Shown here piece after piece: positions 1 to 64,000 of a stretch of DNA of 64,000 bases. Both the position numbers and the translations under genes were made by a program. Location of the stretch: IMG/VR virus record IMGVR_UViG_3300030514_000001, positions 64,001-128,000 of that record; one strand, written 5' to 3'. This DNA comes from a virus (taxonomy: Duplodnaviria > Heunggongvirae > Uroviricota > Caudoviricetes > Herelleviridae). Numbering within the stretch: the first letter of the stretch is position 1; each line of letters opens with the position of its first letter. A model generated the notes under the pieces. It did not search any database, had not been told where the DNA came from, and worked only from the letters and a program-made list of their open reading frames with translations.

Positions 1-202
1 AGCATGTAGTACACCCGACGCATAAAGGATACGGAAACCGCTCTTTCTGGGTTCGTAAAGGGTATAGAGCGCCATCGGAAATACTGATAGAAAGAGAAGA
101 ATATGTAGATGGTAAGCTTTACAAAGTACAGAAGAAAGTTCATGAGCGATTGGGCGGAAATAGAATGGTTACGGAATACATTAAATAATTGGGGGAATTA
201 TA

Positions 203-655
203 ATGGAAACTATTACTTATGTAGGGATAATTAAGGATGATGATTATAAGAATCACACTAAGTACATTGGTGTAGATTTCGAAAGAGCTAAAGATGTAGT
301 TCTTGCAGCGAAGACATATAGCAATCAGTCGGCTATTGTAGAGTTATGGGTGGGAGAAGAGATTATTAGTTCATTCCGTTACAATACGTATCATAAAGTG
401 TGGGACGAGTCTAGTAATCTAGAAGTAGAGGCTCTTAAAAAGTCTCATGAAATGGTAGATATACTTATAGATAGATTAGGTGAGTTAGGTGTTGTCAGTG
501 ATGCTATTGGTGGACTAGAAGACCATGATTCTATTAGTAAACTACTAGGTTCATTAAATACAGTAAGAGACTTTTGTTTATCATTAGCAGTAAAAGCGAA
601 TAATAAAGCAGCTAAAAAAGCAGAGGGAGAGATTACAGATGAGAAAGAAGATTAG
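203..655 (+). CDS. hypothetical protein
   Basis: 150-aa ORF, SD GGGGG upstream. Confidence 0.8.
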   Translation: METITYVGIIKDDDYKNHTKYIGVDFERAKDVVLAAKTYSNQSAIVELWVGEEIISSFRYNTYHKVWDESSNLEVEALKKSHEMVDILIDRLGELGVVSDAIGGLEDHDSISKLLGSLNTVRDFCLSLAVKANNKAAKKAEGEITDEKED

Positions 656-818
656 TAGCCTAGTAGATTTCGAGAATATGCCTACAGAGAATTTACTAAT
701 GTACATCGATTTCTATAGGGACAAGGTTGATGAAGGTGAGCCTATGGATGACTACTATCGCAATATGCTAGAGTTAGCGGAGGGTGAGTTAGCAAAAAGA
801 ACAAAAGGATTTAAGTAA
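639..818 (+). CDS. small hypothetical protein (59 aa, not in ORF track)
   Basis: ATG at 639 after GAGGGAG; read by hand MRKKISSLVDFENMP...KGFK*. Confidence 0.7.
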   Translation: MRKKISSLVDFENMPTENLLMYIDFYRDKVDEGEPMDDYYRNMLELAEGELAKRTKGFK

Positions 819-834
819 ATGACTAAAAAAGTTA

Positions 835-863
835 TTGACTTTAAGTAAATGATAGTGTAATAT
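835..863 (+). promoter_or_regulatory. sigmaA-type early promoter (family 2 repeat)
   Basis: TTGACT-17-TAATAT followed by AGAGGAGG SD. Confidence 0.85.
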
Positions 864-893
864 AAAGGTATAAGATAAAGAGGAGGAATTATA

Positions 894-1103
894 ATGAATA
901 AAGCGATTTTATTCGGAGGATTTGCAGCAGTATTAGTAGGTGGGATACTTATCAGTAACGGTCACACAGTTCTAGGAGGCTTGGCTACTGTTTTAGGTGC
1001 TAACATGACAGGTTGGCTTGCTGGAGTTAAGAATTGCATAAGCCACTTAGCTAGAGAAGGTCACCTAACAGATGAATGGGTAGCTAAGTATAGCAAAAAA
1101 TAA
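894..1103 (+). CDS. small membrane protein
   Basis: two hydrophobic Gly-rich segments, strong SD. Confidence 0.8.
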   Translation: MNKAILFGGFAAVLVGGILISNGHTVLGGLATVLGANMTGWLAGVKNCISHLAREGHLTDEWVAKYSKK

Positions 1104-1182
1104 TGATATAAGTGTTTCAAAGTGTTGTACACTGTTGGTTAATGTGGTACACTAGACTCATATCTAATAAGGAGTTGATAGT

Positions 1183-1434
1183 ATGACTACGGTAGTACAT
1201 AAACGAAGTGGAATTAAAAGAGGTAAACCATTTCGAGGTGTTGATGTCTTAGCAGAAATGAAGTTTAAGTGGATAACAACTAGAGAAGCAGATTACGCTT
1301 ATAGAATCATCAGTGGAAAAATGCTTAGAAAAGAGATTCCTAAGGATGGTATAGGATTTGATAGAAAAGGAGCTTTCAAGGTAGACACGCCTTTAAACTT
1401 CTTTCTAGAAAATGATTTTTATGAATATGCATAG
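1183..1434 (+). CDS. hypothetical protein
   Basis: ORF with AAGGAG SD; TTGTAC-17-TACACT promoter at 1125-1153. Confidence 0.75.
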   Translation: MTTVVHKRSGIKRGKPFRGVDVLAEMKFKWITTREADYAYRIISGKMLRKEIPKDGIGFDRKGAFKVDTPLNFFLENDFYEYA

Positions 1435-1445
1435 GAGGAGAGAGG

Positions 1446-1820
1446 ATGGACATCTACTGGATTGGGGATAAGGTTGACACAACTGGAGCTTATAACAGTG
1501 TAATCGAACACGGAGAACTATTCAAAAGAGTTCATGATAAAATAGATACACCATTATACAGATTCGAGTCTAGGTTTGGTCAATATGTTTATATATCTGA
1601 CTGCTACACAATCGGAACTATAGAGGAGTTAGTTAGAGAATACGCTTATGCAGAGTTAACGACATTCTTATATGAACTTCTATTAGGGCATATAGGGATG
1701 ATTAGCTTCCTGCATAAAGTATCATTACATACAGCTAGAGAACGAGATGATGGATACAGACAAGGTATATCAAGAGCGCAGAAAGATATAAGAGAAGCTT
1801 TAGGGCTAGAGGAGGATTGA
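1446..1820 (+). CDS. hypothetical protein
   Basis: ORF with AGGAGG SD. Confidence 0.8.
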   Translation: MDIYWIGDKVDTTGAYNSVIEHGELFKRVHDKIDTPLYRFESRFGQYVYISDCYTIGTIEELVREYAYAELTTFLYELLLGHIGMISFLHKVSLHTARERDDGYRQGISRAQKDIREALGLEED

Positions 1821-1821
1821 T

Positions 1822-2028
1822 ATGTTCAAGAATATTATTATCGAACTTCACGATGGAACTAAGCTAATAAACGACCCCTATATTGGTTTTAACCATATGA
1901 CTATGGAAGGACTAAAACAGTGTCTAGAGCTTAGTGGGACATACTGTGTTTATAAAGACAAACACAACTACGATTTTTTACTAGATAGAGAGATAGCAGG
2001 TATATACTACGAGGAGGACAAGCTATGA
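1822..2028 (+). CDS. hypothetical protein, paralog of 2025-2423
   Basis: shared KNIIIEL..G....NDP..G and YYEED. Confidence 0.8.
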   Translation: MFKNIIIELHDGTKLINDPYIGFNHMTMEGLKQCLELSGTYCVYKDKHNYDFLLDREIAGIYYEEDKL

Positions 2029-2423
2029 GTAAGAAGAATATAATCATCGAACTAATCAATGGGGATAGATACGTAAATGACCCGGAACTAGGGATGAACT
2101 TAGATTCACCAGAAGAAATCGCAGAAAATTTATATGAGGAAGGTAAGTATGCGTTATATAGAGAAGGTTATGGTTATTACTATATCAGTAATCGTGACTT
2201 CGCAAGAGCTTATTATGAAGAGGATAATAGAATCGTTACAGTAGTAGGTGGCGGTCACAAGTATGTCAAACTACAACATGTCTTTGAACTTATGAAACAT
2301 GCAAAGAACATGTGGAGTCTACCATACTATGAATTTGATGAACTAACCAAGACAAAAAAGAAGATTGACAACACGATGGCATGGTTAGAGCGTAATGCGA
2401 AAACAAAGGAGGAATTAAAGTGA
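2025..2423 (+). CDS. hypothetical protein, paralog of 1822-2028 with C-terminal extension
   Basis: shared motifs; ATGA overlap. Confidence 0.8.
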   Translation: MSKKNIIIELINGDRYVNDPELGMNLDSPEEIAENLYEEGKYALYREGYGYYYISNRDFARAYYEEDNRIVTVVGGGHKYVKLQHVFELMKHAKNMWSLPYYEFDELTKTKKKIDNTMAWLERNAKTKEELK

Positions 2424-2620
2424 GTAAGCTATTATCTGTTGAATTTGGAATGAAACAAGGTGGGAAGTTTGTTGTACCTGGTATAAATGGATTCACTGAC
2501 TTTAGAGAATTCGCTAATAAAATTAATTATCGGGCTGATTCTATTGTGTTTAGTGATATGGTTATTGTACCATCCGAGATAGCTTACATAAAAGAATTGA
2601 AAGAGGGAGGGGAATCATGA
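2420..2620 (+). CDS. hypothetical protein
   Basis: coupled ORF with SD. Confidence 0.7.
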   Translation: MSKLLSVEFGMKQGGKFVVPGINGFTDFREFANKINYRADSIVFSDMVIVPSEIAYIKELKEGGES

Positions 2621-2883
2621 ACCTCTTAGTAGCAAGTTGCGATTATCATGAAGACGGATGTGTAGTAACTCACTACGAAGAAGAGTTTAAGAGTTATAAC
2701 ATAGGAGGTGTTTTCCAGCTCGTATTAAAGAAGGAAGATAACGGTTTTAGTGGATATTATAAAGTACATAAGACAAACCAAACATTTGCATACGATGGTA
2801 CAGGATTAAGTAAGAAAAGTATTTTAAGAGATTTTTGGGACAAGGCTAAGAGTTTAGGTGCAGTAGATTTAAGATTTAACTAA
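2617..2883 (+). CDS. hypothetical protein
   Basis: coupled ORF with SD. Confidence 0.7.
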   Translation: MNLLVASCDYHEDGCVVTHYEEEFKSYNIGGVFQLVLKKEDNGFSGYYKVHKTNQTFAYDGTGLSKKSILRDFWDKAKSLGAVDLRFN

Positions 2884-2931
2884 TTGACAGCTCATTGAAA
2901 ATTTAATATAATAAGAGGAGAGAAAATACAT

Positions 2932-3864
2932 ATGACAAACTCATTTGAACAAAAACATTACACAAAGGTAATTCGTTACGGAAAATCAGGTACACAAGGA
3001 TTACTTAACCCGGGAGACGAAATCGTAATTTATGAGAAAGTTGATGGTAGTAACGCGTCATTTGCACAGGATACCGGAGTGGACAAGGTTAGACGATTCT
3101 CACGTAAATTAGAACTTACAGAAGAGCGGGGATTAAACGGATTCGTAGAGTGGACAATTGACAACATCGATGGACAAGCCCTACTACCGGATGTGCTATA
3201 CTTCGGAGAATGGACAGCACCACATAAAGTTAGATACGCAGAAGAATTTACACGTACATATTTCTTATTCGACTTATACGATACAAAAGCTAAGAAGTAC
3301 TTACCATACGAAAAAGTAGAAGAGGAAGCGAAACGATTAGGATTAAACCTAGCTCCTGTCCTCTACAGAGGTAAATACATTGACTTCGAACACTTAATGA
3401 GCTTTGTAGGTAAAACAGCTCTAGGAGGTCATGTGGGCGACAAAGAAGGGGGAGAAGGTATCGTAGTTAAGAAAGTAAACGATAAAGACCAAGTGTTCTT
3501 GAAACTAGTAGACGAAGCATTCTTGGAAGTACATAACTCTAAAGGTTCTAAACAAAAAGCACCGAAAGACCCGAACAAAGCATCAGCAGAGCGCGCATTC
3601 GTACACGCTACCGTAACAGAGGCTCGTGTCGATAAAGTCTTGTACAAGCTATCTGATGAAGGAGTATTACCAGATGTGCTGGTTATCCAAGACATGGGTG
3701 ATATCTTAAAGGCTGCTGGTAACGTAGTATATCAAGACATCATGGAAGAAGAGGCGGACGAGCTATTACCTGCTGACCATGAGAAGAGAGAGGTTCGACG
3801 AGCTGTAGGTGGAGTGCTACCACAGATTGTAAAACAAGTGTTAAAGAGTCGCGGAACACTATGA
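2932..3864 (+). CDS. RNA ligase, Rnl2-like nucleotidyltransferase
   Basis: motif I EKVDGSN, III YFGEW, IIIa FLFDL, IV EGIVVK, V FLKLV. Confidence 0.85.
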   Translation: MTNSFEQKHYTKVIRYGKSGTQGLLNPGDEIVIYEKVDGSNASFAQDTGVDKVRRFSRKLELTEERGLNGFVEWTIDNIDGQALLPDVLYFGEWTAPHKVRYAEEFTRTYFLFDLYDTKAKKYLPYEKVEEEAKRLGLNLAPVLYRGKYIDFEHLMSFVGKTALGGHVGDKEGGEGIVVKKVNDKDQVFLKLVDEAFLEVHNSKGSKQKAPKDPNKASAERAFVHATVTEARVDKVLYKLSDEGVLPDVLVIQDMGDILKAAGNVVYQDIMEEEADELLPADHEKREVRRAVGGVLPQIVKQVLKSRGTL

Positions 3865-3960
3865 GTAAATACATAGACTTATATAATGAAGTCACCTATG
3901 AATATACATATAATAATACATATAACTATAAGTACGATTACGACATAATTTCACTAGATT

Positions 3961-3985
3961 AGAGGGAAAATCCCCTCTTTTCTTT
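3961..3985 (+). terminator. intrinsic terminator
   Basis: AGAGGG/CCCTCT stem plus T tract. Confidence 0.6.
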
Positions 3986-3995
3986 AAAATAATTG

Positions 3996-4024
3996 TTGAC
4001 TTAAAGTAAAGAGTGTAGTAATAT
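3996..4024 (+). promoter_or_regulatory. sigmaA-type early promoter
   Basis: TTGACT-17-TAATAT. Confidence 0.8.
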
Positions 4025-4046
4025 AGAATTATAAGGAGGAGATAAT

Positions 4047-4364
4047 ATGTGGAAGAAAATAGCTTTAGTAGCTCCCTTGCTTTTCTTAGGGGCTTGTGGT
4101 GGAGAAACAAAAATGGTTACAGTAGAGAATGCGGAGATAGTAGATATCGAAGGTATTGGGTGTACACAGAGGTTTTGTAACTACTACCTAACAGTTAAAA
4201 AAGGAGATACAACAGTAAAGTTACGTTCATCAGAGCTTACAGCGAAAGCAGCTACGAAAGGTTCTAAAGTTAAATTTACATACGACCCTACTAGCCTAGA
4301 AATAGAGAGCCTTATGTTTACAGATTTCGACCCTAAGGAGGAGAATAAAAATGATGAGAAGTAG
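4047..4364 (+). CDS. putative lipoprotein
   Basis: basic N-terminus, hydrophobic core, lipobox LGAC. Confidence 0.75.
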   Translation: MWKKIALVAPLLFLGACGGETKMVTVENAEIVDIEGIGCTQRFCNYYLTVKKGDTTVKLRSSELTAKAATKGSKVKFTYDPTSLEIESLMFTDFDPKEENKNDEK

Positions 4365-4575
4365 AGGTAAGGTGATTACTCAAATGAATGAGTTTAGTAG
4401 AATGCTATATACGATTAATATCCTTGAAAGGAAGCTTAGAGAAGAGGGTAGAATTACAATCCACTGTAAAGAGGAAGAACATTTTAAGTTGGTAGAATTA
4501 CTTCAATTCAAAGATACATATACTTTACGAGTAGGGAATAGCTTCTCTATATTTATGAAAGGAAGGGACAAATAA
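4351..4575 (+). CDS. hypothetical protein
   Basis: ORF with SD. Confidence 0.7.
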   Translation: MMRSRGKVITQMNEFSRMLYTINILERKLREEGRITIHCKEEEHFKLVELLQFKDTYTLRVGNSFSIFMKGRDK

Positions 4576-4811
4576 TGAGAGCTAGAAGATTCATATATCA
4601 TGTACACTATACAGTTCATGGGTATGACGGTACTACTGGAGATGGTGATGGTCAATTTGTCATCCCTAAAAAGAAGTTAACAGAACCATCAATAAAAAGG
4701 TTAAACGATTTTCTCAAGGAACACTGGAAAGAGAAGACAGGTCGCGCAGCTCGTGTTGTTATTATAAAATCATATCAATTAATTAGAGAAGCGAGGGGTA
4801 GAAAGCTATGA
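4575..4811 (+). CDS. hypothetical protein
   Basis: coupled ORF. Confidence 0.7.
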   Translation: MRARRFIYHVHYTVHGYDGTTGDGDGQFVIPKKKLTEPSIKRLNDFLKEHWKEKTGRAARVVIIKSYQLIREARGRKL

Positions 4812-4981
4812 CAAAAGTAGAGTTAAATGGAGAGACACGCTTTGTCACAGATATATGGGAGTTTATAGAGCTACTACCACCAGAGACACAAGAAGCTGTA
4901 TCAGATTTAGTTCACGAAGCTCTAGACGATTATGAGGTAGTTGTAATGGAAAGCTTACATAACTTATAGGAGGAATGGAAA

Positions 4982-5647
4982 ATGATTAGAATTTTAGCGA
5001 TGAGAAAAGAGAAATACGTAGGCAAGTCAGTAAGTGGACACAATTGCAACTTTGAATACACGGATACAGTTAAGGAACGTCACGTATTACTAGGGTTGGA
5101 CAAGCATAATAATAAGTTGCTGATTACCTTATGGGACGAGGAAGGAGAGTGTGGTTCTGGCTGGTGTACTGCTTCCTTTGGTCATATCACAGTTGAACAT
5201 GTCGATAGATTCGAAGGTTATACTCATAGAGCGAAAGACATGCTTATGATTCCAGACCTTCAAGACGAAGATGGCGTGCTATACTATGGAGCGGACTTCC
5301 ATAACCAAGTGTTCCGTGTTACATACGACGGGGGAGATAGTTATTACCCTAGCGGATACTATGAAGTAGATGAAAGTCTATTCATTGCAGGTGGTAGATA
5401 CTCCGAGGAGCGCCCTGTGTGGATATTCTGTGGGGAGTCTGGTCTAGGTAAAAGCTTTATTGCAGGTAATCTACAAGGGTTAGAGGTATATGAAACAGAT
5501 ACTAGTAGCACATTACCTTCTACGATTACAGCAGATGTAGTTGTTATCGGCAATAAACATGAGTTCTGGACAAGTCAAATAGAAGAAAGATTAATAGAAG
5601 GTTCTAAGTCTATCATTGTAGGATTCGAAGAAGGAGAGAGAAACTAA
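4982..5647 (+). CDS. hypothetical protein with Cys motifs and short C-terminal P-loop domain
   Basis: GHNCNF, GECGSGWC, Walker A GESGLGKS. Confidence 0.75.
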   Translation: MIRILAMRKEKYVGKSVSGHNCNFEYTDTVKERHVLLGLDKHNNKLLITLWDEEGECGSGWCTASFGHITVEHVDRFEGYTHRAKDMLMIPDLQDEDGVLYYGADFHNQVFRVTYDGGDSYYPSGYYEVDESLFIAGGRYSEERPVWIFCGESGLGKSFIAGNLQGLEVYETDTSSTLPSTITADVVVIGNKHEFWTSQIEERLIEGSKSIIVGFEEGERN

Positions 5648-5871
5648 TGGGTAAATTTCCGGGTTGGGACAAAGAAACAGTGTTAGAAACAGTAGTAGTG
5701 GACGACAAAAACAAATATGAAATCGTAGAGGCAGAGCTTGGACAGAATAAGTTCTTGCTCTACTCACCTTACTTCATGAGTAAAGAGGGCTGGAAGAAAG
5801 GTACAAGTAAGTCACTACGATTTGATGTACTAGAAGTCTTCGCAAAGGCATATGATAAGCATGTCAAGTAA
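5647..5871 (+). CDS. hypothetical protein
   Basis: coupled ORF with SD. Confidence 0.75.
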   Translation: MGKFPGWDKETVLETVVVDDKNKYEIVEAELGQNKFLLYSPYFMSKEGWKKGTSKSLRFDVLEVFAKAYDKHVK

Positions 5872-6478
5872 TCTATCGAGACGCGCTGTAAGTTTTCTGG
5901 GTGAGTTAAACAAGTTAGGTAAACGTTTTGAGAACGCACCTCAAGAGATAAGGTTGTTTGTAAGCGGGGCTAAACCAGCACTAGCCCTTACTTGCAATCA
6001 TAACTATGCAAACCTTTTAATGAAACACTATCCTAGTATTACAAGACCATTACAAGGTACAACATGTGTGTACATATTTAATGACTATAGTAAAATGTAT
6101 GCACACATGAACAATCTTAGACTAATAGATAGTAGCGCACTAGGCGAACCTATTTTAGTACATACATTCGAAACGTTAGGACTAGCATTAGGTTATCCAC
6201 CATCAGCTTGTAAGTGGTTTGAGGAGTATAGAGGTATAAGTGGTGTACCACCAGAGGATAAGAAAAACGTGTGTGTAGTTTATTATCATGGTATGCAGTT
6301 CTGTACAATGCAACACTTATTAGAAGAAAATATCCAGTGGCTTTATGATAACATACAAGTAGCAGACGAGTTTAAAACAGCAGCTTATGTGGAATACCCT
6401 TACTTCGAAGACGAAAACGGAGAGGTTATACGAGTTAGAACGAAAAAACCATCCTTGGAGGTAGAAAATGTTCGATAA
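5852..6478 (+). CDS. hypothetical protein
   Basis: 208-aa ORF with GLALGYP motif; start uncertain. Confidence 0.7.
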   Translation: MISMSSNLSRRAVSFLGELNKLGKRFENAPQEIRLFVSGAKPALALTCNHNYANLLMKHYPSITRPLQGTTCVYIFNDYSKMYAHMNNLRLIDSSALGEPILVHTFETLGLALGYPPSACKWFEEYRGISGVPPEDKKNVCVVYYHGMQFCTMQHLLEENIQWLYDNIQVADEFKTAAYVEYPYFEDENGEVIRVRTKKPSLEVENVR

Positions 6479-6602
6479 TGATTTACATAACATGGGTTAC
6501 GCTATTATATTTTTACTGGTAGTTATGGTTATTGTAAAGGTTTTAGAGAGGAAACGTAAGTAGCAGATTGGAAAACCAATAAAAATTAGGGGGCAATATA
6601 TA

Positions 6603-6899
6603 ATGAGTAGCGATACAGGAGTTTGTAGTTTTTGCGGAGATACTTTTTCTAGATGTGGTGACCATGAATCATGTGATTGTGGTAAAAGTTGGTGTAGTAA
6701 GAGCTGTGCAGAGGCGGATGGATTACAAGAAGAGGAAAACGGTTATATTCCTCCGGGAGAAGCATGGGAGCAGGATTCTAGCTGTGACTATTGTAGAAAA
6801 GAAGACTACGACGATAGCGAGCTATTAGAATATGTATTGACTAAACTACTTAATATGCATCGTTATGAGTTAGTAGCGCACTATAACGCGTCAAAATAG
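6603..6899 (+). CDS. Cys-rich putative zinc-binding protein
   Basis: CxxC, CxC, CxxxC, CxxC motifs. Confidence 0.75.
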   Translation: MSSDTGVCSFCGDTFSRCGDHESCDCGKSWCSKSCAEADGLQEEENGYIPPGEAWEQDSSCDYCRKEDYDDSELLEYVLTKLLNMHRYELVAHYNASK

Positions 6900-6917
6900 C
6901 AGTAGAAGGTTAGAAAC

Positions 6918-7050
6918 GTAGCAGCCCACTGTAAAAGGTGGGCTTTTTACTTAGTAGCAGACTGTAAAACTCGAAGCCTAGTAGCGGACTGTAAAAGGTA
7001 GTAGCTCCCCACAAAAAAACCTTAAAACGTAAGTAGCGCACCACAAAAAG
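6918..7050 (+). repeat. cluster of GTAGC-N5-7-(TGT/CAC)AAAA direct repeats
   Basis: copies at ~6918, 6954, 6981, 7001, 7033; a related copy at ~6560. Confidence 0.65.
6923..6948 (+). terminator. intrinsic terminator
   Basis: AGCCCAC/GTGGGCT stem plus T tract. Confidence 0.75.
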
Positions 7051-7267
7051 CCGCGCCCGGCAAGTACGATATAGCGATTCAAATATTCTGACAATTGATA
7101 AGTGTTACAAATTGAAAAAGTTCCCTTATATAGAAGGAAAGCGAAAAGCCTATTTTTTTTCTTTATATAGGAAGAAACACGAAAAACGAAAAATATATAA
7201 AATTGTTGTTGTCTTTTAGTAAAATACATGATACGATGGTATCAACTTAATAAGGGAGCTGGTAAAC

Positions 7268-7486
7268 ATGAGTTTAAAATTAATGGATGCAAACATGATT
7301 ATACCTATTACAGAGGGAGGCGTTACAAAACATTACATTACCGATGCGCCTCACTTCTTAGTAACAGAAATGTTTTTAAAGGTGGATAGCGTAGAGGAGC
7401 TTATAGAGTGGTTAACGGATGGGATTAACTACAATTATCAATTTCACGAATACACTTTTTCATTAAAATTAAATTTCGATGAATAA
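7268..7486 (+). CDS. early hypothetical protein
   Basis: follows promoter-RBS repeat. Confidence 0.8.
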   Translation: MSLKLMDANMIIPITEGGVTKHYITDAPHFLVTEMFLKVDSVEELIEWLTDGINYNYQFHEYTFSLKLNFDE

Positions 7487-7551
7487 AGCTGTTGACTTTT
7501 AGTAAAATAACTATTAGAATGAAAGTAACTTAAAAAGAGGAGCTGTTTTAT

Positions 7552-7764
7552 ATGTGGAAAAAGAAAGAGATTCAAGAAATGAATGATAGTGAGTTAATAA
7601 GTGCTTTTCACTGGAATGTAGTCCGCGTAACAAATGAGACAAATTCCATGCGCGGGGTTACACAAAAGAGCATTAAGGAAGAAAAATATATTTTAGATGA
7701 AATGATTAAACGTTTTAATCTTGACGTTGCTGTTTTAAAAGAAAAACAAATTATTAACGAATAG
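7552..7764 (+). CDS. early hypothetical protein
   Basis: follows promoter-RBS repeat. Confidence 0.8.
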   Translation: MWKKKEIQEMNDSELISAFHWNVVRVTNETNSMRGVTQKSIKEEKYILDEMIKRFNLDVAVLKEKQIINE

Positions 7765-7778
7765 GGGAGCGGTTTATT

Positions 7779-8078
7779 ATGACTAAACAATTTAAAACTT
7801 TAGGCGGTATGTTACGTAGTGTAAAAGCTACGTTAAAACGCGACGGTTACACACTAAGCCACGAAGGAAAATACCGATATGGAAGAGGTTTGCTTGTTAC
7901 TAGTAATGAATGGGATTTAATTACTATAGAACAAATTAATTTGCAAGGTCACCAGATAGACGTTGTTGACGTACCAGAGCTATTAGAACTATTAAAAGAG
8001 TATAACGCATATTTAAAAATTGAAACGTTTATGCTTGGAAAGACATTGAAAACAATTAGAATAAAATTTAATAATTAG
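7779..8078 (+). CDS. early hypothetical protein
   Basis: SD GGGGAG; stop lies inside next repeat. Confidence 0.8.
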   Translation: MTKQFKTLGGMLRSVKATLKRDGYTLSHEGKYRYGRGLLVTSNEWDLITIEQINLQGHQIDVVDVPELLELLKEYNAYLKIETFMLGKTLKTIRIKFNN

Positions 8079-8141
8079 TTGTTGACTTTTAGGAAATGCG
8101 CATGATACAATGAGGGTAACTTAATAAGGGGGCTGTTACAT

Positions 8142-8312
8142 ATGAAAGCGATAGATAAATCACTTGCTTGTATTAACCTAAATATAGTAGAAAGACGCTT
8201 AAAAGATTTAATCAGCATTGTTGAGAATGGCGGTACTATCAGTACAGATATAACGTTACAATACATGTTAGAGGATGTTTTAAAAGTAAAAAGAGTATTA
8301 GAGGAGGAATAA
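8142..8312 (+). CDS. early hypothetical protein (56 aa, not in track)
   Basis: ATG directly after repeat; MKAIDKSLACIN...VLEEE*. Confidence 0.75.
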   Translation: MKAIDKSLACINLNIVERRLKDLISIVENGGTISTDITLQYMLEDVLKVKRVLEEE

Positions 8313-8317
8313 AACAT

Positions 8318-8410
8318 ATGTCATTCAGAGGCTCATTAAAAGTATTGGTTATTGTTGGTTTCTTGTTTCTGGTAGGGCGTGGTATATCATACGCAATCGT
8401 ACACTTTTAA
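8318..8410 (+). CDS. 30-aa membrane peptide (not in track)
   Basis: GAGGAGG SD; MSFRGSLKVLVIVGFLFLVGRGISYAIVHF*. Confidence 0.6.
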   Translation: MSFRGSLKVLVIVGFLFLVGRGISYAIVHF

Positions 8411-8480
8411 AAATAGTTGTTGACTTTTAGTAAAATAAGGTTTAAAATGAAATTAACTTAAATAAAGGGAGCTGTTAATT

Positions 8481-8633
8481 ATGGAAATATATGATGTATA
8501 TAGAACAGAATTAAAGTTTTTCCCGCTAAAATGTAAAATGTTTATGAAATACAAAGTTGTAAGCTTACCTCTTATGACTGATAGCTTTTGGTATGATTTT
8601 ATGCAACGTATTGCAGGTATGAAAAAATATTAA
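8481..8633 (+). CDS. early hypothetical protein (50 aa, not in track)
   Basis: fills the interval between two repeats exactly. Confidence 0.75.
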   Translation: MEIYDVYRTELKFFPLKCKMFMKYKVVSLPLMTDSFWYDFMQRIAGMKKY

Positions 8634-8705
8634 AAAATAGTTGTTGACTTTTAGTGAAAGATAGCTTAAAATGAAATTAACTTAAGAAAAGGGAGATGTT
8701 TTATA

Positions 8706-8897
8706 ATGAACAAAGAAAACATGGATAAAATTCAAGGGCTTGTATTACAATGTAAGGAGGCGGGGTTGTCTTTAGATAGCGAGAATGTGAAAAAAGCTAT
8801 CGCGTGGCATTCTAGGGTATTTGATATCTCTGTAGAGGTTATAACGGAAACAATGCAAGAAATGTGGGGTAAAACACGAATTAAAAAAGGTTACTAA
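8706..8897 (+). CDS. early hypothetical protein
   Basis: cassette between repeats. Confidence 0.8.
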   Translation: MNKENMDKIQGLVLQCKEAGLSLDSENVKKAIAWHSRVFDISVEVITETMQEMWGKTRIKKGY

Positions 8898-8975
8898 AAA
8901 TAGTTGTTGACTTTTAGAAAATAGTCATGATACAATGATTACAGAAATAAAAAACATATAAAGGCGGGATATTAA

Positions 8976-9188
8976 ATGAATTATACAGAATTTTTAGAAG
9001 GTAAAAAAATGCACATAGGTATTATGAAGAAATATGATACATTAGAGGACTTCATGAACGCTTTAGACACATGTTTTGACTTATATGAACTAGGGTATTG
9101 CTCACAAGAAGAACAGCTTATCTGGGAAGAAATGAGCGAGATGTCTGCACTAGAAATATATGGTTTGTGGGTTGAATCTAAGAAATAA
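8976..9188 (+). CDS. early acidic hypothetical protein
   Basis: cassette between repeats. Confidence 0.8.
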   Translation: MNYTEFLEGKKMHIGIMKKYDTLEDFMNALDTCFDLYELGYCSQEEQLIWEEMSEMSALEIYGLWVESKK

Positions 9189-9268
9189 AATAGTTGTTGA
9201 CTTTTAGAAAACATGCATGATACAATGATTACAGAAATAAATAAAACATATGAAAGAAGGAATTTAAA

Positions 9269-9586
9269 ATGGAAATCAGAAAAATTAAGTGGAATGTAGA
9301 GTTTAAAAAAGAGATGTCAGAGCTTGAATTATACGGTATTGAAAGTGTAATCGATAATTATTGGTATGATGAAACATTTGATTTCGATAGTGAAGTGTTA
9401 GGGCTTGCTTATACATCATCTAGTCAATACGCAATGTATAACGTTTGTAACGGTGATTTCACTTATTATGATGAAGATTTAAGCGAAGATTTAACAATTA
9501 GTCATTTCGCGGTAACAAGTACAGGTCACTTAGTAATGATATGTAATGATAGAATAGAAAACGAATTTATGTTCGAACTCGTGTGA
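9269..9586 (+). CDS. early acidic hypothetical protein
   Basis: follows repeat; 3' end overlaps ribozyme. Confidence 0.8.
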   Translation: MEIRKIKWNVEFKKEMSELELYGIESVIDNYWYDETFDFDSEVLGLAYTSSSQYAMYNVCNGDFTYYDEDLSEDLTISHFAVTSTGHLVMICNDRIENEFMFELV

Positions 9587-9644
9587 GCGAGTATAAACAG
9601 GCTTTAGGCTCACAGCGTCGCGGGGTTTATCCCCTGCGGGTAGC
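9577..9644 (+). ncRNA. pistol self-cleaving ribozyme
   Basis: P1 ACTCG/CGAGT, loop TGTGAG, ATAAACAG, P2 GCT/AGC, pseudoknot GTGAGC/GCTCAC, AGCG, P3 hairpin, GT cleavage dinucleotide 9640-9641. Confidence 0.88.
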
Positions 9645-9732
9645 AACTAAAATAAAATTTTAAATAGTTGTTGACTTTCTGTAAAGAAGGGTTTAAAATG
9701 AAAGTAACTTAAAAAAAGGGAGATGTTTTATA

Positions 9733-10614
9733 ATGACAAAAAAATTAACGGTTGGTCAATATGATGTACTAGAGGTATTAGGCGATGAACAAGACGTGTT
9801 AGCACAATTCAATGATTATGACGGTTCAACATACATTTGCGATGCTATTCAAGAAATAGCAGATAAGGCTATACCATACCAAAATTATAAATTATGGGAA
9901 AACGCGCCAAAAATTCAAGATTCAATAGAGGAGGCTATAGACAGCGGTTTATGTGAAACGGCGCGCGGTGAACGTCCCGACTTAATTAAAATTTTCACAG
10001 CCGGACATTATCAATACTACTCACAACTATTATACGATAATGAGGGAGTTATGTATTATGATTACATTGCTACAATCGTTAATAATTGGTTGGAAGGGCT
10101 AAATCATGACCAATTAGAAAAGCTAGATATTGACGAACTCGACGAACGTATAGAAGAGGAAAAAGGGAATATAGATAATAACGATTATATGGAAGACTTG
10201 GAAGACATCGCAAAACGTATTATTGCAGAGTTTAAAGGAAAAGTTAATAAAGATGCAAGATGGACGAATTACGGCGACGTGAACGCTTTAGAGCATGGAG
10301 GCGACTTTATTAAAAAAGATATTGATTACCCGCTTGACAAGTGTTATTACTACGTTAAAGTGATTAATATGTATAATGCATGTGGTGAAGATGGTTACAG
10401 AGTCGAAGAGGGATATATAGACTTAAATGATAGTTGGATTGATTGGAACGCTGTAGAAACTACATGCGACGTAACAGACCGTGACGAAATCAAAGTCATT
10501 GACGTTGTAAGTTATTACGGAATGGAAGAGTTTAACGGAGAGGCATTATCATTTGATGATGAAACAGAGGTTTTAGAGCATTTAGCAACAAAAGGAATTT
10601 GTATCGAAAATTAA
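9733..10614 (+). CDS. Ocr-like (T7 gp0.3-type) acidic DNA-mimic domain fused to an unknown C-terminal domain
   Basis: DAIQEIADKAIP...DSGL...DLIKIFTA..Y aligns with recalled Ocr DAIHMAADNAVP...DSGL...DVIRILQA..Y; very D/E-rich. Confidence 0.7.
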   Translation: MTKKLTVGQYDVLEVLGDEQDVLAQFNDYDGSTYICDAIQEIADKAIPYQNYKLWENAPKIQDSIEEAIDSGLCETARGERPDLIKIFTAGHYQYYSQLLYDNEGVMYYDYIATIVNNWLEGLNHDQLEKLDIDELDERIEEEKGNIDNNDYMEDLEDIAKRIIAEFKGKVNKDARWTNYGDVNALEHGGDFIKKDIDYPLDKCYYYVKVINMYNACGEDGYRVEEGYIDLNDSWIDWNAVETTCDVTDRDEIKVIDVVSYYGMEEFNGEALSFDDETEVLEHLATKGICIEN

Positions 10615-10676
10615 TTGTTGACTTTTAGAAAACACACATGTTACAATAAGGGTAACTTAATAAGGGGGGTTACATC

Positions 10677-10934
10677 ATGCGAGATATTGAATACATTCTA
10701 GATGACTTGGAAAAGTGGCGTGATATTCTCGAAGACCTATCTATCATGCATAAGTTAGAAACAACTAAAGAAGGTCTTGACCACTTTGAAAACGAAATCT
10801 CTTTTGCGCTTGATAAGATTGGCGACTTACAACGTGAGTTAGAAGAGGCAGAAAGAGAAGAGGCTAAACGTTTTAATACCGCAAATGAACGCGCTATGTC
10901 AGAGGCGGGACATAATGAAAGGGACTTCCTTTAA
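10677..10934 (+). CDS. early acidic coiled-coil protein
   Basis: follows repeat. Confidence 0.8.
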   Translation: MRDIEYILDDLEKWRDILEDLSIMHKLETTKEGLDHFENEISFALDKIGDLQRELEEAEREEAKRFNTANERAMSEAGHNERDFL

Positions 10935-10967
10935 AAAAAGGAGGTTCCCTTGTTGGGAGGCTAGGAA

Positions 10968-11138
10968 ATGAATGTAAATAGGCTCTATATAATTCATGAG
11001 TTAGCGCGCGTAAAATTGCATTATGGAGGAATTAAGCAAAGACATCTAGAGAGAAGAGCGAAACAATTAGAAACAACGCCTAAAAATCTTATGATAGCTG
11101 TTAATAGGTATATAACGAAACATAACGGAATCATTTAA
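10968..11138 (+). CDS. early basic protein (56 aa, not in track)
   Basis: GGGAGG SD; stop abuts next repeat. Confidence 0.7.
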   Translation: MNVNRLYIIHELARVKLHYGGIKQRHLERRAKQLETTPKNLMIAVNRYITKHNGII

Positions 11139-11209
11139 AAATAGTTGTTGACTTTTAGTAAAAGATAGTTTAAAATGAAATTAACTTAAGAAAAGGGAGA
11201 TGTTTTATA

Positions 11210-11551
11210 ATGATAGACTACAATTATTACGGTACTAAAGGTATTAAAGCGACAACGCACGTTATTAATGAAGATAAACTAATTTACGAAATTGTTTCAT
11301 ACACACAATTACAAAGTTCTGATATATGTTTCTTGTATAACCTTGAATTGGTGGCGGGATATGATTACATTAATCCAGACTATAACGACATACAAGGCTA
11401 TGTATCTAAAGAGAACTTTATAGAAGATATCCACTTTGAACAATTCACATTTTACGCTATGTCAGAGTCATTAACAGAGGCGTTAACAGACCACGGTTAT
11501 AAAGTGATTGATATTAACGATTACAAGATACACCAATTTAAAGGGTGTTAG
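11210..11551 (+). CDS. early hypothetical protein
   Basis: follows repeat. Confidence 0.8.
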   Translation: MIDYNYYGTKGIKATTHVINEDKLIYEIVSYTQLQSSDICFLYNLELVAGYDYINPDYNDIQGYVSKENFIEDIHFEQFTFYAMSESLTEALTDHGYKVIDINDYKIHQFKGC

Positions 11552-11661
11552 GCGCTCATACAAAGCGTTTACCCCTTTCTAATACAAATAGACAAGAATT
11601 AAAGTGAAAACGTTGTAAGAGGTTGTGAATAGCCTTAAAATAAATACTAGAGGTGTTATAA

Positions 11662-11850
11662 ATGGAAAAAGCAATCGATATTTTAAAAGGTGAACTAGAA
11701 AAGGCTAGAGAAGAGCTTGACGACGCGGAAAAGATTGAAAGAAGTTTTTACCCGTGGAAAGATAGTAAGATTTATAAAGCAATTGGTAAGATTAACGGTT
11801 TAGAGGATGCTATAAAAGAAATAGAAAAAGAGATGCAAATTAATTGTTGA
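11662..11850 (+). CDS. early hypothetical protein
   Basis: GAGGTG SD; stop inside next repeat. Confidence 0.75.
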   Translation: MEKAIDILKGELEKAREELDDAEKIERSFYPWKDSKIYKAIGKINGLEDAIKEIEKEMQINC

Positions 11851-11907
11851 CTTATAGTAAAGTACATATTATAATGAAATTAACTTAAATAAAGGGAGTT
11901 GTTAATT

Positions 11908-12189
11908 ATGTTCGCGGTTGAAAAAGCAGAAATGAATTTATTGAATAAAATTGAAATTACAAAGGGTACAACGTTAAAACTATTAACAGGTGGTATGGAA
12001 TTTTATATGCTGGTGGATGTAGAACGCGTTACATTAAGGGGAGTCGCTGATTTATTTGAAAATGATATTGATTATATTTCAATCGAAGTTAATGACCTGT
12101 TCAAGCGTTGGGGACGTGAAAACCCTTTAACAGAATTACAAGAAATGTCTATATTATTTCATCAAAAAATAACTTTAATACAACGTTAA
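11908..12189 (+). CDS. early hypothetical protein
   Basis: start moved to ATG 11908 to fit the repeat SD. Confidence 0.75.
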   Translation: MFAVEKAEMNLLNKIEITKGTTLKLLTGGMEFYMLVDVERVTLRGVADLFENDIDYISIEVNDLFKRWGRENPLTELQEMSILFHQKITLIQR

Positions 12190-12257
12190 AAATAGTTGTT
12201 GACTTTTAGGAAACAATAGTTTAAAATGAAATTAACTTAAAAAAAGGGGTTGGGAAT

Positions 12258-12521
12258 ATGGACTACAAAACAATGAACGCGGTTGAGCTATTAGAAGAGA
12301 ATCTAATCACAATGGAAAGCACAAAAGAGCTTTTAGAAATGCAAATGTTGAATGCACAAGAAAGACACGAACACTACATATATACAACTGGTACACATAA
12401 ATTAGAAATGATTTCACTTGTTACAAAAGAAATTAAGGCTATTAAATCACATATGTTAACAGTAGAGCTACAATTAAAACAATTAAGCTCACTTATTAGA
12501 ATATTAAAGGGGGAAAATTAA
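12258..12521 (+). CDS. early hypothetical protein
   Basis: follows repeat. Confidence 0.8.
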   Translation: MDYKTMNAVELLEENLITMESTKELLEMQMLNAQERHEHYIYTTGTHKLEMISLVTKEIKAIKSHMLTVELQLKQLSSLIRILKGEN

Positions 12522-12653
12522 AGTGAAAAGTATTATCATCGGTACGTATTCAGAGTTTGCGAAAAAGATTTTAAGTAAAGTCGGTACACATGGAGCGAAA
12601 AAGTTAATTGTAGCATTGCAAAAAGAAATAGATGAAAAGGAAGGTGAAAAGTA

Positions 12654-12887
12654 ATGTTATTTACAGCAAATAAATATAGTTTAAAAGAATGGATTAATAA
12701 CATATATCAGGGGTATATAGAACCAGAGGACATAGAGCCGGAAAGCATTAATACTATCTATATAGCATGCATTAAAGAAAGGTGTCATGAAGAAATAAGC
12801 GGGCGGAATAGAATGGACTTTTGCCCAAAATTAACTATGACTATTAACAAGCTAGAAAGATATATTATAAATCGTTTATCAAACTAA
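12654..12887 (+). CDS. early hypothetical protein
   Basis: AAGGTG SD. Confidence 0.7.
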   Translation: MLFTANKYSLKEWINNIYQGYIEPEDIEPESINTIYIACIKERCHEEISGRNRMDFCPKLTMTINKLERYIINRLSN

Positions 12888-12907
12888 TTAAAGGGAGATG
12901 TTATACA

Positions 12908-13099
12908 ATGAATACAACTATTATGAATGTAAAAGAATATAATAAGGCGCGTGAACTTGTCAAACTACATAAGGAGGGTGAATATACACAACTAGCTTTT
13001 AAAATAGCTGTTATATATGATACACAAGATTTTAGATATATTTCGAATGTTATGGAAATGTATGTTAAAGAGACAGGCGGGGCGGGTAATGGATATTAA
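12908..13099 (+). CDS. early hypothetical protein, paralog of 16417-16590
   Basis: LV.L...G....LA..IA..Y...D...IS.VM shared. Confidence 0.75.
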   Translation: MNTTIMNVKEYNKARELVKLHKEGEYTQLAFKIAVIYDTQDFRYISNVMEMYVKETGGAGNGY

Positions 13100-13337
13100 C
13101 GAAATCATTATAACAGGCGCTATAGGGCTTACATGCGTTGTTAGTGCTTGTTATAGTACTTACATAATAGGATACAATAAAGGCGTATCAGCGACTCAAA
13201 AAGCCGTCACAAGGCTAATAGAGGATGAAATAAAAGAAATCGATACAAAGAAGTGTGAAATAACCTTTAAATAGTTGTTGACTTTTAGAAAATATACATG
13301 ATACAATGAGGGTAACTTAATAAGGGAGCTGTTACAT

Positions 13338-13517
13338 ATGAATAAATTTTATGGTTATATTTCAAAAGAAAATAAAACTTCTCTTTTCGGTTATGAACTA
13401 AGTTTAAGGGAACAAGGTTGCAAGCCTGTTATGTTAGGTGAAGATGATAAAAAGTATTATGCTATCTATTTAGCGGATAAAAGCCTAAAAAACTTGGAAG
13501 AAATAAAGAAGTATTAG
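13338..13517 (+). CDS. early hypothetical protein (59 aa, not in track)
   Basis: ATG directly after repeat; MNKFYGYISKENK...IKKY*. Confidence 0.75.
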   Translation: MNKFYGYISKENKTSLFGYELSLREQGCKPVMLGEDDKKYYAIYLADKSLKNLEEIKKY

Positions 13518-13644
13518 AAGGTCAATTTTATAATATACCTAATCAAGTAAAACCACACTTTTAAAAATAGTCGTTGACTTTCAGTAAATAAAGGTTTAAA
13601 ATGAAATTAAGTTAAAAAAACAAATTAAAGGGAGCTGTTATACA

Positions 13645-13935
13645 ATGTCAATTAAAGGAATGGAATACTTTTTAGAAGATACTTTTCAAGAGTTAGGCGC
13701 GAACTATAATAGACTGACAATAGCGCATAGGTATAAAATAGGTCATCCAAGTAATGAAGTTATTATATCATACGGTATCAACGGCAACAACGAAGAAGAA
13801 TATAAGTTATATACAGGTAATGGAAAACATACAACCGTAACAAATAGTAAAGACGTTCTGTATTTAGCTTTAGAACATGTTTTAAAGGCTTACAGCATCG
13901 ATAAAAACTATAGCGCATACTTAGAGGGGGTTTAA
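13645..13935 (+). CDS. early hypothetical protein
   Basis: follows repeat. Confidence 0.8.
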   Translation: MSIKGMEYFLEDTFQELGANYNRLTIAHRYKIGHPSNEVIISYGINGNNEEEYKLYTGNGKHTTVTNSKDVLYLALEHVLKAYSIDKNYSAYLEGV

Positions 13936-14139
13936 ACAATGTATATTATAACAGCTATTTTCGAGAATTGCGAACAGGATATAGGAAAGGCTATTTCTAA
14001 AGAAGAGGCTTTACATATATGCGAGGCACATTATAACACAACAGAACAGGCGGAAAGTTACTTAGTGACAGAAAAAGGATACAAAGTATTTGCAATTAGT
14101 TTTTAATATATAAACTACCCAATCAGAGGAGGAAAAACA

Positions 14140-14394
14140 ATGGCTAAAATAGAAGAGATTGAAAAAGGGCGTTACATGGTTGTACTATCACAAGCGGAAT
14201 TGAATACAATTTCATTATTACTGGGAGCATACGAAGGTGACGACTATATCAGAGAAATCGGTGAAGACTTCGAAGACTACCCACATGAGCCGGATAACAC
14301 GAATAACAACTACGTAACAGGCGTTGAAGGGGATAACCTATTCCATGCATTCAAGAAGCATAGAACGGTTCTAGAAGACAGAGAGGGGCTTTAA
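14140..14394 (+). CDS. early hypothetical protein
   Basis: AGAGGAGG SD. Confidence 0.8.
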   Translation: MAKIEEIEKGRYMVVLSQAELNTISLLLGAYEGDDYIREIGEDFEDYPHEPDNTNNNYVTGVEGDNLFHAFKKHRTVLEDREGL

Positions 14395-14570
14395 AATGCA
14401 ATTACAATTAAAGGTTAAAGTATTATTAGAAGATGGAAGAGTGTATATAAAACCGGATGATGTAAACGAAATGGAAAGCACACTAGAAGAAATGAATATC
14501 AAACACTTTGTAATACCTATTAACAGCTACATGACTATGATTGAGTTAAATATAGAGGAGATGTAATATA

Positions 14571-15041
14571 ATGAGCTACAAGGATAACGTATATATAACA
14601 GAGAATAGATTGATTGAAATGTACACAAACGAACAAGAATTTGAGAAGCTTAATCAAGGTCATGTATGCAAAGGAAGTACAATATATAAAGAGGGACTAC
14701 ATACAATCGTATTCAAGGCAAAAGCGAAATGTATTACTAACTTTGTAAAAGGTCAACCACTAAGCCGTGAAGAAGGTTATCACATGTATATAACACCTTA
14801 TGCACTAGTGGACATGACCGACGTTAATACCGTTGAACAATGGAAGAAAGATAAAGATACAAGTGTAGAGCGTTTAAGCGACATCTGGGAGCTATTAGAG
14901 AAGACTTGCAACGAACTAGACCATTTACAACGAAATCATATTATACTTGAGTCAGATACACGTAAAGCCGTTGAAAAGGTAATGAAACAGGTAGAGAGTT
15001 TAGCAGAATACAAAATAAAAGGAAACAACCTATACTTATAA
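14571..15041 (+). CDS. early hypothetical protein
   Basis: GAGGAGATGT SD motif. Confidence 0.8.
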   Translation: MSYKDNVYITENRLIEMYTNEQEFEKLNQGHVCKGSTIYKEGLHTIVFKAKAKCITNFVKGQPLSREEGYHMYITPYALVDMTDVNTVEQWKKDKDTSVERLSDIWELLEKTCNELDHLQRNHIILESDTRKAVEKVMKQVESLAEYKIKGNNLYL

Positions 15042-15059
15042 TAAAGGAGCTGTTTGATA

Positions 15060-15389
15060 ATGACATTCTTATCAAGTAAAGAAATATATAAAAGAAACTG
15101 TGAACTTATCGCAAAAGAGTTTACAAAAGGTAATGAATACATTATAGAAGAAAGAGTAATGAAAACAACAGGTTCATATAGATATAAAGTAAATCTAAAA
15201 CATATTGATACGGTTATACTTGTTAATTATAATAATGAAACATATAAGTATGAGGGGTATGTACAATGCAATCACCCGGAATTTCACCAAACATTTAATA
15301 TAGAATCAGAAATAACAATGGAAATATATGATTTCATTCAAAGTAAAGTAGAAATGATAACAAGCATACTCATATATTATAAAGACTAA
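15060..15389 (+). CDS. early hypothetical protein
   Basis: AGGAGCTGTT SD; ATG 15060 fits spacing. Confidence 0.75.
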   Translation: MTFLSSKEIYKRNCELIAKEFTKGNEYIIEERVMKTTGSYRYKVNLKHIDTVILVNYNNETYKYEGYVQCNHPEFHQTFNIESEITMEIYDFIQSKVEMITSILIYYKD

Positions 15390-15818
15390 CACCTAATACA
15401 TATAGAAGGGAGCTGTATATTATGCGACTAACTAATGAAGAACGTATTAAAAGATTGTCAGAACTAGGAAAAGAAATAAATAAAGAGTATGCACTATATA
15501 AAGAAGCTCAAGATAATAATGATAGGGAAAAAGCAGAAATACACGCGGACAAATACGATATACTTATGAATGAGAAAAGAGAACTACTATTTGATTAATA
15601 TATAATAAAGGAGATACTAAATAATGCACATCAAAGAGTTAGCAGGGAAAAGAGTACAGCATAAAGACGGAAACATATATTATATAGATAGTGCTATGCA
15701 TACAAGTAATGATGTAATACTATTCTTAAAGGCGCAACCTGATACACCTATTAAGCGTACAGTGAGTTACTTTAAAATAGATATAGAATACATAATACTA
15801 TAAAAGGAGCTGTATATA

Positions 15819-16019
15819 ATGTTAGACATGGAAAGATATATAAATAGACATGTAACACTAGATGTAATAGTGAGTAATAAAACATATCAAATAAGCGGAA
15901 AGATTGTAGAGGTAAACGCGAACATAACAAAACTAGCTATATATAAACATAGAAGGTTAACAAATAGATATATACCTAATGAGGATATTGTAGGTATAGA
16001 GGATACAACAATACTATAG
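15819..16019 (+). CDS. small beta-rich protein, possibly Sm/SH3-like fold
   Basis: INRHVTLDV...ISGKIVEV...YIPNEDIVGIE pattern. Confidence 0.7.
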   Translation: MLDMERYINRHVTLDVIVSNKTYQISGKIVEVNANITKLAIYKHRRLTNRYIPNEDIVGIEDTTIL

Positions 16020-16040
16020 ATAAAAAAGGAGCTGTATATA

Positions 16041-16238
16041 ATGAATGGTTTTGTATTAGTAAATAGAGAAGGATTAAGAGGTTTGTTTGTCAGATATAAT
16101 GAAGACATAGAGTGTATAGATATAAGGATAACTATAGGATGTATTGACAATGTATCGAGTGAGTTTACAATGAGCATAGAAGACTTTATATTCATATACG
16201 GGCATTTAGTGGAATTAGGTCATTTAGTAGAGGTGTAA
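16041..16238 (+). CDS. early hypothetical protein
   Basis: AGGAGCTGTA SD. Confidence 0.7.
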   Translation: MNGFVLVNREGLRGLFVRYNEDIECIDIRITIGCIDNVSSEFTMSIEDFIFIYGHLVELGHLVEV

Positions 16239-16416
16239 CACATATTATATATAATAACAGCTTGAAAAAGTTAAACAAAATAACTAGATAAAAATAATCC
16301 AAGCCCCAGCTTTTGTATTTGATGACCTGCTCACACTAGAGTATATAAGTTGCATCTATAAGAGGAGGCGGGGCGCGGGCTATTAATATATGAAAATTTG
16401 AAAGGTGGAATATATA

Positions 16417-16590
16417 ATGATAGATTATTCAGAAATCGAAAAGGACATAGACTTTGCTGTGGATAGATTGGTACAATTGTTCGAAGATGGTGATGGGGTT
16501 CGATTAGCGGGTGAAATAGCGAACTTATATAATAGTAGTGATGTTAACTTTATAAGCGTTGTTATGGCAGAGTTTAAAGAATCTATATAA
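16417..16590 (+). CDS. early hypothetical protein, paralog of 12908-13099
   Basis: AAGGTGG SD before ATG 16417; shared motif. Confidence 0.7.
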   Translation: MIDYSEIEKDIDFAVDRLVQLFEDGDGVRLAGEIANLYNSSDVNFISVVMAEFKESI

Positions 16591-16599
16591 TGTAAGTAG

Positions 16600-17570
16600 T
16601 CAACTGCAAATAACACAAAAAGACTAGTAGCCCGCTGGAATACTAGTCTTCACTATATCTCTTATCCACTTGACAAACAAACGCCTTATATATCATAGAC
16701 TGACAATTCTGAAAACATGAAGGTTATATCCTAATAGTAAGATGTGTAATTTGTCAGAATATTATATACAGCTTGCTAAACGTTTATTTGTCTGCCACTT
16801 ATACTATATGATATGCAAGTGAATTGCAATAGGTGACAAAAAGTAAAACTATTCTCAATAGTCGCAATTATCAGATAACTTTATTATATATAATAAGAGA
16901 ATGATTATAATGTGCAGAATAGTATGACAATTAGGACAGTTCGTGCTGCTGCAATAGACAGAATAGTCAGTTAATTATAATTAGTATAATCTATATAATA
17001 TTCTGATAATTCTAAATACTTTAGGATAGTTGTCTAAATGTTCAGATAATTTAGAGTATATAATTAACTTGACAAATGGTAAAATATATGATTGGAGCAG
17101 TTGTGTTAATAGTCTTACAATTCTGAATACATAATTAACTTGACATATATAATAGGTCGTGGTATATATAGGGAGCTGTTTGAATAGTGTTAATATTCAT
17201 ATTATTTATAATATTCTGACAATTTATAAATCGGGTTAAAATACAGGAAGCCGAGAAGCCTTGATATGACTAGGTTTAAGAGTCCATTTCCTCCGTATGA
17301 GCTTCTAGCAGTCTATCTAATACACTTGTGAGGGGTAGGGCTTAGAATCACTGTACGAGGCTGTGAGAGGCTTTAAAATAGATTTGACAAATTCATAGAT
17401 ATATGTTATATACGTACGCGCTTGTACATGTGTTATATAGAGGAAATAGTTATTATAATATTCTGACAATTCTGAATAGTTTTATTTTAATTAATTGGAA
17501 TAAAGGGCTTGTCAATTGCGTATAATAGTATTAAGATAAGGGTAGTTAAAACAGAGCGGCAACGAATTGA
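16600..17570. other. ~1-kb non-coding control region with ATATTCTGACAATT repeats and tandem promoters
   Basis: no ORF in track; repeats at 16998, 17211, 17458, inverted at ~16750; TTGACA-17-TATATA at 17139 and 17385, TTGTCA-17-TAAGAT at 17509. Confidence 0.7.
16615..16794 (-). ncRNA. candidate ~180-nt structured antisense-oriented RNA
   Basis: - strand TTGCAA-17-TAGTAT promoter (16829-16801), long G-U-containing stem, - strand terminator 16650-16617. Confidence 0.5.
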
Positions 17571-17639
17571 AAATAGTTGTTGACTTTTAGTAAATAAGAT
17601 GATAAGATGAAATTAACTTAAGAAGAGGAGCTGTTATAT
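17571..17639 (+). promoter_or_regulatory. outlying copy of the promoter-RBS repeat
   Basis: AAATAGTTGTTGACTTTTAGTAAA...TAAGAT...AACTTAA...GAGGAGCTGTT. Confidence 0.85.
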
Positions 17640-18140
17640 ATGAAAACATTAGAAATGGGTCAATTAGAATTGGGTATGGAGGTACGCATCACAACTAAAT
17701 TAGGTGACGAAAAAGTGTTCGAAGGAAAGGTGATTGACTTCTCAAGAATGCAAACGCAAGTATGGATTGAAAATGAGGTTGATATCTATCGCTTTAATAT
17801 GCATCATGTAGAGGTTGTACTAGTGGAGCAGGAAGAGGAGCGCGCACCAGATGGACTAAAGACTCTTAAGGAGATTAAGGAGGCTATTGCAGACGAATTA
17901 AAAGGTCAATGGTATGAGGAGATTGAAAGCGTGAAGGTTGCCGTATATAATAGCGATGAGGACGGAGCAGAGGTATACGACTGTGAAGTTCAAATTGTAC
18001 TTGACAACGGCGAGTCCATCTATCCTACATTTGGCACTTTCTATAATGAAAAGGACGCGCTTGCATACGCTCGTACTATGCGTACTAAATTAAAGCGAAC
18101 TTATGATATTAGCGAGCAGGTGTTTGTATACTCTTGCTAG
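17640..18140 (+). CDS. early hypothetical protein
   Basis: follows repeat. Confidence 0.85.
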   Translation: MKTLEMGQLELGMEVRITTKLGDEKVFEGKVIDFSRMQTQVWIENEVDIYRFNMHHVEVVLVEQEEERAPDGLKTLKEIKEAIADELKGQWYEEIESVKVAVYNSDEDGAEVYDCEVQIVLDNGESIYPTFGTFYNEKDALAYARTMRTKLKRTYDISEQVFVYSC

Positions 18141-18193
18141 TATGCCCAGCTAGTACCATATATTAAAATTACTATATAAAGGGAGATGTTATT

Positions 18194-18544
18194 ATGTTAA
18201 CTGTTAATATGGAGCTTGCTATTATGGAATTAAAAGGGATTGCTAGTCATGCTACCCACCTAGCAGACCAGTGGGAACGTGGGTTTGATTATACTACTGA
18301 CTTAGTAAATGATATTAATAAGCGTCTGATTAAAGCGTGTGAGCATATAGAAGGGGCTTTCAATGACACGCGTAATGGTATCATAGCTATTGAATTAGAC
18401 TTCATTGAAGAACGCATTTCAAAGGTATATAATGGCATCTATATGAATGATAGAGTCACGAGTGTTGGACTATTGCACCTAGCACAAGCATGCTATCAAA
18501 CGTGTATGACTATCACTCGATACGCGATGGAGGTGAGAGCCTAA
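18194..18544 (+). CDS. early hypothetical protein
   Basis: GGGAGATGTT SD. Confidence 0.8.
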   Translation: MLTVNMELAIMELKGIASHATHLADQWERGFDYTTDLVNDINKRLIKACEHIEGAFNDTRNGIIAIELDFIEERISKVYNGIYMNDRVTSVGLLHLAQACYQTCMTITRYAMEVRA

Positions 18545-18945
18545 TATATTATATCTTCATTCATTAATATTCTAGATTGTCAAGTATTATTTTGTCAACC
18601 CTTTTCTATATTCAATTTCATAGATATAACCCACCCCGTGCTTTATAGACCATACGTTCGGGGATGGTACCTACCCACCCTCTACTTGGGGTTCAAATTT
18701 TTCACAAAAAATTTTTTAACCTAAATTAAACGCATCTTAAACGTAAATGTTATTACCACCTCCCTATCTCGTACATAATGCCATACAATCTATACCGCTT
18801 ATTATAAGGAGAGATATAATAGCTGCTATTACTAGTCTAGGTGTTATACGCATCTCCCACCCCTTATAAGCTTCTATACTATTCATTATCATATCGACCA
18901 AGAATAGCATCGGCATATACATGAGCATCGAACCCACCCATATAC

Positions 18946-19095
18946 TTACCACGTTAATACTCCGCATAATATATTGAAAGCAGCCATGAATAACAATAAC
19001 GTGCTTAATGCTTTACCCTCACTACCTCTGTTACTCTCATTATGTACGAAGCACCCTAATAGCATGATACCTACACCTAAGTTAAATATTCCCAT
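18946..19095 (-). CDS. small membrane protein (49 aa, not in track)
   Basis: follows family 2 promoter (TTGACT at 19153-19148) and AGAGGAGG SD. Confidence 0.65.
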   Translation of the reverse strand: MGIFNLGVGIMLLGCFVHNESNRGSEGKALSTLLLFMAAFNILCGVLTW

Positions 19096-19244
19096 CGTTA
19101 TTACCTCCTCTTTGTTATACCTTTATAATACACCATCATTAACTTAAAGTCAACAATAAAATACGAAATTTTTTCGGAGCAATGAATATACTATATTGTA
19201 TTATTTACATGTATGAATATAATAAGTAAAGGAGAAGCGACCTA

Positions 19245-19430
19245 TTACAGTCGCTCGATAAATGTTAATACAGTGTATATGATTATTGTCGTCCCTGTCC
19301 ACGTTACAAGAAAGGCATGTAATACTAGCTTACTTGTTTTATATTTACGGATGTTTGTGATTCCTATTATGAATTTCCATGCTGACACGAGGAATATTGC
19401 TAATACACTAAGTAGTGCTGCTATCTCCAT
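19245..19430 (-). CDS. small membrane protein
   Basis: two hydrophobic segments. Confidence 0.7.
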   Translation of the reverse strand: MEIAALLSVLAIFLVSAWKFIIGITNIRKYKTSKLVLHAFLVTWTGTTIIIYTVLTFIERL

Positions 19431-19621
19431 TCGTCATCCTCCTCCCAGTAATATACACGTTCTATTGAATCGAATAAAATTAAGTCTGGGTCATCTTCTA
19501 CCTTTAAAAGTGCAGATACTACATTGTCTGTTGTGTATGTAATATCTGATAACCCACCTGTCGGGTAAAACTCCGGTATATCGAATATCCAGTATCTATG
19601 TTTTAAATTAACTTCTTCCAT
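19421..19621 (-). CDS. hypothetical protein
   Basis: ORF with SD. Confidence 0.7.
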   Translation of the reverse strand: MEEVNLKHRYWIFDIPEFYPTGGLSDITYTTDNVVSALLKVEDDPDLILFDSIERVYYWEEDDEWR

Positions 19622-19633
19622 GTGTATCGCTCC

Positions 19634-20074
19634 TTATCCTCGTAGTTTATTTCCTGTTTTATCGTAGTAGGTGCATGTGTTCTTTTCATGGTCGTCGATA
19701 AACCCATAAATAGTATTTCTACCTAGCTTATATGTATAGAAACGTCCTTCACCATCTTCATATAGATAGTATTTATTCTCTTTGAATGCCTTAAGCCTAT
19801 TTTTGGCTTGGTCTAGAATATGCCATAGTGTCGGTACTTGACCATTATGTTTTTTCTTAATCTTACGTAACTTCTTCTGTAGTCTGTAGTTACCTACTAG
19901 CGTTTTCTTATATGTATGCTTAAGGTTGATTAAGGTTACTGTATGGAATGAGTCATCCAATTCCCCTAGACCTCTATAAAACCCTGACGCACTCTTGATT
20001 GGTTCATTCTGTACGAATGATGATTTCGTTCCTCTAAACTTATGTAACTGTCTTACGCGTGTATGTCTTGTCAT
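19634..20074 (-). CDS. MTRHTR-family protein
   Basis: MTRHTRVRQLHK...GELDDSF. Confidence 0.8.
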   Translation of the reverse strand: MTRHTRVRQLHKFRGTKSSFVQNEPIKSASGFYRGLGELDDSFHTVTLINLKHTYKKTLVGNYRLQKKLRKIKKKHNGQVPTLWHILDQAKNRLKAFKENKYYLYEDGEGRFYTYKLGRNTIYGFIDDHEKNTCTYYDKTGNKLRG

Positions 20075-20262
20075 TATAATTCCCTCCTAATTTATGAATA
20101 TATAATCGATATAACCTACTATGAAAAGCATAGATATGAGAAAGCAAGTGAGTACGATAGCAAAATGAATTATATCGTACTCTTGTGGTCTGTCTACCAT
20201 GTCTTGCATAACAACTAGTCCTAAAACGAGTATAAATACGAATATTAGTAAAGCTATATGTA

Positions 20263-21099
20263 TCATTGTTTTGCTCCTCTATTCTTCTTTTCTATTTGTT
20301 TATGTAGATATGCTGTATGTGCATTATCTTGTGTTGTGAACAATTGAACTGGAGCTGTATCGTGTAATGCAACTTCAAATAGGGTGTCATTGTTGAAGAT
20401 TAATGTTTCTAGCTCGTTTACCTCATTATTCTTATTAACAGGTGCCGCAGAGAATACTTCTAGTGTAACACCTAATACTTTGTATTTTTGTGTCAGAGTG
20501 CCATACGTCTTATCAGATTCGTGATACAACTTACCATAGAAGATATCTCCAGCTTTAGGTTTTCCTCTCCATAGTTCATTCTCCATTACTAGCTTCTCTC
20601 TATATGTAAGTGCTTTTTCTTTTCCGTCTCCTTCTCTATAATATCCATACGGTTGTCGCATCATATCTTTTACAGAGAATAAATACATTTCATCACTATA
20701 TAGATATGGATTTCTAGCTCTATGTGTTGATTCTGCAATGAACGTGTCTTCATGCTCATTAATGCTTGTTACTTCGATTTCCATGCAACGCCAATCTAAA
20801 CGCGGTTCTCCTCCTATTACCTCACACTTGTATAATATATCTCCTACCTCGATTGGGAATGGCTCTTTTACTTTCACTTCTTCTTTCACTTCTGGTTCCT
20901 CCTCTTGTGTAAGCTCTTCTTTTCGTTCTTCTGGTTCTGGTTCTTGTTCTGGGACTTCTATTTTTTCTATTTTTTCTATTTTTTCTATTTTTTCTATTTT
21001 TTCTAATTCTACAAATATAGTATCTAGTTGCTTCTCTTCCGGTTCTACACCGAATACTTTTTTAAGTCTAGCAAACACATCTACCACATTGTCACCCAC
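20263..21099 (-). CDS. hypothetical protein with EKI tandem repeat and two SH3-like segments
   Basis: VGDILY / AGDIFY segments; (EKI)5. Confidence 0.8.
   Translation of the reverse strand: MGDNVVDVFARLKKVFGVEPEEKQLDTIFVELEKIEKIEKIEKIEKIEVPEQEPEPEERKEELTQEEEPEVKEEVKVKEPFPIEVGDILYKCEVIGGEPRLDWRCMEIEVTSINEHEDTFIAESTHRARNPYLYSDEMYLFSVKDMMRQPYGYYREGDGKEKALTYREKLVMENELWRGKPKAGDIFYGKLYHESDKTYGTLTQKYKVLGVTLEVFSAAPVNKNNEVNELETLIFNNDTLFEVALHDTAPVQLFTTQDNAHTAYLHKQIEKKNRGAKQ
20957..21005. repeat. 9-bp tandem repeat TCTATTTTT x5.4
   Basis: perfect units, in frame. Confidence 0.9.
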
Positions 21100-21332
21100 T
21101 CTCTGCTACCGTGTTTTGATACTAATGTGTCCATATACTCTTGTGTTGTCTCTTCGTGGAAGTTAGTTTCCGCATACTCTATGCAATCTACGAACAAGTT
21201 CTCTAATTCACTGTCATTGATTCCTTGTACCATTAACCACTCTTCTATGTATACTTTCTTCTCTCGTGCCTCTGCGAATAACTTAGCTGCTCCTTTAATT
21301 GCATCTGCTACATCAATCGGTAATTGTCCCAT
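21081..21332 (-). CDS. hypothetical protein
   Basis: ORF with SD. Confidence 0.7.
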   Translation of the reverse strand: MGQLPIDVADAIKGAAKLFAEAREKKVYIEEWLMVQGINDSELENLFVDCIEYAETNFHEETTQEYMDTLVSKHGSREWVTMW

Positions 21333-21343
21333 TTTAGTTCCCC

Positions 21344-21646
21344 CTATGATTTTATATCGTATCCTAAGTATAGATTTAAACTTCGTAATTGCATCTCCTC
21401 TGTAATTATGCCATGATAGTAGTCTAGATTACTAGAATATATTTCTACTTCTTTACCTTTAAACCACAATCTAACATCGCTATCGAATACAAAGTGTACA
21501 CGTAATACTTCCCCATATAGCTCGTGGTTCTTGTCAGATACTATGTACCATTTAGAATAGTCATTTATCCATACGGCTTCTCCATCAAAGTTCCGTACGT
21601 ACTCCTTAAACTGATGAGACATGTCTGTATCTAGTATATCTAACAT
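21344..21646 (-). CDS. hypothetical protein
   Basis: AGGAGG SD. Confidence 0.75.
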   Translation of the reverse strand: MLDILDTDMSHQFKEYVRNFDGEAVWINDYSKWYIVSDKNHELYGEVLRVHFVFDSDVRLWFKGKEVEIYSSNLDYYHGIITEEMQLRSLNLYLGYDIKS

Positions 21647-21982
21647 GTTTTCCTCCTATAAGTTATTAATAACCTTTTCGTATTCTTTACCCCATGTATT
21701 GCAGTATACGTATACAGATTGAGCCATGCGGTACTTGTCTAGTTCACCCGCTAAGAATAATTGGTACTTCTTCTTTAATTCTAGTAAGGCTGCTGCATGT
21801 TGCAGTTCATCCATCTCCATTGTTCTCTTCCTCCTCCATCATTTTAAGAATACGTTTATACGCTCGTAACTCTCCAACCCATCTATTGTAACAGGCTATA
21901 TGTAATGGCGATACCAATCTATCTCTATCCTCTTTTAATACTTCTTCTATACACTGGATAGATATCTTTAGCTTCTCCATCA

Positions 21983-22369
21983 TTATTCTCCCTTTTTTTC
22001 CACATACTCGCAAGCGGAGATTAACTTACTAGTATTCACACTATTACGTGTACCGTCAATATCAATCGTTACGAATCGCTTATCATTTAACAATGCTGTT
22101 AACGTTTCGTACCCATCCATATCAATTACGCCTACTTCACTTACCCATGAACCCGGTTGTTTAAACTTAATTTTCATTGTATCTTTCCCCGTCACATCTC
22201 CCTCCACATCATGCATATGACTTAAATAACACTCGTCTTTATCTTTTGTAGGTGTAAACCCTACGATGCAACCCTTACTAACCTTCTTATCTACGATATC
22301 TCTATGATTCTCTAAACAATCGTAACATACTCTTGCAAACATCTTAACCCCTCCATCTCTTAATCTCAT
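21983..22369 (-). CDS. hypothetical protein with CxxC
   Basis: ORF; true start probably MFARV. Confidence 0.7.
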   Translation of the reverse strand: MRLRDGGVKMFARVCYDCLENHRDIVDKKVSKGCIVGFTPTKDKDECYLSHMHDVEGDVTGKDTMKIKFKQPGSWVSEVGVIDMDGYETLTALLNDKRFVTIDIDGTRNSVNTSKLISACEYVEKKGE

Positions 22370-22619
22370 CTGCTACTGTCTTCCACTCACTTTTACCCAT
22401 ACCTTTTGTCCATTTAATCTTTTTAGGTACTTCTCCGATTAGTGTATACCCGTCTTCATCCACTTCTACTTTACCTTCTTCTACAGCCTGTGCAAATTCA
22501 GTAAATGCATCTGCTACGTCTAGTAGGAATGATTGGTCATCTTCTGTTGTAAGTAGCTGACTTATAATGAACAGTCTGTAGAATTTATGCCAATCTTTAA
22601 GGGACTCCAATTCGTTCAC
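22344..22619 (-). CDS. hypothetical protein
   Basis: ORF with SD. Confidence 0.7.
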   Translation of the reverse strand: MNELESLKDWHKFYRLFIISQLLTTEDDQSFLLDVADAFTEFAQAVEEGKVEVDEDGYTLIGEVPKKIKWTKGMGKSEWKTVADEIKRWRG

Positions 22620-22620
22620 C

Positions 22621-22809
22621 CTAATCCCTCCAATTCGTTTCTGTATCTACGCAAACCTTTAAGTTCTTCTGTAACATCTCATAAAACTTATCCTCGTCAA
22701 CTTGTATGTACTGATATCCTTTAGCTGTTTGGACTTCGATACGAACTTCATTATCGAACCCTGTTCCTGTTACATTTACGTATCCGCCCCATAAGTCATT
22801 TTTAACCAT
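22621..22809 (-). CDS. hypothetical protein
   Basis: coupled ORF. Confidence 0.7.
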   Translation of the reverse strand: MVKNDLWGGYVNVTGTGFDNEVRIEVQTAKGYQYIQVDEDKFYEMLQKNLKVCVDTETNWRD

Positions 22810-23054
22810 TAACGTCGCCCCTTCACTATTTTTAATACCCGATAACCGTATTTACTATATGATACATAGTTATTAAACACGTTAGGATATGTCTCAATCC
22901 TACGCCATTCGAACGTCGGGTCTATATCTCCGAACTCCGTATACACCTCAATATTTCCTTTTATGTCTGTATTAGAACCTTTAAAATACATCCCGTGCAA
23001 GCTTCTATCCTTACATAACTTTTTCATCTGTCTGTTACGTGTATGTCTAGTCAT
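22809..23054 (-). CDS. MTRHTR-family protein
   Basis: MTRHTRNRQMKK...GDIDPTFEW. Confidence 0.8.
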   Translation of the reverse strand: MTRHTRNRQMKKLCKDRSLHGMYFKGSNTDIKGNIEVYTEFGDIDPTFEWRRIETYPNVFNNYVSYSKYGYRVLKIVKGRR

Positions 23055-23323
23055 ATCCAGTACTTCTCCAAACTCGAATCACTTGTATAACGTTGATTAA
23101 ATAAGCGATTGTAATCTCCAGAACCATCTTTAAACAAGCTTGCAATCATATCTTCTCGGCGTTTAATATCTCGCCTCAAGTCTTCAATTATACCTCGTTG
23201 TAAGCTTAGTTTAGCTGTTTTATCTTCGTAGCAGCTCTTACACAGCGCATCGTATCTAAAAGCCATGTAAATATCCCGCTCACGTATATCTTTATTACAG
23301 CATCCACAACGTAGTTCCATCAC
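23051..23323 (-). CDS. zinc-finger hypothetical protein
   Basis: CGCC...CKSC. Confidence 0.7.
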   Translation of the reverse strand: MMELRCGCCNKDIRERDIYMAFRYDALCKSCYEDKTAKLSLQRGIIEDLRRDIKRREDMIASLFKDGSGDYNRLFNQRYTSDSSLEKYWI

Positions 23324-23508
23324 TCATACCCCTTTTCTCGCAACATAATCGCATGTATCGCTTCTAATACCTGATAAGATAGTTCCTTATCCTCTTTTAA
23401 TCGTTCAAACGGTACATCTGCTAAAATTACAATACCTGCATACCAGAATGTGAACCCATCCTCATTTACAGTAAACGAAACTAAATCATCTAGTTCTATC
23501 ATTCTCAA
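23320..23508 (-). CDS. hypothetical protein
   Basis: coupled ORF. Confidence 0.65.
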   Translation of the reverse strand: MRMIELDDLVSFTVNEDGFTFWYAGIVILADVPFERLKEDKELSYQVLEAIHAIMLREKGYE

Positions 23509-23740
23509 TCATCCCTTCCACTACCATAATTGCCATCCCATATGCAGTAGCGCTACCTGCATGCATGCCTTTATACAGTATTCTCTCTTCACGCTCTGTA
23601 AGTGTAGAGTTATCAATATCATTATAATACTCAAGTAATTTTTCTTGTCTTTCACATTTTCTATCTAACCTCTTAATAAGTTCATTAGCGTCCACGTTTC
23701 TTCCTCCCCTTCTTGTCCTCTTTATATCTATCACGAGCAT
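23486..23740 (-). CDS. hypothetical protein
   Basis: ORF; real start probably internal GTG after GGGGAGG. Confidence 0.6.
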   Translation of the reverse strand: MLVIDIKRTRRGGRNVDANELIKRLDRKCERQEKLLEYYNDIDNSTLTEREERILYKGMHAGSATAYGMAIMVVEGMIENDRTR

Positions 23741-24279
23741 ACAAGAGGTCTAGTATGCATCCTATAAGTTCTAGTACACATTCAATTAATGTATGCATCT
23801 TATTACCCCTCTTCTATGATGCCGCTAATTCGCATTTCTTTAAAGAAGTCTGCTTTAGTCATATTCACAGCGCCTATTAGCTCCCATTCTCTCATAATAC
23901 TAATCTCTATCATGCCATTTTCATATAAGTCGATATCTACCCAATCCCCTTCTTTCGTATTGGCGTATAATCGCGCTGTTTTATCTATCATCTTCTTCCG
24001 CTCTCCTTTCATCCTCGGCATAGATACAAGGGAAGCATATCACCTTGTCATCCCATATTATACCGCTACTTACTAGACCACCGCAATCCCAACATTGCTC
24101 GACTTCCACGTTTTATTCCTCCTCCGTTCTTTCGTCTATTTTGTCGATGTAGTCTCCTAGTTGTTTCGATGTAATAATGTCTGCGTGATACAGCTCATGT
24201 AATGCTAGTGTTAATGTGTGTGCTTTTTCTACAGTAAACAGGTTATTCATAAATATCTCTCCTTTGTTGGTCATTTCTA

Positions 24280-24654
24280 TTATAAATCGAAGTCATATAG
24301 GCTTTTAATACGGCTCTTAAGCCGATACAGCTCGTCTAGTTGCGCTTCATACCTAATGTATGTTAAATACTCGAAAGCTGTGTGCTGGTCTTCTATGAAG
24401 TTATTTTCTATTGCTTTCTGCTTCTTCTCTTTAAGTTCTATCTCATCCTCGATGTCGAAGACGATGTTAATACTTGTATTGTATAAGTAGTTTAATATTT
24501 CTAATACGGCTTCTGCTTGTACAATCTCTTTGTATACAACTTCTCGTTTTAAATAGTTAGCTTCTAGTTTCCACTTCGCTTTCCCGATAACACCTATGTA
24601 GTATTCGATTCTCTCTTCCATTAAGTTTGCAATCTCTTTTACTTGTTGAGCCAT
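24280..24654 (-). CDS. hypothetical protein
   Basis: helical ORF, loosely similar in pattern to 25567-25980. Confidence 0.75.
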   Translation of the reverse strand: MAQQVKEIANLMEERIEYYIGVIGKAKWKLEANYLKREVVYKEIVQAEAVLEILNYLYNTSINIVFDIEDEIELKEKKQKAIENNFIEDQHTAFEYLTYIRYEAQLDELYRLKSRIKSLYDFDL

Positions 24655-24657
24655 TAC

Positions 24658-24918
24658 TTACCACCCTTTCGTTTTAACTGGGAACCATGTACCGTATGTA
24701 TCTTCATTTCCACCGAACTCTACCACGTTAAATGTACCTTTTTTATTTAGGAATCCCCAACCTTCGAAATTACGGTGCCATTTAAAAGTTGCATCTAAAT
24801 CCCCTGCTGCTTTCTCGTCGCGCACCATTCTTTCGATAGGAAGGTTTGTCATACCCTTCCAGTTATTACCCCTTTTAGTGAGCTTGTCCATTTGTCGGTT
24901 ACGTGTGTGTCTTGTCAT
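24658..24918 (-). CDS. MTRHTR-family protein
   Basis: MTRHTRNRQMDK...GDLDATFKW. Confidence 0.8.
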   Translation of the reverse strand: MTRHTRNRQMDKLTKRGNNWKGMTNLPIERMVRDEKAAGDLDATFKWHRNFEGWGFLNKKGTFNVVEFGGNEDTYGTWFPVKTKGW

Positions 24919-25565
24919 TACATTCCCTCCTCTAAGTTAATCACATGTTCTCTTAAACATATAAGTGTAACTTCGGAATCTTCTACTTCTCGTTGCATCT
25001 CTTGTTCATTTCCGTCTCTGTCATCGACAACAAATCGAATTAACAACATCTGATATTTAGTTCCGTATACATCTTTCTTATACTCGCCTACAACCTCCGC
25101 TAAACGCTTACCGTATTTTACAATGTCTCCTGCAACATACTCTTGTTTTCTCCCTACTTTATTGAATGCTAACTCTATTTTATGTGAGCGAACTTCTTCA
25201 TCTGCTAGTTGTACAAACGAAGCTTTTTCTAAATGTATCCAACTTGCGTATTCGTCATTATCCCAGAGAGCAGAAACTCTATAACCGTCATCGATGCTCG
25301 TTACCTTTCCTTTATACACTTTACCGTTCTCCGTAGCTGCTACCCACTGACCTACTTCCGGTATGAACTTATATAAAGAAAACTCTTTTTCTAGTAACCA
25401 ATTAAATGCAGCGTGGTATGTATGCCATCCTGTCTTACCCAACTTATTCATTAACTTTAGTTGTCCTTCTTCCATCTTAAACAGTACGTTCGGTGTTGTT
25501 GTTTCGAAAACAATTTCCCCATCCATTAAAGCGTCTATTGTTTGTTTGTTTTTAAGTGTTGTCAT
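24918..25565 (-). CDS. hypothetical protein with SH3/Tudor-like segments
   Basis: EVGQWVAA...YKGKVTSI and AGDIVKY segments. Confidence 0.8.
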   Translation of the reverse strand: MTTLKNKQTIDALMDGEIVFETTTPNVLFKMEEGQLKLMNKLGKTGWHTYHAAFNWLLEKEFSLYKFIPEVGQWVAATENGKVYKGKVTSIDDGYRVSALWDNDEYASWIHLEKASFVQLADEEVRSHKIELAFNKVGRKQEYVAGDIVKYGKRLAEVVGEYKKDVYGTKYQMLLIRFVVDDRDGNEQEMQREVEDSEVTLICLREHVINLEEGM

Positions 25566-25566
25566 T

Positions 25567-25980
25567 TTACCATTCTCCTTCTATTGTTTTTCTAACTGTT
25601 ATTTTTATATAGTTCACTTCACTAATTATCCTATTGTGCAATGTATAGTCCATGTAATCTTCGTACAACAATGAGCTTACTATGGCGGCTTTCTCAATGT
25701 GGTCGCGCATCCGTGTTCTATCTCGTATAATGAAGTCCAGAAGTTGATTAACTTCTAAATCACTACCAGTCTGATTAAGGTCGTACAATAGCTCATTTAG
25801 CTTTTCGATGATACGTTTATGTATAGATATACGTTTTAGTACTGTTTCCTTCTTACCTATCTGATACATGTCATGCCCTTTCAAACTTGCAAATTCTCCT
25901 ACTCTAATAGCTACATCTTTAAGTAAATCATCTATCCGCTCGTAAACGACTTTTTTCGTAACTTCTTTTAGCTCGTCCAT
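25567..25980 (-). CDS. hypothetical protein
   Basis: follows family 2 promoter (26038-26033). Confidence 0.8.
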   Translation of the reverse strand: MDELKEVTKKVVYERIDDLLKDVAIRVGEFASLKGHDMYQIGKKETVLKRISIHKRIIEKLNELLYDLNQTGSDLEVNQLLDFIIRDRTRMRDHIEKAAIVSSLLYEDYMDYTLHNRIISEVNYIKITVRKTIEGEW

Positions 25981-26066
25981 CTGTATTACCTCCTCTTTGT
26001 TATAACTTTATATTACACTACCTTTTACTTAAAGTCAACAAGTTTTTAAGAAAAAGAGAGTATTTT

Positions 26067-26297
26067 CTACTCTCCTTTGTTGTTTTGTCTGTAGGCTATA
26101 TCAATCTGTTGTCTAGCTTCTATTCTCGTCCACTCCCACGAGCGTACCGTCTTCTCTCTTTTACACTTAGGGCAATAAATATGAATCTTCTCTGTATAAG
26201 AGTATACAACACCGGATGTATCTGGTACCATTTCTGTTGCTACATAATGAAAGTCGTGGTCACATCGTAGTATTTTAAACAAGCTGAACATAATCAA
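26067..26297 (-). CDS. zinc-ribbon hypothetical protein
   Basis: CDH...YCPKC. Confidence 0.7.
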   Translation of the reverse strand: MIMFSLFKILRCDHDFHYVATEMVPDTSGVVYSYTEKIHIYCPKCKREKTVRSWEWTRIEARQQIDIAYRQNNKGE

Positions 26298-26300
26298 TCC

Positions 26301-26570
26301 CTACTTCCATGTTCTGACATCAATAATTTGAAATATTCTAGCTTTCATAGCATCAAACGATTCCTTACCTGTAAGATAGATTAAATTAGTCATTTTAACT
26401 TGGTGCCATCTACGCGGTGAGAACCAAAGGAACCCTTCATCTAGGATTCCTATAGCCTTGTACACCTGTCTGTTTTCTTCTATGGAAGGTGTTCGTAGCA
26501 TAATGCTGTTAATTGTCGCTTGTTTAATCGTTGCCTTGTTTAGTTGTTTGTATCGCACATGTCTAGTCAT
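26301..26570 (-). CDS. MTRHTR-family protein (divergent)
   Basis: MTRHVRYKQLNK...GILDEGFLW. Confidence 0.75.
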   Translation of the reverse strand: MTRHVRYKQLNKATIKQATINSIMLRTPSIEENRQVYKAIGILDEGFLWFSPRRWHQVKMTNLIYLTGKESFDAMKARIFQIIDVRTWK

Positions 26571-26685
26571 TAGTATTCTTCTCCCATCTCTTCTAACTTT
26601 TCTAAAAGTCTATCTATTTCTACATTAGCTTCATCGATTCTGTCAAAATACATGTCTATTTTATGTCGAATCTCGTCACTGGTCA

Positions 26686-27027
26686 TTAAAATTCTCCCTC
26701 TCCTAAATACGATTCGATTGTTTGCTTCAATTGTTCATTTTCCTCTTCCAAATCTCTCACTTGTTCTTCCAAATCACTAACTTCACCGCATAGTTCGTCA
26801 TATGACTCTTCCAACTCTCTAGCGCTAGATTCGAGGTCGTCATACTGATTATCTAGTTCTGTTGCCTCCTCTTCAATTGATTTAGCTAATTCTTCCAGTT
26901 CCTCGTACATAACCGGAGATAACTTTTCTATATTGTTATTAATAAACATTTCTACTAACTCACCTAAAGCAGTACTTCGTGATTTAGCCTGATATACTTC
27001 TCTTCCATTAATAATTAATCCGTCCAT
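26686..27027 (-). CDS. acidic coiled-coil protein
   Basis: heptad E/L pattern. Confidence 0.8.
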   Translation of the reverse strand: MDGLIINGREVYQAKSRSTALGELVEMFINNNIEKLSPVMYEELEELAKSIEEEATELDNQYDDLESSARELEESYDELCGEVSDLEEQVRDLEEENEQLKQTIESYLGEGEF

Positions 27028-27437
27028 TATGCTTGCCCCTTTCTTTTCATTGCATGTTTATACCATAAGTTTTTTACATATGCTTCTGCTATAGCATCAT
27101 CTCCGGTGGTTTTCTTAACTTCTTCGATAAACTCTAGCACCATATGATGATAGTAGTATTTCAAATCATCTAGCTCTTCGTTGGTTTTAGATAAATTATT
27201 GATTATCTCTTCCATAGAATGCGCATAATCATGTGTAATTTTCTCTTCCTGCGATTCTCTTTCTTTCTCTTGCTCCATTAGTCGTACTCGCTGCTGCAAT
27301 TGATTAACTTGAATGCGTAGGTCTTTGTTCTTTTGCCACATATCAGATTCACTTTGCGAAATAACTTCCCCTAACTCCTTTTTAAGTGCTTTATGATTCT
27401 CATTTATTACCGTCATTACTAATGCATCTGTTCTCAT
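27027..27437 (-). CDS. coiled-coil hypothetical protein
   Basis: coupled ORF. Confidence 0.8.
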   Translation of the reverse strand: MRTDALVMTVINENHKALKKELGEVISQSESDMWQKNKDLRIQVNQLQQRVRLMEQEKERESQEEKITHDYAHSMEEIINNLSKTNEELDDLKYYYHHMVLEFIEEVKKTTGDDAIAEAYVKNLWYKHAMKRKGQA

Positions 27438-28015
27438 TATGCTTCCTCCTTAAGATTAGCTATTTCTTCTTCCCAAGCTACAGCTTGTCTTGCGTAATAA
27501 TCTGCATACTCTTCCGACTCTCTTAACTTCTTCTCATATGTTTTGATGCGGTGAGCCTTAGTATGTTCGTCCCATTTCTTTTCTGCTTTCCACATATCTC
27601 GCTGGTTGCCTTGATATTTGTAGATACCTAGACTTGTAATAACTTCTGCTTCGAACGCAGGAGCAATCCAGTCACAACCATTTCCGCAGCAACGCTTAAC
27701 CGGGTTGTATCCCTCATCTTCCGGTTCGCATTCACAGTAACCCCACATTCTGTCATCAGGTAACAGTCTAATATCGTAACGGCGGTTTGTATCATGGATA
27801 AACACTTGAATCGTTCCGTCTGTATACCCACCTGTTCTATCCTTATCGTAGCAGATGTCGATACCATACTCCTCTACATCTACTAAAAGAGTAGTAAGAA
27901 CATCCGCGTACTCTACCATATTTTCATAGTGCCGAATAAGCGTTGCCATGTCTCCCGGTTTTGCCCCTAAAATAAATTCTTTTAATTTACCAAAAAACTT
28001 TTCTCCAAATTGCAT
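27437..28015 (-). CDS. hypothetical protein with Cys cluster
   Basis: YCEC...CCGNGCDW. Confidence 0.8.
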   Translation of the reverse strand: MQFGEKFFGKLKEFILGAKPGDMATLIRHYENMVEYADVLTTLLVDVEEYGIDICYDKDRTGGYTDGTIQVFIHDTNRRYDIRLLPDDRMWGYCECEPEDEGYNPVKRCCGNGCDWIAPAFEAEVITSLGIYKYQGNQRDMWKAEKKWDEHTKAHRIKTYEKKLRESEEYADYYARQAVAWEEEIANLKEEA

Positions 28016-28074
28016 ATTTTGTTTCCCCCTTGTATATACTCTTAGTACAAACTTATTTAATTGTAAGTTATGTA

Positions 28075-28266
28075 TTATTTCTTGAAGTATCCGCTTTCTA
28101 ATAAAGTGTTTAGTGCTACACCTGCTAAATTTACAGCTAAAGCCGAGCCAATAAGTAGTGTAATTAAGTATCCGTCACTAACTGTATTACCCGTATAAAT
28201 ATTCCAAACTGCACCTAGACACAAAGCTCCAAAAGCGATAGATGAATATCTGATTACATGCTTCAT
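28075..28266 (-). CDS. small membrane protein
   Basis: two hydrophobic segments. Confidence 0.75.
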   Translation of the reverse strand: MKHVIRYSSIAFGALCLGAVWNIYTGNTVSDGYLITLLIGSALAVNLAGVALNTLLESGYFKK

Positions 28267-28268
28267 AA

Positions 28269-28877
28269 CTATTTAGCCTCCTTAGTAATAACTTGTCCAT
28301 TTTCTTTTACTGGTGCCGCCTCATTAAATGCTTCTGTCATAGAAGTAAGTTGTTTTGGACGGTAGCAACGACTTTCCTGCTTGTTCTTCACTTGTTTCGT
28401 TTGTTCGATGCATTTCTTGAAATCTTTTTGTAAATCTTTGTATTTTACCAGCATAAGCTTAAATGGTTGCGTAGCTTCTTCGAAGTTCTTAGCTCCACGA
28501 CGCTCTTCTGCAATTAACCCTAATTTATCCCAGTTAGCTGCTTTCTCTTCTAGTGGTAAGTCCTTTAAGAACTCTGCACCGTGGTATAAGTCTTGACGTG
28601 CTTTATCTAAGCGACCTACATCGTCGTAGGCTTGGTTATGTGCTTTAGGGTAATCGATTAAAACCTTGCTCATAATTTCCATGTTAGCGATTACTTCTTC
28701 TGTAGAAGGGTATCCTAGTGTAATTCCTTCTTCTTCTAACCATACTTTACCTTCTGTAGTACTCACTTCATCATCTACTAGTTTAAAAGCTTCTTGTAAG
28801 CGCTCTTTCGCTGCTTTCGTCATTTTACCTGCTGTTACTACGTCTTTTAATAAATCTCTCACTTTTTTAAGTTCCAT
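28269..28877 (-). CDS. hypothetical helical protein
   Basis: 202-aa ORF with SD. Confidence 0.8.
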   Translation of the reverse strand: MELKKVRDLLKDVVTAGKMTKAAKERLQEAFKLVDDEVSTTEGKVWLEEEGITLGYPSTEEVIANMEIMSKVLIDYPKAHNQAYDDVGRLDKARQDLYHGAEFLKDLPLEEKAANWDKLGLIAEERRGAKNFEEATQPFKLMLVKYKDLQKDFKKCIEQTKQVKNKQESRCYRPKQLTSMTEAFNEAAPVKENGQVITKEAK

Positions 28878-29028
28878 TGTTATGTACCTCTTTCTATTAT
28901 TTTATTTTTCGTCTTCTATGTATGAATCGTGGTGTTTCTTTTATATAGTTACTTTCAACTTATCACCTCCTCTATGAATCTAATTCTATCATAGTATTCA
29001 CTAAAAGTAAACAACAATTTTCTACTTT

Positions 29029-29238
29029 TTATTCAAAGTACCAACCTGCATCTAAAAACTGTTCCTCCCATGTTTCAAAAGCCATCTTCAAGAAATCTTG
29101 TACCTCTTCTTCTGATGTACCGTCGATATTCGGGTCATAATCTAGCTGACCTAACGTGAAACTTTCTTCTCTATTAGCGCCGACGATTCCGATGTGATGA
29201 TGGAAAGTTACTCTTGTATCCACAGTATATTTACTCAT
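29029..29238 (-). CDS. hypothetical protein
   Basis: coupled ORF. Confidence 0.75.
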   Translation of the reverse strand: MSKYTVDTRVTFHHHIGIVGANREESFTLGQLDYDPNIDGTSEEEVQDFLKMAFETWEEQFLDAGWYFE

Positions 29239-29846
29239 TTACCTTCCTCCCCATTCAATTGTTTACCCATCGCAAGCAGCATATCCCTGAATACTGGTAA
29301 ATCTCCTCGATTGTCGTACCCCATAGAGTATGTGAAAATACGGGACTTTCCTAGATTGTGTGCTTGATATTGTCTGTATGCTTTTGCTTTGTCTAGGATA
29401 AAGAAGAACGCTACATCTTCCCATTCTTTTGTTTCGAAAGCAATATGTATATTATTAATTCCATGAGCTTTAATGTACGCTTCTTCATCATGGATATAAA
29501 CTTCTTCACCATATACATCTGTGATTAAACTGTACTCTACTTCTTCGTATGGTTTGATTTCGATAGGGCAATCTTCTCCATTACCATCGTAGTAATCCTC
29601 TACTAGTTCCTCTGGCTTCTCATACCACACTTCGTAGTCATCGTCCCATGTGTATCGCATATCTTCACCATCGTAGTAGTCTAATAGCTCGTCCACATAT
29701 GGAATGAATCCTTTTCGTTCTCTTTGTACGACATGGATAGCGTCACATGTGTAACGGTTATCTTCTGCGCCATCATAATGCTTGCTATTAAACTCTTTTA
29801 ACAACTCGACCTGCTTGTCCGTAAGTTCGAAAGTAATTTTAGTCAT
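29235..29846 (-). CDS. acidic hypothetical protein
   Basis: start MTKIT after GAGGAGGG SD. Confidence 0.8.
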   Translation of the reverse strand: MTKITFELTDKQVELLKEFNSKHYDGAEDNRYTCDAIHVVQRERKGFIPYVDELLDYYDGEDMRYTWDDDYEVWYEKPEELVEDYYDGNGEDCPIEIKPYEEVEYSLITDVYGEEVYIHDEEAYIKAHGINNIHIAFETKEWEDVAFFFILDKAKAYRQYQAHNLGKSRIFTYSMGYDNRGDLPVFRDMLLAMGKQLNGEEGK

Positions 29847-30150
29847 TCCAGATTCCCTCCTCATCATCTAACCATTCGGTTGCGGAATCATCGATTATAA
29901 CACCGCGTAGCGCTGCTTGCTCTACAAATTCTCTCCAAGAACAGCAACCACTCCATTCATCTCCGTAATTAATACCTACTAACTCTTTACCATCCACTTC
30001 AATACTCATCCATCCGCCTCTGTATCTACAATAGAAGTACTCGCCATATTTCGTCTTACCTTCGTACTGTGTAGGACAAGCAAAGCATGTCTGCGATACT
30101 TTATCTAACTTTACGAATCTTTTAAATTGAGTAAAATTTTTTGTAACCAT
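29839..30150 (-). CDS. hypothetical protein
   Basis: TCFACPTQYEG...YCRYRGG motif. Confidence 0.75.
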   Translation of the reverse strand: MVTKNFTQFKRFVKLDKVSQTCFACPTQYEGKTKYGEYFYCRYRGGWMSIEVDGKELVGINYGDEWSGCCSWREFVEQAALRGVIIDDSATEWLDDEEGIWND

Positions 30151-30416
30151 TATAACTCTCCCTCCCTATTTAAAATCTTCTCTACAGCGTTGTCAATCGC
30201 TTCTAGTAAATCTTCTACACTTTTAGCTTCACTTTCTCGTAAGTCCTTATGTAATAATGCAACTAAAGCTTTCGAAACGTTAGCGTAGTACCCAACTACT
30301 TTATAATCGTGACCTACAACCTCATTTTTCTTGTTCTTCTTCTCATACTTCTCATTGATGATAACGTTCATCGGGTCTGACGTAAGCTTGTACTTTTCTC
30401 CTACATAAATTTTCAT
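30150..30416 (-). CDS. hypothetical protein
   Basis: follows TTTACT-type promoter and AGGAGG SD. Confidence 0.8.
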   Translation of the reverse strand: MKIYVGEKYKLTSDPMNVIINEKYEKKNKKNEVVGHDYKVVGYYANVSKALVALLHKDLRESEAKSVEDLLEAIDNAVEKILNREGEL

Positions 30417-30485
30417 TTGTTATCTCCTCCTTGATTTAATATTACTACATTATTTACTAAAAGTAAACAACTTTCTTTAAAAATT

Positions 30486-30986
30486 TTAATCTACTTTTTT
30501 ATACACTCTAAAGCGGAATTTAGCGCCCATCTCTTCTATACCAGCTTTCGTTGCTGTTCGCTTATAGAAACGCTTATAAATATTTTTGTCGAACTCCGGG
30601 AAAAAGGAATCCGCATCATACTCTTTATCGATTTCCGTTATGTATAATCTATTAGCCATCGGCATAAACTGTTTGTAAATAGAATCTCCACCGATTACCA
30701 TTAGCTCTTTCTCGTCCTTGAAGTCGTTTAATACTTCGTGGATATTATGATATATGCGTACATCTTCGTGTAGTGGCTTGAAATCTTTGTTTCTAGTAAG
30801 CACAATGTTAACCCTACCCGGTAGGAACTTACCAATGGACAAATGCGTCTTACTACCCATAATCACAGGCTTACCCATCGTCTTTTCTTTAAACCAGTCA
30901 AAATCTTCTTTGCTGTGCCATAGCATCTGATTGTCTTTGCCAATCGCTCTATTAGACCCCATAGCCGCAATCATACTAATTATCAT
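30486..30986 (-). CDS. dfrA: dihydrofolate reductase
   Basis: ISMIAA..NRAIG, W...EDF..FK..T, VIMG, LPGRVNIVLT, IGG, DSFFP. Confidence 0.95.
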   Translation of the reverse strand: MIISMIAAMGSNRAIGKDNQMLWHSKEDFDWFKEKTMGKPVIMGSKTHLSIGKFLPGRVNIVLTRNKDFKPLHEDVRIYHNIHEVLNDFKDEKELMVIGGDSIYKQFMPMANRLYITEIDKEYDADSFFPEFDKNIYKRFYKRTATKAGIEEMGAKFRFRVYKKVD

Positions 30987-31782
30987 TCAACCATTCCCCT
31001 TTATCTCTAATTATTTTCCATTCTTCTCTTTTATTTATAGCGTCTTCCATCGTTCCAAAGAACTCTTCTCTACTTACCCCTTTGTACTGCATTCTTGCTC
31101 TCCACATATTGGTGTGTTTAGCGAAGTCTACTCCTGTATGACCTGACTTATTTTTAGGTAATTCTCTATTCACAACTTGGTCACTAGGGCTTGCATATCT
31201 TAAATTAGCCTCTCTATTATCTAATCCATTTCTATTTATATGGTCTACTGTGTGTCCTGTCGGTGGTTCACCATATAGGTGTTTGGCTATATACTGGTGC
31301 ATGTTAACCTGAACTCCATTATATTTCCCTCTAGCGTAGAATCTTTTTCCACCCTTAACCCTGTGCCACTTTATATGTTTCACTAGCTCGATTAGTTCAT
31401 CGTCAACAAGCGTAACGCCTACCAGAACTCCTTTTATGTCGTATAGCTCGATTTCTACATAACCATCTTTATGTGTTATTTTATTTTCTACTGGTCTAGC
31501 ATCTGTAGAACCTTTGCTTATCATTCTTTCATAGTGTTTCTTGCACAAGTCCATTTTTTCTCCAAATTTACTCGTTGTCATAATTACGCTATCTTTACTA
31601 TGTACACCACATACATCGCACGTTCTATCTTTCTTCATATCGTTTACGCTCTGTGTTCTCCCTTTGTTCTTTACTAGTTGGTAATGCTTCGAGCAGTACA
31701 CATGCTCATTTCCACTAACTTCTAGAGTGTACATCCACTTAAAATCATCAGATGTTCTTTCACACACTTCGCAAACCTTCAA
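30976..31782 (-). mobile_element. freestanding HNH homing endonuclease (two N-terminal Zn fingers, HNH, AP2-like C-terminus)
   Basis: CEVC..CSKH, CDVC..CKKH, VDHINRNGLDNREANLR, NKSGHTGV...WRA. Confidence 0.9.
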
Positions 31783-31832
31783 TATATTAACCTCCTATTT
31801 TTACCATGTGCAGCGATTAGCGATATAATCAA
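31779..31832 (-). pseudogene. orphan 5' fragment of dfr (MIISLIAAHGKNR+RLIY*)
   Basis: TTG start after GAAAGGAG SD; 10/13 aa identical to DHFR N-terminus; TGA overlaps HNH TTG. Confidence 0.8.
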
Positions 31833-31859
31833 TCTTTCATCTCTCCTTTCAATAATTTT

Positions 31860-31888
31860 ATAATACTAGCATATTTTCGAAAAGTCAA
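31860..31888 (-). promoter_or_regulatory. sigmaA-type promoter of the dfr locus
   Basis: TTGACT-17-TATTAT. Confidence 0.75.
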
Positions 31889-31906
31889 TAAAAAAAGACT
31901 ACTTTT

Positions 31907-32278
31907 TTAGTAGTCTCCAGAAATAATAAATCCTTCGAATCGATTCGTGTATACTGAGCTTTCTGCAATGAACTCCGAGAAGATGCGAAGCGCTGCATGG
32001 TACGTTTCTTCTTCCATTTCCTCATCAATTACTACAGCAAATGTAACGTCCTCGTCATCGGTATATACGTAATAGTTTAGACAATCCGCTTCTAGTTCTC
32101 CATTCTCATACGCGTGTTCCCATTCATTGAACTGTTCTACATTGATGTAGTTCTTTCCTCTAGCCCAGAACATAAAACTAGCTGCATTTACATACGAGTC
32201 AAATCGGTCAAAGAAACTTTCTCCCACTTCATGTTCGAAATCGATAATTGCGTCAAATACCTCTTGTGCAGTCATCAC
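31907..32278 (-). CDS. acidic hypothetical protein
   Basis: coupled ORF. Confidence 0.75.
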   Translation of the reverse strand: MMTAQEVFDAIIDFEHEVGESFFDRFDSYVNAASFMFWARGKNYINVEQFNEWEHAYENGELEADCLNYYVYTDDEDVTFAVVIDEEMEEETYHAALRIFSEFIAESSVYTNRFEGFIISGDY

Positions 32279-32484
32279 TCCGCCTCCTTGAAATATACAA
32301 TGTCATCGTACTTAATGTATGTATCATCAATTACAATAAAGTCCCCAAATCTCCATGTACCGTTAGCATCTGTTGAACCGATTACATTCGCCATAACCAG
32401 CGCCTCATGAAAACTATCCATTGTTGTTTGTTGTACTGTAACAGTTAGACAAGCGTTATTTCGTAAATATAGGTCTACTTTCAT
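32275..32484 (-). CDS. hypothetical protein
   Basis: ORF with SD. Confidence 0.7.
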   Translation of the reverse strand: MKVDLYLRNNACLTVTVQQTTMDSFHEALVMANVIGSTDANGTWRFGDFIVIDDTYIKYDDIVYFKEAE

Positions 32485-32486
32485 TA

Positions 32487-32753
32487 TTAATCCTCCAAAA
32501 TAATAAAGTCTGTGTTTTCTGTGTGGTCTAAATCGATTAACCCTTCGTTGAACAGGAAGCTAATAAAATCTTTATCTACATCTCCGAACTCATATAACTT
32601 TACATGTATACCGTCTTCGCCGTATTCATCCACTTTGTCGATTTTAGTAACACCTTTATTTATCATCTCATTATACACTGATTTTGGGTTGTAGTTCTCC
32701 ATAAAGTATCTTGCTGCTCCGTCTCCATCACCATAAACTAATAATAATTTCAT
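32487..32753 (-). CDS. hypothetical protein
   Basis: ORF with SD. Confidence 0.75.
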   Translation of the reverse strand: MKLLLVYGDGDGAARYFMENYNPKSVYNEMINKGVTKIDKVDEYGEDGIHVKLYEFGDVDKDFISFLFNEGLIDLDHTENTDFIILED

Positions 32754-33344
32754 TTAATTTTCCCCCTTGTATGTTTTTGCGTATATGTCTAGCATAACTG
32801 CATCTATTTTTCTATGTAAATCTTCGATTGTGCCGTCATTCACAATATCGTAATGTACTTCTTCATTCATAAGAGTAACTTCCGTTTCATGTAATAAGTC
32901 CTCTTCCTTGAAGTCATCACCAGCTTCTAATGAACGTTTAATTTGAAGCTCCTTAGGCGCTGATACACGAATGATAATGTATCCTTCCTCTCTTAGCCTT
33001 TGGAACTCGTTAGGCTGTCGTACTCCAGTGATAAGCGGTATAAACAACTTTTCATGTCTGTTAACAATACTCGTCCACTTCGCTCTGTGCTGTGAGTACT
33101 TAACCAATTTGAAGCACTTGTCAATCCACAGGTCTTCTCCATATACGTATCTCATAAGTTGTCCGTACATCTGATACCCTTTTCTCGGTTTAGGTTCTCG
33201 TGGTACATGTGGGTAAGTATGGTGGAAATCATCTTTCAATGAATCAGAGAAGTCGAAGGGTGAACAGTCGAACTTGTCCACCAAATAATTCTCCGCTTCC
33301 GTTTTCCCGACACGTAACCCTCCAGCTAGTGCCAGTTTAATCAT
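32754..33344 (-). CDS. deoxynucleoside monophosphate kinase
   Basis: N-terminal P-loop GGLRVGKT, FSDSLK, R..YQ.YG..MR, ITGVRQPNE, HETE, IVNDGT. Confidence 0.85.
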   Translation of the reverse strand: MIKLALAGGLRVGKTEAENYLVDKFDCSPFDFSDSLKDDFHHTYPHVPREPKPRKGYQMYGQLMRYVYGEDLWIDKCFKLVKYSQHRAKWTSIVNRHEKLFIPLITGVRQPNEFQRLREEGYIIIRVSAPKELQIKRSLEAGDDFKEEDLLHETEVTLMNEEVHYDIVNDGTIEDLHRKIDAVMLDIYAKTYKGEN

Positions 33345-33500
33345 TCACAATCCCCTTTTCGTATTTTTCTACCGTTTTATGAAAATCTTTCAAGAACATT
33401 GACACATGTTTAGGGTTTGTTTTCTTATTTCCCTTCTCATCTGTCTCTGTCCGGCGCATTAACCATGCAGGCATACTTAAAATCTCTCGCTCAAATTCTG

Positions 33501-34394
33501 TCATTTAGTTTCCTCCTTTAGACCTACAGATACTTTTCCTTTGATTGCCTTGTGCGGTTTGTAGTCTAGTAATAGGAAATCGTCCATCTCGTAATCTTCA
33601 ATTCTATCATGTTTCTTAAGAATATGAAGCTCCGGTAATGGTAATGGTTCTCGCGACATCTGCTCCTCAATCTGCTTTAAGTGGTTTAAGTATAAATGTA
33701 TATCGCCACCACTGTAAATAAGTTCTCCTACTTCTAAGTCGCACATCTTCGCAACTACATGTGTAGCTAATGCATAACTAGCGATATTGAACGGTAGTCC
33801 TAAAAATACGTCTGACGAGCGCATGATGAACTTACATGATAATTTACCATCATTCACATAAAACTGGAACGCTACATGACACGGAGGTAACGCGACGCTA
33901 CCGAATGTACTTGGATTCCACGCTGAGATATACAATCGTCGAGACTCTGGGTTACTCTTAATCTCTTGAATAACATCATTTAACTGGTCAATACCTTCCC
34001 CGTTCCAGTTACGCCATTGCGCTCCGTAGATGTTACCTAAATCGAATCCCCCAGCCTTTGCTCTTGCAAGGAACTCGTCTTTACTTAATTCGCCACCATT
34101 TTCTAAATACCATCGGTACGCGTCATCATCCCAAATGTGATTGTCATTTAATAGCAAGTATTTTAGGTCTGTTAATCCTTTAGCGAACCACAGAAACTCC
34201 GAAGCTACTAAACGGAATGGAACGAATTTAGTTGTCAACATTGGGAAACCTTCTTGCAAATTAAATCTCATCTCCCCACCGAATACTGACAATGTTCCCG
34301 TTCCAGTTCGGTCACCTCGTTTATTACCTGTTTCTTTTACTCTTTTTGCTAACTCTATGTATTGTGGGTCTACGTTATTAATTATGTTACTCAT
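33501..34394 (-). CDS. thyA: thymidylate synthase
   Basis: DRTGTGT, FPMLTTK, YGAQWR, SRR, LPPCH, RSSDVFLGLPFNIASY, HLYLNH; uninterrupted. Confidence 0.97.
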   Translation of the reverse strand: MSNIINNVDPQYIELAKRVKETGNKRGDRTGTGTLSVFGGEMRFNLQEGFPMLTTKFVPFRLVASEFLWFAKGLTDLKYLLLNDNHIWDDDAYRWYLENGGELSKDEFLARAKAGGFDLGNIYGAQWRNWNGEGIDQLNDVIQEIKSNPESRRLYISAWNPSTFGSVALPPCHVAFQFYVNDGKLSCKFIMRSSDVFLGLPFNIASYALATHVVAKMCDLEVGELIYSGGDIHLYLNHLKQIEEQMSREPLPLPELHILKKHDRIEDYEMDDFLLLDYKPHKAIKGKVSVGLKEETK

Positions 34395-34400
34395 TATGTA

Positions 34401-34637
34401 TTAATCTCCTCTTCTCTTTGAATGCTCATCTTGAAACTCTTTAATCCATGCTGGGATTCCAGCATCATCTCGGAGTTCGTAATGTCCTGTTGTTTCTTTA
34501 CATTTAGGACAGTACATGTGTTTTAAATGCTGCTTTTGTTTCATTTTACTTCTTTTTCTCCACAGCATCGTTACATTGCCACACACCTCGCATTCTAAAT
34601 GAGTAGAGGCTGTGACAGTTTTAGCACCAACAGCCAT
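34401..34637 (-). CDS. zinc-ribbon protein resembling ribosomal protein bL33
   Basis: LECEVCG...YCPKCKETTGHYE; start MAVGA after AGGAGGTGA. Confidence 0.65.
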   Translation of the reverse strand: MAVGAKTVTASTHLECEVCGNVTMLWRKRSKMKQKQHLKHMYCPKCKETTGHYELRDDAGIPAWIKEFQDEHSKRRGD

Positions 34638-34687
34638 ATCTTTCACCTCCTTCTTAAACCTTATTATACTGTGTTGTTTACTTAAAG

Positions 34688-36106
34688 TCAAGCACTTTTA
34701 TATTCTAAATCATGTTTTTTAGCAAATCTAGTAAGAGCCTGTTTTTCCTCTACTGTAGCGGCTCTATTAGCGAACCCTCTAGCTTGTACAATTTTATTAC
34801 CGCGAATCTCTACGGTTACTAATGGCTTGTCCAACTCTTCGTTGGAACGTAGGAATACAATAATTGTATCGCCCTTCGCCACTTTAGGTGCATAGCTCGC
34901 CACGCAATGATGTTGAGCATTACCTTCTGTAGCAATGTCTTTCATCTCTTTTGGAACCAGTACGCTGTAACCTCTCATCTTAGTTTCGTATTTTTGGAAG
35001 TATTCTTTCTGTTCATCAAATCGTTTCTTCGTCATTTCATCTTCTACCAACTTATAATTTCTAGCGGTAATGTCGTGACATAGTTTGAGTGAACGTGGAT
35101 ACTTATCGAAATCCTCATGACCTAGTAATAGGCTTGTCTCGTAATAATCTTTGTATTGCCCTACTGCTTCATGGAACTCCATACCTTGTGTGACTAAAGC
35201 TCCGAACAGTAAGTATTCTACTAATCTATGTATGTTTTTGATGTTGTTTCTAGGTCTTAATACAAACCCCCAGAACATATGTCCTTTGTAATGTCTTATG
35301 TCATTTCTATTGCACTTAAGTATTTCTAAATAATCACTTACATCAGAATGACGAGTAAACTGCGTTAATCGGTTCTCTAGATTGTATTCAGCCTCTAGTT
35401 CTTTTATGTAAGCGATAACACCTCTATATGTATCTAAATCCCTTTGCGTTGCATGCGCTATGTTATGTACTGCACTCATAAAATCATCTGTATCTGTGGT
35501 ATACTCACTGATGAATTTCAATTGAGCTTTCGTTACTCCGAATATCTGATGTAACTTCGTCTTTCCTTCTTCCATACTAGCGTTATACACTTTATTTCTA
35601 AAAGAAGAGTTAGACATAGCCTTTACATCGATACCAGACTTGTAAATTAACTCCAACTTATTATAGCTGGTCATGAGTCGGATAAGCGCCCGAGATGACA
35701 TATTAATTATCTCTTCTCCTAAAGAGCCGATTACAGTAACCATCTTCGCGTACATCCCCTTATTCTCTTCCACAGATACCATATCGAAGAAAATAGATAC
35801 ATTGTCGCTGTTATAGAAACTATCTTTGTACCAACCATCTTTTCGTCTTGGTACTACTAAATCTACGTTATGTATATTAAACTTTACTTCTCTACCATTT
35901 CTTTTTATGTAATATTTCTTGTTTCGTAAATCGTACAACATCTCCGTTAAAACTAGATTCCCATTGTCATTTTGGTACGTTGCGTAAAAATGAAAGGAAT
36001 ATCCTGTCTTCTCAATCATATAATAGGCTACATGACCGATAGTTTGTGTTAATTCCAATTCCCCATTTTTAATCTTGTCTAGCACTTCGTTTGTCTCTTT
36101 ACTCAC
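34688..36106 (-). CDS. PcfJ-like protein
   Basis: C-terminal YPRSLKLCHD...EGNAQHHCVASY...IVFLR...VTVEI...QARGFAN. Confidence 0.85.
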   Translation of the reverse strand: MSKETNEVLDKIKNGELELTQTIGHVAYYMIEKTGYSFHFYATYQNDNGNLVLTEMLYDLRNKKYYIKRNGREVKFNIHNVDLVVPRRKDGWYKDSFYNSDNVSIFFDMVSVEENKGMYAKMVTVIGSLGEEIINMSSRALIRLMTSYNKLELIYKSGIDVKAMSNSSFRNKVYNASMEEGKTKLHQIFGVTKAQLKFISEYTTDTDDFMSAVHNIAHATQRDLDTYRGVIAYIKELEAEYNLENRLTQFTRHSDVSDYLEILKCNRNDIRHYKGHMFWGFVLRPRNNIKNIHRLVEYLLFGALVTQGMEFHEAVGQYKDYYETSLLLGHEDFDKYPRSLKLCHDITARNYKLVEDEMTKKRFDEQKEYFQKYETKMRGYSVLVPKEMKDIATEGNAQHHCVASYAPKVAKGDTIIVFLRSNEELDKPLVTVEIRGNKIVQARGFANRAATVEEKQALTRFAKKHDLEYKSA

Positions 36107-36196
36107 TCTATTCCTCCTCTTGTTATTTACTAACTGTTAACTACAAATCTATCATATCACAATAAAAAAAGAGAGTCAATAGACTCTCCTAAAAAA

Positions 36197-37102
36197 TTAC
36201 TGATTATTTTCAAGGTATAGATGGTAGTTCCAAGCAGCCATTAAGCCACGGTCTGTCAACTCTAGTACTTCGTTCTTATCCGCTTCTTTAACGTGGATTA
36301 GGTAAGCTCGAATTAACGCAAAGTCATCTTCTGATAACTCTTTTACGGATGCTCCAAGCTTTTCGTTACCGAAGTATTCTGAGATAACGCGTTCTAACTC
36401 GTCAACATCGCTTTCGATATAAGATAGGATAGAATCTACAGCGTCGTAAACGTCTTCTTCTTCCATATTTTTATATTGGCAAGCTAGACAATTGCAAGAC
36501 TCTTCCTCTTCTTCTTCCTCTTCTTCTTCATACTCTTCTTCATACTCTTCTTCATACTCTTCTTCATACTCTTCTTCATACTCTTCGTAATCATCGTCTT
36601 GCTCTTCGTACTCCGAATCTGAGTAATCTTGGTGTTTTTCTTCTTCAAAATCGAACGAGAACCCTTCGTCACCCATCTCGATTCTAACAGAACCTCCTTT
36701 AACTGTTAGCTTAAACTTAACAATCGCACCGTTTTTAACCCCACCAGCGATAGTTCCGCCTCCACCTTTGCGTTTGATATCGTTAATTGTATCGATTAAT
36801 AGTTGGCGGTAGTTCGTTCTGATGTCTCCTGCGTAATCAAACTCGTCCATAAATTCATCAACGAACTCATCAAATGTCTGCTTGCGTTCCTCTTCTACTA
36901 CTTCTGCTTGTTCACTCTTTGGAATAGCTGTATCAAAAGCTTCGTTTAAGTTAAATGCGATAGTACTGAATCGGTCACGAACTCGCTCTTTACCTGATTC
37001 CGTTTCAACATCAAGTCCGTTAGCTACCTCTTCTACTAACCCCATAATTTTAGTTTGTGCAATCACCAATCGATTTAAGAATAATTCTTTTTTGTTAGAC
37101 AT
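36197..37102 (-). CDS. highly acidic protein with (EEEY)n tract and CNCLAC
   Basis: translation. Confidence 0.85.
   Translation of the reverse strand: MSNKKELFLNRLVIAQTKIMGLVEEVANGLDVETESGKERVRDRFSTIAFNLNEAFDTAIPKSEQAEVVEEERKQTFDEFVDEFMDEFDYAGDIRTNYRQLLIDTINDIKRKGGGGTIAGGVKNGAIVKFKLTVKGGSVRIEMGDEGFSFDFEEEKHQDYSDSEYEEQDDDYEEYEEEYEEEYEEEYEEEYEEEEEEEEEESCNCLACQYKNMEEEDVYDAVDSILSYIESDVDELERVISEYFGNEKLGASVKELSEDDFALIRAYLIHVKEADKNEVLELTDRGLMAAWNYHLYLENNQ
36523..36586. repeat. 12-bp tandem repeat CATACTCTTCTT x~5
   Basis: perfect units encoding EEEY. Confidence 0.9.
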
Positions 37103-37124
37103 ATTATATTTTCCTCCTAATATT

Positions 37125-37841
37125 TTAATCTTCTGTTTTATATGTACCTAGCTTGTCCGCAAATGTAGAGAACTCACCACGATAGTTTTTCGTTAAGTCC
37201 GCGAACTCAACACCTTCAAACTCCCCACTTAATTTACCTTGTTTAAAATGGTGAATTAGCGCTGAAAACCCAGAATCCTTTTGTTTAATGTCAATTTGTC
37301 CTGTATGACCAATCATTGCTATATAACAGCTATCTGTGCAGCGTGTTAATGTTTTCTTAATCTCGTCTATCGTTCCGTTTTGTATCTCATCTATGATGAT
37401 ACCTGCATTTTCTATTGTTCTACCTCGCAAGAATGTATGCGGAACAACTTTGAACTCGAAATCATTGAACGAACTTGTCATCAGTTCCAGATTTAAGTAC
37501 TGCGGATTTACTCCAGCTTCCGTAAGAGCCTGATAAAATGGAACTGCATACTCTCCTATCTTATCGGCAATACCTCCCGGCAAATACCCTACCGAGCGTT
37601 CCTGCACTGGGAATACAACGTAATAAATTTTATTTATGTACTCTTTCTTTTTTAAAGCGTTCATAGCCTGTGTTAATACAGTTGTCTTTCCTGTACCAGC
37701 CTTCGCGTTTGCAACAATACGTTTCGCTTTATACAGTTTCTCAACCATATTTTCTTGCTCTCTATCTAATTTCTTTATGTATGGGAAATCCTTTTCGCTT
37801 AGTTTACTCAACGTAAGTCGTTCTTGCTTCGCCATAAACAT
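37125..37841 (-). CDS. phoH: PhoH-family ATPase
   Basis: AKAGTGKT, GYLPGG..DK, FLRGRTI, IIDEIQN, G..GQID. Confidence 0.93.
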   Translation of the reverse strand: MFMAKQERLTLSKLSEKDFPYIKKLDREQENMVEKLYKAKRIVANAKAGTGKTTVLTQAMNALKKKEYINKIYYVVFPVQERSVGYLPGGIADKIGEYAVPFYQALTEAGVNPQYLNLELMTSSFNDFEFKVVPHTFLRGRTIENAGIIIDEIQNGTIDEIKKTLTRCTDSCYIAMIGHTGQIDIKQKDSGFSALIHHFKQGKLSGEFEGVEFADLTKNYRGEFSTFADKLGTYKTED

Positions 37842-37977
37842 TCTCCTTTAGATTTATTGAACTCCTTACTTTTATTATATCATATTCCCGTTCGTAGCGG
37901 TTCCTCCTCTCTCTTATACACTTATAGTACACTAGTAATTACGTAAAGTCAACAAGTAAAATAAAAAAACTACTAAA

Positions 37978-38343
37978 TTAATTAGTAGTTTCTAGTTTTG
38001 CATCTATTAATGATAGAATACCTTCGAAATCAGTAAATTGACTGAACCCGAATACAAATTCTAATCCACCGTGACCGCCAGCATTCATTTCTTCCACCGT
38101 AACCGGACAACCATACTCTTTATTTTTTCGAATCGCACGAGCCAATAAAATGAAGTCCGTTGTTTCTACAAAAGCCTCATTTAGCGAAGCAGAAGGGATG
38201 AAAACACTATGCTCTGCTTTCACCGCTCCTAATGTTTCTCGTTTACTATACCCAACAACTGCATCTCGTAAGTATTCAAGTAAGTTACGAGGTTTTTCGT
38301 TCTTTTTAATATCGTCTGATAAAATAATCTCTTTCGGTTCCAT
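37978..38343 (-). CDS. hypothetical protein
   Basis: AGGAGGT SD. Confidence 0.8.
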   Translation of the reverse strand: MEPKEIILSDDIKKNEKPRNLLEYLRDAVVGYSKRETLGAVKAEHSVFIPSASLNEAFVETTDFILLARAIRKNKEYGCPVTVEEMNAGGHGGLEFVFGFSQFTDFEGILSLIDAKLETTN

Positions 38344-38352
38344 GTTTACCTC

Positions 38353-39099
38353 CTACGCGTTGTTAACAACTAATTGGAATTTTGCATCTTCTGTTTTACC
38401 TTGTTTCTTTTCCTCTTGGTCATCTGGGAAGTTGTTTTCGCACCATTCTGTGTACTTCTCTTTCTTAACAAACGCGATAATGAAAGCAATCTCTGAACCT
38501 TCTAATCCCGTGTTGATGGATGATACACCTGTAGGCGGGTTACCTGTACCGTCGTCTGTGATAACCATTACTTCTGCTCCTAAGTCAACTACATGACCTG
38601 CTCGTACATGTTCTGCAAATAGATTACGTAACACTTTCATATTAGCTCCATAATCAATACCTTTACGGAATACTTCTTTATGTAATTCTGGGTCGTCATG
38701 CCAGTTACTTACAATTTGCATAAAGTGTGCTTCTCTTGTTTCGTCTTGTGCCGGGAAATATGTAAACTGGTAATTATCAAATCGGTTCTTAGCTAGTTGC
38801 GTAAGTAACGAAATGATTTCCGCGTAATCTGTAATAGATGCCTCTCTTGTTACTAAATCTGTTAAACTTAATTTATTTGTTGATGTTTTTACTTCTGTCA
38901 TTTTATTATCTCTCCTTAAATTATCTTTTATGTCACTTAAAACATTTATCGCACCTTTGATGGATGCGGTGTAATTATTATCTTCTCTATGTTCTCTTAT
39001 CGACTTTTTAAACCCAAACACGACAACCAGAGTATAGATGAACAATGCTACTATAATAGCTTTCACGAGTAGTATGTTGTATTCAACGGGCGGATACAA
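38353..39099 (-). CDS. hypothetical protein; N-terminal TM segment and strong internal start at 38901
   Basis: AAGGAGA SD before MTEVKT. Confidence 0.75.
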   Translation of the reverse strand: MYPPVEYNILLVKAIIVALFIYTLVVVFGFKKSIREHREDNNYTASIKGAINVLSDIKDNLRRDNKMTEVKTSTNKLSLTDLVTREASITDYAEIISLLTQLAKNRFDNYQFTYFPAQDETREAHFMQIVSNWHDDPELHKEVFRKGIDYGANMKVLRNLFAEHVRAGHVVDLGAEVMVITDDGTGNPPTGVSSINTGLEGSEIAFIIAFVKKEKYTEWCENNFPDDQEEKKQGKTEDAKFQLVVNNA

Positions 39100-39100
39100 C

Positions 39101-39313
39101 TCAACTTGTCCCTTTGAACGGACTCGGAATTTTATCGTAAATCAACATAGCAACACCAATCGGAATGAAAACTACCAATAATACTACGGTGATACCTATT
39201 ACGAATAAAGTAATCGTGATTGCTAGTATCATGCATAACGTTGTAAATATAATCTCTACTATCCATGTTAACACTTGGTAGAGAAATAAAACTGCTAGGT
39301 CAAGTACGAACAT
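39101..39313 (-). CDS. membrane protein
   Basis: almost entirely hydrophobic. Confidence 0.7.
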   Translation of the reverse strand: MFVLDLAVLFLYQVLTWIVEIIFTTLCMILAITITLFVIGITVVLLVVFIPIGVAMLIYDKIPSPFKGTS

Positions 39314-39385
39314 TTACTCACCTCTATGTATTCTTCATTATTTTCACTTGTCATATTTAACCACCCTTACTTTTATTATAACATA

Positions 39386-39667
39386 TTACAGAGCTAGAGA
39401 TAGCTGACCTTCATCTTCTTCTAATGTAATTGGCTCCTCTTCTACAATCTCCTCCTTCACAGGTTCTTCATGTAAAGTGCCATCAGCGTTAATCCATTTC
39501 CCGCCAAGTTCATATGTACGTGTTGCGATAATTTCATAGTCTTGGAAAATACCACGCTTGTCCATTTCTACCGGAATCTTATTCATCGCCTCCTTTACAT
39601 CCTTACCAGCATTCGTAAATAAATGCACTTTACCATTCTCTGTTTTTACATCAAATTGAAATAACAT
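39386..39667 (-). CDS. hypothetical protein
   Basis: TTGACT promoter at ~39720 and AGGAGG SD. Confidence 0.8.
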   Translation of the reverse strand: MLFQFDVKTENGKVHLFTNAGKDVKEAMNKIPVEMDKRGIFQDYEIIATRTYELGGKWINADGTLHEEPVKEEIVEEEPITLEEDEGQLSLAL

Positions 39668-39770
39668 TGTTATCTCCTCCTTATGAACCTATCTTATCAT
39701 CATAGTTTCCTAAAAGTCAACAAGTTTTTTACATAAAAAAAGAAGCCCCGAAGGACTTCCTAATTATGTA

Positions 39771-40559
39771 TTATTTGAACGTACCCCAGTAGTTCTGACG
39801 TTTTCCGCCTTTAGACTCACCTGTAGCAAGATAGCCATAACCATTGCTACGTGGTTGACGAACCCAAACGTAACCATCATATTCGATACCGAAGCCATTG
39901 TAGTTAACTGTAGAACCAGCCGGAAGTGTAGCGATTACGTCTGCACTTGTGAATGGTGCTGTACGTAATTTGATTGAAGTATTTGTTACGAAAGTACCAG
40001 TCTCTTTTGTAAACCAGCTAGAATCGTAACCTCCACCTGTAGAGCCACCGCCTGTACTTCCTCCGCCAGAACCGCCTGTGCTACTAGAGCCTCCGCCGTT
40101 ATCTACTGCACCGCCATTATCCGCAGGTGGTTTTTGTCCGCCTACTACATCGTATAATTCAAAGTGAGGATAATCTTTAAATGAAACCCAATCTCCGCCC
40201 CATTTGAAGCCTTGTGCTTTCATTGCTGCGATAACCTTACGGAAATTACCTTCAACTGTCCAGATAACGTCAGAACCGTCTTGTGTGTACAAGCATAAGT
40301 CTACCGCTACTCCGTAGTTGTGGTTCGATTGTCCGCCTCGTGCATTTGTTACGATGCTACCCGGTTTAGTACGACCTTGCGCGTATAAAGCGTTCTGTTC
40401 AGCAAACGAACGGAAACCTTGTGCTACACAGATATAAATACCTTGTGCATGCATTTGTGTAATGACAGCGCGGGTACGGTCTGCTACGTCCTTACGCATA
40501 CCAGAAACGTTCAATTTACGGTTCGCCTTGTCGATTAAAGTTTGTAATGCCATTGCCAT
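39771..40559 (-). CDS. endolysin, L-Ala-D-Glu peptidase (M15/VanY-like) plus Gly/Ser linker and SH3b domain, LysB4-like
   Basis: GFRSFAEQNALYAQGRT, SNHNYGVAVD, WGGDW..FKDYPHFE; 262 aa. Confidence 0.95.
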   Translation of the reverse strand: MAMALQTLIDKANRKLNVSGMRKDVADRTRAVITQMHAQGIYICVAQGFRSFAEQNALYAQGRTKPGSIVTNARGGQSNHNYGVAVDLCLYTQDGSDVIWTVEGNFRKVIAAMKAQGFKWGGDWVSFKDYPHFELYDVVGGQKPPADNGGAVDNGGGSSSTGGSGGGSTGGGSTGGGYDSSWFTKETGTFVTNTSIKLRTAPFTSADVIATLPAGSTVNYNGFGIEYDGYVWVRQPRSNGYGYLATGESKGGKRQNYWGTFK

Positions 40560-40643
40560 TCTACTTCCACTCCTTCATTTTTTCTATTACTCTACTAATA
40601 TAAGAGAAAGGGCTAATTACTCCCTATCTCTATTATACCATAC

Positions 40644-41129
40644 TTAGACTACCGCAGCTCCCGTCGCGTCCACCCAACCGTTGTTATCTTTATTACGCCA
40701 GATAGGTTTATTCAACGTAGTATCGAAGAATGGTTGTCCTATGTAGGTTCCTGTTGTTGGTCTTGTAGCTCCTGATGTAATTAACTGAACCGTAACTTTT
40801 CCAGCAGCATCCGGGTTAGAGCCGTTTATTGATTGTACAAAACCAGTTACAGCACCGTTCGCATCTGGAGTCTTTCCATTGACCGTTTTCACAAGTCCAG
40901 TTAGCGCTACGTTGCCATCTGTACCCGGTTTGGTACCATTAACACTTTTCACCATCCCTTTGATATCATCTTTTGTTGCGAAGTCTCCTGTAGGTGCGCC
41001 ATCAACTTGAACGTTCCCATTCTCATCTGGAGCCTTTCCATTTACTGTCTTGACCGTTTTCTTCAAGTCAGTAGCCATTTCCCGGATTATCTTTTCCGGA
41101 GTTCCATCATACATAGAATCTCTTAGCAT
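40644..41129 (-). CDS. virion fibre-like protein with four V(K/Q)(T/S)(V/I)NG..P...G.V repeats
   Basis: repeats visible; C-terminal RPT....GQPFFDTTLNKPIW; late TATATTA motif upstream. Confidence 0.75.
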   Translation of the reverse strand: MLRDSMYDGTPEKIIREMATDLKKTVKTVNGKAPDENGNVQVDGAPTGDFATKDDIKGMVKSVNGTKPGTDGNVALTGLVKTVNGKTPDANGAVTGFVQSINGSNPDAAGKVTVQLITSGATRPTTGTYIGQPFFDTTLNKPIWRNKDNNGWVDATGAAVV

Positions 41130-41184
41130 TATTTAATCCCATCCTTTCTAATTAACTAGTACTAATATAATAAAAGCTAAAGGA

Positions 41185-42981
41185 TTAATACCCTTTAGCA
41201 AATATATCTGTGTGTTGCGGACGCATAATGTCTACAGTTGTGTAAGCAAAAGCGTTTTCTTGCTCTTTCGTTATATACGGTTCCAATACATGTTCCATAC
41301 CAACCATAGAGTATACAGAAGACTGAGCAAAGTGGTCGTCACCTTTGTCCATAATAATCTGATAGATTGCTTTTGTTTTTTCGTCTTCTTCATCTCGAAT
41401 TACCACGTTTTTCCAATGTTCAAGGTATAAAGCTAATTCTCTATCCATTGTGTTGTAGAATCCTAATCTACCCATCTTCATATCAGAGATATGCTTTTTA
41501 TTTTGCGTTAACTTATCGACTGTAACCATACTTCGTTGTTCTGACCAAATCGGAACAATCTGTCCAGTAGAACGAGGGTTCGGGTTAACTTTAACACCGT
41601 AAGCTACGCCAGCACCGAAATGTTGGATTAACTTGTCCACGTAGTTACCAGAGTCACCGATATCGGCACAGATAATGTCGGGTTGATACGGGATTAATTC
41701 TAAGATTATTTGTTCTAAGTCCGCCTCGATGTTCGCTACACCTCTAGCTCGTTCAACAGAGAACATACGGATTAAATCGATACGTCCATCATCTTTAAAT
41801 CCACGAATTGTAACCCAATGACGGTTACCCCAGTCAATACCTACAGAAATGAAACGATAGTCTCCTCTGTCCATAAGTGGAGCTGATAAATACTCACGCA
41901 TGTTGTTTGTGATATCTCTATCCTGTACGGCTAATGCAACGTCTTGGTACGGGTATCCTAAAACGTAGTTGTAGAAATGCTGTTTAGATTTCGCTTCCAG
42001 TTCCTTACGTTTCAATGCATCTGCGCTAAACCATACTGCATTTAACTGTGTGATTAAGTATCCGCGAGTACCTTGATTATTCAAAGTGCGGTCTGGGAAC
42101 TCTGCTACCCACTCACCGTTGTACCATCTATCTAATGTCTTACCACATTTCTGACAAATGAATCGGTATGTACCATCTCGTACTGTTTGTGCAAGAACGT
42201 CTACGCCACTCTCGTCAATACATTCAATATTTTTCTCGTAATCTAGCTGCTGTCTCATTCCACAATGTTCACACTTATGCATGTACACTCGTTTATCAGA
42301 GCGGTCATACAAATCGTGAATACCGAAGTTAGGTACAGTAGGTGTTGACCAACGACGTAAAATACCATATTTAGATGAAGACATAGACTCCATCGCAGAG
42401 ATTTCCGCACTAGCATTTACACGGTCATACTCATCCAGAGATAAATAGTCGATATCGACACCCTCTACCGCAGCTCCCTTACTAGAAGAACGGAACAGCA
42501 TGAAACTATTTCTAATCTTTTTCTTCTCCAACGAGTCAATCTTAGGGTCAGAGATAGTAGAGTAATATCCTTTCTCCAGTAGTGGGTTAATACGAGTCGA
42601 TACGAAGTCCTTCATTTGTCGGTTCGTAGGGAACGTGTAGAGGCATTTTACCCCGGAGTAGGAGTGTAGGTCTGCAAACCACAACATCTCGCCTACACCG
42701 ACCTCTGAAAGCCCTAACTGACGTGATTTAATTACAGCCTTGTTAGGATGCGTATCATTGATAATTTCTGTTTGCCACGGTCTGTGCGCTTGCGCTCGTA
42801 ATGAGTCTTTACCGCTAACGTGGAAGGTAATAGGATGACCCTTTACCGTATGATTCTTTAATAAGTAGGACGAACAGTTTAACATTGTCAGTACATAGGC
42901 TAGTTCGTCTTTTGTTAACTCTGTCCTACCGAACGTTTGTTTAGCTACGTTTTGTATCATTTCTCCTGTTAGATTATTCAT
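41185..42981 (-). CDS. terL: terminase large subunit
   Basis: KSRQLGLSE, LSLDEYD, STPT, VGIDWG, DDHFAQS; uninterrupted. Confidence 0.95.
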   Translation of the reverse strand: MNNLTGEMIQNVAKQTFGRTELTKDELAYVLTMLNCSSYLLKNHTVKGHPITFHVSGKDSLRAQAHRPWQTEIINDTHPNKAVIKSRQLGLSEVGVGEMLWFADLHSYSGVKCLYTFPTNRQMKDFVSTRINPLLEKGYYSTISDPKIDSLEKKKIRNSFMLFRSSSKGAAVEGVDIDYLSLDEYDRVNASAEISAMESMSSSKYGILRRWSTPTVPNFGIHDLYDRSDKRVYMHKCEHCGMRQQLDYEKNIECIDESGVDVLAQTVRDGTYRFICQKCGKTLDRWYNGEWVAEFPDRTLNNQGTRGYLITQLNAVWFSADALKRKELEAKSKQHFYNYVLGYPYQDVALAVQDRDITNNMREYLSAPLMDRGDYRFISVGIDWGNRHWVTIRGFKDDGRIDLIRMFSVERARGVANIEADLEQIILELIPYQPDIICADIGDSGNYVDKLIQHFGAGVAYGVKVNPNPRSTGQIVPIWSEQRSMVTVDKLTQNKKHISDMKMGRLGFYNTMDRELALYLEHWKNVVIRDEEDEKTKAIYQIIMDKGDDHFAQSSVYSMVGMEHVLEPYITKEQENAFAYTTVDIMRPQHTDIFAKGY

Positions 42982-43400
42982 TAGAATGTTCCCTCATTTT
43001 CTGCGTTCTGAGCTATGTCCATATTTCTGATTAGGTCTGCTACATCGTTCATATCCATTGAAGATACATCGATTTTACCTTCTTCATCAGAGGTCATTTT
43101 ACCCTCACGAACCATATCGTCAACAACTTTCTCTTGACGCATGTTGATTTCTGGTAACATTCCAGAACCTTGCTGACCATTCATCATTTCATCGATACCG
43201 TACAGTTCTTTATAAGCCCCGAATACACGAATTGCATCCGCGATATTGTCAATAGGAATCTCACCCATTTGCAACTTAGTAATAAACTGAGACATCGCTG
43301 CGGAAAAACCCTCACCTAACTTATTACGTAATTCTTCTTGAGCATCGAAAACGCTATTCTTTTTCTGGATGCCCTTCTTTATATTGTCTGCCATTGACAT
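42981..43400 (-). CDS. conserved protein coupled to terL, possible terminase small subunit
   Basis: position and translational coupling only. Confidence 0.5.
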   Translation of the reverse strand: MSMADNIKKGIQKKNSVFDAQEELRNKLGEGFSAAMSQFITKLQMGEIPIDNIADAIRVFGAYKELYGIDEMMNGQQGSGMLPEINMRQEKVVDDMVREGKMTSDEEGKIDVSSMDMNDVADLIRNMDIAQNAENEGTF

Positions 43401-43674
43401 CTTGCAGTTCCCCTTTCTGTTTTAGTACACGATAACAAGAGTTAACATCCTTGCAGATGTGGATATGCACGATATCACTTAACTCGAATCGTATCTGGTT
43501 TTGTGTTGTTATGTATTTTTGCGTTTGCCTCGAAAGAGCCGATAGGGGTCTTCCGCATATAGAACATAATCTTGGTGTGAAGACCCGTCTATCTCCTTTC
43601 TTAAATTCCCTATACTTTTCTGAATTTTGAAATAATTTACGTCGCTTTTCGACTACCTCTCGCTTTGTTATCAT
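43354..43674 (-). CDS. Cys-motif hypothetical protein
   Basis: CSICG...CKDVNSC. Confidence 0.75.
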   Translation of the reverse strand: MITKREVVEKRRKLFQNSEKYREFKKGDRRVFTPRLCSICGRPLSALSRQTQKYITTQNQIRFELSDIVHIHICKDVNSCYRVLKQKGELQDVNGRQYKEGHPEKE

Positions 43675-44198
43675 TCATCGTCTAGCTCCTCATCGAAGCG
43701 CTGGTCTACTTTCTCCAGCAAGTCTTCGTAAGCGTACAGTCTGTCATCTAAAAATACATCGGAATCGTCAATATCTTCGTAAACAGCAGCAGAATAAAGG
43801 AAAGGGAGTTCTAGGATTAGCTCGTCCAAAACAACATCGATAACATCAGATGAAAATACAATTCCATAGCTTATGAATTGGTGCATCAGGTGACCTTCAT
43901 ATTTCTCTCTTAATTTATCTACAATCTCATGTTCAGTATCTCCAACTGTGTCTCTGTAGTCCTTTTGGAAATCAGCATATTCGTAAGCCATGTGTGTTAG
44001 AGTTAATGTCAATACAGTTTCCACATCTTGTAAAATACTAGATAGGAATGTAGGGTCTACTTTAACTCCTGTTTCTGTTCTGTATGCTGGTGCTACAATC
44101 TGAGCTTCGTTTTCAAAAATGAGCATGACTGTCGTTCTAGCGTATTCCTGTGCAGAGCCTAAAAAATTCTCCATCTCTCTTTCCGTCATTTCAAACAT
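43671..44198 (-). CDS. acidic hypothetical protein
   Basis: coupled ORF. Confidence 0.8.
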   Translation of the reverse strand: MFEMTEREMENFLGSAQEYARTTVMLIFENEAQIVAPAYRTETGVKVDPTFLSSILQDVETVLTLTLTHMAYEYADFQKDYRDTVGDTEHEIVDKLREKYEGHLMHQFISYGIVFSSDVIDVVLDELILELPFLYSAAVYEDIDDSDVFLDDRLYAYEDLLEKVDQRFDEELDDE

Positions 44199-44200
44199 AG

Positions 44201-44497
44201 CTATTTACCGCCTTTCTTCTCCGTATGTGTATTAGTTAAAATCGTATCATATCTTCGCATTGCATGATTTAACGTGCATCGTAACTCTCGTTGCACTTTC
44301 GCAGTCTGTCGTGATTGAATATGTTCATAGATTCCTAACGCGACAAATGCAAGGATAGACCCTGTAATAAAGTATGACAGTGTTGTACGCTCTACTTGGA
44401 TACCTCCCAGACTTAAAAGTGATGCGATACCAAACCCTACCATTTGTACTAAAACAACTAGTAAGACTTTAGTGATTAAACTTTTTTCTACTTTCAC
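44201..44497 (-). CDS. membrane protein
   Basis: two TM segments; divergent late TATATTA motifs at 44541-44547 (-) and 44579 (+). Confidence 0.75.
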   Translation of the reverse strand: MKVEKSLITKVLLVVLVQMVGFGIASLLSLGGIQVERTTLSYFITGSILAFVALGIYEHIQSRQTAKVQRELRCTLNHAMRRYDTILTNTHTEKKGGK

Positions 44498-44619
44498 GGG
44501 CTACTCTACCTCCACTTGAGAAATTTTTTGGTACTACCCTAATATAGTAGTTATCCAAAAAATATCAGTACGAAGTACTATATTAGTACTGATAAATCTC
44601 TAGGAAGAGGGTAATTACA

Positions 44620-44931
44620 ATGGTGTATTTCGTGCTGTCTATTGCCTTTACCCTAATCTTCTACCTCGTAGCGTCTTATATGTCGTACATTACTGCTTCC
44701 ATTCTTCATCGAGGTATTATTTTTCGCTTAATTATTCCGACTGTAAAGGCTGTCATGTTTATTACAATTGTCTATACCTCTATTATAGCAGATATCGTAC
44801 TGTTCAGCGGTGGCAAGTACGAGACGATAGCATTCAAAAACGGTGTCATGTCTACAGTTGTAGTTACGTCGTTAACAACGAATAAGGAGAAAGGGGGAGG
44901 AAAAAATGATTCCCGCAGGAAATCCAAGTAA
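44620..44931 (+). CDS. membrane protein
   Basis: hydrophobic segments. Confidence 0.75.
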   Translation: MVYFVLSIAFTLIFYLVASYMSYITASILHRGIIFRLIIPTVKAVMFITIVYTSIIADIVLFSGGKYETIAFKNGVMSTVVVTSLTTNKEKGGGKNDSRRKSK

Positions 44932-45268
44932 TATGGATGTAAAGAACGAACTATGTGAGCTTGTTGATACTATGGTGAATGGTCATCGTACAAGTTTCCA
45001 TATGTATACAATTCATCGTTTGTTATCTTTAAGTTTATTAAATAGCTATGAATTTAAATATCTAGAAACTCCAGAAAGTGATTGGATTCGAGTACAGATA
45101 ACTTTCGACAAGGAGAAATCTGTTACAATAGGAATTAATACGTGTTCTCAATATGGTCAGATAGAGGACGAGGAAAGTCTGGATATATTGAAGGAGATTT
45201 CTAAACAGAAAGTACATACGGAAGGGAAGGGCGCAGTTAGTAAAAGTTTTTTAGCATTCAGTAGATAA
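44906..45268 (+). CDS. hypothetical protein
   Basis: GGGGAGG SD. Confidence 0.75.
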   Translation: MIPAGNPSNMDVKNELCELVDTMVNGHRTSFHMYTIHRLLSLSLLNSYEFKYLETPESDWIRVQITFDKEKSVTIGINTCSQYGQIEDEESLDILKEISKQKVHTEGKGAVSKSFLAFSR

Positions 45269-45283
45269 AATAAGAAAGGTGGA

Positions 45284-45610
45284 TTGGTCATGGCTAATCA
45301 ACAACAATTCGAGTACAGACTAAAAGAAATCGAAAACGTACTGAAAGAACATGCGGAAGAATCCGAAGACATCAGAAAGGTGTTAGAGGAAATTCAAGAC
45401 ATCGTTCGAGACATCGACAAAAACGCAGCAATCAACGAAGAAAAACAATCCCACCTATTCTACCGAATTGACCTCCTACAGCAAAAATTAACAACTTTAG
45501 AAACAAGAGGCGAGAAGGGTACGGATAAACAACGTGCGTTGGTTGAGAATGCCCTTATGGTTGTATTAGGTGGTATCATCAGTTACATTTTCAGTTTATC
45601 TCAAAAATAA
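45284..45610 (+). CDS. coiled-coil protein with C-terminal TM (XhlA/holin-like architecture)
   Basis: heptads followed by a single C-terminal hydrophobic helix. Confidence 0.6.
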   Translation: MVMANQQQFEYRLKEIENVLKEHAEESEDIRKVLEEIQDIVRDIDKNAAINEEKQSHLFYRIDLLQQKLTTLETRGEKGTDKQRALVENALMVVLGGIISYIFSLSQK

Positions 45611-45619
45611 GAAAGGAAG

Positions 45620-45859
45620 TTGAACATGGCAATTAAAAAAGACGTAGAAGTAACTTTAATGAACGGAGTAATCGCATACATTCCTGAGGATGCTTTTGTT
45701 ACCGCAGGAATCGCAGATACTCCGGAAGCGGTAATTGGTAACGCAGTTCGTGGTAGTCGTTCGCCAGTATTCCACGTTAACACAAAAGCAGATATGACAG
45801 GGGAGTGGTTGTACGTAATTGCACAAAATATCCTAAGTTTCAAGGTGACGCATAAATAA
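45620..45859 (+). CDS. hypothetical protein
   Basis: ORF with SD. Confidence 0.75.
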   Translation: MNMAIKKDVEVTLMNGVIAYIPEDAFVTAGIADTPEAVIGNAVRGSRSPVFHVNTKADMTGEWLYVIAQNILSFKVTHK

Positions 45860-45877
45860 AATAAAATAGGGAATAGT

Positions 45878-45911
45878 AAAAAGACCAGTCAAATGTATAG
45901 GCTGGTCTTTA
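45878..45911. terminator. bidirectional terminator
   Basis: AAGACCAGTC/GGCTGGTCTT between convergent genes. Confidence 0.7.
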
Positions 45912-46307
45912 TTTTGTATGACCAGTTTCTAGTTCTGACACACAACCATGTATATGATTAGAAATGTGTATCGCAAGCAACTTTGAAAAAACCATACCGT
46001 TAAAATTCTCATATTCGTATATTTTATTTTCTATTATATTTTCTAGTTGAAGCATTAATCCATTTCCGATTGGATGGAATAAATAGTCTTCTAGTAGTTC
46101 TCCTAGCTTCATGTCAAAAGAAAACTTTAGTATGAAATTACTTATAGCTTCTGTAACCCATAACCTTTCTAATGCGTCATCCAAACAGTCTAGTACGTCG
46201 AAATCAAATAATCGTATAGTTAACCTATTCGTATCATCCTTATCTCTACCTACCTTTACAATAAGACCATGATTACATATATAAACTATGTCATTCGTTT
46301 CTAACAC
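45909..46307 (-). CDS. hypothetical protein
   Basis: coupled to HTH gene. Confidence 0.7.
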   Translation of the reverse strand: MLETNDIVYICNHGLIVKVGRDKDDTNRLTIRLFDFDVLDCLDDALERLWVTEAISNFILKFSFDMKLGELLEDYLFHPIGNGLMLQLENIIENKIYEYENFNGMVFSKLLAIHISNHIHGCVSELETGHTK

Positions 46308-46595
46308 TTAGTTCCCCTCCGCTACCCTATTTTTCTTTTCTAATAAACCATATCGTTTTGACTCCAGTTCCCTATTTTCTGCATCAGTTAAATCCTCGAA
46401 TAATTCTCTATAGCTTACTTTGAATAAATCTTCTAGCTCCATTAACTTTTCTTGTCTTGGGAACTTTAGTCCACCTTCCCAGTTACTTACTGTCGAGAAA
46501 CTTACCCCCAACTTGTCTCCTAATGAATACGTTGTATAACCAGCATCCATTCTATATTTTTTCAATCTCTTAGGTGTTCGTTCTTTTTTTGCCAT
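46308..46595 (-). CDS. XRE/Cro-family HTH transcriptional regulator
   Basis: LKKYR...GYT...LG..LGVS..TVSNWE.G...P. Confidence 0.9.
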   Translation of the reverse strand: MAKKERTPKRLKKYRMDAGYTTYSLGDKLGVSFSTVSNWEGGLKFPRQEKLMELEDLFKVSYRELFEDLTDAENRELESKRYGLLEKKNRVAEGN

Positions 46596-46669
46596 TCTAT
46601 TTTGACACTCCTCTTCTTTTTATTTGTTGTTGTACATCTACAATAGCACCTTATTTCCTAAATGTCAAC

Positions 46670-47260
46670 AACATTCCCTAATTATTTTTTGAAGCAAATC
46701 TTACACTACCTAGTATATCTTTTCTGAGTACAAGTTATTCCTAATAAAATAACTATTCCCTATTTTATTTTAACTTTTTCCTGATGAAATAGGTTTACCT
46801 TATTCTTGAGAAACCCTTATATATCAAGGTTTATTTGACATATTCTTAATTCTTATTCTGACTAAAGTATTAATTTTTAAATTAATAATAAGTAATATTC
46901 CTGATACTATTCCCTATTTTATTTTTAACTGTTCCCTATATCTATTAGTGTATTTATTATTTATATTTAATTACATATATAATATTTAATATTAGTTATT
47001 TTATTTAGTTATATTTATTATACTCTACGTCCAAAAATTTAATTAATAAAAGACAAGTAGCTCATCAGGACAGATGAAGCCGACAGGAGCCGATTGAGCG
47101 ATTCTAATGTAATTTATCTAACAATAAAGCAGGAACGCTGTACGAGGCTGCTAGGCACCTCGTATAAGTTGATAAACGAGTTAAACATTTGTCAAGATTA
47201 ACCCTAAAATAAATATTCATAATTTTTAAAATATTTTACTTGTTAGTGTGTATTTTTCTT
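46670..47260. other. AT-rich non-coding block with TATTCCCTATTTTATTT repeats, candidate replication origin
   Basis: 17-mers at 46754 and 46908 (also 47859, inverted 45859); near-pure A/T run 46940-47020. Confidence 0.5.
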
Positions 47261-47282
47261 CAATACAGGTTATAATATAAGT

Positions 47283-47479
47283 ATAGGTTCCCCCATAACC
47301 TATCAGTATCTAGTTTTCTCCTCCTCTGATTCGTGAAATCTTAGATACATGTTTTGTTAGGCATATTATCCTTCTCACTTTGAATAGGTTTAACTTTTCA
47401 TTCGTTTTATGCTAACACGCTCTTAAATGAAACGGATTCGCCCTGTCTGGTATGTACGTACCGTGATGGGGCATTTTTT
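47283..47479 (+). ncRNA. candidate ~195-nt sRNA with C/U-rich anti-SD loops
   Basis: TATAAT at 47271, three stem-loops, intrinsic terminator 47440-47479, no ORF. Confidence 0.6.
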
Positions 47480-47578
47480 ATGTCCGCAAAAACAGGGAGA
47501 TACCTTATATATGGTATAATAGAAGTAAGGACATTTCCGACAAAATCAACTACTTAGTACTATATTAATAAATAGGGT

Positions 47579-47851
47579 GTGGTTTTATTGACCTCATATC
47601 AAAAAGATGAAAAATGGAATAAAGCAAAGCAACTTTTAGCTACAGGTTTAACTTGGATTGAAGTGGTTAGTTACTACAGGCTCTTAGGTGGAACGAAAGT
47701 GAAAGTGTACGCCATCCTAGACCGAGAGAAGTTGTTAATCATGGATATGACCGGAGATAAGAATGTAGCCTTAATAGATGCGAACGGGGAAATAGTCTAT
47801 GCAAGTTATCTAGATGTCAAGAACAGTCGTAAGGTTTTCGAATACAGATAA
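47579..47851 (+). CDS. hypothetical protein upstream of portal
   Basis: late TATATTA at 47561. Confidence 0.7.
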   Translation: MVLLTSYQKDEKWNKAKQLLATGLTWIEVVSYYRLLGGTKVKVYAILDREKLLIMDMTGDKNVALIDANGEIVYASYLDVKNSRKVFEYR

Positions 47852-47889
47852 TTCAGAATATTCCCTATTTTATTTGAATAGAAGGTGGA

Positions 47890-49626
47890 ATGCAAATGGG
47901 ATTCTGGGATTTCCTAAAAAAAGCTCCTTCAAATCCGCTAGAGTTATTGAATCCGGAGGACAAGCACTCTGAGATATCTACAATGATTCGACAGATTGAA
48001 GAAGAGCAGATTATGAAAAGTACAACAGCCAAAGAAGGTAGAGCTAAAGCTTACGAAGAACCGATATTAGGTCAGTTCTCAATTAACCCTGATTACAAAG
48101 AAGCTCCTTCAAAAGATGGTAACTACAATCTATTAGAAAACCTAAAGTTGTGGTCACGAAAGAACATTATCGTGAATGCCATCATCAATACCCGCGTTAA
48201 CCAAGTCTCAATGTTCTGTAGTCCGGCTCGATATAGTTCGAGAGGTGTGGGCTACGAGGTTCGATTGAAAGACCCGTTTAAAGACCCAACTACACATGAA
48301 GAAGCTGCAATCCAGCGCATAGAAGACTTCCTGCAATACACCGGAAAGGTTAAGGACGACTTCACACGAGATAACTTCCGTGGATTTATTAAGAAGATTA
48401 TCCGTGACCGCCTTATTTATGACAAGATTAACTTCGAATTAATCTACAATAAACAGGGCGAACTAACTCGGTTCAAAGCCGTTGACGCTTCTACAATCTA
48501 TGTAGCGGTTGATAAGGAAGGTAAAGAACCTAAAGGCGATAACGCTGATAAGTTCGTACAGGTATTAGACCGCAGACCAGTAGCTCATTTCAAAGCAAAA
48601 GAGATGGCTTGGGAAGTACATAATCCGCGTACTGACATGACTGTAGGTAGGTATGGTTATTCAGAGCTAGAATTAGCAATGAATCATTTACAATATCATG
48701 AGAACACAGAGCTATTCAATGCTCGTTACTTTGCTCAAGGTGGTACGACTCGTGGATTACTTCACATCAAAACTGGACAAGACCAATCAAGACATGCTTT
48801 ACAGGCATTCCGTCGTGAATGGCAAACAATGTTTAGTGGGATTAATGGTGCTTGGAAGATTCCGGTTGTATCCGCAGAAGATGTTAAGTTCATCAATATG
48901 ACTCAATCATCAAGAGATATGGAGTTCGAAAGATGGCTAAACTATCTAATCAACGTTTTATGTAGTATCTATGCCATCGACCCATCGGAGATTAACTTCC
49001 CGAACCGTGGCGGAGCTACTGGTAGTTCTGGTAGCACACTAAACGAAACAAGCGCACGAGAAAAGAACCGTATCTCTCGTGACAAAGGATTAGAGCCTCT
49101 ATTAAAGTTCTTAGAGGATGCAATCAACAAATACATAGTTTCACAGTTTGGTGATAAGTACATATTCACATTCGTTGGTGGAGACGCACAGACAGAACGT
49201 GAAATCTTAGAAACTCTTGAATTACAATCTAAAGTCGGTCTTACATTTAATGATATTCGTAAGAAGCTTGGCTATCCTCCAGTAGAGGGCGGAGACGTAA
49301 TCAACAGTGGTGTTCACGTACAAAGTCTAGGTCAAATCATGCAAGAGAAAATGATGGAACAACAGTTCGCATTACAGAAGCAAGAAGCCAAACAAGCGAA
49401 TGCAACAGCTAAAACAAAGACACCAACCAAAGAGCAGTCAGAAGCACAGCAGAAAGGCATGAACGGTGATTCTGGAAATGTCAATGGTAAAGGAACCTAT
49501 AACAAGACTGTAGGTAAGGATGGTCAAGTAAAAGGAGCTAGAAATACCAACTCTGCAAAGCAAGGCGGTAAAGGAAACAACGGTGAAACTGTAAATAGTG
49601 ATGCTAAGAAAGGCGGTAAGAAGTAA
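47890..49626 (+). CDS. portal protein
   Basis: RYGYSELE, YFAQGGTTRGLL, GINGAWKIPV, DMEF..W; position before protease. Confidence 0.93.
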   Translation: MQMGFWDFLKKAPSNPLELLNPEDKHSEISTMIRQIEEEQIMKSTTAKEGRAKAYEEPILGQFSINPDYKEAPSKDGNYNLLENLKLWSRKNIIVNAIINTRVNQVSMFCSPARYSSRGVGYEVRLKDPFKDPTTHEEAAIQRIEDFLQYTGKVKDDFTRDNFRGFIKKIIRDRLIYDKINFELIYNKQGELTRFKAVDASTIYVAVDKEGKEPKGDNADKFVQVLDRRPVAHFKAKEMAWEVHNPRTDMTVGRYGYSELELAMNHLQYHENTELFNARYFAQGGTTRGLLHIKTGQDQSRHALQAFRREWQTMFSGINGAWKIPVVSAEDVKFINMTQSSRDMEFERWLNYLINVLCSIYAIDPSEINFPNRGGATGSSGSTLNETSAREKNRISRDKGLEPLLKFLEDAINKYIVSQFGDKYIFTFVGGDAQTEREILETLELQSKVGLTFNDIRKKLGYPPVEGGDVINSGVHVQSLGQIMQEKMMEQQFALQKQEAKQANATAKTKTPTKEQSEAQQKGMNGDSGNVNGKGTYNKTVGKDGQVKGARNTNSAKQGGKGNNGETVNSDAKKGGKK

Positions 49627-49795
49627 TGAATGACTTTAGATTCGTTTGTTACTATATGCTCCTAGCGTTCATCAATATCCCTAACTCACTCTACCATATC
49701 GTGAGAGGGAATCTTAAAGAATAGAATAACCCTCGACTAAGTGGTACTTTTGCTATATTAATATCAGTGACTATCGTACCACTTAGAAAGGAGGA

Positions 49796-50611
49796 ATGCA
49801 GTTGGAAACATATGTGGATAAAGCAACAGGTAAATTTAATATGTTCGTACCAATCGACATTGAAGAATCTATTAAAAAGAATGACGATTCTCCTTCCGAG
49901 AAATCTTGGTATCTTCGTGGGTACGCAACTACTCGTGATTTAGACCGACAGGACGACATTGTTGACCCTGCTGGTATCGACATCAATTACTTCTTGCAAC
50001 ATGGATATATAAACTATGAGCATCAACAAGGAGACTTCTACAAGATAGGAGTCCCAACAGAAGGGACTTATGTTGACCCGGAAGTTGGTTTATATGTTGA
50101 ATGTAAACTATACAAGGACAACCCTTACGCTAAGACTATGTGGGATTTAGCAACAAACATTAAGAAGTCCGGTATCAAACGTAAACTAGGATTCTCTGTA
50201 GAGGGGTTCGGTTACGGACGGGACGAAGATGACCCACGTATTCTTAAGAAGTTAAAAGTTACAAACGTAGCAGTAACATCGAATCCAGCTAACCCATTTG
50301 CAACATGGGAACACTTTATGAAGTCCTTTACGGCTGGTTATCCTATCTCTCCAGAAAACGCTTTAGATGCTGGAGCATTAAGCCCGGAATCTTTTGCTAG
50401 AAGTCTTTATAACCTTACATGGACTTTAAAGAAATCTAGTGATTCTGAGTTTGAAGAAACATGGGATAAAATAGGAGATTACCTAGATGCGATGGATAGA
50501 AATACTCCTGAGTGCGCGATGCTATTCTTGCAGATTGCTAAAGGATATTCTAGAAATGAAGCATTAGAGAAATTAAAAACATTTTATTCGAAATCCAGAA
50601 GGGAGCAATAA
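49796..50611 (+). CDS. prohead protease
   Basis: GYAT..DLDRQDD, INYEH, GFSVEG, VAVT.NPAN. Confidence 0.92.
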   Translation: MQLETYVDKATGKFNMFVPIDIEESIKKNDDSPSEKSWYLRGYATTRDLDRQDDIVDPAGIDINYFLQHGYINYEHQQGDFYKIGVPTEGTYVDPEVGLYVECKLYKDNPYAKTMWDLATNIKKSGIKRKLGFSVEGFGYGRDEDDPRILKKLKVTNVAVTSNPANPFATWEHFMKSFTAGYPISPENALDAGALSPESFARSLYNLTWTLKKSSDSEFEETWDKIGDYLDAMDRNTPECAMLFLQIAKGYSRNEALEKLKTFYSKSRREQ

Positions 50612-50614
50612 TTA

Positions 50615-51529
50615 ATGACACAAGTAAAAATTTCTGAGTTAACGAAAGAACTAGAGGGAATGTCAGAGAAGGAAGAAGTTTCAAAATCTATGGAACTAGC
50701 TGTCGAACAAGACGTTACCCCTGTAGCCGAGGCTAAAATTCCGGAACCAGAAGAGAAGGAAGAAGAAGCTAAAGAAGACGAAGAAAAAGTCAAAGAGGCT
50801 AAAGAAGAAGAGGAAGAAGTTGTCGAAAAGTCTGCTGATAAAAAAGAAGACAAAGAAGACAAAAAGGACGAGAAAGAAAAAGGCAAGGACAAGGAAAAAG
50901 GTAAAGATAAGGACAAAAAAGAGGACAAGGAAGAAGTTAAGAAGTCTGAGGCACCTACAGCTCCAGCAGAAGCTTCTGAATTGATTTCTGGTGCAGAACT
51001 ATTAACTGCGTTCGAAGCCGTTGTAAAGTCTTATGAGGGCGTTAAAACCGAATTGAAAGAACAGCGTACTTCTATTATCGAAGAAGTAACTAAATCCATC
51101 CTTCCTGTGATTGAAAATATCGCTAAACATTTCGAGAACCTTAAGAAAGAAGAGGTTAAGGAAGAAGTAGTGGAAGAGCCTAAGGAAGAAGAAGTTAAAG
51201 AGCCTGAGGTTAAGGAAGAGGAAGAAGTGAAAGAGGAAGTTGTAGAAAAATCTATGACTGCTGTCGAAGAAGAGGAACCAGAAGGTAAAGCAGTAGAGTA
51301 TATTGCTAAGTCTGCTGATATCTTTGTCGAAGGAGATACTAAAGAAGAGGAAGTAGTTGAAGAAGTATTTAAAGCTGCTGACTATACTTCTCAAGTAGTA
51401 GATATCGCTATCGCTAGTAAATTTGATGCAGGTACTAACCACCGTGTATTCCACGCAGTTAACCGTGTCAAAGAAGGACGCGAAACAGAAGATGATATCG
51501 CAATCTTCAAAAAAGTTTTAGGTAAATAA
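50615..51529 (+). CDS. acidic scaffold-like head assembly protein
   Basis: E/K-rich, repeated (V/E)xKS motifs, between protease and capsid. Confidence 0.75.
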   Translation: MTQVKISELTKELEGMSEKEEVSKSMELAVEQDVTPVAEAKIPEPEEKEEEAKEDEEKVKEAKEEEEEVVEKSADKKEDKEDKKDEKEKGKDKEKGKDKDKKEDKEEVKKSEAPTAPAEASELISGAELLTAFEAVVKSYEGVKTELKEQRTSIIEEVTKSILPVIENIAKHFENLKKEEVKEEVVEEPKEEEVKEPEVKEEEEVKEEVVEKSMTAVEEEEPEGKAVEYIAKSADIFVEGDTKEEEVVEEVFKAADYTSQVVDIAIASKFDAGTNHRVFHAVNRVKEGRETEDDIAIFKKVLGK

Positions 51530-51532
51530 TCC

Positions 51533-51567
51533 ATTTCCGAAAAAAATAAGTAAGAAGTGTTATATTA
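51533..51567 (+). promoter_or_regulatory. late promoter TGTTATATTA
   Basis: Twort/A511-type late motif; related TATATTA motifs at 44579, 47561, 49754, 63954. Confidence 0.65.
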
Positions 51568-51714
51568 TACTCGTAGGCTCTAAAAATACGAAAAGGTAGC
51601 TTCCCTCCTCCTAAGTTACCTTTTCCATTTGTGGTATAATAGAGTTAAGGGGAGATAAATTACGTTATCAATAAAATATATAAAATACATATACTAGAAA
51701 GGAAGAATTTATAA

Positions 51715-53154
51715 ATGACAGAATTACAAAAAGAACAGAAAGTCGAAGCTCGTAAGCTCCCTGCTGGCGCAGAAGCGGAATTAGCGGAATTAGTTTCGAA
51801 GTCATTTACAACTGGTACTGGTATTACTCCAGATACACAGCATGACGCAGCAGCTTTACGTCGTGAACTTTTAGACGACCAAGTAAAAATGCTTGCATTC
51901 ACAAATGGAGATTTCACTATTTATCCGTTGATTAACAAGCAACAAGTTAACTCAACAGTTGCTAAATATGCAGTCTTCAATCAACATGGTCGTACAGGTC
52001 ACTCTCGTTTCGTTCGTGAGGTCGGGGTAGCATCTATCAATGACCCTAACATCCGTCAAAAAACGGTTCAAATGAAGTTCTTATCTGACACTAAGCAACA
52101 ATCACTTGCTGCTGGTTTAGTTAACAACATCGCTGACCCAATGACTATCTTAACGGAAGATGCAATCTCTGTAATTGCTAAATCTATCGAGTGGGCTATT
52201 TTTTACGGTGACGCAGCATTAGCAGCAGAAGCAGACAACCAAGCTGGTATCGAGTTTGATGGTTTAACGAAGCTTATTGACGAAGCTACTAACGTTATCG
52301 ACCTTAAAGGTGAACGTTTAGATGAGGCTACTTTAAACAAAGCGGCTGTAATCGTAGGTAAAGGTTATGGACGAGCTACTGATGCGTTTATGCCGATTGG
52401 TGTGCAAGCTGATTTTACTAACAATCTATTAGACCGTCAACGTGTAATTCAACCATCACAAGCTGGTGGATTCTCTACTGGATTCTCTATCAACCAGTTC
52501 TTATCTACTCGTGGTGCTATCAACTTACACGGTTCTACAATCATGGAGAACGACAACATCTTAGTTGACCGTATTCCAGAACCAAACGCTCCTCAAGCTC
52601 CTGCATCTGTAGTTGCTACAGTTAAGACAGGCGATAAAGGCGCATTCCGTCCAGTGAAAGATATTAAGACTCACGGTTACAAAGTAGTAGTTCACTCTGA
52701 TGATGCAGAATCACTAGCATCTGATGAAGTAACAGCAGTTGTAGCTAACCCTACTGACTCTGTATCACTTGCAGTTAAGCTTCAATCTTTATACCAAGCT
52801 AAACCGCAATTCATCTCTATCTACCGTAAAGGTAACGAGACAGGTCACTACTTCTTAATCGCTCGTGTTCCACTTTCTAAAGCGGATGAAAACGGTGTAA
52901 TCACATTCGTTGACCGTAACCAAGTGATTCCTGAGACTACTGATGTATTCATCGGTGAATTAACTCCACAAGTAATTAGTTTACTAGAGTTACTTCCAAT
53001 GATGAAGTTACCATTGGCTCAAATGAACGCTACAACTACATTCACAGTCCTTTGGTACGGTGCATTAGCATTATACGCTCCTAAGAAATGGGTTCGTATC
53101 AAGAACGTTCAGTACATTCCAGCTCTAGCAGCAGATGTTACTTACCGTCCTTAA
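51715..53154 (+). CDS. major capsid protein
   Basis: KSFTTG.GITP...AALRRE.L, Herelleviridae-type sequence. Confidence 0.96.
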   Translation: MTELQKEQKVEARKLPAGAEAELAELVSKSFTTGTGITPDTQHDAAALRRELLDDQVKMLAFTNGDFTIYPLINKQQVNSTVAKYAVFNQHGRTGHSRFVREVGVASINDPNIRQKTVQMKFLSDTKQQSLAAGLVNNIADPMTILTEDAISVIAKSIEWAIFYGDAALAAEADNQAGIEFDGLTKLIDEATNVIDLKGERLDEATLNKAAVIVGKGYGRATDAFMPIGVQADFTNNLLDRQRVIQPSQAGGFSTGFSINQFLSTRGAINLHGSTIMENDNILVDRIPEPNAPQAPASVVATVKTGDKGAFRPVKDIKTHGYKVVVHSDDAESLASDEVTAVVANPTDSVSLAVKLQSLYQAKPQFISIYRKGNETGHYFLIARVPLSKADENGVITFVDRNQVIPETTDVFIGELTPQVISLLELLPMMKLPLAQMNATTTFTVLWYGALALYAPKKWVRIKNVQYIPALAADVTYRP

Positions 53155-53301
53155 TTAATACATACCAAAACTAGTTAGGGTTTCTATTAGATAGGCATAC
53201 CGACCTCTTAATTGAGGCGGTATAACCCTATGACAACTACCATACCCTAACCTGATAATATCATAGTGTACGTCCTTTGACAACTAAATAAAAAATTGAA
53301 T

Positions 53302-53330
53302 AGGAGCAGACAAAAAATCTGCTCCTTTTT
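53302..53330 (+). terminator. intrinsic terminator
   Basis: AGGAGCAGA/TCTGCTCCT plus T tract. Confidence 0.85.
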
Positions 53331-53363
53331 ATTTCAAAAAATACGATATAAAGGAGATTTATT

Positions 53364-53594
53364 ATGTTAGTAAATGAACATTTAGCAGGAAAGACAGTAG
53401 CATCAGCCTATGGAGATATTACCTTTAATGAGAAAGGTGAAGCTGTAGATGTTAAACCAGAAGTAGAAAAAGCTTTAGCGCATGTTCAAGGATTCACTCT
53501 AGTAGAAGAAAAACCGGAACCGAAGAAAGAAGCTCCAGCGAAGAAAGCTGCACCTAAAAAAACTGCACCTAAAGCTGATAAAGAAGAAAAATAA
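53364..53594 (+). CDS. small virion-module protein with K/A/P-rich tail
   Basis: position after capsid. Confidence 0.8.
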   Translation: MLVNEHLAGKTVASAYGDITFNEKGEAVDVKPEVEKALAHVQGFTLVEEKPEPKKEAPAKKAAPKKTAPKADKEEK

Positions 53595-53612
53595 TAGGGA
53601 GTAGGGTTGTAT

Positions 53613-54485
53613 ATGTTCACAAATAACGAAAGAGGAAATCAATATCAACATAACAACGAGAAACTAATCAATGTAGAAGATATTGAAAAACTCCGACTAG
53701 AAGACTATGGATTAACCGTAGATGCCATTAAAATGAATCACTTTGGTATTACCGTTACTGACCCTAGAACTGGTGAATACATGCCGGATGCATTCTATCA
53801 ATCTAAGATAGAGCAAGCTGTAGCACAAGCAGAGAAGAAGTTGGACATCGTAATACTCCCTCGATACAACTCCGAACATCATGACTACTATCGTAATGAT
53901 TTCGAAAGCTTCATGTTCATCAGACCAACTCAAAGACCTATCATGCAAGTAGAGAAGGTTACATTAGAGTATGGTGGAGGAACCGTTTTCGACTACCCTA
54001 CGAAGTGGTGGAGAGTTTATAAGTTAGAGGGTCACTTAGAGATGTTACCGACTCTAATGCTGTCAGAATCGGGTCAGAACATGAATTTAGCGCAAGCCTA
54101 CTCCGGTTATCCTATGATTGCTGGTATTCCTCATTTAGTAGGTAACAACTACGCTCCACAGATGTTCCATGTAGAGTATGTAGCTGGTATGTTACCACCA
54201 AAACGAAGAGGCGTATCACAACCGTGGGAAATGCACCCTGACTTATGGACACTCATTATCAAGATTGCTTTAAAAGAAGTATTCCAACAATGGGGTCGCT
54301 TAATCGTAGGTGCAGGTATCGCGTCTATGGATATCAGTATCGATGGTATTTCACAACACATTGATACAACTCAATCTGCTATGTATGGTGGAGCATCAGC
54401 CGATATCATGCAGCTAGATAGAGATATCCAAGAATTAGTAGATGGATTGAAATCTTACTATGGAGTTAACTTAGGAATTATTTAA
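53613..54485 (+). CDS. head-tail adaptor/neck protein
   Basis: conserved position; GAGIAS..ISIDG.S. Confidence 0.75.
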   Translation: MFTNNERGNQYQHNNEKLINVEDIEKLRLEDYGLTVDAIKMNHFGITVTDPRTGEYMPDAFYQSKIEQAVAQAEKKLDIVILPRYNSEHHDYYRNDFESFMFIRPTQRPIMQVEKVTLEYGGGTVFDYPTKWWRVYKLEGHLEMLPTLMLSESGQNMNLAQAYSGYPMIAGIPHLVGNNYAPQMFHVEYVAGMLPPKRRGVSQPWEMHPDLWTLIIKIALKEVFQQWGRLIVGAGIASMDISIDGISQHIDTTQSAMYGGASADIMQLDRDIQELVDGLKSYYGVNLGII

Positions 54486-54500
54486 GAGAGGAGGTAGAGT

Positions 54501-55286
54501 ATGGCGGATAAACCGTATATGTTGCAAGCTACCGCACAGGCAACGCATAGATTACCTGACTTAGATAGTCATATTGACAACTTCGCCCAACGTGTGTTAT
54601 GGGAGAAATCTTATTTATGTCCTTGCCGTGATAGAGCAACAAGACAACCACAGCAAAGCTGTAAAATCTGTCACGGGAGAGGGATTGCCTACCTACCTGC
54701 TAAAGAAATAGGTATGATGATTCAGTCCCAAGAGAAAGGTGTATTCAATGGTGACTTAGGTTTAATCGATACAGGCTCCGCAATTGGTACACCAGAACGA
54801 GCAACACGAGTCGCATTCCGTGACAGAATAACTGTTCCTAGAGCTGTTATATCACAGTCATTCATTTTTGATGCTTCCAAGCGTAGAATCGAACATGGTT
54901 TCTTCATGGTCTATGACGTAAAGAAAATAGAGTTCGTTACTTCTATGCAAGGCGAATTATTAGAAGGACAAGATTACACGGTTGATTATAACAAGAATCT
55001 ATTCTTCCCTAAAGAGCATCTAGAAGGACACAATATATCGATTAATATCGATACTACTTTACGATATCTAGTAGCAGACCTGTTAAAAGAACATCGATAT
55101 GTACGAGATATGGATTACTCACAACACAATGCAGTTCAAAAGATATTGCTAAAGCGTGAAGATATTTTCATAGACAAAGAAGCTTTCGAAACAGGTGTCA
55201 ATAATAAGGAAGTAGATACTATCATTGATGCGAAACGTAAGCCAAGTACAGATGGATTAAACGGATTCTTCAAAGGGATTGGTTAA
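54501..55286 (+). CDS. head completion/neck protein
   Basis: CPC...CKICHG; position. Confidence 0.7.
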   Translation: MADKPYMLQATAQATHRLPDLDSHIDNFAQRVLWEKSYLCPCRDRATRQPQQSCKICHGRGIAYLPAKEIGMMIQSQEKGVFNGDLGLIDTGSAIGTPERATRVAFRDRITVPRAVISQSFIFDASKRRIEHGFFMVYDVKKIEFVTSMQGELLEGQDYTVDYNKNLFFPKEHLEGHNISINIDTTLRYLVADLLKEHRYVRDMDYSQHNAVQKILLKREDIFIDKEAFETGVNNKEVDTIIDAKRKPSTDGLNGFFKGIG

Positions 55287-55288
55287 TA

Positions 55289-55921
55289 ATGGCTAAGAAG
55301 AATAATAGAAGACCTAAGATTTTCCAGAGCCAAGCGCAAATGAAAAAGGCGTTAACCAATCTGGGAAATAATTTAGGTAACCAAGTTCTCGATGAAACGG
55401 CGGAAGCCATCATTAAGAGCAAACCGCAGAATATGGAATTAAAAAGGAAACCGAAGTACTTACAGTTAACGGAAAAACGGTTAGATTCTATGGGTGTCAT
55501 CGACCTTAAGCCTTACTTCGCACAAAGTAGTAAGCGTAAAACAAGTAAGGACGGTGGATGGTACCTTACAATCCCAATCAGAAGGAAAGCAAGAGGTATG
55601 TCACGTAGGATGTACGAACAACTACGGGCTATTGATATCCAACCGAACACACGTAAAACAGTTATATCCGATTACTTGTACGATAAGAGAGAACAATCTG
55701 ATGCAAGCATGTTGAACTACACACCAATGTCTAAGAACATCACGAAGATAAAAGTGGGAAATAATCGACATGACTATGTAGCATTCCGTACCGTATCAGA
55801 CAAATCTCCGGCTAGTAGCTGGGTTGTAAATAGAAGTAAGGTAACTGTCAATAACACTTCTAAAACCTTCGTATCAAACGTTAACAGGCTTATGAAGTGG
55901 AATATGAAGAATGGTGTTTAG
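55289..55921 (+). CDS. basic neck/tail completion protein
   Basis: position. Confidence 0.7.
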   Translation: MAKKNNRRPKIFQSQAQMKKALTNLGNNLGNQVLDETAEAIIKSKPQNMELKRKPKYLQLTEKRLDSMGVIDLKPYFAQSSKRKTSKDGGWYLTIPIRRKARGMSRRMYEQLRAIDIQPNTRKTVISDYLYDKREQSDASMLNYTPMSKNITKIKVGNNRHDYVAFRTVSDKSPASSWVVNRSKVTVNNTSKTFVSNVNRLMKWNMKNGV

Positions 55922-55943
55922 AGCTTAGAAAGGAGGAGAAAAC

Positions 55944-56819
55944 TTGTTATCTAGTATTGATACATACCTGCATACCCAGATAGAAACGACTCTGGGGAAT
56001 TTGTTGACGAACCGCTATATTATAGAAGAACTATTAAAAGAGGTTCAACCGAACGTAAGAGAAGCGTTTATCAAGGCTTATGTATACGACGAAAAACGTA
56101 ATCCGGCTCCCCCGGAAATACCCATTGTATACACAATGCCACAAGATAAACAGATGCTTCGAGGAGCCATTTATATCGGTCTTAGAGAGGGAGAAGAATC
56201 TCACACTAGTATCGGTAATCAAGAAAGTACATATGGCGCTCCATCGAGAGGTTTATTATCCGAACAATCCGCAGTCAAAGTAGACCAAACGAACGGAAAA
56301 ATGTATTTAGAGGTTAGTAAGCCTATTGCAGAAGTTGATAGCGTAACGGGTATTACATTTTCCAAAGGTGAACTTGAGTATAAAGGTAACCGGATGTACT
56401 TCGATTACAACGAAGTGTTAGAAAATTTAGAACCTTTTACTGTATGGTATGAGGCGGAATCAGAAAATCCAGCTCGTAAAGGTGAGTTCGGTGTACGTTC
56501 TGGTTTCACTACTACGGAATATTATTCCATTCTAGTACTCTCTACCAACATGAATACAGTAAGATGCCTAGATTTATTGCTTAAAGCAGTACTCATCTAT
56601 ATGAGAAGTACAGCAGAAGAGCATACAAACAACCTGTTACAAGGAGTTAAGTTCGGTCAGATAGATGAGATACCAGTAGGTGAAAACGCTGGCGGTGGCG
56701 CTAAAGCAGAAACCCTGTATGGACGCGAAACCATCATCAAATACGTTACATCTTATAGTTTAGACGTTCCAATCGAAAACATGATTAAGGAACTTCAAAT
56801 AAATAGTAAATTCAATTAA
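55944..56819 (+). CDS. tail terminator/completion-like protein
   Basis: position before sheath. Confidence 0.7.
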   Translation: MLSSIDTYLHTQIETTLGNLLTNRYIIEELLKEVQPNVREAFIKAYVYDEKRNPAPPEIPIVYTMPQDKQMLRGAIYIGLREGEESHTSIGNQESTYGAPSRGLLSEQSAVKVDQTNGKMYLEVSKPIAEVDSVTGITFSKGELEYKGNRMYFDYNEVLENLEPFTVWYEAESENPARKGEFGVRSGFTTTEYYSILVLSTNMNTVRCLDLLLKAVLIYMRSTAEEHTNNLLQGVKFGQIDEIPVGENAGGGAKAETLYGRETIIKYVTSYSLDVPIENMIKELQINSKFN

Positions 56820-56837
56820 TAGAACGGAGGGTTCATA

Positions 56838-57047
56838 GTGGAAAAGGAAGCGAAAGAAGTAAAGAAAAAAGTAGAGCCGCTTGCACCTTACGTCCACATT
56901 GATACGTTCATCCAAACAGCGAAACACTTATACGATTTAAGTGATACTCAATTGGCTGGATTCAGAGCATTAATGAATGGACAACACTACCAAAGAGATG
57001 AACTAATTTTCTTGGAAAAACTTAAGCAACACTTTAATTTAAAATAA
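56838..57047 (+). CDS. small conserved protein before sheath
   Basis: GGAGG SD. Confidence 0.75.
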   Translation: MEKEAKEVKKKVEPLAPYVHIDTFIQTAKHLYDLSDTQLAGFRALMNGQHYQRDELIFLEKLKQHFNLK

Positions 57048-57075
57048 TCATACATAGGAAAGGAAGATTACATAT

Positions 57076-58785
57076 ATGGCAGTTTCATATGGTTTCAACA
57101 GAAAACGTCCACGTACCGAAGTATTCTTGGACTCAACAGCTTTAGGTTCTGCTAACGCTCAAAGTGAAAAACCAATTATCATTCTTGGTTCAGCTTTAGA
57201 TGGTAAACCTAACGAACCAGTAGAATTAACAAACTTAGCGCAAGCTCGTACCGCTTTCCGTGGTGGTGAGTTAGTAGACGCTATCGAGATGGCTTGGAAC
57301 CCAGCATTAAACCTTAACGGTGCAGGTAAAATCTACGCTGTACGTACTGACGATGCAAAACAAGCTTCATTAACAAATCTTGGGTTGAAATTCACATCTA
57401 ACGTATATGGCGTAGATGCAAACAACATCCAAATCACGTTAACAGATAACGCTTTAACGAAGTCTAAACGATTCACTGTTTACTTCACAAAAGAGAGTTA
57501 CGAAAAAACATACGATAACATCGGTAACATTTTCGACCTTACATACACAGGCGCACAGAAAGCTAACGTAGAGGTTACTGTAGATGCTGCTACTAAACTA
57601 GCTACTAAACTTATTTTAAAAGTAGGTGCAGACACAGCTTCATTAGCAGTAGTTAAATCTTACGAATTAGGTACAGGAATCTTTGAGGACGTTAATGCGC
57701 TTATCAATGACATCAACAACCTACCAGACTTCAAAGCTAGTATGAGCGGTCTAGGAGGCTATAAGAACGTTAAAACACAATACTTCGACGTTATGGCTGC
57801 TAAAGACTTAACAAAAGACAAAGCGGAGCCAATCAAAGCTATCGCTGCTGACTTAGCTAATGCATTAGCTTCTGACCGTTACGTAAGTGTTGAGGTAGAT
57901 TTCACTAAAGGTATCCCAGCTTCAATCCCAGTAACTAGTTTATCTGGTGGTTCAACAGGTGCTTCTCCTACTTCTTGGGCTGACATGTTCCTTAAGGTAG
58001 CAGACGTTGGTGGTTACTACATCGTACCATTAACAGCTAGTGAAGCTATCCATGCAGAGCTTTCTCACTTCTTACGTACAGAATCTAACGCTGGTAACCA
58101 GTTACGCGGATTCGTTGGTGGAGGTTTCGATGAAACATTCGAAAGTCTTAAATCACGTCAAGCGAATATCCGTAACGCTCGTATCGCTCTTGTCGGTGAC
58201 GATGTAGTTCGTCGTATGGCGGATGGTCGAGTTTACAAAGCTCCGGGTTACATGTACGCAGCGCAAATCGCAGGTTTAGCAAGTGGACTAGCTGTAGGTG
58301 AACCAGTTACTTACAAGAAAATGAACATCGAGTCATTAGGTAAGAAATACATCGGTGAACAGTTAGACCAATTGGATGCATCAGGAGTAGTAATGACAGA
58401 GTTCGTTCGTAACCGTAAAGGTTCAACTTACCGTGTTGTTTCTGACCCGACTACATACAACCGTATTGATGAGCCTGTACAAAACCGTATCTCTTTAGGA
58501 GAGGTTTCTGACTTCTTAACTACAGAGTTACGTACTGTACTTGATGAAGAATTTATTGGAACACGTATCCGTAACACTTCTGCATCTATCATCAAGAACC
58601 GTATCGAGTCATTCTTAGATGTCCAAAAGAACGTAGATGGCTTAATCGTTAACTATAGCCCAGAAGACATCCAAGTAGTTATCAATGGTAACACAGCAAT
58701 CATCAACATCGCTGTACAACCAACACAAGGCTTAGACTACATCAACGTGTATCTGTCTTACAAAGATAACCACTTGTCAGCATAA
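57076..58785 (+). CDS. tail sheath protein
   Basis: RP.TEVF.DS, FRGGEL.DAIE.AW, SLGEVSDFL..ELR..LD..FIG. Confidence 0.95.
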   Translation: MAVSYGFNRKRPRTEVFLDSTALGSANAQSEKPIIILGSALDGKPNEPVELTNLAQARTAFRGGELVDAIEMAWNPALNLNGAGKIYAVRTDDAKQASLTNLGLKFTSNVYGVDANNIQITLTDNALTKSKRFTVYFTKESYEKTYDNIGNIFDLTYTGAQKANVEVTVDAATKLATKLILKVGADTASLAVVKSYELGTGIFEDVNALINDINNLPDFKASMSGLGGYKNVKTQYFDVMAAKDLTKDKAEPIKAIAADLANALASDRYVSVEVDFTKGIPASIPVTSLSGGSTGASPTSWADMFLKVADVGGYYIVPLTASEAIHAELSHFLRTESNAGNQLRGFVGGGFDETFESLKSRQANIRNARIALVGDDVVRRMADGRVYKAPGYMYAAQIAGLASGLAVGEPVTYKKMNIESLGKKYIGEQLDQLDASGVVMTEFVRNRKGSTYRVVSDPTTYNRIDEPVQNRISLGEVSDFLTTELRTVLDEEFIGTRIRNTSASIIKNRIESFLDVQKNVDGLIVNYSPEDIQVVINGNTAIINIAVQPTQGLDYINVYLSYKDNHLSA

Positions 58786-58869
58786 TCGGAGGTGTAACGT
58801 AATTTCCAATAGTTGAGGAAAAAACGTTACACCCTCTACTAAAATTTAATAATAGGAGTGAATGAATAT

Positions 58870-59298
58870 ATGGCAAGTTTAGCTAACCAAACTGTCCAAT
58901 CGGCAAATACCGTGTACTTCATGATTAAGAACGTTCCGATTGCCCGCGCTCAATCTATCAGCTCTGAACGTTCATTCGGTACTCAAGGTGTTTACCAAAT
59001 TGGTTCAATCATGCCACAGGAACACGTATACTTACGTTACGAAGGTTCTGTAACGGTAGAACGTTTCCGAATGAAGAAAGAGAACTTAGCTTCTCTCGGA
59101 TTCGCAGCACTAGGCGAAGAAGTTTTACAAATGGATATCATGGACATTGTACTATATGATAACTTGACACAAGAAGTAGTAATCGCGTATCGTGGTTGCT
59201 CTATCGATAGCTACAATGAAAGCGTTAACGTTGGTGAAATCAGTTCAGAGACAGCTCGTTTCTACTTCCTAACTTCTGCTAACGTTCGTAGCGCATAA
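58870..59298 (+). CDS. tail tube protein
   Basis: MASLANQTV...RSFGT.GVYQIGSIMPQEHVYL. Confidence 0.92.
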   Translation: MASLANQTVQSANTVYFMIKNVPIARAQSISSERSFGTQGVYQIGSIMPQEHVYLRYEGSVTVERFRMKKENLASLGFAALGEEVLQMDIMDIVLYDNLTQEVVIAYRGCSIDSYNESVNVGEISSETARFYFLTSANVRSA

Positions 59299-59303
59299 CA
59301 AAT

Positions 59304-59334
59304 AAGGGGACTATTAATTTAGTCTCCTTTTTTT
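59304..59334 (+). terminator. intrinsic terminator
   Basis: AAGGGGACTA/TAGTCTCCTT plus T tract. Confidence 0.8.
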
Positions 59335-59366
59335 AAATCATAATAATAGAGGAAGTCGGTGATTTT

Positions 59367-61520
59367 GTGGCTGGTGTATCTCCGCGTTCAATTTTTACGG
59401 CTGTCTATGAAAGAGGACTCAATCTAAGAGACTTTGCCCCTTTCACAAGATATGATGATGCTAGTAGTGGATTCGAAGAAGCATTCGAGAAAATGGAAAA
59501 GTCAGGCATTAAAACCATGTATGTTCCGGGAGATACATATAACGTATCGAAAACAATTGTAGTACCAAGAGGTGTACAACTAGTCTTCGCACCAAACGCC
59601 ATTATAAAACCTCAAAACAATATTAACATATTTCAAATGAAACCTTTAGCTTCTGTAGAAGGAGCTACAATCGATTTAAAATCTTTCCCCTCTTATGATA
59701 AAGCGTGTTTCTATTTCAACGCAGCAGATATATTTCAATTCTACGAACAAAGTCATGTACTAAAAGATATAAATATCATGGGTGTCCAGAAGTCTTCCGG
59801 TTGGCTGGGTACAGGAATACTCATGGAAGCAAACACACCTGATTCATACATAGATAATGTTAAATGTAATAATATAACAATGACGAATATCGGTAAAGGT
59901 ATTCACTTACGCGTAGACCCATCTATTACAGATAGTAATCATCCTTCATGGGTGAACGCTAACCAGTTCCACCAAATAACAATCATGAACTTTGATTACG
60001 GTATCTATTTAGAAGGACATAACAGTATACCTCGTGATGTTGGCGGCAACTTATTTAGTCAATTACAACTACAAGCAGAAGCAGGTTCTAAGCGCATGAT
60101 TTACTGTGAATCAGCATTGAATCATTTCGACGGGTTCTTTTGGGATTTACATAAGATGCAAGTTACAAACCCTGCATTCGAATTTACAAAAACATCCAAG
60201 TTCAACGAAGTAAAATCAGCTATGGCTCAAGAGCTAACAGAGTCATGGGTAGATGACGGATACTTAAACTCATTCCCTAGTCCAAACAACTATGTGTCAG
60301 ATAAACGTATTAACGCATTCCCTGTCTCTATTCCGTACACTCCTAACTTCTTAGGGAATCAAGATGACTGGATGGTAAACGGAGATAAGCGCGGATTCAC
60401 TATCACACAAACATCTACACATCCAATTATATCTGGAGAACTAACAGACCTATTATCATTCGACACAGAAGCCGGAGTTACATTTAATATGTCCAATGTA
60501 ACATATGAAAATCCTGTTGTTTTAGAAATAGACTTATCTACAGACCCATGTTGGTATGCATCATTCCTTACAGCCGTTTCACCGTGGGGATTCCAACCAA
60601 AAGGATACGAGTTAGACATGTTTGATATCGTATCAAATAAATGGATGGGTGGCGTACACTGGACAAAGAACAACAAGTCACAGAGTCACGCCGTATCAGC
60701 ACCGTGGGCGGGAGCAGATAAATGTACAAAGGTTAGAATTAAATTCTGGGGTAATAATAAAGTAGATGACCCTAAGAAACCGTCACCTATACCTGTAGCT
60801 ACTATATCTAGAATCATGATGACAAGTACAAAAGATGGTGGACGCGCATATATGCCATACACAGCTACACCTACGTTACCACCACCAGATATCACACCTA
60901 TACTACCAGCAGATAAAACAATGGTAGGTGACCAAGACGATATCCTAGTACAAGCAGATAAACGTTACACAGTCGCTTCAATAGGCGCAGCTAAGACAGG
61001 CGGTAATATATTCGGTATGTTCTCTCTTCGTAAAGAACAGTTCTGTAGATGGACAAACCCAACGCTAGCAGCACCAATCATTATAGAGATAGATCTCGGA
61101 GCTAAACCAATACCATACATGGAATCTGTAGGTATAGCGTTTGGTCAAGGCGAGACTCCTACCAATGTAAAAATAGAACGTGTAACTGCTAGTGGTGGCT
61201 CATACGTACAACTTACAAACCAAGCAGGGTTAAAAACACCTTCATTACACGTAGCTTCCAGAGCTGCACAAACGTATAAACTTAAATTCACAATCTGGGG
61301 CGCTAACAATGTAAACACGCTTGTTCGTGTCAATCGTATCTTCGGTACAACTGGGGATGGGTACCCAGTCGCGTTCGTTAATACAGAGAGTGATAACACT
61401 GTATATGGTGACTTATCCTTCGGTGATACAGCAAAAGGTATCGTACTTCGTTCACCGGACGGTAGCAACTGGAAGATGAGCATAGGTAACGATGGAGTAC
61501 AAAAATGGACAAAAATTTAG
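59367..61520 (+). CDS. tail-associated beta-helix (pectate-lyase-like) protein with two repeated beta-sandwich domains
   Basis: DFA...DDASS.F..A...MYVPG.TY start; duplicated G(N/D)QDD..V..DKR...EIDL...WG units; C-terminal LRSPDG..W...IGNDG. Confidence 0.75.
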   Translation: MAGVSPRSIFTAVYERGLNLRDFAPFTRYDDASSGFEEAFEKMEKSGIKTMYVPGDTYNVSKTIVVPRGVQLVFAPNAIIKPQNNINIFQMKPLASVEGATIDLKSFPSYDKACFYFNAADIFQFYEQSHVLKDINIMGVQKSSGWLGTGILMEANTPDSYIDNVKCNNITMTNIGKGIHLRVDPSITDSNHPSWVNANQFHQITIMNFDYGIYLEGHNSIPRDVGGNLFSQLQLQAEAGSKRMIYCESALNHFDGFFWDLHKMQVTNPAFEFTKTSKFNEVKSAMAQELTESWVDDGYLNSFPSPNNYVSDKRINAFPVSIPYTPNFLGNQDDWMVNGDKRGFTITQTSTHPIISGELTDLLSFDTEAGVTFNMSNVTYENPVVLEIDLSTDPCWYASFLTAVSPWGFQPKGYELDMFDIVSNKWMGGVHWTKNNKSQSHAVSAPWAGADKCTKVRIKFWGNNKVDDPKKPSPIPVATISRIMMTSTKDGGRAYMPYTATPTLPPPDITPILPADKTMVGDQDDILVQADKRYTVASIGAAKTGGNIFGMFSLRKEQFCRWTNPTLAAPIIIEIDLGAKPIPYMESVGIAFGQGETPTNVKIERVTASGGSYVQLTNQAGLKTPSLHVASRAAQTYKLKFTIWGANNVNTLVRVNRIFGTTGDGYPVAFVNTESDNTVYGDLSFGDTAKGIVLRSPDGSNWKMSIGNDGVQKWTKI

Positions 61521-61544
61521 GGGCTATAATTAGTCTCTTTTTTT
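61519..61544 (+). terminator. intrinsic terminator
   Basis: AGGGGCTA/TAGTCTCT plus T tract. Confidence 0.75.
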
Positions 61545-61594
61545 ATTGACATTTTTTAGTTGGCATGTATACTAAAAGTAAAGGAGGAGAAAAT

Positions 61595-61873
61595 ATGAAG
61601 AAGCCAACTAAGTTAGTTAAGTATATCGCGGACAACCTGTTGCCAAGCAATGCGAAAATTACATACTTCGATAGTGGGATTATCTACTTAGAAGATGGTT
61701 GGGGATGTGAGTTCGTTATAAAGGTAGTAACAACACCGAACACTATTAGAGCATTTCTATACCATTGTGACTACACTAACGATGATGAGGGATACCTAGA
61801 ACAACATGAAACATACATCAAAGGAATGACGTTTACAATTACACAAATTAAGGAGGAATTGAAACATGTATAA
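61595..61873 (+). CDS. hypothetical protein
   Basis: TTGACA...TATACT promoter at 61546; AGGAGG SD before MKKPT. Confidence 0.75.
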   Translation: MKKPTKLVKYIADNLLPSNAKITYFDSGIIYLEDGWGCEFVIKVVTTPNTIRAFLYHCDYTNDDEGYLEQHETYIKGMTFTITQIKEELKHV

Positions 61874-62321
61874 AAAGTTAGGGATTGACAAAACAAAAGT
61901 AAACTTAGAAACCGTTACACTTCGGGGACTGGACAGTTGGTATCAAGATTATCAAGATGCGTTAGCAGAGATGCATAAGAAAAGACTAGAGTATCAGAAC
62001 ACTAAATTCGAACTATGGCTAGATAGAATACTTAGAGATTACAGTTACGCGTTCATAAAATATAATTACAATGTGGCTAAAGAGAATGGGGAGAATCGGA
62101 TTGTAGAAGTGGGGGATGAAGGTGAATTTAGTGTACTAGAAGTATTTTCCGAGTATCCGGGATACAAGATAGAACTATTAGCTCGAACTACAGGAGTCGG
62201 TGTATATGGAAATGACTGGATTATGCTAGAATGGAAGATACTCGATATGGGGTTATTTAGAAAAGAAGGGGTAGACTTTATTAATCTAGGTTTACCAGCG
62301 TGGGCGAAGTACATGGAATAA
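61866..62321 (+). CDS. hypothetical protein
   Basis: SD; terminator 62320-62344. Confidence 0.8.
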   Translation: MYKKLGIDKTKVNLETVTLRGLDSWYQDYQDALAEMHKKRLEYQNTKFELWLDRILRDYSYAFIKYNYNVAKENGENRIVEVGDEGEFSVLEVFSEYPGYKIELLARTTGVGVYGNDWIMLEWKILDMGLFRKEGVDFINLGLPAWAKYME

Positions 62322-62471
62322 GCTATCATAATTGGTAGCTTTTTTCTTTTTGTTTACTAACGGTTTATTACAATACTATTACATTTCCTTTACATCCAAT
62401 GATTTCCTGTATGTTTGTGTTACATTAAGAAGTATAAGCAATACAAATATAATGTAGAGGAGAACGAATTA

Positions 62472-63086
62472 ATGAAAACATTAAGGAATATCGTAACAAC
62501 ATTAGCAATCGGTACAGGAATCTTGTTTGTAGGAGGTCACAGCGCACAAGCTAGTGAGACAAGCGTAGTAGATTACTTATACCAGAAAGGCGAAGACCAT
62601 AGTTTCTCTAACCGCAGTCAACTAGCTTCTGATTATGGAATTGGTAATTACACAGGAACAGCAGAACAAAATATTAATCTATTATCTTTACTAAAAGGTA
62701 ACACACAAGAAGTCGTACATACGCAAGCTCCGGTTCAAGCAGAACCTAAGAAAGAAACAGTAGTTCAAAAGCCATCAGGTAAAACACTTACAGTTGTGGC
62801 TACTGCATACACAGCAGACCCAGCAGAGAATGGCGGTACATATGGTGGAGTAGTTAAAACAGCAATGGGTCATAACTTATCAGCAAACCCTAGCATGAAA
62901 ATGGTTGCAGTTGACCCTAGAGTAATTCCACTTGGCTCTCGTATCTATGTTGAAGGTTACGGAGAAGCAATCGCAGGAGATACAGGTGGTGCAATCAAAG
63001 GTAATCGTATCGATGTATTGATGCCAAACAAAAAGGTTTCTAGTGACTGGGGAAGAAAAACAGTACAAGTTACAATCCTAAATTAA
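62472..63086 (+). CDS. secreted 3D-domain cell-wall protein (YocH-like C-terminus)
   Basis: signal peptide AQA, ATAY, VAVDPRVIPLGS, DTGGAIKGNRIDV, WGRK. Confidence 0.9.
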   Translation: MKTLRNIVTTLAIGTGILFVGGHSAQASETSVVDYLYQKGEDHSFSNRSQLASDYGIGNYTGTAEQNINLLSLLKGNTQEVVHTQAPVQAEPKKETVVQKPSGKTLTVVATAYTADPAENGGTYGGVVKTAMGHNLSANPSMKMVAVDPRVIPLGSRIYVEGYGEAIAGDTGGAIKGNRIDVLMPNKKVSSDWGRKTVQVTILN

Positions 63087-63098
63087 TAGACCGTTAAG

Positions 63099-63130
63099 TA
63101 GACACGATTATTTTTCGTGTCTATTTTTTT
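63099..63130 (+). terminator. intrinsic terminator
   Basis: TAGACACGA/TCGTGTCTA plus T tract. Confidence 0.85.
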
Positions 63131-63199
63131 ATTTTCTTGTTGACTTTTGGGAAATGTCTAATTATACTAAGGTTATCAAATGACAAGGAGATGCATAAA

Positions 63200-63880
63200 A
63201 TGACATCAACATTTACAGAAAGACAAGCTATAGAAAGAATGATGAATTATATCGAAGAGGAGCGCGCTCGTTTATACACAGAGTACGTAAAGAACTTAGA
63301 TAGATTAAGAGAGTTAGATGAAATCGATAGAATGAGCGAACAAGCTGCTACAGTAGATAAAGTTATGGCAGAGGCTTACGAAAGACCAATGGTTCCACAA
63401 GAAATGGTAGAAGAGGCTAACAAATCTGCAAGAGAAGAATTTAAAAAAATCGTCCCAGAAATGATGGACGAGCTAAAAGTTCTAATAGATAACATGAAAA
63501 AAGAAGGTATAACAATTGCAGACCCAACGCAACCTACAAACTTATGCAACGAAATTAAGCAACCGGAGTTACCTCCATATCAACCAGAACCTAAAGTGGA
63601 CAAGCCTAAAGAAAAACCTTCTGCTGGTCTTGAGCCTGATAAATTAGAAATGAGAAAGACACTTATGAGAGGTTCAATGAATGACAACAAAGTTGTTTCT
63701 CAATTCGCTAAAGTAATTCTTAAAGAGCATGTAGAACCAATGAAATCTAAAGACTTGATTAAAGCTTTAAATGATGCAGGAATCCAAATGAACCACCCAC
63801 ACGAAACATTACGACAAATCAAGATGCACGAGCCAACGATTCAAAGTGCAGGTTATGGTTTATACCAGTATGTTAAGTAA
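63200..63880 (+). CDS. hypothetical protein, possible C-terminal winged-helix
   Basis: TTGACT promoter at ~63140; ILKEH.EPMKSKDL...GYGLYQY. Confidence 0.75.
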   Translation: MTSTFTERQAIERMMNYIEEERARLYTEYVKNLDRLRELDEIDRMSEQAATVDKVMAEAYERPMVPQEMVEEANKSAREEFKKIVPEMMDELKVLIDNMKKEGITIADPTQPTNLCNEIKQPELPPYQPEPKVDKPKEKPSAGLEPDKLEMRKTLMRGSMNDNKVVSQFAKVILKEHVEPMKSKDLIKALNDAGIQMNHPHETLRQIKMHEPTIQSAGYGLYQYVK

Positions 63881-64000
63881 TTTACTAGAGGGCTATCCAA
63901 CAAGTGGGTAGTCCTTTTTATGTTATAATAGATATATAGGGAAAAGCAAGTGCTATATTATTAATAGATAACTTAGGAGGCAAATAAATATGACAAATTT

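Follow-up and report, generated by a model that had tools for sequence, protein, structure and literature searches.

A pistol ribozyme between a stop codon and a promoter in the cassette array of a Bequatrovirus-like phage, and its probable role in RNA punctuation

A full-length pistol ribozyme is found at the end of a small gene in a Bequatrovirus-like phage, where it occupies the slot between the stop codon of that gene and the promoter of the next cassette. We propose, with a probability of roughly 60%, that it provides protein-free RNA punctuation and 3′-end formation, cutting the read-through RNA of a terminator-less promoter array at G9640|U9641. The window analyzed is a stretch of 64,000 nucleotides from the phage genome, and all coordinates refer to it unless stated otherwise (Table 1).

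Table 1. Features of the ribozyme region and its surroundings in the window
Feature	Position	Strand	Basis or remark
Intrinsic-terminator-like site before the cassette array	6923..6944	+	8 pairs and T run
Seventh and last promoter-like site before the ribozyme (upstream cassette)	9197..9226	+	Consensus matches only
105-aa acidic ORF, PHROG 4874 (unknown function)	9269..9586	+	E 3.5e-42
Pistol ribozyme (RF02679), full length	9577..9645	+	Rfam match, single genome copy
P1 with 6-nt loop (9582-9587)	9577..9592	+	Sequence; strands 9577-9581 with 9588-9592
Pseudoknot	9582-9587 with 9609-9614	+	Read from sequence, 6 bp
P2	9601-9603 with 9642-9644	+	Read from sequence; only three standard pairs
Catalytic strand	9607..9617	+	Purine-32 G9607, G33 G9608, pseudoknot 9609-9614, G40 9615, C41 9616, G42 9617
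P3 hairpin, 8 pairs	9618-9625 with 9632-9639 (9618..9639)	+	About -13 kcal/mol
Predicted cleavage site G9640-U9641, between P3 and P2	9640..9641	+	Junction in the Rfam alignment, invariant in 11/11 copies
Promoter-like site of the next cassette	9671..9699	+	-35 box starts at 9671, 31 nt past the predicted cut
293-aa ORF, PHROG 3460, Ocr-like N-terminal half	9733..10614	+	PHROG 2568 match; Shine-Dalgarno-like run starts at 9715
Hairpin without U tract over the stop of ORF 10677-10934	10919..10951	+	-18.2 kcal/mol
Hairpin without long U tract over the stop of ORF 11210-11551	11540..11578	+	-15.1 kcal/mol

A cmscan search of the 64-kb window with Rfam 15 gave one match at gathering level, to the pistol family RF02679 (71.5 bits against a gathering score of 34.5 bits, E 4.6e-11, model positions 1-68 of 68), and this is also the only pistol in the whole genome of 161,203 nt, a virus record that is estimated to be complete. 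Neither a tRNA nor an HDV-like RNA matched at gathering level in the window, no other ribozymes appeared between 6500 and 20000 at E values up to 5, and a genome-wide search for type II hammerheads, run without a positive control, was negative. All four class features that can be assessed in a sequence are present: the score, the helices (P1, P2, P3 and a six-pair pseudoknot that joins the P1 loop to the P2-P3 junction), the core bases and the two-base G-U junction. By fold and core bases the GC-rich element is a full-length pistol ribozyme, for which self-cleavage is predicted. An earlier, sequence-only reading had named the element a pistol, placed it here and proposed an Infernal search with the Rfam model as a check; the significant covariance-model match over the full model, together with the sequence itself, bears out identity and place. 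The same reading had put the cut at G9640|U9641, with the next promoter some 30 nt beyond. The predicted site agrees with the invariant junction of the Rfam alignment and with the P3-P2 junction at which the class is cleaved (Harris et al. 2015, PMC4604425), and the promoter distance is as described. Two details had to be corrected. The pseudoknot had been counted as seven pairs; the pistol class has six pairs and a G40·(G33-C41) triple (PMC6154101), and the real count is 6 bp. Because Rfam pairs G9608 with C9616, as the G33-C41 pair, G33, G40 and G42 are assigned to 9608, 9615 and 9617, respectively. In the class G33 serves as the binding site of the catalytic Mg2+, and G40 is accepted as the base (PMC7027511). 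The guanine in the linker before P2, which had been suggested as a target for mutation, is not among these catalytic guanines.

Comparative evidence for the fold comes from an alignment of 11 copies (nine from herelleviruses, with those of phages MaeS and PBC4), in which only the four alignable base pairs of P3 were counted. In this alignment 99.0% of 209 cells are paired, and 11 of the 19 counted pairs have changes on both sides. None of 500 shuffles reached the observed pairing and covariation, and slid registers gave at most 45.9%. Double changes occur in one of five counted pairs of P1, five of six in the pseudoknot, two of three in P2 and three of four in P3; P1 is 100% paired throughout, with five double changes at a single pair. 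The core AAA linker, G9608, G9615, C9616, G9617 and G9640-U9641 are invariant in all 11 copies, and the purine at position 32 is G in nine and A in two. The ribozyme is better conserved than its surroundings: the window copy and that of Jabberwock are 97.1% identical, whereas the flanking genes reach only 76.3% and 74.6%, and identity to the B4 copy is 94.2% although the upstream gene of B4 is unrelated. The C30-1 ribozyme keeps the fold at just 55.4% identity.

When nested folds of the window copy are compared, with pseudoknots not scored, the fold lacking P1 has an advantage of 5 kcal/mol over the one in which P1 is forced. A competing fold lacking the 5′ strand of P1 is present in six of the 12 copies folded and missing in the other six. 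Given this more stable P1-less fold, cleavage of the window copy may be incomplete. Seven runs of RNA libraries, all from soil, were identified with 5-7% of words shared, and the contigs of four of them were compared with the site. These contigs, from a relative, cross the site unbroken from 9192 to 9741 or further; such contigs hide RNA ends and may be DNA, and they speak neither for nor against cleavage.

The best matches are to Bequatrovirus and Bastillevirus (Herelleviridae, Bastillevirinae), phages of the B. cereus group, and the source phage is Bequatrovirus-like. The region around the ribozyme is an array of small genes that stand behind a repeated block of promoter and ribosome site. 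From the terminator-like site to the ribozyme there are seven promoter-like sites, followed by another seven in the stretch 9671-13574, all of them consensus matches; going by these promoters, the array is presumably early. A terminator scan of 6000-20000 called four sites, compared with 4.5 in shuffles, and those on the plus strand are at 6923, at 10284 (weak and inside a gene) and at 18677. No intrinsic terminator was called between 6944 and the ribozyme. The ribozyme itself, which has an A-rich tail and no U tract, was not called either, and because of the missing U tract no release of the polymerase is predicted there. The protein encoded upstream contains 22 Asp/Glu and 6 Lys/Arg residues and has six homologues only, with no Pfam family and no atlas match. 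Residues 2-172 of the 293-aa product encoded downstream match PHROG 2568, 'ocr-like anti-restriction', with E 1.5e-33, a similarity at the profile level; a search for PDB sequences gave no match with E below 0.27. Joined to the Ocr-like half of this protein is a second acidic domain (PHROG 12969 and its relatives), which also has separate matches in other Bacillus phages. Most cassette junctions of the array have no structure at all. The two hairpins listed in Table 1 are conserved: the one at 10919-10951 recurs in five of six relatives folded, LY2 having a different hairpin, and the one at 11540-11578 in all three relatives folded. They are candidate 3′ stabilizers, weak terminators or RNase III sites.

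As the sequence-only reading had noted, the ribozyme overlaps the end of the upstream ORF, with the last codons in P1 and the TGA (9584-9586) in its loop. Among relatives the 5′ end of the ribozyme lies within -10 to +3 nt of a stop codon in all ten herellevirus copies examined, and the extent of the overlap varies. The 10-nt overlap, seen in the window, Flapjack, Jabberwock and OTooleKemple52 (4/10), is the commonest form and is also found at six of six metagenomic loci. The other six of the ten copies overlap the stop by 0-1 nt, five of them by none. In C30-1 the same protein end, with the same last three residues, is combined with an overlap of just 1 nt; in B4 an unrelated upstream gene ends 2 nt before P1; and in SWEP1, Chotacabras, LY2 and LBC2 a third type of upstream gene ends 1-3 nt before P1. 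The PBC4 and MaeS copies are spaced 14 or 20 nt from the stop. On the other side, the gene that follows is not Ocr-like in SWEP1, Chotacabras, LY2, LBC2 and two of the six metagenomic loci. In these four phages the Ocr-like gene is displaced downstream by one or two cassettes and stands behind uncut promoters. The -35 box lies 25-26 nt behind the ribozyme in seven of nine herellevirus copies, and OTooleKemple52 and C30-1 have variant promoters that the promoter pattern missed. Since neighbors and overlap vary while the spacing is kept, the fixed feature is the slot between stop and promoter. Eight of ten bases agree between the end of the C30-1 gene and the start of the window ribozyme, and the overlap could have arisen simply, by deletion between such look-alike stretches. 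The stop-codon overlap is likely a matter of gene packing and not a switch. A read-through variant of the upstream protein was also considered. One database homologue (P0004) ends seven residues later, but the TGA is unchanged in all six metagenomic loci retrieved with it and a pattern search of viral contigs gave no sense-codon variant, so the extension is most likely a gene-calling artefact in which TGA was read as Trp.

The distribution of the element was followed in the best 46 of 78 matching records, which represent 34 phage names. The ribozyme is present in 42 of these 46 records, or 31 of the 34 names. A blastn match at 84.8-98.7% identified 39 of the records and Rfam three more (C30-1, LY2 and LBC2), and the Rfam check was run directly on nine of the 31 carrier names. 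Every carrier examined has a single pistol at the same position of the array. Bastille, Goe5 and Anthony have no pistol genome-wide, according to a search that found pistols in others, one search set lacking a positive. By record taxonomy Anthony is classed as Bastillevirus CAM003 and belongs to the same species as the carrier CAM003. In all three phages the upstream cassette and the ribozyme are both missing, and the Ocr-like gene follows a bare junction of stop and promoter, with neither a ribozyme nor a hairpin before its promoter. The existence of three close phages without it means that the ribozyme is dispensable, at least together with the upstream gene. No other ribozyme replaces the pistol in nine non-carrier loci. 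In the pistol-less phages BCP78, TsarBomba, FADO, 2S-4 and Staley, a homologue of the upstream gene has a stem-loop directly behind its stop (5/5); those of BCP78, TsarBomba, FADO and 2S-4 have no clear U tract, that of 2S-4 having been read by eye.

The hairpins in BCP78 (locus L014, 2771-2800) and TsarBomba (L142, 1771-1800) are GC hairpins that resemble P3 of the window, and Staley (L145, 1780-1850) has a long stem of about 25 pairs. A 10-letter pattern common to P3 and the BCP78/TsarBomba hairpin has no second site in those genomes. Common descent of the two is not claimed, as the pattern was made after they had been seen and P3 differs in OTooleKemple52 and C30-1. TsarBomba carries a homologue of the upstream gene at two places, one near each genome end, which is consistent with a terminal repeat.

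Placement behind stop codons extends to phage pistols in general. A core pattern applied to eight of 64 parts of IMG/VR gave 121 loci, and a scripted pairing test picked the same ten of 20 loci as Rfam. After 41 loci with short flanks and duplicate sequences had been dropped, 42 unique pistols were left. Of these, 24 start within -2 to +8 nt of the stop of an ORF of at least 60 aa, compared with 2.0-3.2% of random positions; the window of -2 to +8 was chosen post hoc, the ORFs are mechanical, and related phages are counted as they stand and are not independent. With a limit of 100 aa the number is 12/42, where about 1% is expected. Within -12 to +15 nt of a stop there are 30/42, and on the opposite strand 2/39 for this same window. 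Among the 38 pistols with both boundaries, 20 start in -2 to +8, against 6.2 expected for even placement within their own gaps, and in 100,000 simulations a count of 20 never occurred. The upstream gap has a median of 4.5 nt and the downstream gap one of 133.5 nt.

In the mechanism that we consider, the host polymerase would outrun the ribosome, so that the ribozyme RNA could fold and cut itself soon after synthesis, at about ten cuts per minute if it behaves like the L. sphaericus pistol. On the upstream piece P3 would remain as the last hairpin, followed by a cyclic phosphate; such an end resembles that of a terminated message and would slow 3′ exonucleases. The downstream piece, held by the three P2 pairs, would begin with a 5′-OH, from which an A/U-rich stretch of 74 bases leads to the next ribosome site, and RNase J1 would trim or remove it. 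Expression of the downstream genes would then come chiefly from their own promoters, and each half of the array would decay independently of the other. In B. subtilis, RNase J1 degrades the 5′-OH fragment that self-cleavage of glmS releases, and PNPase is stopped by hairpins (PMC3328962, PMC11780869); this RNase behavior is taken from B. subtilis and not from the B. cereus group. Because initiating ribosomes or a strong ribosome site can block RNase J1 (PMC10810187), the downstream piece may also survive as usable mRNA. The position of the element would suit such a role. Bacillus terminators lie a few bases behind stops, as transcription outruns translation (PMC7858274), which explains the stop-proximal placement without a switch.

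The proposed cut would not stop the polymerase. Cleavage of an RNA does not by itself release the enzyme that makes it, and because of this the idea of the sequence-only reading that the ribozyme stands in for a terminator can apply only at the RNA level. There it fits the terminator-like place, the seven promoter-like sites and the absence of a called intrinsic terminator between 6944 and the ribozyme. RNA punctuation is further favored by the constancy of the ribozyme position among relatives in which one or both of the neighboring genes have been exchanged, and by the other stop-proximal structures, namely those of the five pistol-less homologues and the two conserved array hairpins. The three non-carriers and the many array junctions without structure count against it. 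Release of the polymerase could be added by torpedo termination, in which RNase J1 enters at the 5′-OH, catches the polymerase and removes it before the next promoter. The -35 box that comes next is 31 nt past the predicted cut, and RNase J1 can dissociate stalled B. subtilis polymerase, a route that has been raised for glmS (PMC10810187). However, the same source describes the catching of elongating complexes by RNase J1 as not established, and at about ten cuts per minute (PMC4604425) the polymerase would usually be hundreds of bases away. This makes torpedo termination the least probable of the options discussed here. Extending RNA punctuation to phage pistols as a class, as catalytic terminator stand-ins at stops that would cap the upstream RNA with a hairpin, hand read-through RNA to RNase J1 and perhaps remove the polymerase, is a tentative suggestion that we regard as more doubtful than the role proposed for the window copy.

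Other roles can be weighed against the variation among relatives. The sequence-only reading had linked the ribozyme to the Ocr-like gene, and the element could specifically insulate or time this anti-restriction gene by removing read-through RNA ahead of it. The Ocr-like gene is indeed the usual downstream neighbor, also at four of the six metagenomic loci, and the annotated gene after the MaeS pistol encodes an antirestriction protein as well. At six loci, however, a different gene follows, and in Bastille, Goe5 and Anthony the Ocr-like gene is retained without any structure ahead of its promoter. This speaks against a special link and makes specific insulation or timing very unlikely. No better are the chances of a translation-sensing switch, in which ribosomes that end in the P1 loop unfold the ribozyme and cutting rises as upstream translation falls. 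In its favor, the commonest form has the stop within P1, the footprint of a ribosome positioned at a stop 1-3 nt ahead of P1 would extend over P1 as well, and the competing fold without the 5′ strand of P1 occurs in half of the copies folded. This fold is missing in the other half, however, the overlap in relatives is 10, 1 or 0 nt, PBC4 and MaeS have spacings of 14 or 20 nt, and ordinary hairpins of the array overlap stops too. The codon overlap had been taken as a sign of coupling to translation termination; with the same protein and a 1-nt overlap in C30-1, and none in five relatives, this is not supported, and uncoupled Bacillus transcription accounts for the placement without regulation (PMC7858274). 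Finally, the ribozyme could be a near-neutral passenger at a recombination-prone cassette boundary, active and of little consequence for the phage. Its absence from three of the 34 phage names in the best 46 of 78 matching records agrees with this, and the high identity could reflect recent exchange through the repeated promoters. A passenger is unlikely, though, in view of compensatory changes in all four helices across diverged copies, of its occurrence just once, at a constant place in the array, in all carriers examined, and of its retention through several swaps of both neighbors.

Comparison with known systems places the element within its class. With the pistols described by Harris et al. 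(2015, PMC4604425) and the env25 structures (PMC7027511, PMC6154101) the window copy shares P1-P3, the six-pair pseudoknot, the core and the G-U junction of RF02679; it differs in that P2 has three standard pairs only and P1 also encodes the end of a protein. Like glmS of B. subtilis (PMC3328962, PMC11780869, PMC10810187), it would cleave within an mRNA and leave a cyclic phosphate and a 5′-OH open to RNase J1. The glmS ribozyme, however, lies in a 5′ UTR past the promoter of the gene it regulates, depends on a metabolite and stays on the downstream piece, whereas the pistol is found where a gene ends, ahead of the promoter that belongs to the next gene, is not known to bind a ligand and would stay on the upstream piece. 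Bacillus intrinsic terminators likewise lie a few bases behind a stop and leave a 3′ hairpin (PMC7858274), but they have a U tract where the window element has an A-rich tail. Early mRNA of the B. subtilis phage SP82 is cut by host RNase III (cited in PMC4838370). The likeness, in that early phage transcripts of the host polymerase are cut after they have been made, is a functional analogy only: the SP82 sites need a host nuclease and a long stem and leave a 5′-phosphate, whereas a pistol needs no protein. Parallels to the SP82 cutting exist in SPO1 and T7. Theta ribozymes of gut phages are also small self-cleaving phage RNAs with a proposed processing role (PMC10879173), but they have an HDV-like fold and tRNA neighbors, neither of which the window contains at gathering level.

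The element itself is an ordinary member of the pistol family that would not surprise a ribozyme specialist, and its value is as a cultured test system. Pistols have already been described as common in Firmicutes and in the neighborhood of phage genes, the phage genomes in RefSeq 64 contain copies (PMC4604425), and general phage context for such ribozymes is available (PMC8782182). Our literature search returned no paper on a pistol in the Bastillevirinae or on stop-codon placement, and the 2015 alignments may already list near-identical copies; a survey of Bastillevirinae introns that used Rfam makes no mention of pistols (PMC11878797). According to a 2019 review, the roles of bacterial self-cleaving ribozymes are largely elusive, glmS being the only well-understood case and the processing of polycistrons only suggested (PMC6765202). 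Most pistols come from uncultured DNA, and the type found in the window is common to at least 31 named, cultured phages, many of which were grown on B. thuringiensis kurstaki. Because natural carriers and non-carriers share a genus and, according to record taxonomy, a species, the function of a pistol in a phage can be tested. If the class-wide role as terminator stand-in were true, the Bastillevirinae copy would be the first with a role that can be demonstrated in a cultured lytic phage.

Several pistols outside this phage group were encountered. An unrelated uncultured phage contig (L060, reverse strand, about position 874) has the same first 42 ribozyme bases and a TGA overlap of 10 nt behind a different upstream gene. 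The PBC4 pistol (L012, 1992-2062, plus strand), identical in BCPST, BCP6 and BSG01, represents a second, unrelated group of B. cereus phages (Sejongvirinae) and lies 14 nt behind the stop. Psychrobacillus phage Perkons gave a partial match. The record named Microcystis phage MaeS (L011, 2002-2074, plus strand), whose host label may merit a check, has a pistol closely resembling those of the Bacillus phages; the annotated antirestriction gene starts 50 nt further on, with no promoter match in between. In the actinobacterial Gordonia phage GMA2 a minimal pistol with a 3-pair P3 (56.8 bits; KR063281.1, 60023-60079, minus strand; L013, 2001-2057, plus strand) lies 4 nt behind an annotated tRNA-Trp at the head of a tRNA cluster, and by analogy with the proposal for theta ribozymes a role in tRNA processing is possible. 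One contig combines a pistol with a nearby type II hammerhead (L023, 298-367 and 1184-1251), another has a pistol upstream of a GOLLD RNA (L030, 1184-1250 and 1551-1933), and tandem pistols occur in L073/L074, L088/L089 and L115. In the window, a repeated A/T-rich motif of 24-26 nt is clustered in non-coding DNA around 17 kb (16695-17481), and one copy precedes the array at 7071-7096; it is possibly a genome-end or replication signal.

Follow-up and report, generated by a model that had tools for sequence, protein, structure and literature searches.

The Bacillus myophage gene at positions 9733-10614 of the window (the whole stretch of 64,000 nucleotides analysed) encodes an acidic protein, P0001, whose N-terminal domain is a remote homologue of T7 Ocr and whose C-terminal part belongs to a separate viral family. 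Ocr (gp0.3) is a DNA mimic, and the best-established role of its fold is against type I restriction-modification (R-M) and BREX. On balance, the sequence and structure-model comparisons incline us to regard P0001 as a DNA mimic, made early, that inhibits type I R-M and/or BREX and carries an independent second module. What is directly established is that P0001 is related to Ocr in fold, where its domains begin and end, that it is acidic and encoded behind a promoter repeat, and that its two halves also exist as separate genes; we infer that the label 'bifunctional anti-defence' may apply to P0001.

An acidic protein behind an early-type promoter

The features of the locus are as follows.

9662-9699, + strand: sigma-A-type promoter repeat, AAATAGTTG with TTGACT (-35, 9671-9676), a 17-bp spacer and TAAAAT (-10, 9694-9699)
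9716-9723, + strand: strong ribosome-binding site, AAGGGAGA, from the sequence
9733-10614, + strand: the 293-residue acidic protein P0001, an intact 293-codon ORF with no internal stops
9772-10089, + strand: Ocr-fold domain, residues 14-119 (PHROG 2568, hhalign, AlphaFold, VIA-align)
10090-10251, + strand: acidic three-helix extension, residues 120-173, containing D148-N-N150 (alignment and AlphaFold model)
10252-10611, + strand: second domain, residues 174-293, alpha/beta, net charge -20
10609-10647, + strand: next promoter repeat, TTGACT 10618-10623 and TACAAT 10642-10647, which begins at the P0001 stop codon and serves the downstream gene

An earlier note on this DNA had placed an early promoter repeat ahead of the gene, and the TTGACT-17-TAAAAT repeat is indeed present: its element AAATAGTTGTTGACT occurs 19 times in the window at up to two mismatches, against 0.41 expected, and the 15 genome copies with up to one mismatch all lie on the + strand within a 22 kb span (59.7-81.6 kb). 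Read from this consensus-like sigma-A repeat, the P0001 gene would be expressed early. The 12 neighbouring genes tested matched PHROGs without assigned function or nothing, and a search of the phage's own genome (161,203 bp) for paralogues of the Ocr-fold or second domain found none. Between the upstream gene and the P0001 promoter, a GC-rich, terminator-like inverted repeat was seen by eye at 9615-9641. Two small, strongly acidic neighbouring proteins (9269-9586 and 11210-11551; PHROG 4874 and 3653), each with its own promoter repeat, are candidates for further mimics. Further upstream, at 4982-5647, lies the gene for an acidic 221-residue protein (PHROG 10007) that has no confident Pfam match and carries, close to its C-terminus, a P-loop-like GESGLGKS motif.

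The same note had called the protein strongly acidic and about 2.5 times the length of Ocr, and both descriptions stand: P0001 has 293 residues against 117 (a ratio of 2.5), carries a net charge of -43 (68 D/E, 25 K/R) and ranks 7th in acidity per residue among the 166 Met-started genome ORFs of at least 100 residues. The charge is distributed as -24 over residues 1-172 (-14 over 1-123 and -10 over 124-172) and -20 over the second domain. The strong net negative charge of Ocr is thus also present in P0001, though weaker than in T7 Ocr itself (-28 for the whole protein, -19 over 1-106). Per residue, the N-terminal domains of all 17 Bacillus-type proteins aligned here range from -0.12 to -0.26, as against -0.13 to -0.25 in the T7 type, with fused forms (-0.12 to -0.14) less charged than stand-alone ones (-0.15 to -0.26).

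The Ocr-like domain and its relatives

Residues 2-172 of P0001 match PHROG 2568, 'ocr-like anti-restriction', with E 1.5e-33, and T7 Ocr falls in the same PHROG with E 2.5e-57. As this profile contains Bacillus members, we tested the link independently with separate alignments, one of 17 Bacillus-type sequences (A2) and one of 16 T7-type sequences (A4; 16 of 30 loci). In an hhalign comparison the two aligned with a probability of 93.2%, E 3e-7 and a score of 46, whereas 100 block-shuffled controls had a mean score of 16, a maximum of 25 and a best probability of 12%, and the reversed alignment reached 0.3%. Reciprocal HMM searches of 1881 ORFs from 80 loci ranked each family next after the other's own members; with the Bacillus profile, 28 T7-type Ocr ORFs (E 2e-6 to 0.024) outranked the first unrelated ORF. 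Four residues, D37, E41, D44 and G72, are invariant in 17/17 Bacillus-type sequences, with T7-type counterparts D36, E/D40, D43 and G70, and P0001 retains every invariant residue of the Bacillus-type alignment. Single-sequence comparison is weak (BLAST against T7 Ocr: 30% over 69 residues, E 0.013), and PDB sequence searches with P0001 and with queries A1, A2 and A5 returned nothing credible, Ocr not being among the results. ESM Atlas gave no usable feature match for either the Ocr-fold or the second domain, only weak structure rows. One locus, L004, was discarded as a false-positive relative of the N-terminal domain.

The AlphaFold model of residues 1-173 is confident (pLDDT 91.7). On VIA-align re-alignment of 994 chains the top six were all T7 Ocr (Z 6.7-7.9; next Z 5.0), the best being 1s7z with Z 7.9, rmsd 2.6 A and 21% identity over 97 of 106 residues in the model range 14-119; values of Z below 8 may reflect a common helical arrangement. 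As modelled, residues 14-119 adopt the Ocr helical fold. The earlier note's reading of a T7 Ocr-like domain is therefore upheld by the profile comparison beyond its shuffles, by PHROG 2568 and by Ocr coming first structurally, and its motif blocks were placed correctly (I35-Q50, I69-L73, D83-Q94, L100-N103); its span of about 35-103 held for these blocks and not for the boundaries, the fold running from about 14 to about 119. Two checks that it had proposed each gave a divided answer. The Pfam ocr family PF08684 did not match P0001 at its curated cut-off of 25 bits, and it matches 2 of the 17 relatives below that cut-off (best E 0.002, one at 17.5 bits), while the profile-profile comparison was positive. 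Similarly, Foldseek of the 1-173 model returned no match at E<=0.001, the Ocr chains having the highest probabilities (0.38-0.63) at E of about 1, while VIA-align put six Ocr entries first. The acidic helical extension that it had described is likewise present, as three helices at 120-173. This extension occurs in both fused and stand-alone Bacillus-phage Ocr-like proteins, and hence marks the Bacillus-phage subfamily and not the fusion.

T7 Ocr (PDB 1s7z, 6r9b, 7eew, 8q56, 8zek, 9ex7; Pfam PF08684; PHROG 2568) shares with P0001 the fold over 14-119, the DAIxExAD..P and G-L motifs, the acidity and an early-type promoter. P0001 differs from it in its Bacillus host, the 50-residue helical extension, the fused 120-residue domain, a longer third helix, a changed A58 position, a lower charge density and a score that falls short of the Pfam cut-off. 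According to passages of PMC7261183 and PMC11317158, T7 Ocr acts as a dimer and mimics about 20-24 bp, and the former describes the double mutant F54D/A58E as dimer-defective. T7 F54 aligns with W55 (W in 14/17 Bacillus-type sequences), while A58, invariant in 16/16 T7-type sequences, is Ala in 0/17 of the Bacillus type, where the position aligns beside an insertion and is occupied by P (4), Y (4), E (3), S (2), W (2), Q (1) or R (1). The helix holding it is predicted to be longer, spanning 51-70 in the model. Homodimer prediction with residues 1-173 gave a median of 0.35 (mark 0.42), a value that we weigh neither for nor against pairing. Since the A58 position is not kept and the helix is longer, the pairing geometry may differ from that of T7 Ocr.

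A tblastn search found relatives in 176 phage records, 174 of them from Bacillus phages, the nearest being Flapjack, Spock, Troll and B4 at 70-75% identity; 81 of the 176 were covered over at least 80%, a count that includes GenBank/RefSeq duplicates and a few split pairs. P0001 is matched across its full length by PHROG 3460, to which belong the fused orthologues of B4, Troll, Spock, Bastille and their relatives, with the same 291-294-residue architecture and 55-77% identity. It is thus one more member of this fused group, and nothing essential differs. In GenBank, at least five fused proteins among 60 listed relatives already bear the names Ocr-like or type I restriction inhibitor, and those of Jabberwock, Anthos and vB_BcgM are named 'OCR-like antirestriction protein'. 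As GenBank and PHROG already label relatives 'ocr-like', the annotation is not new; given these names, a PHROG that holds both T7 Ocr and the P0001 domain, and an extension found across the subfamily, the earlier note overstated the novelty. Stand-alone Ocr-like proteins, such as those of BCP8-2 (YP_009149626), Bobb (YP_009056297), MrDarsey (YP_010680909) and Moonbeam, have the same Ocr core and extension at 36-52% identity to P0001, end at 165-186 residues without the second domain and have a higher acidity.

The second domain and its linkage to the Ocr-like half

The distinct second domain that had been thought to start at WTNYGDVNALEHGG proved to be a separate family, with this motif at residues 177-190 (nt 10261-10302). 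The family, which is viral and Pfam-less, has the motif W-x-N-Y-G-D-V-N-P-x-E-H-G-G, with GDVNALEHGG in P0001 in place of the usual GDVNPxEHGG. When 1.84 billion representatives were searched with a profile, 254 were recovered at E<=0.001 (clusters at 50% identity), mostly stand-alone proteins of about 120 residues; among the best 150 of these, 121 of 149 (the fused P0008 excluded) have at most 150 residues, and only two, P0008 and P0145, have an Ocr-like part. In the same best 150, which we used because about 98 rows of the broader 216-row profile were picked by motif and bias it, the conserved positions are G181 (93%), D182 (95%), N184 (81%), P at 185 (70%; Ala in P0001), H/Y188 (83%), G189 (87%), G190 (82%), D230 (84%), D233 (80%), W235 (87%), Y261 (87%) and Y262 (89%). 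Among the 157 phage records that the domain matches are those of B. subtilis phages; in SBSphiJ7, for one, it forms a stand-alone 122-residue gene. In a Clostridium phage it is fused to another partner. Its PHROG matches (12969, 38432 and 17818, e.g. SBSphiJ7 gene 242, UPI13467) share the domain as stand-alone proteins or with other fusion partners, and all lack an assigned function; across 118 family members no Pfam family was found in more than one.

A scan for the motif in viral, metagenome and genome contigs yielded 134 further loci, 111 of them at E<1e-3 with 101 distinct sequences, these scores being partly circular because the loci were chosen by motif. The members printed also share the W, A and Y/H-x-G positions that follow the motif, and the family's range is therefore likely to be much wider than Firmicutes phages. 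GTDB genomes gave no relative with the full-length profile and two matches in the motif scan, neither at E<1e-3. The names 'HU-like DNA binding protein' and 'DNA polymerase type-B epsilon' on relatives, and 'DNA repair protein' on the remote Bobb structural match, were rejected as unsupported.

The second-domain model is confident (pLDDT 95.8) and alpha/beta. Seven predicted phage proteins in BFVD match it at E<=0.001 with TM 0.74-0.96. Against the PDB, Foldseek found no match at E<=0.001, and VIA-align of 48,161 chains peaked at Z 4.6 (7eni_C, rmsd 5.1), level with unrelated chains, with weak WGR-like matches at Z 3.7-4.2; these negative results fall short of showing that the fold is new. From the residue types, the domain may be a binding module with a conserved pocket. 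Two BFVD matches, BCP8-2 A0A0E3D9B0 (TM 0.74) and Bobb A0A076G957 (TM 0.61), suggest by their models that each of these phages has another copy of the fold, further diverged than the first. Elsewhere in the family, a remote homologue on a GC-rich viral contig (L008:3992-4405; record shared with L074) has an in-frame TAG right after GDVNP, which may be a broken gene, a sequence error or read-through, and at L009:3983-4624 a stop splits a stand-alone gene into two ORFs where Bobb has a single 213-residue gene. In SBSphiJ-like phages an acidic protein of about 300 residues (PHROG 23767, no Pfam match) recurs just 3' of the stand-alone gene (L089:4810-5718, L078:5823-6726, L174:4439-5323).

Within the Bastillevirinae the two halves occur as the fused B4, Troll and Bastille types and as a longer fused form in W.Ph. 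and DIGNKC. Some phages with a stand-alone Ocr-like gene encode the second domain as a separate upstream gene, as in BCP8-2 and Bobb, where the split genes are 0.3-0.6 kb apart in the order opposite to the fusion; Deep Blue, too, has the halves as near-adjacent separate genes. The longer proteins, W.Ph. gp176 (L003:2662-3786) and DIGNKC P0145, consist of three parts, namely an additional N-terminal region, an Ocr-like domain that has eroded, and a second domain without the N-P..H-G-G residues. The DAIxEIAD block is eroded in the fused relatives P0010, P0013 and W.Ph. gp176.

A general linkage of the two genes outside the Bastillevirinae was not seen in the records and loci examined. In five records with the second domain (three at least 90% complete) a Bacillus-type Ocr gene was found in 0/5, and in five with an Ocr-like gene (none 90% complete by CheckV) the second domain was found in 0/5; the controls were 3/3 each, several of them belonging to the alignments by construction. 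An Ocr-like neighbour at E<0.01 lay at 1 of the 111 motif loci (36 distinct loci with 1 kb on both sides), a search in which the Ocr profiles may miss farther-diverged neighbours. The link is thus largely confined to the Bastillevirinae, and the simplest reading is that two independent early functions were fused within one lineage. The single neighbour, an acidic 105-residue ORF (L063:3669-3986), aligns weakly with T7-type Ocr (96 columns, 30% identity, E 0.0016), has an hhalign probability of 2.6% and no PHROG or Pfam support, and shares 4 bases with the beginning of a remote second-domain homologue (3983-4423). It resembles an ORF at L092:3187-3546 in an H-x-x-x-D-G-H-x-x-x-I-Y block, and the two possibly represent a more remote Ocr-like family.

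Functional readings and implications

The reading of P0001 as an inhibitor is favoured by the shared PHROG, the hhalign and HMM comparisons, the model, the conserved residues, the acidity, the promoter and a precedent from T7. In passages of PMC7261183, a laboratory 0.3-0.7 fusion (110 + 121 residues) overcomes EcoKI, while its anti-BREX activity is largely lost and BREX is beaten partly, a precedent for an Ocr that bears a C-terminal passenger and may, as a result, act on fewer targets. This loss counts against the inhibitor reading, as do the Pfam and PDB misses, the lower charge, the loss of A58 and the eroded relatives. We propose that the host sigma-A RNA polymerase would transcribe the gene immediately on DNA entry, that the Ocr-fold domain would dimerise like T7 Ocr, and that its carboxylates would fill the DNA groove of the methyltransferase-restriction complex. 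In the second domain, the conserved G-D-x-N-x-x-x-H-G-G, D-x-x-D-x-W and Y-Y-G residues would bind a separate target, either a small ligand or a host protein, and the fusion would simply deliver two early functions jointly. The mostly short stand-alone relatives of the second domain, the presence of an Ocr-like part in few of them and the split BCP8-2 and Bobb genes argue for independence, and it is probably a host-binding module in its own right.

Alternatively, the Ocr-fold part might mimic DNA toward another host DNA-binding protein, such as RNA polymerase, a transcription regulator, or a repair or other defence nuclease, and so serve host takeover rather than anti-restriction. T7 Ocr binds RNA polymerase (PDB 6r9b is among the matches; passages of PMC7261183), and the Bacillus subfamily combines the 50-residue extension with a longer third helix and an altered dimer-face position. 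Moreover, the P0001 gene is one of a series of small genes led by promoters, an arrangement typical of regions for host takeover. As the core acidic positions are retained and the fold is best established as acting against type I R-M and BREX, we consider this unlikely, if worth keeping in view. Distinctly less probable to us is that both domains form one unit with one target, the second extending the acidic surface, giving specificity or shielding from a PARIS-like sensor. The fusion in many Bastillevirinae, the near-adjacent genes of BCP8-2, Deep Blue and Bobb, the further fused architecture of W.Ph. and DIGNKC, the overlapping ORF on the unrelated L063 contig and the acidity of both domains would fit such a unit; opposed to it are the lack of co-occurrence in the records tested, where the controls were recovered, the single and poorly matching Ocr-like neighbour among the motif loci, and the reversed order of the split genes.

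Very improbable, in our assessment, is that the fused lineage is losing, or has already lost, a working Ocr-fold part and that the protein is kept for its second domain. Identity to Spock is 94% in the second domain versus 55% in the first, motifs are eroded in some fused relatives and the charge is lower in fused than in stand-alone forms. Nevertheless, the Bastille-like relatives show the reverse, 65% in the first domain versus 41% in the second, and P0001 retains all invariant residues; these opposite patterns point to domain-wise recombination rather than decay.

Ocr is commonly regarded as restricted to T7-like enterobacterial phages. Passages of PMC11724313 place it only in Teseptimavirus and Kayfunavirus, and those of PMC5512222 describe it as phyletically limited; neither these passages nor those of PMC11464382 and bioRxiv 10.1101/2025.06.06.658234 mention the family of P0001, while in passages of PMC12651245 an ocr-like gene is merely listed in a B. 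cereus phage. A literature search, with supplements and subscription papers outside its scope such that a screen may be missed, turned up no Bacillus-phage Ocr that had been tested experimentally. If P0001 is indeed a working Bacillus-phage Ocr, it would be a tool to pass DNA through Firmicutes restriction and a naturally occurring case in which to test how an extension retunes a mimic. Of wider interest is the second domain: it is well folded and motif-rich, spans at least 254 clusters, and lacks both a Pfam entry and a clear match among solved folds. A bolder and rather doubtful proposal is that it founds a new and widespread counter-defence family of hundreds of clusters, mostly of stand-alone proteins of about 120 residues in small-gene regions, with a GDVNPxEHGG/DxW/YYG pocket for a host signal or enzyme, fused in the Bastillevirinae to the first functional Gram-positive Ocr as a two-headed anti-defence protein. 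The fusion to Ocr offers a first functional hint for the second-domain family.

Follow-up and report, generated by a model that had tools for sequence, protein, structure and literature searches.

A free-standing HNH endonuclease gene within the start of dfr in a Bequatrovirus-like Bacillus phage, and a replacement dfr 5' end most likely of foreign origin

The window, a stretch of 64,000 nucleotides, belongs to the genome of a Bequatrovirus-like Bacillus phage. On its minus strand, an HNH endonuclease gene lies between a short stub ORF and an intact DHFR gene (dfr), and the entire arrangement is read from that strand (Table 1). The DHFR peptide begins with MIISMIAAMGSNR and matches Pfam DHFR_1 (E 1e-52) over profile positions 2-158 of 159; its gene overlaps the end of the HNH ORF, which is read in a different frame, by 11 nt. 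The stub encodes the peptide MIISLIAAHGKNRRLIY, and its TGA stop codon overlaps the TTG start codon of the HNH gene (31782) as TTGA. This order of promoter, SD and 17-codon mini-ORF overlapping the HNH start had been proposed in an earlier note on this DNA and its coordinates were confirmed, with the promoter and SD also occurring in Bequatrovirus B4.

Table 1. Features of the dfr/HNH locus, by position in the window (B4 is an HNH-less Bequatrovirus; X3 is a run of independent DNA)
Feature	Position	Strand	Basis or remark
Terminator-like hairpin ending the upstream gene	31894..31918	-	Native; same sequence in B4, common to HNH-less relatives
dfr promoter-like site, TTGACT-17-TATTAT	31860..31888	-	Native; identical in B4, with close variants in further Bequatrovirus-like loci
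Native dfr SD, AAGGAG	31843..31848	-	Kept in HNH-less relatives
17-codon stub ORF, TTG (31832) to TGA	31779..31832	-	Codons 1-13 native (31832-31794), plus 4 codons from the insert
AATAG, upstream junction copy (stub codons 12-13)	31795..31799	-	X3 joint; five letters fit either side
846-nt insert: rest of HNH SD, HNH gene, dfr SD, replacement codons 1-13	30949..31794	-	X3 contig; equal offset against B4
SD-like AGGAGG, 8 nt 5' of the HNH TTG, spanning the upstream junction	31791..31796	-	Sequence
HNH endonuclease gene, free-standing, intact, 268 aa	30976..31782	-	Pfam HNH_3; I-HmuI profile match; alignments; tree
SD-like AAAGGGG for dfr, inside HNH codons K-G-E, 9 nt before the new ATG	30996..31002	-	Sequence
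Replacement dfr 5' end, codons 1-13 plus differences at nt 41 and 48	30939..30986	-	Comparison with B4
AATAG, downstream copy (replacement codons 12-13)	30949..30953	-	Sequence
Hybrid dfr, full length, 166 aa	30486..30986	-	DHFR_1; comparison with B4

The stub and the start of DHFR are identical at 10 of 13 amino acids. When start and upstream-start peptides were paired across the genome (11,538 pairs), the dfr pair ranked second with a score of 46, the next score being 26; ranks one and three were taken by a repeated family of starts reading MTRH. Three minus-strand starts of the window (23054, 24918 and 26570), lying within 3.5 kb, have N-termini similar to one another (MTRHTRNRQMKKL, MTRHTRNRQMDKL and MTRHVRYKQLNKA), probably representing a small paralog family. 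A 21-nt intergenic piece following dfr (30451-30471) recurs elsewhere on the same contigs and is probably a repeated promoter/SD motif. A scan for promoter-type sites returned 14 against 12.6 expected by chance and does not by itself rise above chance, but the same promoter-like sequence precedes dfr in B4.

The HNH start lies just 11-12 nt from the upstream junction, the HNH gene overlaps the start of dfr, and the interval is coding from end to end, as the earlier note had stated. An Rfam search of positions 29500-33000 identified no intron family (a single match, E 0.2, fell far under its cut-off). A group I intron carrying an HNH ORF, of the I-HmuI type, was rejected on this tight spacing and on the lack of an Rfam match for an intron core around the ORF. 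Among RNA sequencing runs, none contains more than 0.12 of the query words.

Comparison of fourteen related dfr loci (L001-L008, L025-L030) shows a single start with no HNH gene ahead of it in all fourteen, and both N-termini together in none. HNH-less relatives (B4, Troll and others) carry the same promoter and SD, start with LIISLIAAHGKNR and continue directly into DHFR, which is the form that the earlier note had predicted for such alleles. In B4 the sequence following promoter and SD is TTG ATT ATA TCG CTA ATA GCT GCA CAT GGT AAG AAT AGA GAG ATT GGT. B4, AvesoBmore, Troll and loci L026 and L028 each share 36 of 39 nt with the stub, and replacement codons 1-13 are identical to B4 at 21 of 39 nt (18 of 39 differ). 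A contig from run X3, which is independent DNA, joins position 30948 to 31795 and skips 846 nt, with five ambiguous letters corresponding to AATAG; runs X1 and X2 read through the filled site without a break, and each may be the window's own source. The empty alleles, the identity of the stub to B4 and the X3 joint establish that the stub is the native start of dfr and that the insert comprises 846 nt placed after codon 13, with both junctions resolved to the base. The intron-less element inserted after about codon 13 that had been proposed is therefore present, and it now stands behind the native promoter-like site and SD shared with HNH-less relatives. The proposal that two Arg codons of the old fragment form the HNH SD holds in part: the first (codon 13) is native, whereas the second AGG came with the insert, since the empty alleles continue GAG ATT after codon 13.

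DHFR of at least 90% identity occurs in 29 GenBank records, and the four that were opened (B4, AvesoBmore, Troll and vB_BcgM) are all Bequatrovirus. No HNH of at least 60% identity was found among 433 matching phage records. The record of B4 (L001:1501-2001) places the dfr start internally (71 aa), but a TTG at 1501 opens the frame for the full 166 aa; AvesoBmore and Troll, unlike B4, annotate the full 166-aa gene.

The 268-aa HNH ORF matches Pfam HNH_3 (E 8e-9), and its core residues D180, H181, N189 and N193 align with those of the nicking enzyme I-HmuI (profile match to PDB 1U3E, E 2e-7). It differs from I-HmuI in not being intron-encoded, in a long N-terminal region with two CxxC...CxxH repeats, and in Gln202, which stands at the position of I-HmuI Asn96. 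We take this Asn96 to be a metal ligand. Gln occupies the position throughout the HNH clade described below (21 of 21 rows, 20 from the tree alignment and the metagenome contig L194 separately). The AlphaFold model of the protein is weak (pTM 0.41); Foldseek with this model returned nothing at E 0.001 or better, I-HmuI ranking seventh at E 0.1, and phmmer of the single protein against PDB gave no match. A second, distantly related HNH-like ORF lies outside the window in the same genome (G000:C1:21552-22127; E 1e-6 to the A3 profile).

The best GenBank matches of the HNH are encoded by the siphoviruses PBC2 (Andregratiavirinae by its record) and Thrax3, at about 37-40% identity, and the closest proteins are P0002 (52%) and P0003 (42%). 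When viral, genome and metagenome contigs were scanned with profiles, three of the scans covering the best 80 of 205, 128 and 130 matches, one close relative emerged, L194. In a quick maximum-likelihood tree of 46 proteins (P0100-P0210 left out), the window HNH falls with PBC2, Thrax3 and L194 in one group of 21 rows (SH-aLRT 100). DNA context is available for 4 of the 21 rows, and in all four the HNH gene lies directly 5' of dfr. The gene order in PBC2, Thrax3 and L194 is td-HNH-dfr, the end of the HNH gene overlapping the dfr start, and these three lack a stub. In all four, the codons of a C-terminal K-G-E spell an SD-like sequence shortly before the dfr ATG, AAAGGAG in PBC2, Thrax3 and L194 and AAAGGGG in the window. 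When the tails of the HNH proteins were back-translated in a shifted frame, P0003 and P0063 showed DHFR-like readings, with 65 and 25 of 200 shuffles scoring as high; across all tails tested, hidden dfr overlaps were not significant (between 25 and 164 of 200 shuffles).

The empty allele of Thrax3 and PBC2 is represented by Thrax1, its dfr following td directly, and the HNH genes of Thrax3 and PBC2 start behind the same GGAGGAA at which dfr of Thrax1 starts. The divergence of dfr from Thrax1 is densest at the 5' end in both phages: in 30-nt blocks, identity is 21, 22 and 26 in the first three blocks of PBC2 and 24 in the first of Thrax3, with later blocks at 26-30. Presence and absence of an HNH gene at the dfr start is thus found in two unrelated phage groups (the window against B4; Thrax3 and PBC2 against Thrax1). 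Distant HNH relatives outside the 21-row group, in phages Perkons and BcoS-136 (L033:1995-2678 and L277:7774-8310), lie immediately before a gene for DNA polymerase III alpha, adjoining its start, and are perhaps a parallel start-adjacent element.

The stub and the remaining dfr are 92-98% identical to B4, whereas the replacement is nearly saturated at synonymous sites. Where the amino acid is the same, 7 of 9 codons within codons 2-13 of the replacement differ synonymously from B4, against 6 of 139 within codons 17-166 (Fisher p 2e-7); in the stub, 3 of 12 such codons differ. One of the serine codons is AGT in the replacement and TCG natively. Past codon 13, two further differences from B4 occur at nt 41 and 48, and 8 of 453 nt differ over nt 49-501, so the foreign tract probably reaches about codon 16. 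The sharing of 10 of 13 amino acids with differing codons was as the earlier note had it, and the gene is indeed rebuilt with a differently spelled start, but the suggestion that this start was recoded in place is better replaced by foreign origin, given the near-saturation at synonymous sites. A copy made at insertion could hardly diverge so far while the functionless stub stayed nearly unchanged, which argues that the replacement came with the element. The saturated sites, including the TCG/AGT serine, and the habitual position of the HNH clade beside dfr indicate that it most likely arrived ready-made from a foreign dfr, alongside the HNH gene.

Over its codons 1-8 the replacement agrees with Bastillevirus-type dfr in 21-22 of 24 nt (with B4 in 13 of 24), a likeness that was picked after comparing about a dozen lineages and ends at codon 8, codons 9-14 matching at only 6 of 18 nt. 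The codon-usage probability of the five Bastillevirus-matching codons is 0.0014, before correction for the dozen or so lineages and for the limits that overlap with the HNH stop places on these codons; this likeness is a hint and does not identify a donor. Neither the exact 23-nt start nor a degenerate pattern had any match in IMG/VR. Among GenBank phages, blastn and tblastn of the 5' end retrieved Bequatroviruses, C30-1 and weak generic dfr matches. A search of GTDB genomes with the peptide pattern found MIISMIAAMGSNR in 31 loci (L278-L308), all marine Bacteroidota by title and taken as a generic DHFR start. The peptide at one of these (L288) continues as a DHFR-like start, and the replacement is therefore a canonical DHFR N-terminus.

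Taken from these comparisons, the HNH is probably a free-standing homing endonuclease that entered from another phage together with the 5' end of that phage's dfr, by one-sided homing. During co-infection of a Bequatrovirus and a donor phage carrying HNH-dfr, the enzyme would have nicked the resident dfr near its 5' end. Repair would have used the donor dfr as the sole homology, with a crossover after about codon 16 and copying of the donor start, HNH gene and SD. On the upstream side, which lacked homology, the copy would have been rejoined at the 5-nt match AATAG in codons 12-13, leaving native codons 1-13 stranded. It has been described that HNH homing enzymes nick a single strand, and that one-sided homing of the T4 td intron proceeds with microhomology junctions (PMC2988022). 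Stub, HNH and dfr would now all be transcribed from the native dfr promoter, with the HNH translated from its own SD or by coupling through the TTGA overlap of the stub. DHFR would be translated from the SD inside the HNH gene, so that no splicing would be needed. Since the stub keeps everything from the promoter to codon 13 nearly unchanged, a target that continues 3' of codon 13 is predicted, unless the three differences in the stub protect it; the insert would split this target and the foreign spelling would keep the rebuilt dfr immune. It is plausible that the replacement start removes the target site in this way. As both flanks are now homologous, the cassette would be able to home normally into HNH-less Bequatroviruses. 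A broader possibility, put forward tentatively, is that the HNH clade with Gln at the Asn96 position may be a specialist of dfr starts across unrelated Bacillus phage families, a self-contained start-replacing cassette with a portable SD and an immune N-terminus, of which the window would represent the jump into Bequatrovirus.

Other routes to the same arrangement were weighed. The HNH-dfr segment may have been transferred passively, by ordinary illegitimate recombination during co-infection, the HNH being an idle passenger or aimed elsewhere and the new start conferring no immunity. An anatomy of one-sided homology with a 5-nt match requires no nuclease, the position of I-HmuI Asn96 is held by Gln, and the element is not spread in the sampled genus, the whole stretch being found in two runs only, both possibly the source of the window. 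Nevertheless, the ORF is intact and the Gln is clade-wide, which points to constraint rather than decay, and presence and absence at the dfr start in two unrelated groups is accompanied in each by divergence concentrated at the dfr 5' end; passive transfer is accordingly considered unlikely. More improbable still is insertion of the HNH gene alone, with duplication of the native start behind it and rewriting of that copy by selection to escape cleavage. The 10 of 13 amino acids shared with the stub and the fruitless donor searches would fit such a course, as would the requirement that the first codons of the replacement be compatible with the HNH stop overlap. Such rewriting would, however, have had to introduce 18 changes into 39 nt over a period in which the non-functional stub gained 3 and the remainder of dfr 8 in 453. 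Getting from TCG to AGT takes three changes by way of codons that do not encode Ser. Within codons 1-14 there are also four amino-acid differences from B4, and relatives of the HNH already precede foreign dfr genes.

The stub might also still be in use, either rejoined to dfr by splicing or ribosome bypass between the AATAG copies or serving as a regulatory leader. Deletion of the insert between the repeats does leave an open frame, as is true of any duplication, and the overlap of the stub stop with the HNH start is an arrangement discussed as translational coupling for T4 HEGs (PMC2988022). Against this stand the interval that is coding throughout with no Rfam intron match, the SD and ATG owned by dfr, which make joining unnecessary, and RNA folding at both junctions, where nothing unusual was found (z 0.97 and -1.67). 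Three relatives manage without a stub, and coupling may occur but as a by-product; continued use of the stub is thus very hard to credit. One-sided homing from a foreign HNH-dfr phage accordingly remains the preferred reading.

The window element resembles the free-standing HEGs of T4-like phages (Seg, Mob; intronless homing) in that the HNH gene lies outside an intron and is variably present among close relatives, and in its position beside a nucleotide-metabolism gene and its overlap with neighbours (PMC2988022). It has three features of intronless homing, namely a homing-family nuclease domain with its catalytic motif (with the caveat of Gln202), a location outside any intron or intein, and absence from the site in close relatives. 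The T4 elements are either intergenic or divide a gene so that it yields two polypeptides, as with mobE in nrdA of Aeh1 and mobA in gene 60 of T4 (PMC2988022), whereas the window dfr is interrupted close to its 5' end and restored as a single polypeptide by a second start. A gene in pieces like Aeh1 nrdA or T4 gene 60 was rejected, as the downstream ORF is a complete 166-aa DHFR. The sections of PMC2988022 consulted describe neither a stub-plus-replacement case nor a dfr target among T4 HEGs.

In fungal mitochondria, mobile endonuclease ORFs are described to make gene hybrids in atp6 of Allomyces macrogynus and in atp6, atp9, cox2 and nad3 of Glomus (PMC3630166, citing Paquin 1994). In that account, as probably in the window, the endonuclease brings a foreign end of its target gene; in both, the displaced native end stays relative-like and the replacing end shows mainly synonymous differences. 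Here a duplicated gene end flanks the endonuclease ORF and the displaced copy is the native one (36 of 39 against 21 of 39 nt). The systems described there differ in that the window has the 5' and not the 3' end replaced, so the element must supply an SD and start codon, and in that it is an HNH in a phage and not a LAGLIDADG or GIY-YIG enzyme in a mitochondrion. The window element works like the fungal gene-hybrid elements but falls outside their group. In ICP1-like Vibrio phages, HEG-islands are reported to move with essential-gene cargo and to leave essential-gene fragments (Barth et al., PMC10055350). These islands comprise multiple genes bracketed by two HEGs, whereas the window has one HEG, 13-16 replaced codons and a base-resolved junction; their essential-gene fragments are the nearest phage precedent met. 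In the literature searched, chiefly the main text of openly accessible articles, no phage start-replacing HEG or dfr-adjacent HNH is described, and PMC7685451, PMC12724721 and PMC6221350 contributed nothing specific; figures S2 and 4B-C of PMC10055350 might show a similar case.

How free-standing HEGs enter new phage lineages without upstream homology is usually hidden by loss of the junction, but at this locus both junctions are preserved. DHFR of at least 90% identity occurs without any close copy of the HNH in about twenty named cultured phages, making target, immunity and homing directly testable. The locus also cautions that the first codons of a phage gene can differ in ancestry from the remainder. 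It suggests that dfr is a likely homing target common to myo- and siphoviruses of Bacillus, and it would carry the gene-hybrid design of fungi over to the starts of phage genes. If the HNH clade should prove to be a dfr-start specialist cassette, it would join introns and inteins as a third means of homing into conserved coding sequence while leaving the gene alive.
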